DNA of 62,969 nt, the filler included, from Choristocarpus tenellus KU-1152 (lineage: Eukaryota; Protista; Phaeophyceae): NCBI GenBank assembly GCA_964200185.2. It is 9 parts of 9 records of this genome, joined end to end, with 100 filler letters (N's around TTAATTAATTAA, not from the genome) between each part and the next. Parts side by side here need not be neighbours in the genome. Positions count along the whole stretch, not along the records: positions 51,852 to 57,354 come from CAXNAD020010596.1; 8 more parts are not named here. One strand, 5' to 3'. Made by a program: the position numbers and the translations under genes. The number at the start of each line of letters is the position of its first letter. The stretch's first letter is position 1. Positions 1 to 62,969 of the stretch are shown here, in pieces. The notes under the pieces were generated by a model, which saw nothing but the letters and a program-made list of their open reading frames with translations, was not told the DNA's origin and did not search any database.

Positions 1-55
1 ATTGTATTTTGATCCCCAAATGGACGCGGCTCTACCCTCTAAGATACTTTGGCTC
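1..55 (+). mobile_element. MITE family 1 (Sola-like), 3' end only
   Basis: Ends in TACCCTCTAAGATACTTTGGCTC, the same right TIR as the full copies at 27557-27819 and (inverted) 35542-35801. Confidence 0.85.
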
Positions 56-932
56 TGAGGCACCAACCTTCACCGACTAAATTAAATGGATCAATTACAA
101 CACTTTACTAGGTGTCAGAAATGGTGGACCATAGTGGAATATTCAAATGGTAAAGCCTATCTCAGGCGTTCTGGTATGTTTTCGAGTGTCTAGGGACTGC
201 AGGGCCCTATTGTCAGTGGTTCGGGGTCATACCTTCAATAGGATACTGTTTGTTTCATAAGTCTGGCTGAAGTAAGATTCATTTGTGAGCTCAGGGGCAT
301 TGTTGGCACACTAGGAGCCTTCAACGTGATTGATTCTTCTCCTCATCCCCCTCATGGTGAGCCTCTTACCCAAAAAGGTGCGATATGTACTCAATACTTA
401 GAAGTAAATTGCAAGGGCTAGTCTATCTTGTGCCCACTCTCTCGCTGCCTTGCCTTGCCCCTGATGTTCCTTTCTACCATCTGAGCTTCCACTGTTGTCA
501 ATTCTCCACCGCTGACATGTGCTTTCCTTGGAAAGTATACATTTGTTGCTCCCACCACTTTTGCTTCCCTGGGGTCGAATGGGGTGGGATGCACTGACCA
601 TAGGGTGGGGGCTGTTACGCTTGACTCTTTGGTACACTTTGTCTCTCATTAGGTGCAACATCTGGAGACGTGTGTCAGCCTTGCCCTATTGGGACCTTCT
701 CACCTGTGATAGGTGAATAACTATTCCAATGTAGCAAACCAATAGAGGGGCAATAGCCGCATAGAATAAGAGGAAGAAAAGGTTGAGGAGGAGTGAATGT
801 TTAGGAAGCCTCTGGTGTCGATCCTAAGTAGCATATGAATAGACTTGTGCAGTGATAGGATGGTCATTGTGTGTGAAGAGCTGAATGTTCTATTATTACA
901 ACACTTTTGACTTGGCAATATCTTTGTCTTCT

Positions 933-1181
933 GACTCAAAGTATCTTAGAGGGTAGAGCCGCATCCTTTTTGGGGCCAAAATCCAATGTTAGGATTTTGA
1001 TTTTGGTCATCAGGTTTGTTAGGAAGTGTCAATATCCTTGTTCCGGACACACCTTTTCGTAACATATACATTTTCCTACTCCGAAATGTTTCGGAGTAGG
1101 AAAATGTCATCAAAAAAACCCGTGCGAAGCCAATCTCCAAATGGACAGGAAAAGCTCGTACCCTCCAAGATATTTTTACTC
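933..1181 (-). mobile_element. MITE family 1, full copy, reverse orientation
   Basis: TIRs GACTCAAAGTATCTTAGAGGGTA ... TACCCTCCAAGATATTTTTACTC; 4-bp TSD TTCT on both sides. Confidence 0.85.
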
Positions 1182-1578
1182 TTCTAGACCTCTTTCTTGT
1201 AGGAAAAGCCAGGATAACATTCCACATTGGGGAATCTCCTGCGACTTTTTTATTGCAACTTCACCCTCGGTACTAGCAGAAGGGCCTGTATTCGGGTGTT
1301 TGTTCAAATTAGACTACCTTCTTTCAACCTTGGACCCCTATCATTGACCACCTTGTAGTATGAATAGCTAAGAAACCTCAACTAACTAAAACCAAATGCA
1401 ACTAGAGACTTCTTGGATTATTTCGCCAAGTGTCCTCAGGAACATCACTAAATGGAACGAAGCCATGTGTTAGATATATGCAACCCACTACAAAATTACT
1501 TGTGTCCACCTCTACAAAATCCCAATGGCCATGCATACCTAGACCTTATTTTGTGTATTTTCATATTTCTCTACTTCA

Positions 1579-1835
1579 GAGTGAAAGTATCTTAGAGGGT
1601 ACGAGTTTTGTCCTGTTTGTCCACATGGGGCTTGACTTCCCTTGGGGGTTTTGCGACGTTTTCCTAGTCCAAAATATTTCGGAATAGGTAAAATGTACAC
1701 GTTATGAAAAGGTGGGTCTGGAGCAAGGATATTGACACTTCCTAACAAACACGATAACCAAAATTACATCAGAATCACAACATTGGATTTTGACCCCAAA
1801 TGGACGCAGGTCTACCCTCTAAGATACTTTCACTC
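1579..1835 (+). mobile_element. MITE family 1, full copy
   Basis: Perfect 23-bp TIRs GAGTGAAAGTATCTTAGAGGGTA / TACCCTCTAAGATACTTTCACTC; TSD TTCA. Confidence 0.9.
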
Positions 1836-2672
1836 TTCAGTCCAATTGGAAGAAACTGGACTAGGCATATGGTACTATAAGATTGGCTCTCACCTTTGTG
1901 CACCAAAAAGCCAAAGCAGCATTTTGATGTCTTATATCTTCGCTTGCCCGTTCACCCACAGTATTTGCTCACCCTTGGAGGTAGTACCCAAGCTCACCAA
2001 TAACCTTTGCCCTTGCCTACCTACACATTGAAAGTCCACAGACACACACCCACACGGAACAATCTTACTCATGCGTACCCTATGCCTCCCAATACGACAT
2101 CCTACACAGGAGCATCTTCCTCAGCATCATGTATACGCTGCCCCAGAGAAACAACCTCGGTGCTGGCCAGCAAATCTTGTACACTCGTTTTGACAAACTC
2201 ACGCAGGACTCTCATCATTTACTTGATTGTGGGGGCGTCCACTCTGGCGTCCATTGCCATGGCCATTATTATCTGGCAGAAAAAAGGTGGAGTAGTGGGG
2301 ATATGCAGTTGTGCTGTGTATTTTTTCAGGGGCAACAAATATGCTTCCCTCCTTTTTGTCCGATTCTTACAGTAGATCGGCCGGAAGTAGATGTATCAAA
2401 TTTTTGTAAGATTAAGATCCCCTGCAATAGTAAATTTGCTGTGAACGGGTTGATACACCAGCAATATATATATACATATCTTCATTTTCCAGTGCTTGGA
2501 AGTAGTCTACAATCCATGGCAGCACCACGACAATCAATCCAAAGCATGGAAGCCACTGAATCCTTCCATCAAGACATAATTCTTGCCTTCCCCTTTCCCG
2601 CTAAGTAACCCTTTCCTCTCCCGGCTCGCCTCTGTAGTGAATAAGAAGTTGAAGCTCAAGGCCTTGAGCAGG

Positions 2673-5600
2673 ATGGATACCCCGTACAAGATGACTGTGG
2701 CAAAACGCAATGCACAGATGTGGGCAGTCTTCTTCCACACTATGGAAACACTAGACCTCGTCACGGTGTGTAAACTTGAAGAAACACCTGTGCCATTCTT
2801 GAGTCACCCCCTCCCTACATTCCCCCCCAGTACACACTTGTATGGATATTACCACCTGTATATTGTTTGATGTACAGCCTGATTAAGATGAAGACAGGTG
2901 CATGTATGCGTGGGTACTCCGTGCAAGTCCTGACCTGATATTCTTCTCCTACAGCAGAGCAGAAAAAAAGTACTCCAGTCATCTATATGAATGAAGTCCA
3001 CCTTGGGTTTCACCCCAGAAATGACTTGTACTCCTGTCGAGGACTGCACATTTGTAGAACTATCAGCTCTCAAGTGCATTTTGTAACAGTACAATTTCTG
3101 ACAATGGCTGACAAGAGCTACCATTGCCATGTCCAGCACCATTTCCTTTACCCTTTCCATGCTTCGGCTACTTTGTCCCTGTTGTTCATCGGAACTGAGG
3201 AAAGTAACACCTAGAGTAGACCATCTCCTCAATCTGTAGTCCTATTATGACATACTCCAGAGTGAATGTTCAACTTTCCAGAGCACCTAAACATGCTGCA
3301 GTTGACCCTCCAGTCCCAACATGACAGTATCATCAGCAACTTCATTTTCTTACTCTTGATTTCTTGCAGGGCGTGGCACTGTTCTTCTACCTTCAGGATC
3401 GGGAGACCATTCGCGATACGGTGCTGTTGCTGTACTGGCTAGCGGTTACAGTGGGGTTGCTTTTGACCTTCTATCGCTTGTACAAGGTGTACCCTGTTCA
3501 TGCCTGTCCGTGACCCCTCAAATACATTAACAGAACATCGTATTTAGCTTCCCTGCCGCCATCCTCATACAGGGGAGGGATGTTGGACCCTTTTTTTGTA
3601 TGTGTATGCATGCCTGCCTACTGCCACACAAGCAAGGATAAGCGCTATATTATTGATGTACTTCAAGGTATTTCTATATACAGGTGGTGGGATGTAGACT
3701 CCTGTCCACTCAGACCTTTGAGCTTGTCTAGGGTTGATACTTAACGTGGTAAGGCACCGCTTTCAATGCTCAAACCATTGCTATTGACAGCTGGAGGTGG
3801 CGTAGTGAGGCACCCTGTCTTAAAGTGGGGATTTTTTGCGTAAATTGGGCTACGGTAACTGCCTTGTGGTACATGTGTGTTTAGCTCGCTGTGGAGTAAT
3901 GTTGCATTTGTGTGGGTAAATGCTTGTCTTTGCTTCTACACCCACAGTCTCCTAACCCTAACCCTATGGGGGTTTTGGCAGAAGGTTTGAAAAGCCCTAA
4001 ATTCTCGAGAGAGCCTAATCTGAAGTATCGGCACAGCTCCTTTTCTTCTCATGGAGGGAGGGTCGTGAGGGTTGATTGTTCAGGAGTCCTGAGTGTTTCT
4101 GGTTATGTGGCTCATATGTTGCGCCATTGGCCATTGGCTATGAACCCAATCAGGAAAGGTAAGAGGGAAGTAGGTCCATCCTGTTCAAAGAAAAGATGGT
4201 TTGTTTATGCAAGAGGGATTTGCTCTTGCCGGGGAGAATGGACACCAGAGGATACAAAAACCAAGACTTGCCTTGGATAAAACTCGGGTGTGACTGCATA
4301 CAACCACCCATGTGTACCGTGCCTCGTACTTTGTACTGCCAAAAAGGGAGGACCACATCAGCCCCTCTCCTCAAAGTCCCTTGTATCTATCCTTTGATAA
4401 GGTTCTGTGGTCACAGTTTTACCTCGAGAGTGTGTCTGTCGAGGAGAAGGTTGATGCTGATGGAAAGCTCACCCTTGTGGTCTACCAGTCGAGCAGCTGC
4501 AGGAAGGGACTAAGGGACATCTCACAAGAGGACGCCATGATGACAACTGAGCTGATCAAGGTCAGTGTTTGCCCTGTCTCATCCCAAGTCACCTCTCCCT
4601 AACCCTACTTATATGACATTCTTCCTCACTAACTTAATTGCCTACTGTAGCATACGAAAATACATTATCAGCACAAAGCAGATAATCATAAGTTGTAAGT
4701 TAGACTTCGGCCATTTGCTATGACACTTTGATTAACACCTATGGTCAGTAGCACAAGCGAAATAATAAGAACCCAAATAGCTAGCGTGAAAGCTCTTTCC
4801 ATCGCCTCCTCCACAAAAAATACTGTACTTGAAAGGGAAACAAGACGGTTTGTCATATCCCAAAGATTGGCAGTATTGCTAATTTGTATGTTAGTGATCT
4901 AATCTACATATTTGTTCAGTCCAACCCCCTACCAAAATAACGATATCTCCCCAAAGTTACACTCCACACCCTGTAGATTGCTGACGGAACCCACCCTGCA
5001 TGTTTGCTTCAAAGACAGATCCTAAAGCACCTTCAGGTCAACAAGTTCAAGGTTCAGTTAGCAGTGGTCATGGACCTCCCTTTGACTTTTTTAAACCTCC
5101 ACATTCTCTGGTTCTACGACTTCGGGCTCATACAGAACCCAATCTTCCTCACCAGCCTGACCATAGCAGTGTTCAGTGCAGGAAAGATTAGCACCCTCAT
5201 TGAGTATCATCTCGAGCTACGGCAGCGGAAGAGGAAGCTGGAGCGTCTCCTTGCGGTAGGTGGCTGTCACATGGTGTAAGTGGTTAATGGAATGGTTTTC
5301 TGATCATGTATCATTTCACCAAATCAAACGGTGAACTCTGTGTACTCTGGGACGTTTTGGATGGGCTAGGGGACAAGCTTAGGTCTGTGTGCTGTAAGCA
5401 TAAGTATTGTTTTGACCCCACTGATCACCCATTCTTCCACCAGTCAACTTCCACTAGGTAATGAGTCATGGCTCAGTTCTTCCTTCTTTCTGCCCAGTCC
5501 CATTGGGTTTTTAACGCACTATAAGAGCCACTGCCTGTTCAGCACAGTGTACAAATTATAGTAATATGGATGTCTTAATGTGGATAGTATACAGGAGCTG

Positions 5601-7247
5601 TAATTGGGCTTCAATGCTGATGCGTCCCTCTCATTTCCCTGCCCATGTTTATTTTGTATTCTTTGCATGTGAAACTTTTGACTGCCGACATTCTTTGTTC
5701 ACTTTTGAAAGAAACTGTACATACCAGACATATATATTCCTTGCCTTCATAACTAACCCACACCCTCATCTTACACACTAGGTAAATTGTGCATTAATGG
5801 ACTTGGAAATATACTATCATTAAGTTGTCATGTGCTAAAAAAAACAATGATTATTTTGTTCTCACTGCGACTCCTTTGACCCATTCCCCCAATGCCAACC
5901 TATCCAAAACAATCACAACCAACTGCAACTACCGACAACAGCTGGAGCTCAGGGTACATCCAGCAGGGGGCAGGAATGAGGAGGGCGTGTGGGAAGGGGA
6001 GAGCAGTGAGACTGAAGAGGTACAACTAACACACACACCACCTCCGCTTGAATGCATGTCTTGGCAACCAAGCCTTCCTTCCTTTATGTAAACCTCATGG
6101 CTGAGCTGATTACATTTATCATCAAAGCGAATTACAATGCAGGAGGATTTCAAAACAGTATATGCTATACACTTCAGTGTAATGAAAACACTATTTTCCC
6201 CTATTTCTTCAGGGTATGCTGTATGAGGCAGTTGTTTGTCGAACTCCTCCTTTTTGTTGCCTCCTGTTGGTTCGAGGTCTGTCAAAGGCACAATCAGAAG
6301 ACCTCAGGGTTGAGGGGGTACATGACAGCACGATTTGAATGGATCTGATTGGCTGAAGTATCTGTACAGAACACATTGGGGCTGCACAAAAAGATATTGT
6401 TGAGTCAAGGCACTTAAGAGGGTAGGAGTTTTGCCCTGTTTATCCGTCCAGGGCTTGGCTTTCCACGGGATTTTTTATGCCCTTTTTCGGTATCTGCTGT
6501 GGGAACACAGTTACCTAAAATGTATACAACTATAAAAAGCATGTCCGGAGCAAGGATATTGACACTTGCTAACGAACACAATAGTCAAAATATAATCAAA
6601 ATCGCAAAATGGGATTAATGATCCCAAAACAGACTATTTAATGCTTTGGGCCGCTTCTTGTCCCCTAACTTTAGTCCGCAATACTAGAGGAAAAGGAAAG
6701 CAAACTTTTGTGCCTTGTATATTAGGAATACAGAAAAGACAATGGGGGTTAAGTAGGTTGGCTATAATTGTTAAGTTATTTTTGCCTCAAGCACTTTCTG
6801 AGCCTGTGCGTTTCTGCTCACCACATAGTTACTTCAGAGCACAAAAATAGTGGGGAATAGGTTATATTGCTTCACCGGAATAATGAACAGCTTCACCCAC
6901 ACGCTGGTCACATTCCCCCCAATCCCTTCCTCATTTGCTTATTCACCTAATCACACTTGCCTGCATCACCTTCACAGGCTCTGATGGAAGGCACATGGTA
7001 AGGTTATGCCTCATTTCCTCTTCTTCACAGGCACTTTAGAAGCATCCACAAATGTACACTCATGTATGTTTTTTTCTTCTTATCTTGCAGGAGGGCAACT
7101 GCTTCGAGCACGGAGACCCTGAGGCAATGCTCCTTTACCACCAAAAGGCCAGCATGGGGAAGATACCAACCCGAGGAGCAGAGCAGGTGGGACTTGAGGG
7201 AAGACGCAACCATCTACTCTGACATAATCTTTTTCAAAGTAAAATGA
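2673..7247 (+). CDS. Multi-exon predicted membrane protein of unknown function
   Basis: Phase-consistent GT-AG exons 2673-2765, 3370-3486, 4402-4560, 5019-5255, 5942-6019, 6978-6997, 7091-7247. Hydrophobic segments (GVALFFYL..VLLLYWLAVTVGLLLTFY; DLPLTFLNLHILWF; IFLTSLTIAVFSAG). Start codon uncertain. Confidence 0.7.
2940..3360 (-). mobile_element. Degenerate Ty1/Copia integrase fragment inside intron 1
   Basis: Minus-strand peptides KSKNEVAD, QQGQSSRSMERVKEMVLDM and ISGVKPKVDFIHI resemble Copia integrase motifs (LKSKSEV; QQNGxAERxNRTLxE; GxKPxxxHL), with stops and frameshifts. Confidence 0.45.
6412..6633 (+). mobile_element. MITE family 1, both ends eroded, intronic
   Basis: Internal sequence colinear with 1579-1835 (GAGGGTAGGAGTTTTGCCCTGTTT...GGATATTGACACTTGCTAAC). 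Confidence 0.75.
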
Positions 7248-8292
7248 ATAGAAGATGATGATATTTTTTTTACATATATTGCAAAACAAATTTCACTGCA
7301 AGTAGTGATAGTGAACCATGACTATCAGGGGCAATGTATATTCATTGATTTGCTGTAGCTATCTTGTGTTTTTTAAGGTACCGCATATGCATGCAGCATA
7401 TACTAAACTTCCATCACTAACAACTCAATGGGGTGTCCCCAACCTTGGAGGGGTCTAAGCAAACAGTGAATTGGGCGATATCGTGTTTCCTTCCGTTTGA
7501 CTCTCTAGTCAAACTTTGGAATATCATCAATGCAAAGAGATCGAAGTTACAGTGCAATTGTCTTGTCTATGAAAAGACTGTTTTGCATCCCAGGAATTAT
7601 TTGTTGTAATTTTTGAGCATGTGTTTTACCCAGCAATAACTCACTGAGTTTGTTGCATATACTTTAATCTGAGGACTATTCCCAGGAACATTCTTCCACA
7701 ACAGCAGTTGTAACTGCTGGAGGAGTAGGGCCTTGGGGGGCTTGTTGTAGGGTCCGAGCCTTCTCACACACACAACTACCAGACCAAATCACTCAGTGGA
7801 TGCACTCTCATTACCAGCTAAACATGTGCTGATTGTATCGTTTTGAAACAGTTCAGCACTGGCTGTGATGCCACAGTAGGGTGACCCTTAGGTATCGGTT
7901 CCAGAGTAGGATTAAGTGTGCTAGACCATAAAAAAATGGTATGTGTCTACCCTGTTTTGCTCTGAGTGGGCAACCCCTTCTCACTTTCTGTTGCACTCTG
8001 GAGGTTTGACATTAACCCTAACCACTGGAATACAGCACTCAAGACTCTAACCTTTTTGAGGACTAAACTTAGGCAATTAGAGGTAAGGTTTAGTAGATAT
8101 ATGTGCTACACCTCAGGGTGCTGTGAGTGCGAGCAGTTGTGATGGAGCTTGTTTTGTCTTTGTTTCCTCTAATTTTTTAGACGACATGGATGGGTTACTA
8201 GAGTGTAAGGTTGAAAAGATCCGAACTCACATCTAACATTCCACTCTCTAACCTCTACTGAGTTGATGGTCAGGAACCTAAATGAAATGCTG

Positions 8293-9026
8293 AGGGGAGT
8301 CAAAGTAAACGAGAGGTTCCAAGAGTTGCATTTTAAGGATGCCAGAAACTATGTGCAAAATTTGGCAATTTTTTTCAAAACGTAATAGGATATTTTCCTA
8401 ATTGTGTTGAAAAATTTAAAACAATAGCAAAGTCAACTGTCTCAAGTCAAACTTAGCACTTCATTCATAGAAACATGGGTGATCCCAAAAGATTAAAAAA
8501 CTGACCCCTAATGCAAAACGGCCTAATACTGGGTATCTCTCGCTTACATTGGCCCAGGGGCAACATTAGCTACATTGCTGTCTCACAGTTGAGGTAGGTA
8601 GTCTTAACGGTAGGAACAACCTTCACCACAGCGTACTGGGTGAACTAAATGTATGTCTCAGATATTGGGAATGGTGACTGTAGTTTGAATAAGGGTAGAG
8701 TGGATCGAAACCTACACATCCCATTTGCGCTTCTCTGATTGAATCGATTGTCACGTCCCTAAAGAACATCTAAGAGCCAAACCAGAGGTACCTAGGATTG
8801 ACCGTTTTACATTTAAGCAACTTCTTTTTAATCTTTTGCAGATTCGCCCTTATTTCTATGGATGATGTAAGTGATTGACTTGAGAGTGTTGATTTCTCTA
8901 TTGTTGAAAATTTTCGGCAAAATTCACTAAATTCCCTGCGCACATTTGTACAAAAACCCGAAATTTGCACGTGTTTGTCAGCATCCATAAAATGCGGCCC
9001 TGATACCTCTCATTTATTTCAACCCT
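8293..9026. mobile_element. Foldback/long-TIR non-autonomous element
   Basis: About 8293-8537 aligns by eye with the reverse complement of about 8787-9026 (blocks GAGAGGT, GCATTTTA.GGATGC, AACAATAG, CTCAAGTCAA, CATAGAAA, CAAAAGATTAAAAA, AAAACGG). Confidence 0.65.
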
Positions 9027-9879
9027 AAGTGTGGCAACAAAGTAGAGTTGTAAGCCGAGAGGTTTTGCTACTTGAAATTATGATTGGTTCTGCCGTACTT
9101 GCGATTGATTGTCTAGTTTATAAGTATCGCTGCACACAGATGCCTCGCCAGTGAGAGGTGTAGCCATGGCAAAATAGGCCTCCTGGATGGTGAGGTGCCC
9201 TGCCTGAGGTGAAAAATGTTGGGGCTAACATCGTACACCATGTGTATGTACATGTCATCGCCGGTGATACAAATGAAAACTCTCAGAGGTGTGTAAACAT
9301 GCAGATGACACATGGAATAACCGAAAAACCGGTCTAACAGTGTTTGGAGATCACTTCATCATTCTAAATCAGATGAGGTCAATTATAGGCAGCGCAAGTT
9401 CACAAGTAAACAGCATTGACAATACTCTTTCAAATAATACTGCAATGTGTTCATAGTGGAATGTGTTCGTTGAGGTTTCACTGCCTACAAACGTTTCTAA
9501 TCATGTGTACACGTTGCGAACATAAGCCGATTTCACTGTCAGATCTTGACAATGTTAATGAAAACCGCAGGATATGAGACTGAACTTCACATTGTTCATT
9601 CACTCAAGTCAGATTAATGCCTTGTACCGTTGTCTTGTACACTTCCCACCAAGGCCTGCACACACTTCCTTGTGTCAGACCACAATCAGCATGTGCTTGA
9701 GCATGAGGGAGAGTAAGTTTTCTCCTTGCACTTGAGTTTCATTTTAATGGGTGGGTTTCTCCTGAACTATTGTCGCCATCACAACAATCAGTAGCCTAAT
9801 CCTCTGGCTTGCACTACACAACAAATCCTACTCCCTACATTTCTATGCCATACCATTATGGCAATAAATTGGGATATGA

Positions 9880-10139
9880 GAGTGAAAGTATCTTAGAGGG
9901 TAAGAGTTTTGCCCTGTTTGTTCATTTGGGGCTTGGCTTCCCATGTATGTATATGATGACATTTTCCTGCTCCAAAATGTTTCAGAGTAGTTCAAATGTA
10001 TATGTTATGAAAAGGTGTGTCCGGAACATGGATATTGACACTTCCTAACAAGCACGATAACCAAAATTACATCCAAATCGCAACATTGGATTTTTCCTCC
10101 CAAATGGACACGGCTCTACCCTCAAAGGTACTTTAGCTC
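9880..10139 (+). mobile_element. MITE family 1, full copy
   Basis: GAGTGAAAGTATCTTAGAGGGTA ... TACCCTCAAAGGTACTTTAGCTC; TSD approximately TGAG. Confidence 0.85.
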
Positions 10140-12466
10140 TGAGGGGGAAATTATAATTGTTCACAACCTTGACTGCCCACCATTTGGCCTCTCACCATAT
10201 ATCTACCCTTCCCTTTGCCCGATCATCAGGAAGTTACCACGACCTCTGAGCGGGGTCGACAGCTCAAGAGAGGAAAGTACCTCCAGCTCTCCCCTCGCTC
10301 ACTCTCACCGAAAGGTCCAAGGCGAGGACGGCCGCCTACAGGAAGTGCAAGCTCAAGGTTGGGTCAACGCAGTAGCAATAGAGGAGAGGTGGGGGATTGA
10401 GGGGAAGGTCAGAAGGGTGAGTGTAGGAAAGAGCAAGTGATAAACTCAATTGATTCTGTTGAGGCAGAAGGGTAGCAATCAATGAACGCCAGCTGTACAT
10501 CAAGCAGAAGTGGAAAATACATCCAACATGCACGTGACAAGCAGCAATGGAGGTCCAAGGGGAGGGATATCAGCCACTTGGATCCACTGAGCACCAGGCA
10601 AAGCAGAACAGCAGTTTGCACGGGGGAGAAGTGGGGATGGCAATTTTCAGGGGCCGGTAAAGGGCCAAAAGAACATACGTATTCAGCAAATGGCGTCCAC
10701 TTAGGGATAATACGACTTTGTCGAGATAAATTGGCACTCACTACCACTCATCAATGTATCAACTGATGGTGTCCCTTTTGTTTTGCTACAGCAGGGTATC
10801 CAAGCCCTATGATTCCTAATGGAAGAAAGATCCCACCTAAAAAAGTAATTGAGGTGACAACCACCAAGTGTACAATTTGCACTGGAATTGCCTATTACAT
10901 TTCAGAGATGTAACCCAAGAATATGGGAGCACAGGTTTGGACAAGAACCCCACACCTTCCCCCTCTCATATGTCTTTGACTTTGTTACTAGGAGGAACTT
11001 CACCAACTCCAACAATACATTTTTGTTATGCATCGTATGGGGTAATATATTTACCATGTCTGCAAACATTATCCACATCTTGCCTAGTGGGACAAGATGG
11101 TGGTACGGGCAACAGTGGACTCCCAATGCATTAATTCTATTGGGTGGACAACAGTGGACTCCCAATGATAAATTTCACAATATTATCTGCTGTAAAGATT
11201 AAGCTCACTTGATGAAAGTACTTTCATTTGTTGATTGCCACACTCTGCGGATTCTAGCACCACTGGGCCCCAGGGCTAGCTCTACCTGGCACAATTATTG
11301 TGTTTGAAGTGTTTGTGAATAGCAAAGTCTCCGACAGTATCACAATAATAACGGTAGAACTCTGCTAGTAAGAAAATCGGTACGGATATAACACTACAAA
11401 ACGAATTTGTGTAGTCTGTGTGAATGCCACCAGTCAATTTTGTGTGTGGTGGATCTAAATTCTTGTTTATGAAAAAAACGGAGCACTGTGAAGATACTCC
11501 TTGTCGTAGGGTGAAGATTGCTAGACAGCAATTGAATGATGAAAGACTCTCGCAGCAAAGGCGTTCAAGAGAGTAAGTAACATCATTGCCAAACCAGTAG
11601 CAGGCTACGATGTGAGGGGAAATAAAACATGCATTCATGTGTAGTTCTCCGTACCTACAGGTTGTGGATCACTTCACATGTTGCAGTGAACCCAACAGGT
11701 AAAATCCTACAAGGAAATAAGAAATTCCTCTATCCATGAGGTTGGATGACCAAAAAGTACCATCATAAATAAGAGGTTTTCAAGAGAGCACAGGCAATGT
11801 CATCACCAACCAGCAAGGCAGCTGCATGATCGAAAAAAAAGAAGTGAATTTGAGATTTAGCCACACGAGTGCTTATATGCAGAAGAAGAGTCAGTCATAT
11901 ATCGCTCAGAAGATGAAAAGTAATTATTGCGTAGTGATTTTGTTATGTTCTAAGAAGTACACATATTTCCCTTCTTTTCTCCTGATAGACATCCATATCT
12001 CAGGTTCCCAATACGACTACTGTTCTCCATAAAATATAATATTAATACTACAACAACGACAAGAAATAGGAGTGGTCTCTAGAGGAGTAACTATATGATA
12101 TCAAAAAGTAGTCCAACTAAATATACGGACTACCAGGTCAAATGAATGACAGCGACAAACCAACAACCACACACATAACAAGAAAAACTAGTTACCAACT
12201 ACAACGGTTTAATCAACTCAATTTATTTAATCACCAATTTATCAGAACCTGAAATCCGAAAAAGTTACGATGCATTGGGTAATCTATTTTGTATTTTCTG
12301 CACTAAGGATTGCTATATGTGGGTTGCAAAGGCTCCCCACCACCCACCATACATCTTCAAAGATATGAACCTGCCTCATTCCTGTGGAAGCTTTGTATGG
12401 AACAGCCGATTTCAAAAATTGAGGATGGAGCTTTTCATTGAGGATGGGCTTGACCCAAATTGACTG

Positions 12467-12566
12467 NNNNNNNNNNNNNNNNNNNNNNNNNNNNNNNNNN
12501 NNNNNNNNNNTTAATTAATTAANNNNNNNNNNNNNNNNNNNNNNNNNNNNNNNNNNNNNNNNNNNN
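12467..12566. other. Artificial contig linker (N44-TTAATTAATTAA-N44)
   Basis: Six-frame-stop 12-mer between N runs. Same linker at 16626-16725, 20844-20943, 27829-27928, 30635-30734, 46127-46226, 51752-51851, 57355-57454. Confidence 0.97.
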
Positions 12567-12603
12567 CCCGTGATCCATTTCGCGATTTGATTATGCTGCT
12601 GCG

Positions 12604-13316
12604 CTATACTACTAGCACTTTCTCGTCACCTAACATCGCACTGAGTGTCACATGGTACTTGCTTTTCCGTCGCCTCTCGACAGAGAAGGTGCCGAGGGTA
12701 GATCCACGGGGCAGAGTGGCCTCGGCGGCTCTCCTTGTTTCACCATTGTGGTTCATGTTGTTGTGTAAGTCACGCATGTGTGTGCTCACAGAAAGGCTGC
12801 AAAAGGCGTTAAAATGATGTCCTGAAATTCTGAGTTTTTTTTTTGTATCTCTACACTGGGCAAACTTGGGCAGCGACATACCCCAGACCAGTGTTTAAGG
12901 AGTTCAGCCAACCACTTCATTTTTGTCCGTTTTGAAGTCGTGACCTTCAAAATTGCACCAGAGATTCCCCCGCGTTTTTCCATTATTTGATCGGGACATA
13001 TCTCCCGTTCCCCGAAGCCTGGACATTCATGGATACAAACCTTCAAAAGCTCTTGCCATACCCTTTCATTTGATATATACATTGTTGTATAACTGTTGTG
13101 ACGCTCTGGTGAAAAAACTACGATTGCCACAGAGGGCGAAGCTACTGGTACCACCTTATCTGCACAAATATATGTTGAACCAAGTAGGATTGTTTTTGTT
13201 TGTACGACCTTGGTTGAACTAAGGGCAAAGAAACATGTTTGGAGAAAGAGAAACATGGAATAAACGATGCCTGAGGAACAAGTTGTGTGACTGGCGTTAG
13301 CATCTGACGCTTGCAA
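12604..13316 (-). pseudogene. Gene fragment, weak resemblance to choline/ethanolamine kinase N-terminus
   Basis: VCIHECPGF..DQIMEKRGGISGAILKVTT loosely resembles the xPGW...SGGITNxLxxV start of choline/ethanolamine kinases; no catalytic motifs visible; adjacent to a linker. Confidence 0.2.
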
Positions 13317-13350
13317 CTCCCTACGGCGGTATCGACTACACCATGCTCAT

Positions 13351-13883
13351 AAGTAAAAGTGTCTTAGAGGGTACGAGTTATTACCTGATTGTCCAATTGG
13401 GGCTTGACTTCCCACGGTTTTTTAATGGCATTTTACCTACTCCAAAGTGTTTCGGAGTAGGGAAACTGGATATGTTATGAAAAGGTGTGTTCGGAACAAG
13501 CATATTGGCTCAAAGTATCTGGGGGGGGGGGTGGTGGCTGTCCTTTTGGGGCCNNNNNNNNNNACGTTCATCATCTTGGTTAAGGTAACTAGGGTTAGCC
13601 TCGGTACGGTCTGGCGGGGGCGGCGTGGCTGTCCTTTTGGGGCCAATTTTTCATGTCGCGATTTTAGGGTGATTTGGTTCCATTCGTTGGATGAATAATG
13701 AAAATGCACTTTTCCTGGTTTTGGCCCAAATGGACACTCTAGTGTAGACTCCCCTCCCCCCCGGATACTTTGGGTCTATTGACGTTTCCTAACAAACATG
13801 ATAGCTATAATTTCATCGAAATTGCAACATTGGATTTTGGCCCTCAAATGGACGGGACTCTACCCTCTAAGATACTTTGACTC
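13351..13883 (+). mobile_element. MITE family 1 copy carrying a nested family 2 insertion
   Basis: Outer TIRs AAGTAAAAGTGTCTTAGAGGGTA / TACCCTCTAAGATACTTTGACTC, TSD TCAT; internal sequence resumes after the insert. Confidence 0.88.
13507..13776 (+). mobile_element. MITE family 2 (poly-G TIR), nested
   Basis: GGCTCAAAGTATCTGGGGG ... CCCCCGGATACTTTGGGTC; TSD TATT; contains a 10-N gap. Confidence 0.85.
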
Positions 13884-13969
13884 TCATTCCCAAATGGATG
13901 GGAATCAAATCCATCTGGGGACCCCTAGGGATGAGGAGAAAATAGTGAACAGCAACTGGCTGTCTATCT

Positions 13970-15470
13970 CTTCCCCGATGGCGTAAGAACAGGCTGCAAG
14001 TACCATCTGGGTCATCTAGGCAGAACTGGTTCAAGTGACCATAATTAGTCGTTGCCTGGCAACATGAGTACTGGTACAAAATATTCTGTGACGTACTCTG
14101 TGGTACATCAACATGATGATAGGGCATAGCTGGGGACTCTGCACAATGAGGTACATGATGGGGTTGTGATGTTGAATGGTCAGCCGGACGGGGCTGTGTC
14201 AGATGTGGATGTACCGATAACTGAGTTGAGGACGTGGTCAGGGTTGTTTCCCCTGCACGTTGGTGCCCCACTTCTGTCCGATGACGTTGGTTCTATTGTT
14301 CGGAAGTTTGAAAGAGCAACCTGCTCATGATGAGGTTTGCGGGTAACAGCAATGACGTAAGTGGCGGGGGTAAGGTTGTTGCCAGACAGGTTATTGGCTT
14401 CATGACAGTTGGCACGATCATACAGGCCTAAGCAAACGTGGTTGCGGGTTCTTCTCGGATTTGTCCAAGAAGAATTGTAGGGACCAAGCCATCTTCTGTG
14501 AGAGTGTTTTGGAGTTGTTCAACAAAGAGGGTTGTACTGTCAACACAATCTGAAGGGGATTTTGTATGAGATGAGCATCTCCTAGAAAACAATTCATCAC
14601 CGTTGTACAATGTAGAGTGTGTATTGATTGGCAGACTTCGACTCTTCCTGTTTGAAGGATTTGAGTTTACGAGCTGAAACATCCACAGCATCGGCAGGTG
14701 TAAACACGTTGATAAAAGCCTTCCGTACATCCTCCCAAAATGTTGGAGGAGTTATAGGAACGGGGTTGCCAGGGGACAATTTTAAACCGCCCAAATTGCT
14801 AGGGGAATGCCATTCCACCGTACAAGCCAATGCCTGAAAATAATAGCTTTTAGTGGGTCCTTGAAGGTATTCCATGTATTGAGCATCAATAGATTCAGGG
14901 GATGCAGGGCTGTATTGGTGAGAGTCTAGAGTGGTTGCGACATTCCATTTAGAGGATAAAAGTGGTAAATCTTCTTCTGCAGAACCTGTGATTGCCAGAC
15001 CAGTTGGGATCTCCAAAGTGGAATATACCTAAAACGATTCCCTTCAGATGTTCGATGTGAGTGCGAGACATCGCTACTGTTTCTGACAGTACCTACGTGA
15101 TGAATGGTATGCCCATGAGTCAGGAGCTCCAGGAGATCCTGAAGCCATTGAGGCAGCACGGCGTTCGTTCTTGCAGACTCATTGACATGGTGTGCAATGA
15201 ATGTGGGAGCGTCAAACTGTGCTTGTGAAGTGGCTACCTCAAGAGGGGTTGAATGTGGCGAGGAAACAGAACTGTCCTGAAAAAGGATACGACGGGTGTC
15301 ATGGTCGCCCAAGCTGACACAATGCTCGAGGGTTGACAACACTGTTCCTACACAGTGATGACGACCTGTTGGGGGAGATGGAGGGGAACCTCATTTACAA
15401 TTTGCATTTCTTGAACTGTTGGATAACGTTGACAAACAAGAATTTCACCCGTCACCCTATATCTGAATTT
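13970..15470 (-). mobile_element. Ty3/Gypsy-type gag remnant
   Basis: WEDVRKAFINVFTPADAVDVSARKLKSFKQEESKSANQY fits the retrotransposon gag pattern (W..lk..F...F.P.....L..lkQ..Es..Y); degenerate zinc knuckle CCQATTNYGHLNQFC near 14020-14070; frameshifted. Confidence 0.7.
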
Positions 15471-15471
15471 T

Positions 15472-15583
15472 GTTAAAAGTATCATAGAGGGTAGAGCCGC
15501 CTCCATTTGATGGGCGAAATACAGTGTTACAATTTTTATGTCATTTTAGCTATCATGTTTGTTAGGAGATGTCAATATCCTTG
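15472..15583 (-). mobile_element. MITE family 1, 3' half only
   Basis: AAAGTATCATAGAGGGTAGAGCC...TGTCAATATCCTTGTTCC matches the 933-1181 copy. Confidence 0.75.
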
Positions 15584-16625
15584 TTCCAGACATGCGGTTC
15601 CAACCTGGCCTTGTACCTTTCCACTTCTCCTTTAGCATCCATCTTCCAAGTAAACACCATCTTTGTTCCGAGTACCCATGTGACCATCAGTGGGACGAGG
15701 TACTTGAATCCACACTCCCCTGCTATCCAGATCATCCACTTCTTCATCAATAGCAGCTTTCCACAAAGGCCACTCCTCAGACTCTGTCGCTGCTCTCATG
15801 GTCTTAGGTTCTGGTGGGAGGGGTTTATCTTTCCCACCCACAAGTAGACCAGCCAGTCTTCGCTCATACCTTAATGTCCGTTCCAATGGTTCACCAGGTT
15901 CAGATGGCGGGTCGTGGTTATGGTCCACTTGTCGCAGTAACAACTTTCCACCACTCCCTTGCTGTGACGTAGGTGGATCCATACCACCAGCACCAGTGTT
16001 CAGCATCCCATCAGTACTTCCATTCTCCATAGTGTTCTCCATATCTATTCCACCTTCCCCACGTTCAAGTTCCGAATCCAAACCCACTTGTTCTGAAGAC
16101 ACCCCTTTTGAAGTATTTTCCTCTAGAACCTCTTCTTCCGATCCCAAAGAAAATTTCTCCAGCACCAAACCTTCAGTGCTCAGCCCCAAATCGTCTTGTT
16201 TCTCCTCCAAGATTCCATCCCCAGTTAAGTAAATCCCACGATTCTTGACAAACTTGCGTACCATCCGTTCATGGCAGTGACCGAGTTGCATATGCATCTG
16301 GTTGATATCCATTTTAGTAGTGGGTAGCATCTTACCACTCGGGCCCCAAGGGTCCGTGATAAAAGCTCCAGTCCCACCTTGGGCGAGCTCATCAGGTCCA
16401 TCATTGCCTGATGTCGATGCGAGTTCTATATCACCAGTGTCCATATTTGAGGCGAGCTCCTCCCCCTCAACAGTCCCCCCAGGGACGATGGTATATGCAT
16501 TACTTCCACCCAGTTCCTCAACACCCATCTCTGATGTTGCATTCGGACTAGTTTAGGCCCCTACAGCCGCGCGAGATCGGGCAGGCCGAGCTCGTTCTGC
16601 GAGCTAGTAGAAGCGCGCCTCAGCG
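15584..16625 (-). mobile_element. Ty1/Copia pol remnant (GAG-pre-integrase and RT start)
   Basis: HMQLGHCHERMVRKF (GAG-pre-integrase); EPKTMRAA..WKAAIDEEVDDL..GVW; then after a frameshift GTKMVFTWKMDAKGEVERYKARL (RVT_2 start). Confidence 0.88.
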
Positions 16626-16725
16626 NNNNNNNNNNNNNNNNNNNNNNNNNNNNNNNNNNNNNNNNNNNNTTAATTAATTAANNNNNNNNNNNNNNNNNNN
16701 NNNNNNNNNNNNNNNNNNNNNNNNN

Positions 16726-17149
16726 CCCCTCCCCAACACTGTTACCATCATCTCGACCCACACCACCGCCTCCAATCCCATCGTCGCCACCACCGGCATC
16801 AATATACTCCTGGCCAATAACAGCAGCCGATGATGGCACCTGCACACAAAAAAAAAATGAAAGCACCCGCGCATCATTATGTGACTTACTCCATCCAGTC
16901 ATCCCGTGACCCTAAACCCTAACCCTTTCAGACCTACTCCAGTAGTACCCTAACCCTAAACAATATTTTGCTGATTTCCAGGCAAGACGTAACCCTACAG
17001 TAGCCCTAACCCTGCATCATTTTCCGACTGATTTCAGTTGCATCAATGTATCTCATTCGGTTCTCAGAACACATCGATGAAGTGTATACAAACCCCAAAT
17101 CGTTCAGAAAAACCTCCACAAATATCATAGCCTGCAGTGATATCGCACA

Positions 17150-17180
<31 letters not shown>

Positions 17181-20100
17181 CATGGTATACATGCATATAT
17201 ATACAATACAATATCACTGCATGCAACACAGTTATACTTATTTGGTATATAGGCTAACCGTAACCCTAACCCTTCATACCTCAACACTACTTCAATTTAC
17301 CTCTCATTTCGACATCCACCTCGCCAGAACAGTGTTCAATTCGAACCCTAACGCCGAGTCAAGCCCCTTTCCCACCATCACCATCGCCGAGCCTATCAAC
17401 CAAAGAGTTGTTTATTTCTTGTAATCAATATCTGGCTCTACAGTGCATGGTACACACTACGTAGTACAACACGCACCGGAAACGTTTGTCCCATGCAACA
17501 AAGAACGCTCGATTATTCATACACACACACACACACATAACACACACATAACACACACACATGCACACAGGCACACACGCACACACTTCGCATCTTGCGC
17601 ACGTAACATACGATCACAAAAGATAAAAATAAGCATATATTGTTTTGCGTTTAAGTCTAGATTCTTACTCTGTCCTATGAGCACACTACTCCGTAAGACA
17701 CAGTCATGAACACCATGTATAAATAATGAAATATTGAAAAAACAATTTTTTTAAAATAGATCTTTTTTACCCTTTTGCAACAAGCAAAGCACAGTATCGC
17801 CACCACAAGAAAATTCCGTCAGCTTCCATCACCCCCTGGAATCTTCACCGATACAATTATATACTGCCGTAAGAGCTGCCATCACCCCCTGGGAGCATAA
17901 CGTGCATTTTATTCCTTGCTTTAAGTGCCTATTGTTCTGTTCAAGTTTTGTTTTTTCTACTTTTGTGTATTTTGTGTTTTTTTCATATTTTTTTTATTCT
18001 GTGCCATTTACATCTGAGCAGACCCGCCACGGGGTGAAGTGGCACATACACGCATAGTCAAAGGCTTGGCAGGCGCTAAACTGGCACAGTGCGGCGACAC
18101 AACCAGAGCACCACCAGAGCAAAAAATATTGTTCCAAAAACAGTGCTACAGAGAGCAACATACTTCCGCAAAAAAAAAAAAGTTTCAATGAAAGATTCGA
18201 GGTGCTTTTTTTTCCCCATTCAATCGACGTAACAGGCCCATTGAAGAGATGAAATCCTTATCACAAGAACATCTCAAACTATCGAATGATTCTACATTGA
18301 AATGATACATATATATATATATATATGATATCTCCAAGACCACAGTGTTAGACACAAACAGCAGTTGAACCCCATAATTCACTTGGCACCAGCAGTACCC
18401 GCCAAGAGGCGCCCCAGCATCTTGCTCTTTCATGTTCGGGGGGGCATCATATGGTCAGCGTGATTTGCTTGTCCACCCCACCACGGGGCTTTCACAAGCA
18501 CACAAATCACAACTGGGTTTCAGACCCAAAAAAAAACCTACAGGAAGTCTCAATACTTGAAGCCCTGACCACCGCCACAAGTCTATTCGAGACTCGATAT
18601 TACGCTTTTCATTCGCTAAGGACTGACTACGCATGCCGTATCACTGCTCGATCTTGATCTTGAGCAAGAATTCACATTTTGAGTTGTGCCTACCATCCAG
18701 TTTTTAAAGAGCACAGGGTCAAGTGCCAGGTTCACGTCTTGGCAAGTACAGGGGGCTGCTTTAATCTAGAGCGCAATTACATGCTCCACTACGATAGGTG
18801 CTGCATAAAGTCTGATTTCTTGGATATAGCACGCAATAACGTGCTATATCCAAGAAAAATTGTGTCAAACTTTCTTGAATCCCGCTTTTGATTTTGTCTT
18901 CATTAGGTCTACTCATGCACCTGCCATCAGCAGATTCATGAGGAACCACAAGCCTCGTTATTCAACCAAGAACACAAGGCAAGGTATCGGTCACCAAAAT
19001 CTACCAAAAAAAGGTATGCGCAAAAAACATTCAGCATCTGCCACGTGCAACTATATCAACGTATAAACAAAACATGACATCTTTACCCAAATTTCTTCCC
19101 AAATGAAATTCAGCAATGTTGGGCGTGTCGAAATCCAGTCGTCGAAGAGGTGAAACCAACAGTAACACAAACACATCTTCGCCCTTAACCTGCGATTAGT
19201 TGCAATGGTGTAGTCGATACCACTATGTCAAAATTTCTTAGGACTTCCCATTAGCTCCTCCAAAATCAAAAGAGAAGTGGAACTCACCTCCCATTCTGTC
19301 CCAAGAATAGTGAGAGCCTCGGGTCTAGGGTTTCCTTCCGTCATTCCAGTCCGTGCGCCACACCAGATCTGTGCGCCGCTGTTGCTTCTGCTTAGTGAAC
19401 TCTCTTTATAAGCAATACACTAAAAATCCACTGCGTGGCCCTCGTTTTACTCGCTCGCTCCCTCTTTCCCTCTGTCGTTCTATCTCTCTCTCCCACACAC
19501 ACACACACACACACACACACTATGCCTCTTTGCCCGTTCCCACGGAGCAACCACGTGTTTTTCAAAACCAGACCTCTGCACACCCTCCCACGTTGTTCTC
19601 AAGATCAGCTTGCTGGGGAGGTTCGCATGGGTCAGAAGGACGGGGACGTGAAGTTATATCTCTCTCCTGGAAGAGCTTTATCACGCTGGTGCACTGGGCG
19701 ATCCCAGGTTAGCAAATGTGAACGTGCCAGTTCCAACGGAGGAGGGGCACGGGGTGGGTGGAAGGAGTGTCAAGTCGCGACACAGAAATGGGAGGAAGGG
19801 CTGTATAGGGTTGCCTAGATTAACTGATCTCCAGTCAGACGGGGGGAGAGCTGTACATTTGTCACTTCAAACTTCATTTCCCAAACAGGGCACAGATATG
19901 ATTTCTGAATCACTAAGGAGCTGCAAGGTAAGTTCGGTCAAGGTCAAGAGATGAGGACTAAGCTTTCCCATTAGAATGTTGCATATAGAATTCAAGTGGG
20001 ACAACCCAAGTACAATCTCTTTTATGGTCTGTAACTAAAGGTGGAAGCAGGTAAGAGAGGTATTGGTGACGTAAACAGGCACTCTGATTCACACTGAGAC

Positions 20101-20433
20101 CTAGCAGTATTCTTTAAACGATGAGGACATGGAGATATTTCTAAGATCTCACTTATGGCACGTCAATGATAGGTGCGACAGGGAGTGAGAGAGAACTAGA
20201 GAGCGTGTTGGTCCAACCCAAGTCCAAAACCTTTCACAGTGCCGTCAACTTCCCCGCCTGTAATTGCCAGAAATTCGACTTAACAAGCGATCAAACACCG
20301 GGAGTAAAGGAGATACATCAAACCTTTCAGCACGCCCCACGTCCTCCAGCCCTTCCTCTCCTCCCCCAACCCGATGTCGTCGCCCGAACCAGAAAGATAA
20401 GAGGTAAAAAGGTGTACAGTGCTGTTGGTGTTC
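16726..20433 (-). CDS. Probable multi-exon gene of unknown function (partial, model uncertain)
   Basis: Candidate exons about 20433-20323 (NSTVHLFTSYLSGSG..WGVLK), 20257- (GGEVDGTVK), about 19382-19288 ending at a GTGAGT donor, about 19189-19087, 17131-17011, 16839-16726; poly-T acceptor tracts on the minus strand. Confidence 0.3.
18816..18857. repeat. Perfect 18-bp inverted repeat with 6-nt loop
   Basis: TTTCTTGGATATAGCACG-CAATAA-CGTGCTATATCCAAGAAA. Confidence 0.9.
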
Positions 20434-20689
20434 CTGCATAGGACGGACGGTCGAATGCTTCTTATAGATGTGGATTGTGTTTTGAGGATTCAACGTTTTA
20501 AAAATAGAGGTCGGTTCTGATTTAAAAGGTATGACAAAAAAAGAAACAGCCTAAAATATGTACAATAATGTTATACATTCTCACATTTTTCTCCACACAT
20601 CATCCTTGAACATTTTGAAGATGTGATAGGGGAAGAGGCACTTTAATACCATAATACTCCTTCATATATGCTTCTTTTCACCTTCATAG

Positions 20690-20800
20690 TTATAACCTCA
20701 ACACCTTCACCGTAAAAAGTTTTGAGCGCCTCGGTAAGCAAGCAGAAAGTTTTCTGGATGAGTTGACTACGCACACATTAGGGGGGAGAAACCCAAAATA
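20690..20800 (+). mobile_element. RLE-type non-LTR retrotransposon C-terminal fragment
   Basis: TFTVKSFERLGKQAESFLDELTTHTLGG resembles the xxAVESFGRLGxE..FIDxLA motif at the end of the RLE domain. Confidence 0.6.
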
Positions 20801-20943
20801 TATATTATCCTCGAACATTTTGAAGATGTGATAGGGGAAGAGGNNNNNNNNNNNNNNNNNNNNNNNNNNNNNNNNNNNNNNNNNNNNTTAATTAATTAAN
20901 NNNNNNNNNNNNNNNNNNNNNNNNNNNNNNNNNNNNNNNNNNN

Positions 20944-21012
20944 CTCTTGGTCAGGGCCCGAATGGATACCCTGGTGTTGACCCCCCTCCACCCCCCCCAG
21001 ATACTTTGAGCC
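20944..21012 (+). mobile_element. MITE family 2, right end
   Basis: GGATACCCTGGTGTTGAC-poly-C-AGATACTTTGAGCC at a contig start. Confidence 0.75.
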
Positions 21013-23330
21013 TCACCTTCTTGCAGTTGCACAAATCCTACAACGAGGTAAGGGAGATCGCAGCCTTGGCCACCCATTTGCAGGAGGATGTGTGGTGTAC
21101 CAATGGGATATCCCAAATGTCAAGGATACTTGTACGGTGGCCACATCAGCCCTTGCGATGTCGTACAAGGTCCACGCATTCACCCCCCGTGCGATCTGGC
21201 TGCCATCCTTCTTTAGATGGTGAACACAAGTGATTCGGGAAATTTCAAAGTCGTTCTCATCATTGTCAGCAAAAAAATGAGTCATTAATTAGGGGTACTG
21301 TTACAAAATTGCCATGTCACCACCCTACACTCAACATGACACTTATGACTTGCCTACCACAAAAAGCCTCGCTGTATAAACATCAAAATACGTAGTGATC
21401 ACATAATGTAAAGGCAAAAGAGGTTTCTTAAAAGGCAAAATGCTCTCAAAACAGGGGCTTCATCTAGTTACCTTTTACCTTTGAAAGTACTACACAACAC
21501 ATGTGTAGCAGAGGCAAGACTTTCCCAAGGAACCTACCAAATTGACATGGATGTGTTTCTGAAGACAAAGATTACAGTGGATTGATCCTGAAATTTCAAG
21601 GTAGTGAACTGAAATCTAAAAATGTAAAATTTGAGTCTCTTCATCCTTATGCTAGTTTTATTTATTGAAACATTAAATTTTATGTAAAACATATTTGCAA
21701 CCGGTAGCCACATGTACATTGAAGCTCAAACATTGTAACGGCCATAACTTCACTTGTGCTGCATCTCTTGAGACTGTAATTAAAAATACTCCACATGATA
21801 CTGTTGACGATCTCATTGAATATCAACCATAGCCTGGAAAGTATCACAATCAATAACTTGTGCATCATACGGTACAATCTACTATGACCACAATAGCCTA
21901 CATCCACAATAACATTTACACGATTTCAAATTGGAACACACTTAACCCTGGAAAAATTTTCAGGCATCAAATTTGCACTTGCCCTGACTGTCTAGGCTAG
22001 TGAAGATCTCCCACCACCAAGACTTGCCTCTACTTGGGATATTAATGGATGTGAATGACCAAACCCTTCAAAAATACTATAGTGATAGTTCTGATGATGT
22101 GATTGACCACCAGTCCTACTCACTTGGTCCTGTAAATACTTTATACCCCGAAGAAATCAAATCAAAGACAGCAAAGTTAAGATCATGTAGTGACTACAAT
22201 ATAAATCAGTGCAATCCTTCAATAAGGTAGTTGAACCAAACCCCTATTGGAGAGAGTCAAGCGGAAACAATTACGTTCACTGGTGTCTTCCTGAGCACGA
22301 GGTTTAACCCACAGAAGTATGGATATCAAGACTTGATCTAGTCTGAGATTTAGAATGGATCCACAATATGTTTCACAGAACATATCCTTGTTTCCCAGGA
22401 TGCTCAAAATGATGACAATATAGAAAACATATCTCTAACTATATACCAATCTTGCATGTTTTCATTAGCACCAAAGATAGAAACATGACATTGTACTGCA
22501 CTTCCCTTATAGCGAAGTACCCTAAAATAGTTACGTTGCATGTGCACATACACATCTTAATACCAACACTGATATAGCATCAAATCATGGTACGATTCCT
22601 TTTTTAGACCAAGAATGAATGAACATTTCCCCATACTACACACAGCAGTCACGTATCTAACCGTTTCTGAGAACTTGCTTCTTTTGTGGCACCTGATAGA
22701 AATTCTGCTGTTTGAAGCTAAACACTCTACAACGCATAGGTAGGCTCCTCACAAAAAGTGACAGAAGTTTAGGTTTGATTATTACAGAACCCTGCATTAA
22801 TGGAAGCTCCTTATCCCAATTCTGATGCACCCAGCAAGATGTACAAGTTGGAAAAATTGTAGTATTCCCTGTGCACAAGGGGTGTTCCATGCAATGCAGG
22901 GTAAGAACTTACGAACATTTCAGCAGTTTGAAGAGTTTAGAGGGAGAAACGATAACCAAGGACACAACTTATCCCTTAGACTTGTACACGATAAAATACG
23001 TTTTAACCTGAGGTATGCATAATCCAGGAGTTGAGATTAAAGATTCAGCTTTCCGTTTACTTGCAGAATTGGTGCTTTGATTTTCATGTCACTGAAATTC
23101 AAGAAATCTGTTGTGAGAACCAGATACTTGAGCGAGCCACGGCAAACGAAAACCATAAGAAATGAAGTCTTTCCAAAGTAATCCATCCCTGTAGTAGAAG
23201 GAAGTCAATCGCGAAGGTGCACCACTGTCTGTATCCCATTACACTTGGCAAGCAAATCTTCACAGACGTCTCACCTGAGGTGTCGGCATTTTCCATCTTT
23301 CAAGGATGAATAGCTCGATGAATTCCATGT
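21013..23330 (-). pseudogene. Possible degenerate or poorly conserved multi-exon gene
   Basis: Several exon-like blocks with splice signals (for example a CAG/GTGAGA donor near 23273), but no stop-free model could be assembled. Confidence 0.2.
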
Positions 23331-24451
23331 TTGCCGTTTGGCGAGGGTTTTCCTTGGATCATAGACAGATGCGCTAGATGTTGTGCGTCAATCGCAGCGT
23401 GGAAAGGGATGGTGGGTGTATTGCCAGTAACCAATACATGCACACGACGCTGCCATAAGCACGCACAGTGATGACACCTAGCGATTACGAATTGTAATGG
23501 TGTCCATTGTCACGGTTGATGGGATCTGTGGTAGCGAGAGGTTGGTGTGGGCATCGAGTGACGGATGGTAAGACACCAACTGTGTCACGTGAGGGATGTT
23601 TACTTTATTCTTTTTGCTTGTTATCATCTTCAGTACACATCAAATATATTTTGGGAATATCTCGAGCTCAGGTTGAATCCGTTTATAATCATGGCCCTTT
23701 TGGCCAGTCAGACGGCACTTCCTTATCGTGGTGGTTATTTTTCCTCATCGCTCGAACAGGTTGCACGAATGCAAAGTGTAAGATGTTTTACGCAGTATCC
23801 CTACAATCAATAGCGCTCTTATGGAAAATACGCGATGGTGTATAACACTACTTCACACGATTGATCGCAACATGATGAAAACGTCATCATCCTAACCTCC
23901 ACCTTCAATCACGTCTCAGCGCGGCGCTTGGAAACGCCATGTCATCAGGGGGCTACCCAAAAGGGTAACTTTGATTCAGAACCCAGTGCTTAAGCTATCA
24001 TTGACGCCATGATTGTGGAGATGCTCCAACTTCCCATTTACAGCTTACCTTACAGCCATTCATTCTTTACTCACCCTTCTTCGCGATGTCGATGAGCTCT
24101 TTATCAACATGTCTAACGATGATAGGTTGTGCAGGGATACTGCAAGCTGACTGTGGTAATACATTGACAGGCTGCTGAATGCCATAACAGTATAGGTTGC
24201 TTGAACTAGATCCGTCTCAACGTTCTGAGAATTGTGAGGGATTGGAGGGTAGTAGAGAGGATTGGGAAAAAAATAAACTAAAAAGTATTTTTTTCCTTCT
24301 TGAAATTTAAAGTTAGGCATCTGACACTTGATGGGTCAACCACTTGGCGGTTTCATGCATGGCTTTGCCCTATCAATGGTGCATTTGGTAAACCATACCC
24401 ATCTCTGCCCATTTCCTGAACTTTCATGCCAAAGACTCCATCATATAACAG

Positions 24452-25846
24452 GCGATGGTCTTCTTCTACACAATCCCGTCGACAGAGGTGTGTATTCCTT
24501 CCTTCAATGGATCGATTGTTATGAAAGACGTGCGTAAGTTTTAAATCGCTAGATCCATCTACTACAACTCATTGCAAGTTCCTATCTCTCGAAGATTTAA
24601 CACCTAGTCAAATGCACCTTCGTGCTTTCCCTTACCCTACCCTGCTATTTCAGCATCAAAAACTTACCAGCGGACGGATGGTCATCTTCGGATAGCAACT
24701 TATCTTGGAGGACGAGGAGGAGTCGTGGTCGCTCCTACACGCGTTCACCATCAGAAAGCACCAGCATCGATTCAGCGGACGGACAAAACAATCGCACCCT
24801 TAGAAAGGTGGGGGTGAGGAGGGGACGTAGCTCGTTCTTCTTAGCCGAAGAATGCAATATTCTCTCGTGTCTGCAACGCAAATTGTTATCCAATAATAGC
24901 GCTCACTTGAGTCGGATACTTCGACATCTGCGCCAAGGGGACAGTCGCCAGGAAGGCCGTGTGAGTATCAATGCTTTCAAGGAAGCCCTCTATGCGAAGG
25001 GTGATACCGAAATGTCCTTGAGTAGGGACGAGACCTCGTGGTTGGCAGGGAGGCTTATTGATGATGATGCTCGAATCGTGTACAAAGACATGAGGGCTTT
25101 ACTAGAGGAGGGAGAAAAGGGTAGAAGGGCAAAACCGACCTCCGCGTCCATTCATGGCAAGTGGAGGAAGAAACATCAAGGAAGACTGCGTCCCTCTACT
25201 TATTGGGCTGGTGCTAGGATAAGACAAGCTGACGGTAGATGTCCTCCGACAGCGAGAGATGAAGACATTGCGTACGATTCAGACACGCCGGCGAACTGGA
25301 CAGCTCGGCATGGGACCGTCGGCGAATGGCTGCAAGATATTGCGTCACCGATGGTGAATTGTTCTCCAAGAATCTTGTCGATTACAGATGATTGTAGGTG
25401 CCGATTCCATCAATGATTGCTGCTCTTTGTTAGCTGTTATGAAAGTCCCCTTCCATCCCCACATCAATGACCACCACTTCTAGCTCCACTTTGTACAAGG
25501 GTTGAAGATAGCAAACCTATTTTTCACATTGACTCTATCCTCCACCGAGCACATCACATTACTTGCATAACTGAATCATGCCTTGAGTCTCTGATTCAAC
25601 TTCTCCAACCTAGTCATGGCTCCCCACCTCGCTCAAATACCTGCATACCAACCATCATTTGTGCAATCCCGTTTGGCACAGGAACGAAAGCTCTTCCATG
25701 ATTTTATAAAGGGCCTCGAAGCTTTTGAATATCAAAACGGCCTTGACCATTACCGGATCAGCTATCCACAAGATGAAGGGGAGGAGACTACTACTGTCCT
25801 ACATCTTGGACCCATGCTGAAAGCATCTATCAGATTTTTCGTTTGA
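24452..25846 (+). CDS. Hypothetical protein with degenerate EF-hand-like region (5' end unresolved)
   Basis: Phase-consistent exons 24452-24533, 24654-25353, 25682-25846. DSRQEGRVSINAFKEAL ... LSRDE ... IVYKDM is EF-hand-pair-like; C-terminus TVGEWLQDIASPM|ERKLFHDFIKGLEAFE...LGPMLKASIRFFV*. Confidence 0.7.
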
Positions 25847-27088
25847 TTACATTGTAGTGTTGGAATTAAGAAATGCGTGAGGTACCAAAAAGTATTTCGA
25901 AGTTCTTTCCAGTAGGACACGGAAGGATAGGAAGAAACGATTATGGCAAAAGGTGCCTACTCTCCTGTACCTACTACAGTGGTTTCATTAGAGTTAGGGC
26001 GTACTGTGTCCTATTTCACATAACTTCTGCATATGTGCATGACCCATGAGAGTATGTCCACCACATATTTTCTCATATCATGTACACCCACCCTCCAGTG
26101 CATGTATTCCACTTTGCAGGACGTGGTACTACATGATGTATATATGTATGCATGTAATCCACAGCTTCTTGTTTCTTCCACCACACGCAGCTCCAGCCCT
26201 TGTTGAATTCAATTGAGGGGACACATGTCGTAGTTCCTATTGCGACAAGCAGAGTAGCACAAAGGGCTCATTCATGCGCCCCGAAACAGGTATTCTGCTT
26301 GCCTTGCTTGTGCAGGATGGAAACACCGATATGGTTGATCAGGTATTATAATAAAACCAATAAAAAAATGCAGCTTTCCTTTGTTGGGAGCGAATATAGA
26401 TTGTGATCTTCTGACCCTGTTCAAGTCATAGTTCCTAAAGAGCAATAGAGATTTTGGTGGTTATGAAAATATCTCTGCTCCACTTTTGTTGCATTTCCCT
26501 CCTATCTATTGTAACATCTTGTATTCATCATTGAGAGGACTCCTCTACCTATATACCAGGCAGATCGATGCTTCATATGCCTGGTATTGGTCTTCCAGAT
26601 TCTCGCATATTGCATCATTCAACCTGTACCCTCTGAAACTACGGATCAAGTTCAAAAGCAATATTGCTCAACAACATGCCCGAAAAGAGCAAAACTCAAC
26701 AGTACACATGGCCTGATCAGATCACTTCGCCACAATTTCACCTTAGTGAAAAAAACATTAAACACATGTAACCCATGAGTCTAACCACTCTTTCCCTCCA
26801 CATTGTAGTTCCAGCACTGAGATACAGTAAGTTCATACCCTAGGATTCACCGTCTCTGTCAGATTTCAGTCCATATTACCAATGGTTGAATTTCATCATA
26901 TCCCATCACCTCGATCTATATACATTGTCTCCAATACAGGGGAGGGTTAACCCACCTTTTTGTTATGGTTTGATTCAGGTGCAATACACAAGTAATGAAG
27001 GGACATTGTAGAAGTGGAGGAGATTGGTGTTTATACTTTGCTTTTGTGATCCCATAGGAATTCAGTGCCTACTTTTAGTGGTCCGTCC

Positions 27089-27556
27089 GTTTTCTAGGGG
27101 TCTTGTTCTTCATTTTTGGGTACATAGATTACTATAGGGAATAGGCCATGCAACTGTACGTCTCCATAACATCTTTTTGTGGCTGGTTCTAGCAACTCCA
27201 TAAGTTGAATCGAGCGCTTTGATACAACTGTTGAGCTGATTACGTGGGAAAGTAACTATCTCCTGTGTTGATCATGGAATATCCTTCTTCAAGGAAAGTT
27301 TCAACAGTGGTACAATATCAGGCACACTCAGTGGTCTACTCGTTTTCTAGGAGTCTTGTTCTTCATTTTTGGGTACATAGAATACAATAGGGAGTAAGTC
27401 ATGCAATCATATATCTCAATAACATCTTTTTGTTGCTGATTCTAGCAACTTGATGTGTTGAATTGAGTGGTTTGATACAACTGTTGAGCTGATTGTGTGT
27501 GGAAACGCCTATCTCCTGTGTTGATCACGGACTATCCTTCTTCAAATAATGTTTCA
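27089..27556. repeat. Diverged tandem duplication, period about 253 bp
   Basis: GTTTTCTAGG.GTCTTGTTCTTCATTTTTGGGTACATAGA at 27089 and 27342, colinear throughout. Confidence 0.88.
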
Positions 27557-27819
27557 GAGTGAAAGTATATTAGAGGGTACGAGTTTTGCTCTGTTTGTCC
27601 ATTTGGTCCTTGGCTTCACATGTTTTTTGTTTTTTTTACATTTTACCTACTCCGAAATGTTTAGGAGTAGGTAAAATGTATACCTTATGAACAGGTGTGT
27701 CCGCAACAAGCATATTGACACTTCCTAACGAACAGGATAGCCAAAATTACGTCAAAATCGCAACATTGGATTTTGGCCCCCAAATGGACGCGGCCCTACC
27801 CTCTAAGATACTTTGGCTC
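27557..27819 (+). mobile_element. MITE family 1, full copy
   Basis: GAGTGAAAGTATATTAGAGGGTA ... TACCCTCTAAGATACTTTGGCTC; right TSD degenerate. Confidence 0.88.
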
Positions 27820-27928
27820 CCAATAGTGNNNNNNNNNNNNNNNNNNNNNNNNNNNNNNNNNNNNNNNNNNNNTTAATTAATTAANNNNNNNNNNNNNNNN
27901 NNNNNNNNNNNNNNNNNNNNNNNNNNNN

Positions 27929-30634
27929 CCCTAACACCTAACCCAGGATCACCCTCTGCCCCTGCCCCTGCCCCTCCCTCCCCCTGCAACCCTCCATTTA
28001 CTCCCCTTGTCACCTCCCCACATACAATTTTCCGAGAAACACCTACAATAAGTTCAGAAATCGAGGACCTTTCCAACCCCGGTACTCCTGTCCGAGTCGT
28101 CGCTCGTGCCTCCAACTCCCGCAATGCCTCGCACGCCTTCCTAATACCGTCTAACCCCAACGACAACCCATGATCCTCCCCCTCATCAACATTCACATGT
28201 CCTCTACACCCAGTTGAAGTCAGAGTGGGAGACCAGGACCGGGGGTGGGGGAAACTGCTCGACAAGAAAAAAAGACAGGTTTGGCAGGAGACTGATGCAG
28301 TCTCGGCCAAGGCGATGTGTTGACGTAGTCGACGCTCTCTGTGACTATGGTGGGGGGACTCCTTTCGAGGTATGGTAGCATGGAAGCGATCCTGACAAGG
28401 TACAGGCAAAAGGGTCATGAGAAGTGAGGAGGAGGGAGGGCTGTGGGGGTCGGCGTTGGGGGCCCAATTGAGTAGCTTTTGTCTCTTTTATAGTGTCCCT
28501 TGACGACAACGAGTTGGAGCGCCTTCCATGGCAGTTCCCACTGTTTTAAGTCTTACACCACCGAGCACAAGGTATGGTATCAGGTAATTAAGGACCAACT
28601 CCAACAATCCTCCAGAATGCATCTCTCTCTCCCTCTCTTATGTATAACATTGAGACGCTAACTTGATGCATTTAAATGTAGGGTTGGTACTATGTTACCT
28701 GACTCCAAAGTTGCTATGAAAAGCTATGAATGAACGGGGGATGGGGGATGGGGGTTGGTGTAGGGGTGGGGGGCACAACTGGACCATTCCTTTCTCGCAC
28801 TTTTGAAGCAGAGTGTGTTTGGTGTATGTAGTATCTACTTCATACTGTAGAATGACACCAGCCTCATACAATCGACATTTTCTAATGATGGGAAGCGTAT
28901 TTTGCTTCAACGCAGTCAACTCAATAGCATATATGAAGGACATGTATGAAGGACATGCCACGAAACATTCTTCAACAACCACTATCAGCATAACACAACA
29001 CAACACAACACAAACCGGAGTACATCATAACAAGAATAAAAAACACACATGTCACAAAAAAGTAATCACAAAACCTTATCTCTTCCGATATCTCAATCAA
29101 AACACATGGTGATGTCAACACCAAAACTTCAAAAGACTACAAACCATAACCGGGCACCTATATCTAGGGTTAGGGTTAGCCCAACAACATAAGTATACAC
29201 TGACTGGCTCAAGCCCCAAAACCTCTGTGAACCATACCAAGAGTCACTCCCCAAGGTTTCATCACAGGCCCTGACACCACCAATGAAATGAACACTCTAG
29301 ATCTCACTGTGTCGTGTACCCACCACAGGAGGAACCAGCTCCATCTACAAAATGTGTTGTGCTACGGCGATGAGTTATCCACCTCCCCCAGCCCTAACCC
29401 TAACCCTAACATCAACCCGACAGTTACAAGGTCAGGTGCAATGGCAAGGGGGAAGAAATCAATCCTATCTCTGTCTAGGGGGGTGGTGGGTAAGACAGAC
29501 CAGGAAGGCAAGCCTGCACATTTCCTGCAGAAGATCATGAGTGCACTCCACAACATAGTGCCAAGCATTGCTCGCAAAAAAAGTATGGTGTAAAAAAATA
29601 AGAAAATTTGAAAATAAGAAAGATATGTAGGTGCCTCAAGCTACTGGTCACACGTCTTGTCGTCTCACTATGACATGACATGACTATGTAGATACTGGAC
29701 CATATTGAAAGAGACACAACTAGACACAGGACAAATTTCATCCTGGTATAGCGAAAATAACCATTGGATTACATAGGTTCCAATCAGGCAGTCAATCTAC
29801 TTCATGCTGCAAGCACAAAACCAAGTGCAGAGTACCAACTCCCAAAACCCCCCCGAAGGAAATAGGTAGACCACCCACACCATACGCCTCTTTGAATACA
29901 AACCCAAACCATGCTCTTTCTCCAAAACGCGTTTCATTCCACTATCATACTACCGTAGGAAGATTCAAGTCGCTAACCCTAACCCTAACACCGAGGGGAG
30001 GAGCAAGGTGAGATGTTGCAGGGAGTAACACACAAAAAAAAAAAACGTATCGATACAACTCACTACACCCCTGTACCTTTTTTGACGCACAATTCTCATT
30101 ATACTCCTGTCAAAAAAAAGAGTTGACCCTCTGTACGTGCTCCTCGTCCCTTGAACTTGAGGGGTGGAAGCGGGCTTCTGGAAGAGGTACAACCTTGAGA
30201 GGCTCCGATCAAAGCATGACTGGGTATATACCTGACACTGCCATCAATACAACCCTTACTGTGATACCGACTGACCCACACTGTGATACCAACTGACCCA
30301 CACTGTGATACCGACTGACCCACACTGTGATACTGACTGACCCACACTGTGATACCGACTGACCCACACTGCGATACCGACAGGACCGTTTATACACATG
30401 GAAGGCGTAGCGGTCTCGTGTGTTTCTCGGGCAAATCAGCAGGCCCCGTCGCGTCTTGAACCCTTGTTCCACAACCCCCCATTACAGTAGTTCTACATAC
30501 TATGTAATGTAATACTCCAGCACCCCTCAACTCTTCTCATGAGCAGCATGCGCAAAATGAACACCATCCCTTACCAGAAGCGCCATCAGCATGAGCCCTG
30601 CATGAGTAGCCCTTGCCTGTAGTGAAGACAGCAG
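27929..30634 (-). CDS. Internal part of a multi-exon gene of unknown function
   Basis: Open exon-like stretch from about 28541 to the linker (about 200 codons, includes ORF 28418); exon with GTAAGG donor near 30574; both ends cut by linkers. Confidence 0.35.
30259..30381 (+). repeat. 22-bp minisatellite, about 5.6 copies
   Basis: Unit CTGTGATACCGACTGACCCACA at 30259, 30281, 30303, 30325, 30347 and a partial unit at 30369. Confidence 0.95.
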
Positions 30635-30734
30635 NNNNNNNNNNNNNNNNNNNNNNNNNNNNNNNNNNNNNNNNNNNNTTAATTAATTAANNNNNNNNNN
30701 NNNNNNNNNNNNNNNNNNNNNNNNNNNNNNNNNN

Positions 30735-31050
30735 AAGCTCGTGTCCCAGAGCTCTCTATCACCTCCGCCATGTGAGCTCGAATGAAATCATCTGTTCCTA
30801 CTGGAGCCCCTAGAGTGACAAAACCACTGGGGTTCGGGGCTAGGTTGATTCCTGTCGTGGATAGGAGCTCTAGTTCCGAGGGCATGGGTTGGTGGCCCTG
30901 GGGAGGTGCGGCAAATGTCTTGTCCATATTGAGGGTGATGCCTACCTCCTGGAGATTCGTTTTTAACTGCTCGAAAGCAGCTATGGCAATAGGGTTGATC
31001 CCCCTTGCCGAAATGGATGTGTCGTCCAAATATTTATCCATTGTTTTCAT
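30735..31050 (-). mobile_element. RLE-type (CRE-like) non-LTR retrotransposon reverse transcriptase fragment
   Basis: YLDD catalytic motif followed by LQEVGITLNMDKT, PPQGH.P and VTLGAPVGTDDFI. Confidence 0.85.
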
Positions 31051-31783
31051 TGGTTTCCCCCCTGAGACATCTGCAAAATGTCAGAGGGCATAATAATAAA
31101 ATATAATATATGTAGCTTACTTTTAATCTTCAATTTTTTGTTAGAGGGAATCTATTTTTTCTTTGTTTCATTATTTGCCTTTATCTAATAGAGGTATAGA
31201 AAAAAGTAATTAATGTAATGAATTGATTGATCAATCAATTTTTTAGATTATTTTGCCCTCTACATTTTCCACACGTCAATAAAAAACAAACCATTATCAC
31301 AAGGATTGGTGCAAAAAGTAACAGTAATCGTTGATGTCAAATCTCTCCAAAATCCATCCAGATGTGAAGAAATATTATTTTAGTACAATATATATGGATG
31401 TAATATTATATCATACAGTGATGATCATTATATTGGAAGTATGCTAATTTGGTAAATAGTAACATAGTAACATATTGATATGGGGATGACTTGGATCTGG
31501 AAATATAGGATGGAGGATTGGAGGATTGACTTGAACTCACGGACAAACTTTGTTTCAATATTCTTTCCCATTAACTTACATAGACAGTATACATGCAATT
31601 TTCATACGCGCAATTGGACAAAACGAACAGCTATACATACGTAACTATTTATCCCTTGCAATTTTCGCATAGCCCAACACTCCTCTGTACACTCCTGAGT
31701 CTGTGTAGAGTACAGTTTTCAGCCCATCTTATCTACCATCGATAGTAGTGGTTGCAATCGTCTGGAGCTTTCGGTGTATCAAG

Positions 31784-34700
31784 ATGTGTCAGCTGATGGG
31801 CATGCAGGTTGGGCAGGCTTTCCATTTCTTTGGAGAGGATGTGGGCTCACTTCTTTCCATGCCAACGACTGTAGTTAATATAGGTGTCAATATACACTAG
31901 TACTACATTTGACGAAGTCGTCCTGACCCTATCTCTCTGCACTTTTCCCTCTTCCCTTCGTCATTCGACAGGCCAATAACCCAACTGGTAAGTGCCACTC
32001 GAATGACTTGTCTTTGAATGCAGTAGGCAGCGTGAATGACCTGATTACGTGTACTCAAGGCTTGCACAGATCCATCGACCATTCCATTTTACCTTTCCAC
32101 TTGTTAAAGAAAATCATTAGTTAACTTGCCTGGGTCACCAATACCTCTTTTTGGCACGTGTCTTTGCTAGATCAGTCTGTTGAAGAACATCGCCCCAAAA
32201 CACTCAGCACTCGATGGCCCCACCCCACAATTCCATACCGTTCCCAATCAAGATTTTTGCTTCTACTTTCGAGGGTTCAAAGAAAGAGGAGGTCGCACGG
32301 ACAAGCATATCGACGGTTGGGGTGTTGGTTTTTTCGAGGGCCGGGGCTGCCGGTGCTTCATCGATCTCTTGCCCAGTTGCCAGAGTCCTATCGCCTCCCT
32401 CATATGCAGTTATCCCATCAAGACGCAGACTGTTATTGCACACGTACGACTCGCCACACAGGGAAGAGTACAGCTTGAAAACGTGCACCCTTTTACTCGG
32501 GAGTTGTGGGGACGGTGAGTTCATATAGATATGTTAGGTCAGGTACTTCTGGAAACCTACTGCTGCTGAGAACCTGGCGAGTCCGTATGCACCGGCCTGT
32601 TCTCTGACTGAGGAGATCCAACCTGCACCTGCGCTTTGTTATCTCCAAAGCTCACGCAATAGCTCTTTCCTGTCCAATCTTCTGCGATGCCTTCGTAGTT
32701 CATGCTCTTGACACACTCCCACTTGCACACATACACTTACTTATCACGTTGCTGGCGTCAGTTTTCTGTTTCTATGGGATGCCTCAAAACCTTTGATACA
32801 TCCGACCCCCACCGTCTGTGCGGGGATGTCAGTTACTGGATCTTTGCGCACAATGGGGACGTGCCACATCTGCCAGACTTGCAGAAGAGGAAGGAACTTC
32901 CCACTTCCAGCAATTCCTTGGGGAAAGGCAGAAGGGAAAGGTACAACCCTGTGGGAGACACGGACAGCGAGGCGACCTTTTGCTACTTTCTCAACCACCT
33001 TCTGAAGGCATTTCCAGAGGGTAAGAACAATCTTCCAGGGGTGCACGGGGTCAGGAGGCTGGTGCATTAAGGCGTTGGTCATTGTAATATGAGGCAAGCA
33101 AGCGATATTACTGTCACTCCAGGTTGTCTTGTCAATTTGAAGTATGACCACAATGGCTTCAGTGAATCAGAGTAAGACTTGACAATGTTCATGAAGAGAA
33201 ATGAAACTGCATAAAACTGATTGAGGATGCATGGTTCGTGCCCTGCTATGGCCTCTGCCTACACCAACAGGATTTTCCTGGATGACCCCTAACTTGTTTG
33301 TGAACGCCCATAATATATGCTAAGAGTGCGTTCTAGATGTCTGCATCTACCAAAGCAAACGAGGGATTACTTTGGTTCTGTTGAAACCCTTCCATGCCTT
33401 GTTTTTGTTTTTGTGTGGTAAACTACAGGTCCGCCAAGCATGGTGGATGTCTATACTCTGCTCAAGGCCCTTTGGGAAGGGTTGTGCAATGGCGAAGGGA
33501 CGATTTTTAACTTTCTCATGGGACAAGGTGGGGATACTCTCTTTGCAGGTAAGGGACGAGATGGGTGGGTGGGTGGATCTTTCGATTATTTTATGCGATG
33601 GAATGGTTGAGACGGTGAATGGGTGGAGGCGTGTGTGTGTTGGTGAGTTAGGGGGGAAGTATAATGTTGCTTACATGTGAGAGGAGTGGATGGATGACCT
33701 AAGGGCTGTGGAATTTTTGTATTGTTTAATTTATTTAAATATAGTTCAACGATGTTTCGTTTGAATGAGGGATGGATAGGGGACTGTACCCGTGATATTT
33801 TGAACAACAAATTGAACTCAAAACTCCACATCCACCACATACATATCGACCCCCATGGTTTTCTGTGCATACATTTATGTGGAGACATTACTAGTGGGCG
33901 TGAGTCTCCAGCGTGTCCTTTCATTCCCACTGGTTGACTTGCTGTCTTTCAGGTAGTGTTGTGAATTAGGTTGAATGAATTCTGAGATTTGATGAAGTCT
34001 CTATTAATTGGAACTAATAGAGGGGTGATTTTCACTTTTTTTGCAGGCGTGAATGAGTGCACTATGCGTGCATCACCTGCGAAGCTTGGTTATTCATATG
34101 CTATTCTTGTCATACTTACACATTTTGATTATATTTGAGTGCACAAAGTTCTTCTAGTCGATTAATATAAATGCCTCCTATTCACAACACTACTTTCAAC
34201 ATCTTTTGATGGGGGGATATGCTCAAGGATGGGTGATCGATTTGAATTTTGTTAGAACTTGATCAATCATAGCAAAAAAGATGAAGATCTCCTGCTGGGA
34301 GGATTTGGCAAGGATACTTTTTTTTCTTTTCAATTTTTTTTTTTTCAGAAAGGTCCTGAAACCCCTCCCATAAAAATCTTATCGTTCATCAGTAGGAGCG
34401 CAAGCAGAGTGAGTTATGTGTCTTAGGTTCAATGGTGTAACTGTATCAATCTGCAAGCATGTAGAGACAAGATTATTATTTTCAAAAGTGGTTGTCTTTG
34501 TAGTGATGTGTTGTATGGGTGTGCTGTCAATAAACAGACTCCAACACCTTGATTTACTCCTTACACATGCTTCACGGTGTTGATGCTAGCCAGGTGTTGT
34601 GCCATGTTCAGTGCAGTAGTGCGGTAAGAATATCTCAATGTGTATCTGGCCTAACAACAGGGTTAAGGTGACGCTTAAGTGGTCCTTTCTGGTGACCACA

Positions 34701-37332
34701 GCTTTTGTTGAGGTGGGGACAGTGGGACTCCATAACTTGTGTATTGTTGTAAAAGTGACACTGCGCTGTGTACCTATCCTGAACCCTGGTTTTGTGAAAA
34801 TAGCCTCAAGTGTAGGTTGCATCAGGCTCTACTTGTAGTTCTAGCACCCAAGGGTGCAAAGTGTGGAAAGTAGCAAAGGCAGACATGATAGGGAATTGGG
34901 AGACCTGACTTGCGAGAGGTATATCGTTGGGGTGGGTGTTGAGAAGCTAGGATGTGTAGCGGGTTCTGTGCCTTGCATGTGATCCTCTATGTGGTCTTCC
35001 CTAGGCTCCACATCATGCACTCCACACGTGTGAAGTTACGGTGGATGGAGATTGCAGGAGCGGCTGCAACGAAAGGGGTTTCTTCTTCAACTCAACCAGC
35101 TGAAGCCTCAGCACAGCAGCAGAGTTGAGAGACGCGTCCCCGAAGACTCGCAAACTATTTTCACCGTTGCAGATAGGAGTCACCCTGTTCAAATACTCTC
35201 CTTGGAAATTATTGCCCGAGACCTGGCACTAAGCCGGGTCGGATGCAATGTGAGCCAGCCGCCGTGGTGCGTGAGTGCATTGTACTAATCTCGGACAGAA
35301 GGCGAATAGCAAGACAGGTAACGCGTTGGCAACCTCCCTTACATGTCCACTACTGGTCAATCAATTGCTCCAGTGTTGTGCTTTTATCCGACCATTGTCC
35401 CCTGCACCCTCATGGCACTGATGAAGGACTGATGAAGGCACCACTTTTTTCATGGATGTACCACTAGCGCTGCAGGGGATGTAACGCAGGTGCCGATTGG
35501 CTGAGGTAGTAACTCACCCAATCAGTGGCAACGCGACACTTGAGCCAAAGTATCTTAGAGGGAAAGGCCGTGTCCATTTGGGGGCCAACATTCAATGTTG
35601 CGATTTTGATGTGATTTTGGCTATCGTGTTTGTTAGGAAGTGTCAATGTCCTTGTTCCGGCCAACCTTTTCATAATATGTATACATTTTACCTACTCCTA
35701 AACATTTTGGAGTAGGAAAATGTCATAATAAAAAACATGGGAAGCCAAGCCCCAAATGGACAAACAGCGAAAAACTCGTACCCTCTAAGATACTTTCACT
35801 CACTTCCCTTTGCTGGAGTGCCTCAACTCTCTTACCTTATCCCATCTGTGCTGTTCTCGTTACCGCGTCTACCATTGCCAACTCTCTTGTTTGCAGGATG
35901 TTGGCCAGGATCAAGACCGGGTTCATCAGTGTGGAACAGCCTTTACTACACTGTGAGGGAGTTCCCCTTTTCCACATGCCGTCTTGTGGACGAAGATTAC
36001 GAAGTAGATTTCACCACCGTGACAACTCCGAAGGTGAGCATTGCCACCCCAAGAACTGTTCTCGTTTGTGTATGTAGATGTGGCTGGTAGGTACTGCAAG
36101 GGCTTTAGCAGGGGATGCTTACTTTTCTGTCTGTATGCCTTCCAGATGCTTATCAAGTGTAACCTGTGACGAGAGTGTTAGTGGTAGAGTTTGTCGATGT
36201 TTCCTGCAGCGTCGATGGTACGCTGTACTTGAGTAGTTGTCACCTAATTAGTAGCAAATATGTGCAAGAGAACAACCCATCGTAGGGTGAACGATCCATA
36301 CATTTTTCTGAGCATAGCCTGCCTTGCCCTGCACTCATCTCCAAGCACTTCCCCATACCCGATACGGTACTATGGCAGGACCGGGTTGCTGTGATCGCAA
36401 GTGGTCCCTTGACAACAAATGAGGTAAGCCAGGTAGATAACAAGAGGGTGTTGTGCTAATTCGACACAAAAGAAGACCTGGGGTATGGAGTTCAAGTTCA
36501 TGCCAACATGTACCGTGGATTGCCTTTTGCTGCTATTGTTACACTGTAGCACGGTGTCAAGCACACATTGTACTGCAAACCTGAACAGTTGTCATTGGGG
36601 TTTTCTTGCACTGTTTAGCAAGCACTTCAATTTTGCTAAGTCTCTGGAAAATCTTCTTCTCTGTCTGGTAGCCCTAAGCCCGTGCTCCTTCCTTGTTAGA
36701 CCTTGCTGACCACTTTAGTGGTTGTCATCATGTGCAGTCAAAACTATTTTTTTGTCGCAAGATTCGAAGAGAGTGTTGGGTGTGTCCATGCCGTGGCACT
36801 CTATGTGTTGGGGTTCACCTGACAGGACAGGAGAGGACACACCAAGAAAATTGAAACTGAATTGCCTAGTCTTCCCAGTAGAAAGGATAATACCCTTAAT
36901 TAAGTCTGAACTCACCACAAAGCAAACATTTCTGCTGTACCTGCTAGAGATCTAGTAGCTAGGCTGGTTGAAAAGGTTTTGATGTTGGGGTGAGCAGTGG
37001 TGATCACATCTTTGTCAGTTTCATTTGCTCTACCTCAGTTAACAAATGAGAAGGCAAATTTTTCCTGGAAGTGTAATCTGTAGTTGCTATGGTGTTCCAC
37101 CTGCACTCATACCCAGCACAGTTTTTGAGATGTAGCATCAAATCAAGTGACTGAACAGCTTCTATATAAAAAAAAACAGGTCTGGACAGAGATGGCCAAG
37201 GGAGATCTCTATGTGTTCAGTGGCGGCCAGGCATATATCAATGCAGATGAATATCGATACCATTTGGAGAGGAGGAACCATGAAAATGAACACTCCAGTC
37301 CACCCCCAGCATGTTTGCCAGAATTGGAATGA
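31784..37332 (+). CDS. yafJ: Class II glutamine amidotransferase, YafJ/DUG3/EgtC-like (Ntn hydrolase)
   Basis: Exons 31784-31807, 31972-31987, 32253-32514, 32833-33020, 33429-33548, 35897-36033, 36379-36423, 37180-37332 give MCQLMGMQANNPTDFCF.FRGF..RGGRTDKH.DGWG..IAHVRLATQG..ENVHPF.RELWGRYWIFAHNG..VGDTDSE..DRVAVIAS.PLTTNE.W, with Cys2 as nucleophile. Confidence 0.93.
35050..35470 (-). mobile_element. Highly decayed Copia-like remnant in intron 5
   Basis: Peptides RLSARSRAII and EYLNRVTP...LRVFG resemble post-integrase Copia motifs. Confidence 0.3.
35542..35801 (-). mobile_element. MITE family 1, full copy, intronic
   Basis: GAGCCAAAGTATCTTAGAGGG ... CCCTCTAAGATACTTTCACTC; TSD ACTT. Confidence 0.9.
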
Positions 37333-39033
37333 GCAGTGAAGTGGACTGTGTGGGATCAGAATTCTAACCTGAAGAGGAGGAGGGACTTGTGTTGCCTTGC
37401 CTCTATCTCTTTGTTGGTTATTGTTCTAGTATTTGATAACTGGTATACCCTTTTGTGTTGTATTTTATTGGGGTTGTGTTACCTTGCCTGTATCTCTGTG
37501 TTGCTAATTGTTCTCACGCTTGATGACTGGTATCTACATTATATTATGTATTTTTTGTAGAATGCATCCATGGGTTGACCACCCGGTTGTGTTGAAACTA
37601 TCCACAAATAATGAGTATATATAAATGGGAAGTGTTGCTGGAGTTTTTAAAGTTGGAGGTGACTAGTGTTGAGGATTTTAGCCCCAGATCAAGATTTAGA
37701 CATTAGGCTTTCTGAGGAGGAGGTTTTGCTCACTTGTAACAAGGAGTATTGTGAGGTAGGGTTACAAATGTGCATTACAGGTTCTTTGTGTCAGTATCAA
37801 ATTGAAGAAGAGAGTTCAGTGGCAAGTGATGCATGTCAGAGTGGTGTTTGACTCAGCATGGTTTTGGTGATTCAGTATTATTGTGGTGTACTCCTTTCTG
37901 TACTCCAAGAGTGCATCCCATGTAACTGGATGACTATACATTTAGGGTGTTTTATAGAGACAGATGGCCTGCATACCAGTATGAGCACATTTTGTGTCTG
38001 CAAGAAGTACATGCTGTTGAGTAGGTTCAGTGCAGCATCAGGTTATCTACCAATTTTTGTCAAGCACATAGTGGTTAAAAGAGCTTTGCAAAAACATATT
38101 TTTTTTAGTCTTTTGCGTTTGGCTTTAGTGTGGTTGATACATACATGTAAGGGCGAGTCATGGGGGTTCATTGTGCTTTCAGGGCAAAGGTAATGCTGGC
38201 TTCTAGCAGCCATGAGCAAATTAGTCGTATTCAAAACCTGGTCAAAGTAGGTGAGATGTTACATCTCTAAGCAAGTGTAGAGAATGGAATGTGAATTGGT
38301 GAACATGTCTCCTTTGAGCAGAGATTTCCACCTTACTAGTTCTGGGATTGAGTGGGATGGGAAACAGGACTGGATTGAGGTACAGGAGGAGGAATATTGC
38401 GATATTGATGTTGATCATCAAGGTCCAAGGTTTGTATGCTACTGTGGCATAGAGGCGTTGTACCATGACTATCGATAGATGCGTTGTGTTGTAGTTGAAG
38501 TGCTTTTGCTTTGGCTGCAAGTTATTTGTTTCTTATATTATCTTAGAAGCGTGTTTTATGTTATTGAAATGATATGAGAGAGGGACGTAAGATACTGTCC
38601 CCAACAACTTGATCAGAGTATCATATGCTTTGCCTGGCTGGGGCTGGGACCTAGGGAGAAACAAAGTGTATTGTGATTTGCTTATGACACAAAACATGAT
38701 TTATTAATGGTTGTTTACACTGAATGATGACTTCTGTCAAAGTTGAGTAACCTGTCCCAACAGGATGCATTTTCTTGCCTTGGGAGTTGTCTCCTTTTCA
38801 TTCAAGACTTGATGTGACATCAGCAATGACTTGAATCATTGTACAAAAGAAAACATTTTCTGCTGCTATCAGGGTATCTGCGTTAACAGCTTGGTGTTAC
38901 GCCTTCAAGTGCCTGGAGAAATTAGCACTGTCCTGATCCGAAATCGGAGCAAGCATGGTGCTGCACCTGATAACCCAGTGAGTCATGTGACCCAACCCCC
39001 TCAAAAATGATTTTTATTGCTTTCCAGATTTTA

Positions 39034-41260
39034 TCATACATCTGATTTCACACTCCAGACATGTATGGAAATGGAACGCAGAAGTATTTTGTGGAACAGT
39101 AGTGCTTGTATGGAATTAGGCGGTCCCATACACGGCAGAGCAGTACGGGGGAGAGAGACCAGAGCACGAGAAGTCTCCTCCCCAGGAGGCTGAGTCAGGG
39201 GTAGGGGTGGGGGGAAGTGAATCGTGCAGAGGGTGAAGTGGAACAGGCAATCAATGTAGCAGGTAAAGGGTCGACCAGTACACCATCTACATGGACTCAA
39301 CATATGCTGCATTTTCCCCTCTGCTCCCCTATCCCCCTCCTCTACCCACTCCACCTAACTCTACGCACCAATGCACCCAGACCTGAATTTGGTTCAAAGT
39401 ATCTGGGGGGAGGGGGGCGTCTACACTAGGGTGTCCATTCGGCCACTGACCTGGAAAAGTGCACTTACACTATCCATCCGACACATGCAACCAAATCACC
39501 CCAAAATCGCGACTTGGAAAAAAGGGCCCCGAATGGACAGCCGTCACCCTCCCCTGATAATTTGAGTATTTATATATTTCACGTACTCTAGAAACTACAT
39601 GCCCCTCTAATGCCACCTCCAAGGTGGAAGAAGAATCGCAAGGTATGTTCTGCCTTCCAGGAGTCCTATTAAGTGAAGAACTCTGCACAAAGTTCAATGT
39701 GCTGCTGCGTGTCCTTCCGCATATGCACTAGGTGGTGTACATGCCAGAAATTATGCGGCAAGATTCCACAGAGGGACCTTTATGTCGTGCTGAGGCATGA
39801 GGCACTGGGGGGGTGGATACTTCCAGTATGCATTCAGTCATGCTGGCCACCCACTGCAGAGTGGCAGTGCGTTTGTGACTCTGTGCGAGGTGAATGGACA
39901 GGAAACAACTATCAAGAGGAAACGCAAGAGCATCTGATAGGGGATTCAAGCTAACATGTCTCGTCATCATGTCGATGTGTCCATACCAAACAGGGAGGGG
40001 GGAGTGTAACTTTATTAATAAATGTACAGAATACGATGCGAATAATAATATGTAACCGAAAGCACTTGGGATCATTTTTCATATCTTAGTAGGATATTCA
40101 GAGAGAATCAATTCTAGGCTTTAATATCCACATCTTCAAGACTTCTTATTTTTATATCCTGATGAGTATTCTAGAAGCTTTGTATGTGTTCAGTTTTAGT
40201 GATTTCTTCTAAAAGGAACAGGTTTTAAACCGAGCCCCATCATTAATAATAGTATCACTCTTCTCTTTTCAACAACCTGAACACGTTTAGCAAGGGGGAA
40301 TCATGTAAGGCTCCCATTAAATTATTTTCTCTACTTACATAATGACACAAACGGAGTCTAAATCAGCGCAATATATTCATCTCACATCAGAGAGCGACGC
40401 AGGGTGGCTAAAGCTTTCTTGGGGAGGGGGAATGGGACTTCAGTTGTTTGTCTTCCGTTGAGCAGAGAGTAGTGGCTAAGGCTTTTGAGGATGGGGATTG
40501 CTGGACTTCATTTTCTTGTCTTCTCTCAAGCAGAAATGGAGGATGAATAGAGGTTTTGTTGGGGAGAGAGTGGGACTTTGGTCTTGCATTCCGTGGTTCC
40601 CAGAAGAAAGGGCAAGACAGAAAGAATTGGCCAGAGCAAAGAGGGAAGTGAAGCAGTTGCATCTAAGATTTTCATTTATTTACAGCACATTGAGCACATC
40701 AACTCATGTGTGTTCCTGGGTGGGAGGAATTACGGACTTGTCGCCCTCCCATGAAAGTCGTGTATGAAGTAATTGATTGGTTTTCACACCTTTGTTCAAA
40801 AAAACATGATGTCGTGATGCTTGAAACAATATGCTGATATTGTCACCGAGAAAGGAGCAACATGCACCATACTCCGTCTCCTCCTTCAAATCTTCTGGTG
40901 GGCCCGCCCCGAAGTTTCCACCTTGATCTTGTTCTGGCGTTTTTGTGCTATTGGACAAGACAGGATAGAGCAGGTGTAACTATCTGTTGTTGTGCTTGTC
41001 ACATGGATTAGTATCACCAAAACCAGATTTCATTGATAAGAAGTCTGGCGTTGAAGAGTTCAAACCCTCAGAAGAAATGCAGGTAGTACATCACCTTTGA
41101 GGCATGAGTATGCGGAAGCGCCTCTGGAACCCCCCAAAGTAATAATGGGAATAAAAATAAGAAGATATCCATAAAATAAAATAAAAATATCCAGGAACAA
41201 ACAGGATATCATTTGGTACCAGAGATAGTGTAGAATCCGTAGTTCTCCATGGTGTTCCCA
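39034..41260 (-). CDS. Possible multi-exon hypothetical gene
   Basis: Exon-like blocks near 39034-39190, 39586-39665, 40385-40620, 40704-41070; no homology recognised and phases not fully resolved. Confidence 0.22.
39391..39567 (-). mobile_element. MITE family 2, full copy (about 177 bp)
   Basis: GGTTCAAAGTATCTGGGGG ... CCCCTGATAATTTGAGT; TSD ATTT; reverse complement of the 13507-13776 internal sequence. Confidence 0.85.
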
Positions 41261-42461
41261 ATATGGACCTCGGATGATAAATAAACAGATTTACTTGACT
41301 TAAAAAAATGAGCCTGGTGTTGAACCGTGGGGTTTAATGCACGGACCAACCACTTAGTTACGAAGACGACAGAATATTATTTCTTGCAAGCAAAACATAG
41401 AATCTCTATTGTTGCTACGTTTGTTGTGTTGTCTGCCTTGTGTGTTGTCCATATAATCTGTTGCTGGTATACCACAAAACAGAGGCCGGATCAAGAACTA
41501 GATGGCAAGGCTTCATTGCCAAGCCATGCCAAGCCATAGGTCCAGCACAAGATTCAAGGGAGGAAGCAAAGCAACAAGCTGTGGGATGTCTGAACTCAAT
41601 GCGTGAAAAGCAAAGATTGAACGGAAGCAGAAAAAAAAATGATAGTAGTGCAACAAATAGTACAGCACCTAGTTGGAAGTGGTGTAGTGTGCAGTGCCTC
41701 TGACCAGACCATCAAATCCAAATAACGATTCACTTGTATCTCGTATGTCACTGACTTTCGGAGTGCCGTCAGTCACTACTGACCGCAATCAGTCTCTAGA
41801 TTGCATAACTGATTACATACGATTATCAAGTTCATCAACGACCGATAGTCAGTCACGGATTTCTCATTTTCCGTAATAACCCCACATTCTTGATCGAGAA
41901 CAAACATATGCCTTCCGGACATAAAATATGTAAGTGTGTGGGAGGTACATCTGTGTTACACTCGAAAGATAATTCTTATCAACCCACGTGCCTTATTTAA
42001 GATATCTTTAAAAGGGTATCTCCACTGTATTTATTATTGTCTGGCTCAGGAGATCGGTTGAAAGGCCCTAGGACTAAAAAATTGTACTACATACAAATAT
42101 CCTCAAAAGAGAATCTTCTGTTGGTCATTTTTTTGTGTTAGCGTCTGAATTTGTGACTCAATGGAGGTGAACATCCCACATCCTTATCTTGTTAGCAGAC
42201 TCGTTTCTAATTTGTTGTTGATCACTTTAGTGGACATACTTCGACTCACAGCAACCCTGAGCGAACGTATGCATGTTAAGGCTAAAGCTAATCCAGCTCA
42301 TCCAGGAATTAATCACTCTGCTTGTGCACCAAGACGCCCAAAGGTTTCTTCGACTAAGAAAGTGCTGGGGTTAAATCTACGGTCAAGGATCCTAGTAGTA
42401 GCAGCCCTGTTTTTTGTAGATAAGTCCTGCACGTTGCTTTTTTCTTAGACCTCTGCGAAGA

Positions 42462-43231
42462 TTACACCCACCTGTAGACCCTTTTCCCGGTATTTAGCAG
42501 TGAGTGGCTGTGTTGGATAGTGCCCCACCATGGAATACTACATCCATCCTTGGTGAAATTCCGACCAACGGTAAAGGGACTTACATCCTCCAGGGTGCAA
42601 AGGATGTCCACCCGCCTGCAGATACTACCCAGTTGCCTCTGGTCTGGTGCACTCGTCCTCCAGCTCTGAGGTTTGTGCATTTGTGCCTAGTGTCCACACA
42701 CTGCCTTCTGCATCGAGGTACTGGACAGCGATTGGACAGTGCCACCTCTCCCCCTAAATATGGGTTCGCTATGAGGCAGAATTCCTGGGAGGGGATCTGC
42801 CTTGCTGGCTCGAGGGTTGATTGGTTACCCACGAATTATTGGCCCCTTGCCCACACTGCCCACTCCTGTTGTAATAATGTGCTAAGACCACTATATCAGA
42901 AGAACCCCTTCCAGTTTTGGGATCTCCAGGAGGTTTGCCAAGTGGGTGTTTTAAGACATTGATCCGGACCCGGTTGAGGAAATGGGTGATCTCATTTTTA
43001 GCCCGTGTTGGTGTCCCTCCTGCATTTTGGGCTGCCAGAATGCGGGCTGCTTCTAGGGGTTGCCTTGGAGGGGTTGTATCACCCCAGTGTATCCAGGTAT
43101 GGCTGATGATCATGGGAGTCAGATCTTCAGTTTACAAGGAGTCCTACAGATGTTCCCAGAACTGGCACATTACGGTTAGATCAGATAGCCGCAGCAAATA
43201 CATCACCAGAGACTATTCCCTGTCTCACTAG
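42462..43231 (-). mobile_element. RLE-type non-LTR retrotransposon 3' part (zinc knuckle and RLE start), degenerate
   Basis: TLEPARQIPSQEF..YLGGE..CPVPRC...DTRHKC..RAG..HQ followed by E..PFT..RN, the CCHC plus RLE lead-in of CRE-like elements; frameshifted. Confidence 0.7.
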
Positions 43232-43919
43232 GAGGGTGGGTAGGGTGAGTGCTAATAATGATTCTACAAAAGCTGCATGTTAGCGATGGATCATAGAGGA
43301 CAGATCCCAACCAAAGCGCACTCTGCACCACTATTAGAATTTGACACCTGGGGTTGGATCTAGTTGTGGCGTGCTGTCTACGGAGGTGAGACCTCCCCCA
43401 GAAGGAAATTTAACAACAAAGATGCAGTCATTGTTATTTATTATCTGTAGAAATAGTATTGAATGAATATGTCCACTCTGGGTAAAGTTGAGAATATGAC
43501 AAGAAACTGAAGGAAATGGGAGAGTTCCACGTAATAGGAACGGTAGTATCACGAAAAACACAAAGATACAACCAAACCTCGTCTACTTCCACGTGATTGC
43601 TTCAATACTCTCATAATATACCCGAGTCAGATCATAACAAATTGGTGGGTTGGCCCTCCCTTGGTATGGAGCCAATTTGTATGGCGGGCAAGTTGTGTGT
43701 TTTACAGCAGTACCATGTACAAAGTATCATATGCCAAGCATTAAGTACCAAGTACATCTATCTGGTGGTCCGCCAGAGACGCGCGATTTTTTGTTTTCAG
43801 ACGCACGAATGAGTTCAACTTTGTTGAAACACAACTACCAAAACAGATTTGCTCATGACTGTGTTTAGACCACTGACTTTCCAACCTGGGGTTGAGGCAG
43901 TGGTGTGTCTGCCAACCCT

Positions 43920-45064
43920 ATGACTTCCCGTCTGCTGTTTGGACTGCTGGTGAATCTCGCCTTTGGAGAGTCCTACATGACAGCCCTACGCAACGTTCGG
44001 CGGTGCCTGAGCTGTACTACTTTTATCTCGCCCCTCACCAGCGACATTCCAGCTTGGTGGAGATGGGATGCACGCCCATTCGCAGGACGTTTGGAAGTAT
44101 TTAGGCCCTTAAATGAAGCACGTGCAGTGAAACAACTGACCGGGGTGCTTCCACGCGCAGCAAGATTGTCTATGCCAGCGTCCGAAGATGATATCAACGA
44201 ACATGACCACTGGTCGACGCCAGTACATCAAGAATCCTCTGGAGCAATTTTCGACCATCCAATGGCACTATCTCACGTAGCTGACATTGCACGAGTCTCA
44301 CCGGACTCTGTGCGCATAGTTCCGCCCCCGTCGCACAAAGGGATGACTGGAGGTGCGGGCACCGTGGCAGGGGGAGGAGGATCTCGAGAGGAGCCATCCT
44401 CTGAGGGGTCGTTCGTGGAGCTCTTTCGAGCAAGTGCGCCTTACATCCGTGCACATCGTGGGGCGACAATGGTGGTACATATGGGGGGGAGTGTCCTCGA
44501 TAGTCAAGGCTTCCTTGGCCTGATGGATGATATAGGGCTACTTTGTCTGCTTGGGGTGAGGATTTCGGTTTTTGATCTTGGTTGTGGCTTTCAATGCACC
44601 ATCTCAACCTGCCTTATTTTTGTGTAGTAGCTACTCTTGGAGCTGCATAGCGTCTGACCCTAGCGGGGCTCGCGTAGTTGCACTTCTCTCGACAACTCGT
44701 GAAAATCGTTCTTCTAGTGTTTTTTCTTCGATGATCAGGACAGGCGGCTTTCGTTTCGGTATTTGAAGTTTCATCTGCCAGTAGGCTTTGCTGCGTACTA
44801 CTCAAACCACACCATACGCCTTGCCACCCACCAAGCCATAACTTAGCTCACTCGAAAGCATCCCCCCCGTCGCTTCAACGCTCATTATATTGCATCAGTA
44901 TCTCACCATAGTGATAATTCAATCCCACATCCTCCCTTGTCCTACAGGTTCATATTGTATTGGTTTGCGGAGCACGCCCTCAGATTGGAGCTCTTCTGAA
45001 TCAGGCAGGTATCAAGGAGGAGTTCCGAGACGGAAGGCGTATTACCAGCCCTGAGGCGCTGAAG
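43920..45064 (+). CDS. argA: N-acetylglutamate synthase (ArgA-type), 5' part, probable plastid presequence
   Basis: Exons 43920-44555 and 44948-45064: FVELFRASAPYIRAHRGATMVVHMGG..DIGLLCLLG|VHIVLVCGARPQI..GRRITSPEAL is the ArgA amino-acid-kinase domain. Remainder lost beyond the linker at 46127. Confidence 0.92.
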
Positions 45065-46226
45065 GTAGCAAGCGTTTGACTGAAATTGTACCACACCCCT
45101 TAAAGTCACAAACTCATTGGCCCATCTCTTGCTCACCAACCACTTTCCAAGTTTTTTTTGTATCAGTATGGTCATGCAAGGTATTCTGTGTATGGTCTGG
45201 ACTCCCATTCACTACATTTATACCTCTAAACTATTCCTTGTGAAGCAATTTTGGTCAAATACATCGTACAACCTTGGTTGCCCTAACCTTTTAAGGGTGC
45301 AAGATAACACAGTGCAGTGTCTACTGCTAGTCCTGTAAAGCCGAATTTGTCTTACTTGTGCACAATGCACAGGCATTGAGACAGTGGTCCCACTTGATGT
45401 ACGCCTGTTGTGCACTGGGCTTGCTGCCAGTGGAGCACAACAATTTTTCTGCTCTGACTAAAAGCAACAAAGCAAAACCAATGGTCTGACTAGAGACATG
45501 TCTATGTTCATCACAGTAGCACCGACTACTATAGTCCTCATTGGTTTTGAGAACAAATGTGTTTGCTTTTGCTATGCTCAAAATGATATCGGGATAAAGT
45601 ATTTCCTGACCTGTTCCCCCTCAAGTGGCCGTTGTTAAGAAGGGTTTGTGATATGCGTGGCAATTGCAATACCAGATCTATGAATTGAATGATAATACGC
45701 TTGTGTCGGCTCTGACCTGTATGTCCTAACCCTAGGCCATAATGTTGTTCACACTGAATCAGAGTAAACTTGTGGTTCATGACCTATCATATAAGCATCT
45801 GCTACAGGAGCAACAATTCTGAGGTGATCCTCTTGCGCTTCCAGATGCCCAAAAGGAACCTCAAAACTATTATCCCCCGTGTGATAATTCGTAGTGAAAA
45901 GAAATGAAGGATACCCACTCTTTACTTAGCTTGCTGCCCAGACAAGATCACCCTTACAAGGTTTACCAAAGCCCACCCCTCTATCAAGTCCTTTCCTTAC
46001 GTGCACAAGTGGGGAGGAGAAGTTCCCCTAAGAGAGAGGCATTCAATCCCCCTCCCTCCCTCCCTCCCCCCCTCCCCCCCCCCCCCCCCCCCCCCCGGCA
46101 TTGCCCTCCCACCTTGGCCCATAAAGNNNNNNNNNNNNNNNNNNNNNNNNNNNNNNNNNNNNNNNNNNNNTTAATTAATTAANNNNNNNNNNNNNNNNNN
46201 NNNNNNNNNNNNNNNNNNNNNNNNNN

Positions 46227-46277
46227 AATCGATACCCTGGTGTAGACTCCCCCCCCCCCCCAAACATACTTTGAGCT
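46227..46277 (+). mobile_element. MITE family 2, right end
   Basis: GATACCCTGGTGTAGACT-poly-C-ATACTTTGAGC at a contig start. Confidence 0.7.
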
Positions 46278-47392
46278 CTACTCTTCACAAGGAACCAGTT
46301 GGTACGACCACCCCACTCTGACTGATCTTATGGGAAAGGAGAAATTGCTCTGAATGGTTAAGTTAAAAGATACCCCTACTACAAAATACTCGAAGTAGTA
46401 GAAAGTAGTATATACACCTATCAGTTGAGGAGTTGCTTTTTCGTTTTTCATGCATGCCAACTTGTTTCCACACAATACCTCTGTTAGTATTTCTGACGTA
46501 ATAGTAGTCCTCCATGACGTGTTGTTTCCTTCACATTGTATTATTTTTATGTTTTGTTTGGTCCTCCCCTTAACATTTCTTGATGATCCTACATTACAAT
46601 CCCTAGGACATGTCAGCGGGCACAAGCATATACACATACAGGCAGAGAGACCTATTTCTGGATGAGGTAGTGACCCATAATATTGTAGGAGATAGGGGAG
46701 CGGAGGGTTTCAACATAAAATGAGCTGTACAAGAGCCAAACGAATTGAGAGGTAGGAAGGTTTGGGTACATTTGCATTTATTTAAGTCTGTGCGATACAC
46801 TCCTTTTCATTGCTATATTTGTACAAGTAGTAGTGTTGTTTTTCCCCCTTTCCACACAAAATGACCTCCAAGGATCCATCCATTCTCACCCACCTTCACA
46901 AAGTTACATTTTTGGAAGTGTTGGTTCAGGTATTTTCTTGTCCACAATTGTTTTTGCAGGATGGTATTATGTATAGTATACATTCCTCTATACGTATATA
47001 CTGTGCTACATATATTTGGTTGACTTCTCTAATTTAAATTTTTATCCTACATATATTATTATCATGCCCTCTGACATTTTGCAGATGTGTCGGGGGGAAA
47101 ACAAATGAAAACTATACATGTTAGTATAAGCCCTAAAGAAAACAAATATCATAAATGTGAAACACTCTAAAACACTGTGAAAGCCACTAATCTATCAGTT
47201 ACTTCACCACTATCAATCCTACATATAAACACATATGACAATATGTTTATATACAGTATACTGATGAATTTCTACGTACTACATACGCACCAGAATAATA
47301 CCGACCGTCCATCCAACCACGCAGATATTTTATGAGTTGACCCGACTTTCTCCTCGTCCTTGACCTTTGACTTAGGAGAGTGAATATCAAAG

Positions 47393-50300
47393 ATGTTCAT
47401 GCGGACTCACCGTCAGGGATCTGGAGTATATTGGATATGCATATCACTTTATATATGTCTGCTATGTTTAAATTCCATGGTCTTGGGAGATGTAGGGGTG
47501 ACTCAGTCCCTCACACGAACTGACAGGGTGACGGAATACTCCCAGCTCACCTCAGGAAATGTCACCTCCATCTCTGGCTCACCCAACAGAACCCTTGTTG
47601 AAGGGAGCTATGGGTGGTCGGCAGAAGATGTTGCAGGAGTCAACCAGTCCAAACGTGGCGTAAAACCCCCAAGGTACAGGTTGGCAAGGCCCCGGAACCA
47701 AGTGCTGACGATGAGTGTCACGTGGTATCATGTTGCCGATACGAGAAGACGTAAAGCTTGTATACACACGGACGTTCTTACATACACCGAGTATCAACGG
47801 GTATTTATCGTTTCAATGTGATACAGATTGGTGAAAGTCAGGCTAGCCGACTTCTCACACAGCTCTAGTATTCTTACACTTGCCAGGAGGAAGTTGCATC
47901 GAAGGTTGTTGGTGGGACATACCTTAGTAAAAAAAGAGAGATAGCCTTCTTATGTACCCTGAGATCAATGGAGGAAGGGGGGGTGGAAGTATGGACTAGA
48001 GTAGCAATGTGGATGGTATCTGTGTTATGTTTTGTAAAGTAGTAACATTGGAGAAGGTGGGTGTCGACTACCTCTTCGAACTATCTATTAGCAACAGACT
48101 TCCAAGGATGTCTCTTTTAGCAATTGCACATACATTAGGCCATTAGACTGACGCTGCTCGAATCACCTCTGCTCGTTATTATATCTTGTATCCATATTTG
48201 GAATTGTCCAGTATATCGATGGAAACGAAGTATATAGTATGTTAGAGCCCTTCTTTGAAACCAACACTATCTCCCCTCCGTCACCTATGTCAAGCCTCCA
48301 TTCACACTACCCCAGTCTTCGTACTGTGCTTTTCTGTATCCTTTACACCACACGTTATCTATGGCTGTTTCTGCTGGAATTGACATTATCAGATCCAAGC
48401 TCCAAGAGGAAGGTGACCTCCTCCTGAAGTCTGTATTTAAGCTCACCAAGCACACATCCCATGGTCTGTACCGGGCTGTCAACGTTTCTGGCAATGCACT
48501 CTCTGTGGTGACCGGAAGCGTCTTTAAAATTGCAGGGGCGGCTGTGCTAGATGCTGCAGGTAAGGAATGTAAGCTGTGTGTTTGTGGTGGACTCACTGCC
48601 CCACTTCCCAGAAAACATTCTTGAATACAGTTGGGAATAGGTGGCGGAGCAGCAGGCGTCATGGGTTGATTATGGGTGGGGCTTTCACAGGGGACCAGGG
48701 TTGGAATGCTTTGGAAGTGAGGGGCGAGTTAATCCCAGGAGGACATGGGGGCAATTGGGAGTGTATGCTCTGTGTGTGTTGTGCGATGTGATCACGTGTG
48801 CTAGCCCTCGTGCAGAGACATTTATTTTCTGCTGTTTCTTCTTATTCCCCTCTTGCACTTGACAAATTTCTGAGCGAGAGCATGAAGGTCGGGGCAGGGG
48901 GAAGCAATGAGTAGTCTGGGCTGTCTGTGTGCATGTTCATGTCGTCCTCCAAACCCACTACAGACATGTGCAACATCTAATGGACTGGAAAAAATGCCAC
49001 AGTTGCTTGTCATTGAAGTGCGTACACAATCGGTTTTTGACTCCCAGGGGGCCCCTTTCCTTCGATTATAATGCCTGATAAATTATACATTGCTCTCCCT
49101 CATGCCCAGTATTTTCTCGTGTACTTGTCCTAATGTTGCTCATTCCAACTGCCTCGATCCTTTACCCGCACATGTTGATCTTCCTGGGCCTGTAGAGGGG
49201 ATGTCCTACGCCAGCGAAGTGTCGCCTGTGAACATTCCGGTTCTGGATGGTGAGGACAGCCTGAAGGAGGCTCTATTGTATGGTGGCCGTGTGTGGTTCA
49301 GTTTGTTGACACAAGAGCTACAGCAATTAGAACTCAAATAGAGTGCTAAGTAGTAGCAATACCTTTGATGGTGGGTATGGGGCATTGCACTAAAAGCATT
49401 TTTTAGACCAATGGAACAGCCTGCGCATCACTTTGAACCAATATGACTACCTTTATTCTTGCAACCTTTCCCACCCCCCTCAATATTTGAACTTGATTCT
49501 GCTCATGTAGCAAATTGCTCGTCCTGTCGTACAAGTTGGCAAACCCTAACCCTAATTCAATCCACAGCCATGAGGTGGAGATAGTACAGCAACATTGTAT
49601 TATACTTTACTCCTCCTGGGTCAGTCAGAAATATTGACAAATGCTGATTTACCGACGCATACATGTCCATACAGATACACATACACACGTATATACACAA
49701 CACACACACAAACACACACAGAGAGATTCATGCATGTACAGCTGCAGCAACATTATGCGACTGTTGTAGTGTTCATTGAAGGACATGTTCCCCTGTATAC
49801 TATCAACTTACTGTGTCAGGATGCGGTAGTGAGCGTGTTGTAGAAGTGCAGGTTTCGTGATTTTTTTTTGTTTCACCTAGACTGGAATGTATGCATGTAC
49901 TGTAACAAATGAACAAGAGTTAGTGATTCTCCATTGCTCCCTCCCCCTCCCCCCCCACCTACCACCTCCTCATGCTTGGAAGTCTACTCTTGCTCCTTTG
50001 CTTCTCGCCTTGCATTCTGTTTTAATTTAGTTTTTTATTTTGTTTATGCTATTGCTCTGGTTGAAATATATTTTTGTGTTTATTTCTCAAAATGTAAGTG
50101 CTTTTTTTCCCCCCCACCTCTACACTTTACTCCTCTGGTCTTTTCTGTCAACTATTCTTTGAACTATTATTGAGTGCTTTGTAAACGATTAAAAAAAGCT
50201 CGTGTTATCTTAGATTAATATATAATTTACTTCAATCTTCAATCTAGTTTTCGAAACCCTCACCGAAACTGCAGCTGTTATTATTTACCTGAACCACTAA

Positions 50301-51121
50301 TGCTTCAGTTTGTTGTTTTGTGTTCTTTTTTTTCTGTACCTGGAAGAGGGGTACCGCCTCCTGGCTAAGGGTTTGAAGGAGACCGGGAAGGCAGTATACA
50401 AGATAGGCGAGACTGCTCAAAACGTCACTGCAGAGGCAACAGAGGTAGTATTTGTGTGCGTGTGTGTGCTTTTTGTGTGTGTGGCGAGTCTTGATTTTTT
50501 TTTGCTTTGTCTCCCTCTTTTACTACAGAAAAAAATTTAGGGGTCCAGTGAAAAGCTTGAAAAATAGCACTCCTGAAAATGTCACACGGTTTGTTTTGAA
50601 ATAGGTTATTAGGTTATTGCTAGTGTGGCCCTATATTAGAAACAGCATAGCGTACGTGAGAAATACCTCTTCAAAATATACATTAATACATATTTCAAAT
50701 TGATGCTTTGAACCCCCCCCCCCCCCCCCCCCTCCCCCCCCCCCCCCCCCCCCCCCTCCCCCCCCCCCCCGGGGGGTGGTTTTTGGACTACGNNNNNNNN
50801 NNTGCTTTGACCCCCCCCCCCCCTCCCCCTCCCTATCCCCCCCCTCCTCCTCCCGGGCAACGCGGTGGTTAATGGTGGTCCGTTTGGTTTTCTGGAATGT
50901 TGGAAGGCGGCAGAAGACGGATTGCGTTTTCTCGTGGATGGAGTGATAGAGACTGCAGAAGATACCACCAGTTTTCTTTTCAGGGAGGATGATGGGGAGT
51001 GGGGTGGATCTAACAACTTCTTCAGCAACGAAGAGGCCCAAATCATGGACAACCTTGTGTTCGACCTTGTTCCCCCCCCTGGAGGCGGACCCATGGAGGA
51101 AGGAGAGGGAGGAGCCACCAC

Positions 51122-51169
<48 letters not shown>

Positions 51170-51671
51170 ATGTATGTCCACATGTGTTTGAGAACTGTGT
51201 GTGTAACTGGTGCGCAGGATACTACTGTCCTCCTGTGGCGTGCAGGGGATGTGTGCGCGCAAGTGTGTGTCTGCCTGCCTGTGTCCTCTTTGAAACTTGT
51301 TCTGTCAAGTTGAAGCGCGATTCGAGCTATCGGTCATGTAGTATTAATCTCTGCCCCCCTTTCCCCCCCTCTTCCCTCCTGTTCTGGTTTCATTGTACCC
51401 TCATTTCTTTTTATACAACCAAACTGCTCACTTGTCCGTTTCATTGTTTCACTTGGCTCTCGGCAGGGGATACCCCACCCTGCAAAGGGACGGCAACTTA
51501 CATACCCTTCCGGCAAAGGGTGAGACTCTGCATCCGTCGTTCTATCATGAGGAGCAGTACGGCAGTACCCTCAATGAGGTTTCCGCAGTTATTGGCATGT
51601 GCAGGCGTGTTTATGTCAAGGGTGCTCACCTCCAACCGGTGGTACAGCTTTGCCAGCTTTGTTGCAGCCAG
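47393..51671 (+). CDS. Signal-peptide-bearing hypothetical protein (3' truncated)
   Basis: Phase-consistent exons 47393-47673, 48393-48559, 49196-49288, 50347-50444, about 50862-51123, 51467-51671; N-terminal hydrophobic stretch YWICISLYICLLCLNSMVLG; Gly/Ala-rich helical middle. Confidence 0.68.
51124..51167 (+). repeat. (GT)n microsatellite starting at a splice donor
   Basis: CAG|GTGTGT... about 22 units. Other SSRs: (TATG)n about 51701-51751, (CA)n 19493-19519, (TA)n about 17150-17180. Confidence 0.9.
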
Positions 51672-51924
51672 GTAGAAAATAGGAGAGGGTGGTGTGGGTG
51701 TATGTATGTATGTATGTATGTATGTATGTATGTATGTATGTATGTATGTATNNNNNNNNNNNNNNNNNNNNNNNNNNNNNNNNNNNNNNNNNNNNTTAAT
51801 TAATTAANNNNNNNNNNNNNNNNNNNNNNNNNNNNNNNNNNNNNNNNNNNNCCGGATTGGTTTTTTCGGCACCCAAGGAGGGGGGGGGGGGGGGGGGGGG
51901 TAAGGTTTTGAGGCAAGCAGGCAC

Positions 51925-53646
51925 CTTGACAGTGTTGTCCTCAGAAAGGAAGACATTGTCTGGCTTGAGGTCCCGGTGAATTATTGGGCGGTGCCGTCCT
52001 CCCTTACCCAGCCGTCCGTGGCAAGCACCCAGGGCAACAACTGCCTGAGAGAGGAGTCGCCATAAGAACGCCTCTTCCAAGTACTCACTGCTCTCGTGCA
52101 TGGTGAAACATTTACATTGCAAGAAAAGGTCAATATTGACTCTCGTTTGTTGGGGTTTTCATGCTTCTTGGTTCTGTTAGTTTCAGCAGTCATTGCAAAG
52201 GTCGATAGAGGATCAAGTAGTGCAAAGTGCTTAAGCCTGGGGGGGAGTGAGCAGAGAAGATCAGGGGCACACATTTCTATGGGGAGGGGTATGGGATGCA
52301 GGCAAGTAGGTAGGGCAGTGGGCTGAGGTGGGATAAGATCTTTCCCTACTCAACGAATAGTGTTTTTTTCCTGTTCAAGTACAGTCCCCTGTTGTTGATT
52401 ATCACCGATTTTGATTCCCCTTCTCTTCCGTCCATCTCACCCCATTTTTTCACCCTTTGATCACTGGCAGCTGTATATTGATTATGATCAAGAGTTTGTG
52501 GTTTAAAATATAGTTCGAAGTATTCATTCATGTGTTGTGACAGTGAAGGTAATTTAGAGGGTGAACTCAAGTTTTATCACAGAAGAAGGATTTTTGAAAT
52601 CACAATCGTGCAGGTTAATCCTTGGTGCCTCGTATGAAATGTTGGTCAAGAATCGCAAAAGGTGCAACGTCCATGAGGGAGGAGTTGAGGGGGGTTAAGC
52701 GGGAGATGCCCATAGCCCAGCACTACAGCACCTAAATAGCCAGGCAAACCAATAGCACGAGCAGGTGTAAGATTGGGAGGGTCAATAGATATGCTGGACG
52801 ACAGTAGAGAATAATATGAACAGGGGAATGAGGAAGCACCAAATGAGTTCAATTGAATCTTTCTCGCTCACCCACGCTGCCTGCATTTCTTGATGACCTG
52901 ACCAAGATCAGTCCTGCAATATTCCATAACGATGTAAAGCTTGGTCTTCTTCCTGTCAACGATTCTGTCGTAATAGCGGACGATGAATGGATGGCGCAGC
53001 TCTCGAAGGATATTTACCTGTAGTATGCAATGCAATGGTGAGGAGTAGTCGTTATGGTCAGCGAGATGCGAGAAAGTCTGCGTGGTAAGACAAGATTGAG
53101 CTCTAGGATGCAAGGGGAGAGGCTGTAACCGCAAAGGTGTGATTAATGGGCGTGCAATGGATATTAGATATGTATGTATATATATATGAAAGATCATATA
53201 AGAAGCACTGTTGGAACCATTTAAAAGTCCACGAGGCATGTTATGTTCATAAACTGAGCGCCGAACAAGGAGATTTGAAACCTTGACTTTCAAGGGGAGG
53301 CTCCCAACCACGATGACTGGAGGAGGGCGAATAAAAATCTTGCTCCCCATCTGGGGGAGAGGGGGATGCGGTGAAAATGGTGTTGTCGGCAGAGTCTTTA
53401 CCAGAAAAGATGAGAACCAGGCGCCAACGGCCAGCTGGTCAGATTTGCCGGACAGGGGTTAACTCGGGGAGTTATTCGGGGGGAAAGGTTTACCTCCGCA
53501 ACAATTTGCTGCTTCTGCTTCTCATTAGCTGATCCGTAGTTCATTTCCTTCACCACTAGTGCTTTTCCGTCTGACTTCCGTCTTGCCTTCCGGACTACAC
53601 CGAAGCTGCCCCTTCCCAGGGTTTGTAGCAACTCATACTGGTCCAT
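51925..53646 (-). CDS. NEK2: NIMA-related Ser/Thr kinase (Nek2-like), N-terminal part
   Basis: Exons 53646-53494, 53017-52872, 52087-51925: GRGSFG, VVKEM.YG...KQQIVAE|VNILRELRHPFIVRYYDRIVDR..LYIVMEYC, HRDLKPDNVFL..NTVK; ends just before DFG at the linker. Confidence 0.93.
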
Positions 53647-54150
53647 CTCCCCAAAACCTCCACACGGCTCTTCCCCTCAACCCAATAGATCCAAGTTCAC
53701 TAGATGCTGGTGTTTAACGTTCTCACGAGGCGAGGCACCAACACATGCATGCCATACAGACAGGACATTCAAGTGTGTCTATCATCTCCCTCATTCAATT
53801 TCAAAAACATGCGCGCAACGCGCGAGTCAAAGAGAATGGTCAATACCCTATTGATCAGTTCGTCTAGACAAAGAAAGTATTAGAGTCAACAGACCAGACT
53901 GCATCTCTCATGTTTTCTTACACGCTTCGTTGTTGAAAGGAACGCCTACCAAGAAAGAGGGGTTCCTTACAGGTCTCTACAGGGCATTCAAACTGCAATA
54001 CTGTGCTTCTGGATCACAAAGATTTCCTGATTCGGCTTGATTCAAGGGTATTGGAGTCCCTGATACAAGTCCTAACAAGGGTGGTTCCAAATACCAGGTT
54101 GTCGACGGCAGGAGGAACCTGGCTTAAGTCGAAGTCGACAACCGAAGAGT
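53647..54150. promoter_or_regulatory. Putative bidirectional promoter between NEK and bactofilin genes
   Basis: About 500 bp between divergent start codons; CpG-retaining core CATGCGCGCAACGCGCGAG near 53808-53826. Confidence 0.5.
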
Positions 54151-56542
54151 ATGGGTGATATAGAAAAGGGTCTCTCTGCCCTCTTGTCACGGCCTTCAGG
54201 ACAAACAAACTTTACAAATGAGTCCCCCAAGAGAAAACCATCCAAGGCAAGGTTATGGCTCGGAGGTGGTCGGGGTAAGAGTCACGACCATATCGTGGGT
54301 GCAGGATCCATCTTTCAGGTATCATAAAGCAGTTATTCTTCGGTTTGTCGCTTATTCTCGATCTTAGAACGTACCTCTGTTAGTATACCCTGTTTTAGAA
54401 CTGATGTCTGCTTGTGGATCCTACAGGGAAAACTCGAGTTTAATGGCCTACTGCGGGTAGATGGGAGGTTCGAGGGTGTACTTAAACCCTCAGGTAGTTC
54501 AGGCATCTTCGTTGCCAAGTCTGGCATCGTAATGGGAGATTTAGAGGGCTTCAACACTGTTGTGGTGGATGGAAGTGTGTTTGGCAGTATCATCGCACAC
54601 ACCATCGAACTCCGACGGCAATCATACGTGGACGGGTAAGAATCTAGGTACGGGGCGATGGCCTTGATATTAACTGAGATATTAAAACTGTTTCCGTATG
54701 AGCAGGACTGGGATATCGTTGTTCGTCCTGTGCTTGCCAACACTCGTGTTACTACTAACATTTCGATTTGTTAGTCATTGATGTGGTCACGGGCTCGAGA
54801 AGGAAAGCAAGGGCGAGGGTAGAGTAGTGTAGGGCATGGTAGAAGAATGGGTAAAGGTTAGCTGAGATTGCCTTGGCACTGGTGCTGAGCCTTTCAGTGC
54901 AGGATCGAAGGACCTCTCATTTCTACATTCGAATGTTGACCTTTCGGTACCCAACAAAACATTAGAGGGTTATTTTGAAACACTCCTTGTATTCCAACCA
55001 CCACTCCTCTCACACCTATTCCATGGCACCTACTTCTCATACAGGTACCTGACCTGCATGGAGCTAGCAGCTGCTGATGGAGCCGTTTACCGGGGCAAGA
55101 CTGTGGGGGATGGTTCGTTCCTCTCCAGTGATCCTCTCGACACTTCCACCACCGTTGCTGTAAAATGTGCCTCATCCGGGGAGCCTATAATCTATCCAAG
55201 CAGTCTCAAAATGCCTACCAGCGAGATAGAGAAACCTCCATTGGTAACACCCCCCGCATCTGACTCTTTCAAGAATGCGTTCAAGTTACCAGAATCCCCA
55301 TCAACTGCCACCAATTCTGCTGCGCTCCATCCTTCGAAGACAAGAATGGGAGAAGGGAGTGGGGTTGGGGAAGCACCATTTTCGGGGTCAGATAGAGAAA
55401 TACTACATACATGCCCTGTTCTTAAAAAAGAGAGTTTAGGATCATTCGCTGGACTAGAAGATAAATCATCAGGTGGTGGAGGAGAAAGCAGGGCAGGGGT
55501 AGGGGCAGCACCAGACGATGCTTCAAGGGATACGATCCAGAGAGAGGTGAGAATGTGGAATGAAATGAAATCGTTTTATCTCTGGTATTACACGACATAG
55601 TAGAGAAACAACAGGAGGTATTGCAGTATCTTCTATGAGTAAGACATAACCATTCTTTGCAAAGGGCAAAGGTGCTTCATCACCCCATGGTGTTCTCAAC
55701 AGAGTTGGAGACAAGAGTGGTTGGGTTTGGGGATTGGGCAATTGAGTATTGGCAGTTGTCAGGATGGGTTACGTTTTTTTGTGGCAGTTTTGCGAAGGTT
55801 CCAACAGATGCCAAGGTTATGGCAGTGGGTAGGGTCAAGGCGGGGGTTGGGGTTGGGGTTAGGGTTACGGTTAGAGTTGGGGAAGTTGTATAGCTAGTAG
55901 AGCTGTTGTAACTTTCTGGGATTTTTTTGTTAATGGAAGTGCTAGATGTTGAGTGGAGAGGGATTTTTTTTGTCCAGGTTGGTAGGTGAATGCTGTCACA
56001 TGGTGATGGCAGAAGAAGACAGAACCCCCCCCCCCACACACACATGCGCACGCCTGACATTTGCTTCTCTGGCGACTGTAGGTGATAGAGGGTGGTAGAG
56101 GAGTAGGCGTCAATCCCCAATACTTTGCCATCCTTCCCCTGCCCCTCTCCCTGTCAGTCGTGGTTACTATTTCATTGATGATGATAGACACTTCCTTGGG
56201 GAGGTTTCAACTTCGCCCCCCATCATTGGTGGCTGTATCTTCAAAGAGTGCACCGCACCAGCCATTGCCTTGATTTGTTAGCCTTGTGAATGTAATGGTG
56301 TGCTTTGGAATCTGTTCTGGTTGGTGTAGTTGCTGGGATCATGTTGCATTGTTAGTATTGTTGGTGTTGTTAGTAATACCTTTGTCAAGGTTGCTAGAAC
56401 CCCTCCAAAAGCCGTTGGCGTGGGTAGTTCTTTCGCTACCTGTTGTAGAGTAGAGCCAGTTTTTTTATTATCATTGTTGCACCCTCAATCGCATGACAGC
56501 AATCTAATCTACCAATCTCTTCACTTTTCTGCAATGCTGTGC

Positions 56543-56588
<46 letters not shown>

Positions 56589-57261
56589 AGCCCCCCCCCA
56601 CTCCCGAGCTGCCCGCCGGGGGGGAGGGAGGAGTGCGCANNNNNNNNNNTCGCTTAACAGAAATCTAATCTTCCAATCTCTTCCCTTTTCTGCAATGCTG
56701 GCCACCCCCCCCCCCCCCCCCTCCACCCCCCCTACACAATGCATCTATTTCCCCTTGAGCTAAGGACAACAAAACCTTTGAAAGCACTTGTCAGAGGATA
56801 GGGTGGTATTCTTTTCGTTGCATGTGAAAGCTTGCTTCCTGTTAATCTACACCGTTCCCCCCCCCCTGCCCACCTTTGTCTTGTTTGTGCTACGAGACTG
56901 GTGCCCCGTACCCTGTGCTTAGTGAGTACGATGGTTGGGTTTATGTTCCCTTGACCAAGTAGAGACTCTCTTGCATTGCTATCAGTCTCGAGAAGATGGT
57001 TTTCGTTTGTTTTGTCAACATAATTTCAAAGCCAAACCCAGATACAGATACAAGTGCACGACCCCGTGGAGCATGTGCTTTTTGGAAAAATGTTTAATCG
57101 TTTTTTTTTTCTGTTACAAATCTTGAGCAGGCGTCCGCGGTGGATCTCTCTTCTCGGTCGTTGACAAAATCGTTCGACCAGGTGGCTCTGCTGCTAAATT
57201 TTGACGAGGATTTGGCCTTTGAGGAACACCTGCAGACTGAGTACTCAGCAGAGAATTTGTG
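54151..57261 (+). CDS. Bactofilin (polymer-forming cytoskeletal, DUF583) protein with putative C-terminal RGS domain; 3' truncated
   Basis: Exons 54151-54318, 54427-54635, 55045-55546 give HIVGAGSIFQ|GKLEFNGLLRVDGRFEGVL..IFVAKSGIVMGDL..VVVDGSVFGSIIAHTIELRRQSYVDG|YLTCMELAAADGAVYRGK (bactofilin beta-helix). Phase-0 exon 57131-57261 gives SFDQVALLLNFDEDLAFEEHLQTEYSAENL (RGS motif). Confidence 0.8.
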
Positions 57262-57454
57262 GTAGGATGTGTGTGCGTGTGTGGGTGTGGGTGTGTGTGG
57301 GTGTGGGTGTGTGGGTGTGTGGGTGTGTGGGTGTGTGGGTGTGTGGGTGTGTGGNNNNNNNNNNNNNNNNNNNNNNNNNNNNNNNNNNNNNNNNNNNNTT
57401 AATTAATTAANNNNNNNNNNNNNNNNNNNNNNNNNNNNNNNNNNNNNNNNNNNN

Positions 57455-59194
57455 CCCCACCATCCTCACCTCATCCAAACCTCCAGTCCTTCTGCTCCCC
57501 CCTCCCCCTGCACCCAAGTCACTTACAGAACTGCTGCTTGATCTGAATCTGTCACATCCCTCTGTGAACTGTAGGAGGGTACTAACATCATTGTTTGTTG
57601 GGTTCTCCCTCTCCCCACCCCCCAACCCTCTCCCTGTCTGGCACGGGACTGCTAGTAGGCTACTTGAGCTTGTAGGCTGTGTGAGCGCACCTGACAAAGC
57701 GAGCCTCTGCTTGATCTGGAGAAGGGGGAGGGGGGGAAGTAGGGGAAAAGAAATTGGTTCGAATATGTTTCCTCAAAATGTCAAGGATGGTTTCGCATTT
57801 GAACTCTAGGGATTTGCATTATGGACAGTGCAAATGCCGAACTACACTGATCATTAGTTAAATTCAGGGATTTGGAACAGTCTACAAAAGCTCGCTAGCA
57901 GACCTACGCTAGTTGGGAGGCAAAGAGTGTAGTCATTGCATTGGAGTCCTAAAAAGGTGGGCATCATTAAGATGGCATTGGGTTTGTTATTGAGGCAACT
58001 TGTGAACCTAGTAGGGCCTGCCGTATTTCTTGCAAGTGCAACTGTGATGAGGGTGGAGGAGGCGTAATTGCCTTGCAGCATTCCTCTCACCCCTTGTTGT
58101 TGTGTGTACCAATTGGAGGGTTGCTGGAGGGTAGGTAGTTTCGCAGAGGCATCGAAGTGGGAGAGATGGTATGGGTTTTCCAAATTGGCACTCATGAGCG
58201 AAGTATCGATTTCGTTTGCATGAGTCCGCAACTTTGGTTGGCGACGCATGCGCTTCGAAGTTGTGCCCTCATTGTTCCTAACACTCTCACTTCTCCCCAT
58301 CTCCCATCCCTCTTCTGTTTTGACCAACACAGTTCTGCTATCGGGCAATGGTGTCGGCGGATGTCGATTCCTTTTTGCTTCACCCACCAGATTCATTACC
58401 TCACTTTCCCATTGCCCCCCTAATCCCCTTTCCTGAAGATACCCCACTTGTCCTCCCTGTTCCTCTGTCGAGCTCAGCCCTTGCGGTATATGTCCGTGAC
58501 TTGACCGTGCCCCTACCCCTGACAGCGAAGTGGTCGCAGACATCGATGTCTCCAAGTCCCCAGTTGTTGAAACTTGCGTTTGCATTGAACTTCGCCAGCT
58601 CGATAGGTCCTCAATAAACTTAACCCCTCGCTCTTCCGTGGTATGGAAAGCCATTGACTCCCCCCTGATACCAAATGGTGTGAACGATGGTGGCGAAATC
58701 CCATTACCTCCTCCTGCCCAACCAGTAGAGTAACCACCAGACTGTTTTCCGCTAGACAAGTCTCTTCCGAGGTCAACACCACCACCACCACCACCACCAC
58801 CACCACCACCACCACTTCCACTTCCACTTGTGGATCCTCCAACCCTCCTAGTGTGCGACCTTGAATGCTCCCAAGGAGAGGACAATATTGGCCCCCACAA
58901 CAAGGACTCAGTATCGATAGTCTCCTCCCTTTCAAAGTTCGCCACCAAAGGGGTCACTACATCTCTGCCATCCTCAGAGAAATCGTTGGCAATTGTACAG
59001 CTCCTTAAGCCATTCGTTGTTCGTGCCGTCATTGAAGCATGAAATTTTCGTGAGAGGTTTTCATGACTCCCCTGCATTGACCTGCTATCAATCACACTTT
59101 GGTCTACCACTTGCCCAGATTCCCCACAGTGTGGTTTTTCCCCCATTCGGCCGTCAGCCCTGACAATGATTAAAGGCTGTTTGTCTGGCATCAA
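57455..59194 (-). CDS. Large low-complexity (Ser/Gly-rich) hypothetical protein, partial
   Basis: Open exon about 59194-58091 (368 codons, poly-Gly from a GGT repeat) with GTGAGA donor, spliced in phase 0 to 57706-57455; upstream exons may lie in 59400-62700. Confidence 0.65.
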
Positions 59195-62100
59195 CTAGCA
59201 GGCCCTGGAATCCCTACACCTCTTTAGGGTTGTACCACTCAGTTGTTGTGTTCGTAGCACACACAAAGCGAAACTGAGAGTACAACTTTCTTCCGACAAC
59301 CACTTGATGTAATTATGGCTTCTCTCCTTTCGCTAAAAGAAAATCCCATATCATCCATCCATATATATGGTGTAGACCTAGGCTGTTGAGGTCACTAATT
59401 ACCTAATGAATTCCTCCCCTTGATACTGTCCTTTGTACAAAAGATTGTATACACAAACAGATCATGCGACAAAAGGAAAAGGGTTGCTTGAGATAACAGG
59501 GATCAGACTCTTCAGCCTGTAGACCACAGACACAAATTGATGGTGACGAACATGAAGACCTATCTGAAAAAGTCAAATATATTCCTACTTTCGATTTCCG
59601 ATCTCCACACCTTGAAAAATTGAACATAGAATAGAGAATAGAAACTTGAATGCAACAATAGTATATTTTAGGACCACTGACATTTGAATGGATGATAGAA
59701 ATTTATTGTGAATAGAACATAGATTGTCTCCACATTAGTCCGCTGAACCAGAACCATTTATATTGTATTCAGTTTAGAATTCGTTACAGTGGTATCACTA
59801 ACAAAATGCAGTTAACAGTATATAAAATTTATTATTTATTGTATCGTTTTCGGTAGGTTTTATACCATCATATCAAACCTCTATATGATAACGATTTCCG
59901 AATTTATTCCAAACTTGCGGAACGGGAAATTTCTGTATTTTGGACGGACCCTCCGACCCTAAAAAGCTTCTATTATATAATCTTAATTATAATATACAAT
60001 CAAAATAAAGAGGGAAATTAGAATTCAATCTAAGGGTATTGTGGAGAAACAAAATTCTCCCAAGAAATGGAATGGATAGAGTCGATTGGCATATGCATTT
60101 CCAAGAGGAAAAAGAACAGAAAGGTAGGTGTGTATATACATAATACAAAGTAGGAAAGATGAAACTTGTTTTGTTGACATATGGGAGTTGTTTTGTCTCA
60201 TACTCTCCAGGTCCAAAAAAGTACTATCAGGAAGTGATGAGATTAACTTTGGACATGGGTTGGACGATCAATCCACCCAATAATCTTGCTGATGGGACAA
60301 CTTGGTGATTCTGTGAAGTTTTGTTTCCAAGCACCTGTTTATGGTGATGAAACCTATGCAAAACATGCATTTGGGACCAGGTTGCTTCGACAGGCATAAG
60401 AGGCGGTAGCACATTGGCCTTTGGTTATCAAAACGAGAGGAATACCACTTCAAGCAAGAATAATGCTTACTGCTTTACATGGAACCGAAGTTAATATGTT
60501 GTTGTGCTGCAGTACTGTACAACATGGGGGTTGGAATGGACTCTCATGCTCAAGAGTGGGTGGCGCTTTTAATGCAGTAAGCAGACGTCACAAATGGAAG
60601 ATCGCACTACAGTGAGAAACTTAAAGTGACTCGAAACCCAGTGGAGTGAACTAGCTATCTGGAATTAGTCGTCGGCCATTGTTAGCATGCGCAAAAGGTC
60701 GAGTTTAGTGGTCACCAAGTTTGGTCTGGTCCCTTCTTGTGTACAAGTACCTTCATCCATTAAAATTTGATTGAGCTTTACGCCTACATCCTTCTCTTCT
60801 CTTAATGCAGAGGCTTCTTCAAATGTATAGTGCACCATTACTCAGAGGAAACCTACTTTGAACTGACCCCTCATAGCCCAAAAAACGTACTTAGTTTGAA
60901 ATGTTTGGGTTTTTACAACTAGCCTTGAGGGCTCAGCCACGGAATTTTGTATCGGTGTGCGCTGTCCCAACGCAAGCACAGGTACTTTCAAGAGTGCACA
61001 AGTGACGAATTAGTGTAGACATTATAGGTAACCCCCAAGAATGTTGTAATGAAATGGTACGTTGTTGCGTATATTCTGGGTTAGCTGCCCCCCCCCCCAT
61101 TCCCAAGCCACTATGTACCGTGGTCAAGCTTACATTCCATACAGTGTATCGAGTTCAATGTATACTATTTTTTATTTTGAAATTGTCCTAGAAAGGAAAT
61201 GCAGCATAGTCCCCAAGTTAGCATTGATAATATGCCATACAACTTATTTTACGCCTGAAGGGATTTTTCAACTCAGGTTATGTCTCTTGGGCACTGTTGG
61301 TTGCTGCCGTGTAGTCTCAAGAGCAAATAGGATCAGCCAAGATGGGGAGGTTTGTTTCAGTGACTCTTTTTGACTGAAGGGTATCTGATTCTGGTGTAGA
61401 GCACTGTATGCGAAATGTTCCACATTTCCTGAATGATGACTCATTTTGGAAATGTGAAGTAATGTCATATGTTACAGTGATGTAGGATATATTCCGAATT
61501 ATATGGAAATACTTCAAACAACAGAGAAATATACCCACTGTCACGGACTCCTTGCATTGTTTGTGACAATGAAGCATGAACCAGGTGCAAGGGCAAGTGT
61601 TTATGGCATATTAAAGTATTTAATATTGATAACGTTTCTGGAGTTGTGTTGGGAAAGGCTTTACTGGGAGCCATTGCTATCATGCAGATAAGCTGTCCAG
61701 CTTGGGGCTGGTGGGATGATCGTGAAATTCATGTGGAGTTTCGTACGTCAGTTCTTGTTTATGAATACAATGGAAAATAATACAAAGATCTGTCTCACTG
61801 CATTCACATCTTCGTTTTTAAAATGTTTAACTGAAATTCGTGTAGAGAATGTGGAAGTATTGCGCTTGCAATGTCCAATGACACACTGCTTTCGCTGCTT
61901 CCCACACTTGCAGGAAGTGCAAGTGTGAGTTTTTGCGACGAAAGGATCACAGCAATATGAGAGTGTGTTCACCTTCTATTATTGAGCAACATCACATGTT
62001 TAGATAGCTGCAACAGATACTTTGAGCAGTGAGCCCTGCATTTCTGATGCCGATCTCTGTGGAGTAACCCCTTCCATAGAAAGTTATCATGGTCATAATG

Positions 62101-62897
62101 TCATTAAACTCAGCCTGCCAATACTCAACGATCGCCTCAGATCTCTTCGCTTGGAAAACCAAAGCCTTCATTGGCAGGGAAATCTGCTTGCTGCTGGATC
62201 CAGTGGTCTTTCAAACGCTAGAGTTGACAAAGTGACAATCATTGAGGTTATTTTAAAGCAAGTCCGCGCAGCTTTAAGGTACAAAATTGCAAACATGTGT
62301 ACAATCTTGTAGAATCACATATCAACGAGCTTCACACCTTCCTCATGCACCACCCAACATGAATGAATGGGATCATAGTGCACCAATTTATCAGTGAATA
62401 GTAGTGGCTCCCCAGGTGTGTCCACTATGAAATCCAATTTGTTGAGGAAAGGCAGCCCCACTATAGAATATACGAAGCTACATCCATTTAGGAGATACAC
62501 GAGCTCAAACAGAGCCACGTTGGTGCTCTCAAGTCACGGGACCTCTATAGATTTCATTTGTCCCCATCACATACAGCTGAATACAATCGGTTGACACACG
62601 TAATCACTTTTTTCCTGTCCTTGCTTCTTCTGAACTGTCACATCAAGTATTATCCTCTCCACAAGCCTTGATGTGCCCTGTCTCCATACACAGCAGTATG
62701 TGCGTCCACTGATCATTGTCAATGGATACCATTATGCATTGTTCGAGGCTCTGGTTCCAATATATCTGTGAAGTGATTTACAGAAGTGGTGAATGAATAA
62801 CCAGGAGCAGGGTGAGGGGGGGAAGGATTGAAGGGATGATAACGGTCCAGCATGGAAGGACAGTGTTCATGTTTCATCTGTACTGATATTGTAAATT

Positions 62898-62969
62898 GAC
62901 CCAAAGTATCTGGGGGGGGGGTGGCGGCTGTCCATTTGGGGCCAATTTTTCCATGTCGCGATTTTTGGG
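62898..62969 (+). mobile_element. MITE family 2, left end
   Basis: GACCCAAAGTATCTGGGGGGGGGGTGGCGGCTGTCCATTTGGGGCCAATTTTTCCATGTCGCGATTTT matches the 13507 copy. Confidence 0.85.

Follow-up and report, generated by a model that had tools for sequence, protein, structure and literature searches.

A putative bactofilin-RGS fusion in the nuclear genome of Choristocarpus tenellus

In a 62,969-nt window of Choristocarpus tenellus KU-1152 DNA (the whole stretch that was analysed, filler included), we identified a plus-strand gene encoding a bactofilin domain followed by a low-complexity linker and, beginning 1.6 kb downstream of it, an exon that opens an RGS domain. On balance, we favor a structure in which the splice donor ending the third bactofilin exon, at position 55546, is joined to the acceptor at 57131, such that bactofilin, linker, and RGS domain would reside in one putative protein. 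We infer a single polypeptide because of the splice-site phases, because there is no other upstream exon, and because a related locus, L001 (run SRR23272292), has a parallel structure. The broader proposal, for which we consider the case evenly poised, is that a horizontally acquired bacterial filament-former has been fused to a Gα GTPase-activating domain and would shut off G-protein signaling along a self-assembling, nucleotide-independent polymer. Protein searches, run exon by exon, returned no protein combining bactofilin and RGS domains, and a literature search found no relevant pairing of bactofilin (DUF583) with RGS. An initial annotation of this DNA was not aware of any description of this architecture.

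The bactofilin portion is distributed over three exons, across which an open frame runs with canonical GT-AG introns. Exon 1 (54151-54318, plus strand) supplies the start codon, which has a strong context (A at -3, G at +4), an N-terminal tail of about 45 amino acids, and the first bactofilin strand (HIVGAGSIFQ), and it ends at a phase-0 donor (CAG/GTATCA). The MGD... start was considered as a candidate for N-myristoylation and dismissed, as an aspartate following the glycine departs from the usual motif. After a 108-nt intron (54319-54426, GT-AG), exon 2 (54427-54635, plus strand) encodes the core of the predicted bactofilin β-helix between a tacag/ acceptor and a GG/GTAAGA donor that splits a glycine codon. 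Intron 2 (54636-55044, 409 nt, GT-AG) is followed by exon 3 (55045-55546, plus strand), which has a catacag/ acceptor, encodes the last bactofilin turn at approximately 55045-55135, and then continues into the linker. The features described in the initial annotation all lie where it had placed them, apart from a small correction at the boundary between exons 2 and 3: this boundary is 54635/55045 and is not a phase-0 join, because the split glycine codon is completed by the first base of exon 3.

Exon 2 alone matches the Pfam Bactofilin profile (PF04519; E = 1.2e-9, 38.7 bits against a cut-off of 27.9, profile positions 11-78 of 98), and by BLASTP it is 37% identical (E = 3e-9) to a bacterial bactofilin, L002. 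Its top Atlas clusters are all Bactofilin. By eye, against the L002 bactofilin, the β-helix pattern extends into the last part of exon 1 and the first part of exon 3, neither of which gives a significant Pfam match singly, both being too short to score alone. An AlphaFold2 model of exon 2 from its single sequence had a mean pLDDT of 48.5, too poor for reading a fold, and phmmer found no bactofilin chain in the PDB. A word-index protein search with exon 2, limited to targets of 0.55 to 1.75 times the query length, returned no match, a scan of metagenomes with this exon found nothing, and an exact look-up of the open reading frames of the window in the protein collection yielded no identical entry. 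The identification of the first half of the gene as bactofilin, made in the initial annotation, is thus upheld by the above-threshold Pfam match of exon 2 and by its bacterial homologue. Judged from its sequence, this is a bactofilin domain encoded by an intron-containing eukaryotic nuclear gene.

The end of the bactofilin domain and the linker occupy a single exon with no stop codon in between. The linker comprises 137 amino acids and is rich in serine, glycine, alanine, and proline (52% S+P+G+T+A); this segment of about 140 residues is predicted to be disordered. Exon 3 has no Pfam match, and a word-index protein search with its open reading frame was blank among targets of 0.55 to 1.75 times the query length. 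In-frame ATG codons with good context lie within the linker, for example near 55344. Exon 3 ends in the phase-0 donor GAG/GTGAGA at 55546, just as first annotated; this donor is near-consensus and lies 54 nt before the stop codon of the reading frame, an in-frame TAG at 55598-55600 (plus strand). Were the donor left unspliced, the protein would end at this TAG after 17 further codons, which is the alternative of a stand-alone bactofilin.

The exon at 57131-57261 (plus strand) is preceded by a T-rich tract and a phase-0 CAG/ acceptor and ends with ...EYSAENL plus two further nucleotides at a phase-2 donor (TG/GTAGGA). The reading given in the initial annotation, including the phase-0 CAG/ acceptor, was recovered, and the polypyrimidine tract before this acceptor is strong. 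This exon contains no methionine, and an in-frame TAA lies at 57095, 36 nt upstream; it must therefore be internal and spliced to an upstream exon, and a role as the first coding exon of a gene was ruled out on the same grounds. The start of the next intron (57262-57354, plus strand) consists of a (GTGTGTGG)n microsatellite that reaches the end of the contig, and only the first ~30 of 117 RGS domain positions fall within the window. The remainder of the domain thus lies beyond the contig end, as the annotation had cautioned.

Among 1.84 billion proteins, two orthologues of this exon were detected, P0001 and P0002, which are 74% and 71% identical to it, respectively, at the exon level. Their alignment spans 35 residues with 25 invariant columns, and both share the same ENLW boundary with a phase-2 TG/GT junction. 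That two independent orthologues end at the same boundary indicates that the exon is more than a chance occurrence. No transcript-derived protein for the exon was found in this collection, and scans of metagenomes and genome contigs with the RGS alignment revealed no further relatives. Searched on its own, the 43-residue exon has no Pfam match at E ≤ 10 and no PDB match by sequence or profile, searches of low power given that only ~30 of 117 domain positions are represented; a word-index protein search with its open reading frame was likewise blank among targets of 0.55 to 1.75 times the query length. The Atlas provided a weak lead to an RGS cluster (0.77). The EYSAENL segment retains the serine, glutamate, and asparagine of the EYSxENL motif, which would correspond to Ser85, Glu87, and Asn88 of RGS4, residues that contact switch I of Gα.

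The relative L001, the DNA locus of one of these two orthologues, extends this picture past the end of the C. tenellus contig, as its RGS exon is 74% identical to that of the window, has the same donor, and is followed by further exons. The next exon of L001 (3782-3896) completes ENLW-FW and matches Pfam RGS (PF00615; E = 8.4e-4, 20.2 bits, profile positions 30-64), and the exon after that (5502 onwards, VNISF...) matches the same profile at positions 67-112 (E = 0.011, 16.5 bits). The two matches follow one another along the profile; together they amount to 36.7 bits, where the cut-off is 23.9 and each scored singly falls below it. Alongside these exons, there is a weak PDB match to GAIP at the right positions. 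The asparagine of VNISF is presumably the equivalent of the catalytically important Asn128 of RGS4, a position that in C. tenellus falls past the end of the contig. The proposal that the second half of the C. tenellus locus opens an RGS box is therefore supported by way of its orthology to L001, whose following exons match Pfam RGS colinearly, and not by a direct match. On comparison of these sequences, 57131-57261 is the conserved coding first exon of a divergent RGS box.

Upstream of its RGS exon, L001 has a low-complexity exon (58% S+P+G+T+A) that ends at a phase-0 GAG/GTGAGC donor, followed by an intron of approximately 0.9 to 1.0 kb and the phase-0 RGS exon. In both the window and L001, the last residue before the junction is glutamate (Glu/Ala in L001 if its acceptor is at 2980). 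Position 928 of L001 offers a plausible ATG within the low-complexity exon itself. No bactofilin was found within the 7.5 kb of L001, of which only 0.9 kb lies upstream of the low-complexity exon, and the combined bactofilin and RGS architecture was thus not found in this relative. Given the bactofilin-free 7.5 kb and the candidate start codon of L001, the RGS gene may originally have been free-standing. P0001, P0002, and the L001 products are all singletons from Logan.

Between the two halves of the C. tenellus gene lies a putative intron 3 (55547-57130, plus strand), 1584 nt as assembled, which contains a telomere-like repeat, a C55 run, and a scaffold gap of 10 N (56640-56649). The initial annotation had cautioned that such a gap interrupts the intervening intron, and it does. 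The adjacency of exon 3 and the RGS exon across the gap derives from scaffolding only. An 83-nt unit is duplicated on both sides (56489-56571 and 56650-56732, 88% identical), and the flanks of the gap share a common 55-nt unit followed by poly-C. As the likeness ends after the poly-C, the flanks do not represent a true overlap of contigs. There is no convincing coding plus-strand open reading frame in 55600-57130, and exon 3, whose donor is of matching phase, is the only coding-looking upstream partner for the RGS exon. Because the gap sits in noncoding sequence, the frame across it is immaterial. An Rfam scan of the piece produced chance-level matches only, with no family in putative intron 3. 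The 1.58-kb interval may contain additional small exons.

The principal competitor to a single fused protein, possible though clearly the less probable, is that the bactofilin and the RGS domain are made separately: the former as a stand-alone protein whose long disordered tail ends at the TAG, the latter from a gene of its own whose translation would start either in a short unrecognized 5′ exon within 55600-57130, which the gap may have removed from view, or at an ATG in the exon 3 linker served by an internal promoter. This arrangement would agree with L001, whose RGS gene apparently starts at its own ATG and is preceded by 0.9 kb free of bactofilin; with the compactness of the locus elsewhere, where intergenic DNA amounts to about 500 bp; and with the in-frame methionine codons of the linker, of which those in good context could start a separate RGS transcript. 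Moreover, bactofilins normally stand alone and have disordered tails, those of stramenopiles included (bioRxiv 10.1101/617639). A separate 5′ exon, however, finds no coding-looking plus-strand open reading frame to occupy in 55600-57130, and the near-consensus, phase-matched donor situated just before the stop matches that of L001 in its sequence, its phase, and the residue that precedes it. The internal-promoter version would still use the 55546 donor and would additionally need two overlapping transcription units.

Two other explanations concern the RGS exon itself. A scaffold misjoin, in which 56650-57354 and the RGS exon within it come from another locus and were placed here by a shared repeat with poly-C, appears improbable. 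In favor of a misjoin, the two contigs are linked across a scaffold gap of 10 N, the 88%-identical 55-nt unit and poly-C occur on either side of it, and the ends are not a plain overlap. Against it, the first base of the right contig coincides with the first base of the repeat unit, whereas the left contig continues past its copy; a local tandem duplication with a spacing of 161 nt explains this better than a dispersed repeat would. The RGS exon also suits the upstream gene in strand and splice phase, and the layout of L001 is parallel. It is less probable still that 57131-57261 is not a functional RGS exon but a chance motif or the relic of a decayed RGS gene. Such an origin would account for the lack of Pfam, PDB, or profile matches to the exon alone and for the Atlas score, with the remaining domain outside the piece, but it is at odds with 71-74% identity to two other genomes, with a conserved boundary, an intact frame, and strong splice sites, and with the recognizable RGS domain of the orthologous gene. 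The single fused protein is the preferred reading.

In such a protein, an N-terminal bactofilin β-helix would be followed by the disordered linker encoded in the same exon and then by the RGS domain, completed by further exons past the end of the contig. By analogy with PiBac, the bactofilin of Phytophthora infestans, the bactofilin domain might polymerize end to end into nonpolar, nucleotide-independent filaments, from which the RGS domains would hang on flexible linkers. GTPase-activating activity toward Gα-GTP would then be concentrated along a filament or membrane patch, so that heterotrimeric G-protein signaling would be shut off with high avidity at fixed sites. If this proposal is correct, it would provide a first functional hint for eukaryotic bactofilins, as scaffolds for heterotrimeric G-protein regulation, and would clearly exemplify how a bacterial cytoskeletal module can be wired, after gene transfer, into eukaryote-specific signaling; a polymer-tethered type would also join the known ways in which RGS proteins are localized. 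If the two are instead separate neighboring genes, the locus is an ordinary one, with a stramenopile-type bactofilin beside a divergent RGS gene.

Bactofilins have been described in few eukaryotic lineages, where their cellular role is unknown; the stramenopile representatives include PiBac (UniProt D0N980), the one among them whose filament formation has been shown, and Ectocarpus D7G0L1 (Deng et al., 2019; bioRxiv 10.1101/617639). Like these proteins, the C. tenellus gene places a PF04519 domain with disordered flanking tails in a eukaryotic nuclear genome. As far as descriptions can be compared, the stramenopile bactofilins have been presented without a signaling domain, whereas here the tail exon ends in a donor that probably leads to an RGS domain. 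With canonical RGS proteins (RGS4, GAIP/RGS19; PF00615), the gene shares the F..xL..EYSxENL-x-FW start of the RGS box, the FW being supplied by L001. In contrast to those proteins, its RGS sequence is very divergent, with single exons scoring under the Pfam cut-off, and a bactofilin would be a novel partner at the N terminus.

A combination of an RGS-homology domain with a polymerizing domain in one polypeptide has a precedent in Axin, in which the polymerizing domain is DIX and signaling is regulated on the polymer. The proposed fusion would resemble Axin by analogy, in bringing together an RGS-type and a self-polymerizing domain. However, the DIX polymer is ubiquitin-like, assembles head to tail, and has no homology to the bactofilin β-helix, and the Axin RGS domain binds APC and is not a GTPase-activating domain for Gα. 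Among bacterial bactofilins, Caulobacter BacA with PbpC exemplifies a scaffold with a recruited client, and the proposed fusion would similarly use a filament as a localization platform for an enzyme. Bacterial clients are encoded nearby as proteins in their own right, whereas the client here would be a covalently fused, eukaryote-specific signaling domain. The L002 bactofilin gene, which is from Arcobacteraceae, adjoins an M23-peptidase-like gene.

The analysis covered positions 51852-57354 of the window, searched exon by exon, and on the plus strand it yielded a clean three-exon bactofilin model. Exon 1 (54151-54318) begins with an ATG flanked by A at -3 and G at +4 and ends at the donor CAG|GTATCA; after a 108-nt intron, exon 2 (54427-54635) extends from the acceptor tacag| to the donor GG|GTAAGA; and exon 3 (55045-55546), which follows a second intron of 409 nt, lies between the acceptor catacag| and the phase-0 donor GAG|GTGAGA. 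The three exons and the donor at 55546 are as in the initial annotation, with a small correction to the boundary between exons 2 and 3, where intron 2 splits a Gly codon that is completed by the first base of exon 3. If left unspliced at 55546, exon 3 continues in frame for 17 codons, to a TAG at 55598-55600.

Exon 2 alone matches the Pfam Bactofilin profile (PF04519) with 38.7 bits (E 1.2e-9; positions 11-78 of 98), above the cut-off of 27.9 bits. It is 37% identical to residues 28-86 of a 151-aa bactofilin from an Arcobacteraceae MAG (BLASTP E 3e-9), and its nearest ESM-Atlas clusters are bactofilins without exception. The bactofilin gene is almost certainly real. A complete beta-helix had been claimed; the domain itself is borne out by exon 2, and by eye the ten C-terminal residues of exon 1 and the opening ~30 of exon 3 carry the repeat on, but these stretches are too short to score alone. 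The remainder of exon 3 encodes a 137-aa linker consisting of 52% Ser+Pro+Gly+Thr+Ala. The closest bacterial bactofilin found (L002, an Arcobacteraceae contig, 4920-5372) overlaps the 3′ end of an upstream ORF (4102-4977) with motifs, recognized by eye, that are typical of M23/LytM peptidases; bactofilin and cell-wall hydrolase form a classic bacterial pairing. Because bactofilins have already been published from Stramenopiles and Ascomycetes (bioRxiv 10.1101/617639), the bactofilin gene alone represents one more case of a known type.

The candidate RGS exon (57131-57261, plus strand) is preceded by a T-rich tract and CAG| and ends at the phase-2 donor TG|GTAGGA. Its translation is as first read; it lacks Met and an in-frame TAA lies upstream at 57095, so that, if coding, it must be internal. 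Searched alone, it gave no Pfam match at E<=10 and no PDB match, whether by single sequence or by profile, the only lead in the Atlas being a weak one, an RGS cluster at 0.77. A HMMER scan of 1.84 billion representative proteins returned exactly two relatives, both exon-level ORFs from Logan assemblies: P0001 (49 aa, 74% identical) and P0002 (91 aa, 71% identical). Their likeness to the window exon stops exactly at ENLW, and 25 of the 44 columns in an alignment of all three are invariant.

P0002 is located on a 7.5-kb contig (L001, from SRR23272292), where its exon has the same phase-2 TG|GT donor. The next exon of L001 (3782-3896) supplies G + FWKRAMKY..., completing the RGS signature ENL-W-FW, and scores 20.2 bits against Pfam RGS (PF00615; E 8.4e-4, profile 30-64). 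The third RGS exon, which starts at 5502 (VNISF...), matches at E 0.011 (16.5 bits, profile 67-112), and its sole PDB match is GAIP, weak and at corresponding positions. Since these partial matches are colinear and adjoin on the profile, and since 57131-57261 is the orthologue of the piece preceding both, the window exon is very probably the first exon of an RGS box; the initial RGS assignment thus holds through orthology and not through a direct Pfam or PDB match, and a non-functional exon or a chance motif appears highly improbable. The Ser, Glu and Asn of its EYSAENL segment are the likely counterparts of G-alpha-contacting residues in RGS4, and the VN-motif Asn is present in L001, the corresponding window position lying beyond the contig end. 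In L001, the 1.6-kb intron that separates RGS exons two and three contains repeated units of ~150 nt (4500-5400) that yield near-identical ORF fragments on both strands, which suggests a transposon remnant or minisatellite.

In the region 55600-57130 lie a degenerate telomere-like repeat (55843-55882; GGGGTTAGGGTT x 3.3), a C55 run, an 83-nt unit present in two copies and a scaffold gap. As the gap (10 N, 56640-56649) falls inside the putative intron, the frame across it is irrelevant and only adjacency counts. The 83 nt to its right (56650-56732) repeat 56489-56571, on its left, at 88% identity; each copy comprises a 55-nt unit and then poly-C, which on the left is the C55 homopolymer (56545-56599). 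Past the poly-C the two flanks are unrelated, and the contigs therefore end without a simple overlap; the left contig reads through its own copy, and the right contig begins at the first base of its own. This arrangement agrees with a local tandem duplication that a homopolymer has interrupted, and a misjoin through a dispersed repeat is unlikely; the duplicated unit and C55 run probably caused the assembly break.

Several observations favor the presence of bactofilin and the RGS box in one protein. The RGS exon requires a coding exon upstream, and nothing resembling coding sequence lies on the plus strand between 55600 and 57130; the exon 3 donor is near-consensus and phase-matched, and lies 54 nt short of the point where the exon's open frame would end. 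The L001 gene is arranged alike: it has a long exon of low complexity, 349 aa counted from the ATG (58% S+P+G+T+A), whose phase-0 donor reads GAG|GTGAGC, and after ~0.9-1.0 kb of intron comes a phase-0 RGS exon. In both genes Glu directly precedes the junction (Glu|Ala if the L001 acceptor is 2980), and, as the other introns of the L001 gene measure 686 and 1605 nt, an intron of 1584 nt would not be unusual. Moreover, exon 3 runs from the bactofilin C-terminal end into the linker without an intervening stop, and thus any transcript from the bactofilin promoter that uses the 55546 donor would encode the fusion.

Against this, tblastn (E<=10) found no bactofilin in L001, where 0.9 kb is available upstream of the low-complexity exon, and that exon carries its own plausible start codon, an ATG at 928. 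Good-context in-frame ATGs also occur inside the window linker, making a separate RGS transcript from within exon 3 conceivable, and no transcript-derived protein with the RGS exon occurred in the protein library searched. Two separate products are accordingly a possibility, albeit one we consider less likely, and we lean slightly toward a single protein.

Beyond the domain assignments, we infer how such a protein might act. Bacterial bactofilins and Phytophthora PiBac polymerize end to end into non-polar filaments (bioRxiv 10.1101/617639). If fused, the bactofilin domain would do likewise, the filament would display RGS domains on flexible linkers of ~140 aa, and G-alpha GAP activity would be concentrated on a filament or membrane patch. 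A literature search for bactofilin, DUF583 or the Pfam description together with RGS returned no relevant paper, and none of the matches, from searches not systematic for co-occurrence, was a protein with both domains. RGS proteins are ubiquitous across eukaryotes. The closest analogy in function is Axin, in which an RGS-type domain is joined to a polymerizing DIX domain; its polymer-forming part is not homologous to bactofilin. The fusion, if real, would be a new domain architecture built from known kinds.

On the minus strand, a NEK2-like Ser/Thr kinase gene with three or more exons occupies 51857-53646; it runs past the left end of the piece and is incomplete there. Three ORF pieces give colinear Pkinase matches (profile 1-52, 48-90 and 87-139), and for the first exon the top PDB matches are to human NEK2 (E 5e-14). 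The kinase start codon (53646) faces that of bactofilin (54151) across ~500 bp; the genes are therefore divergent and may share a promoter region. Both contig ends of the piece are of low complexity: a long G homopolymer occupies 51880-51901, near the start, and a (GTGTGTGG)x11 microsatellite (57269-57354) closes it.
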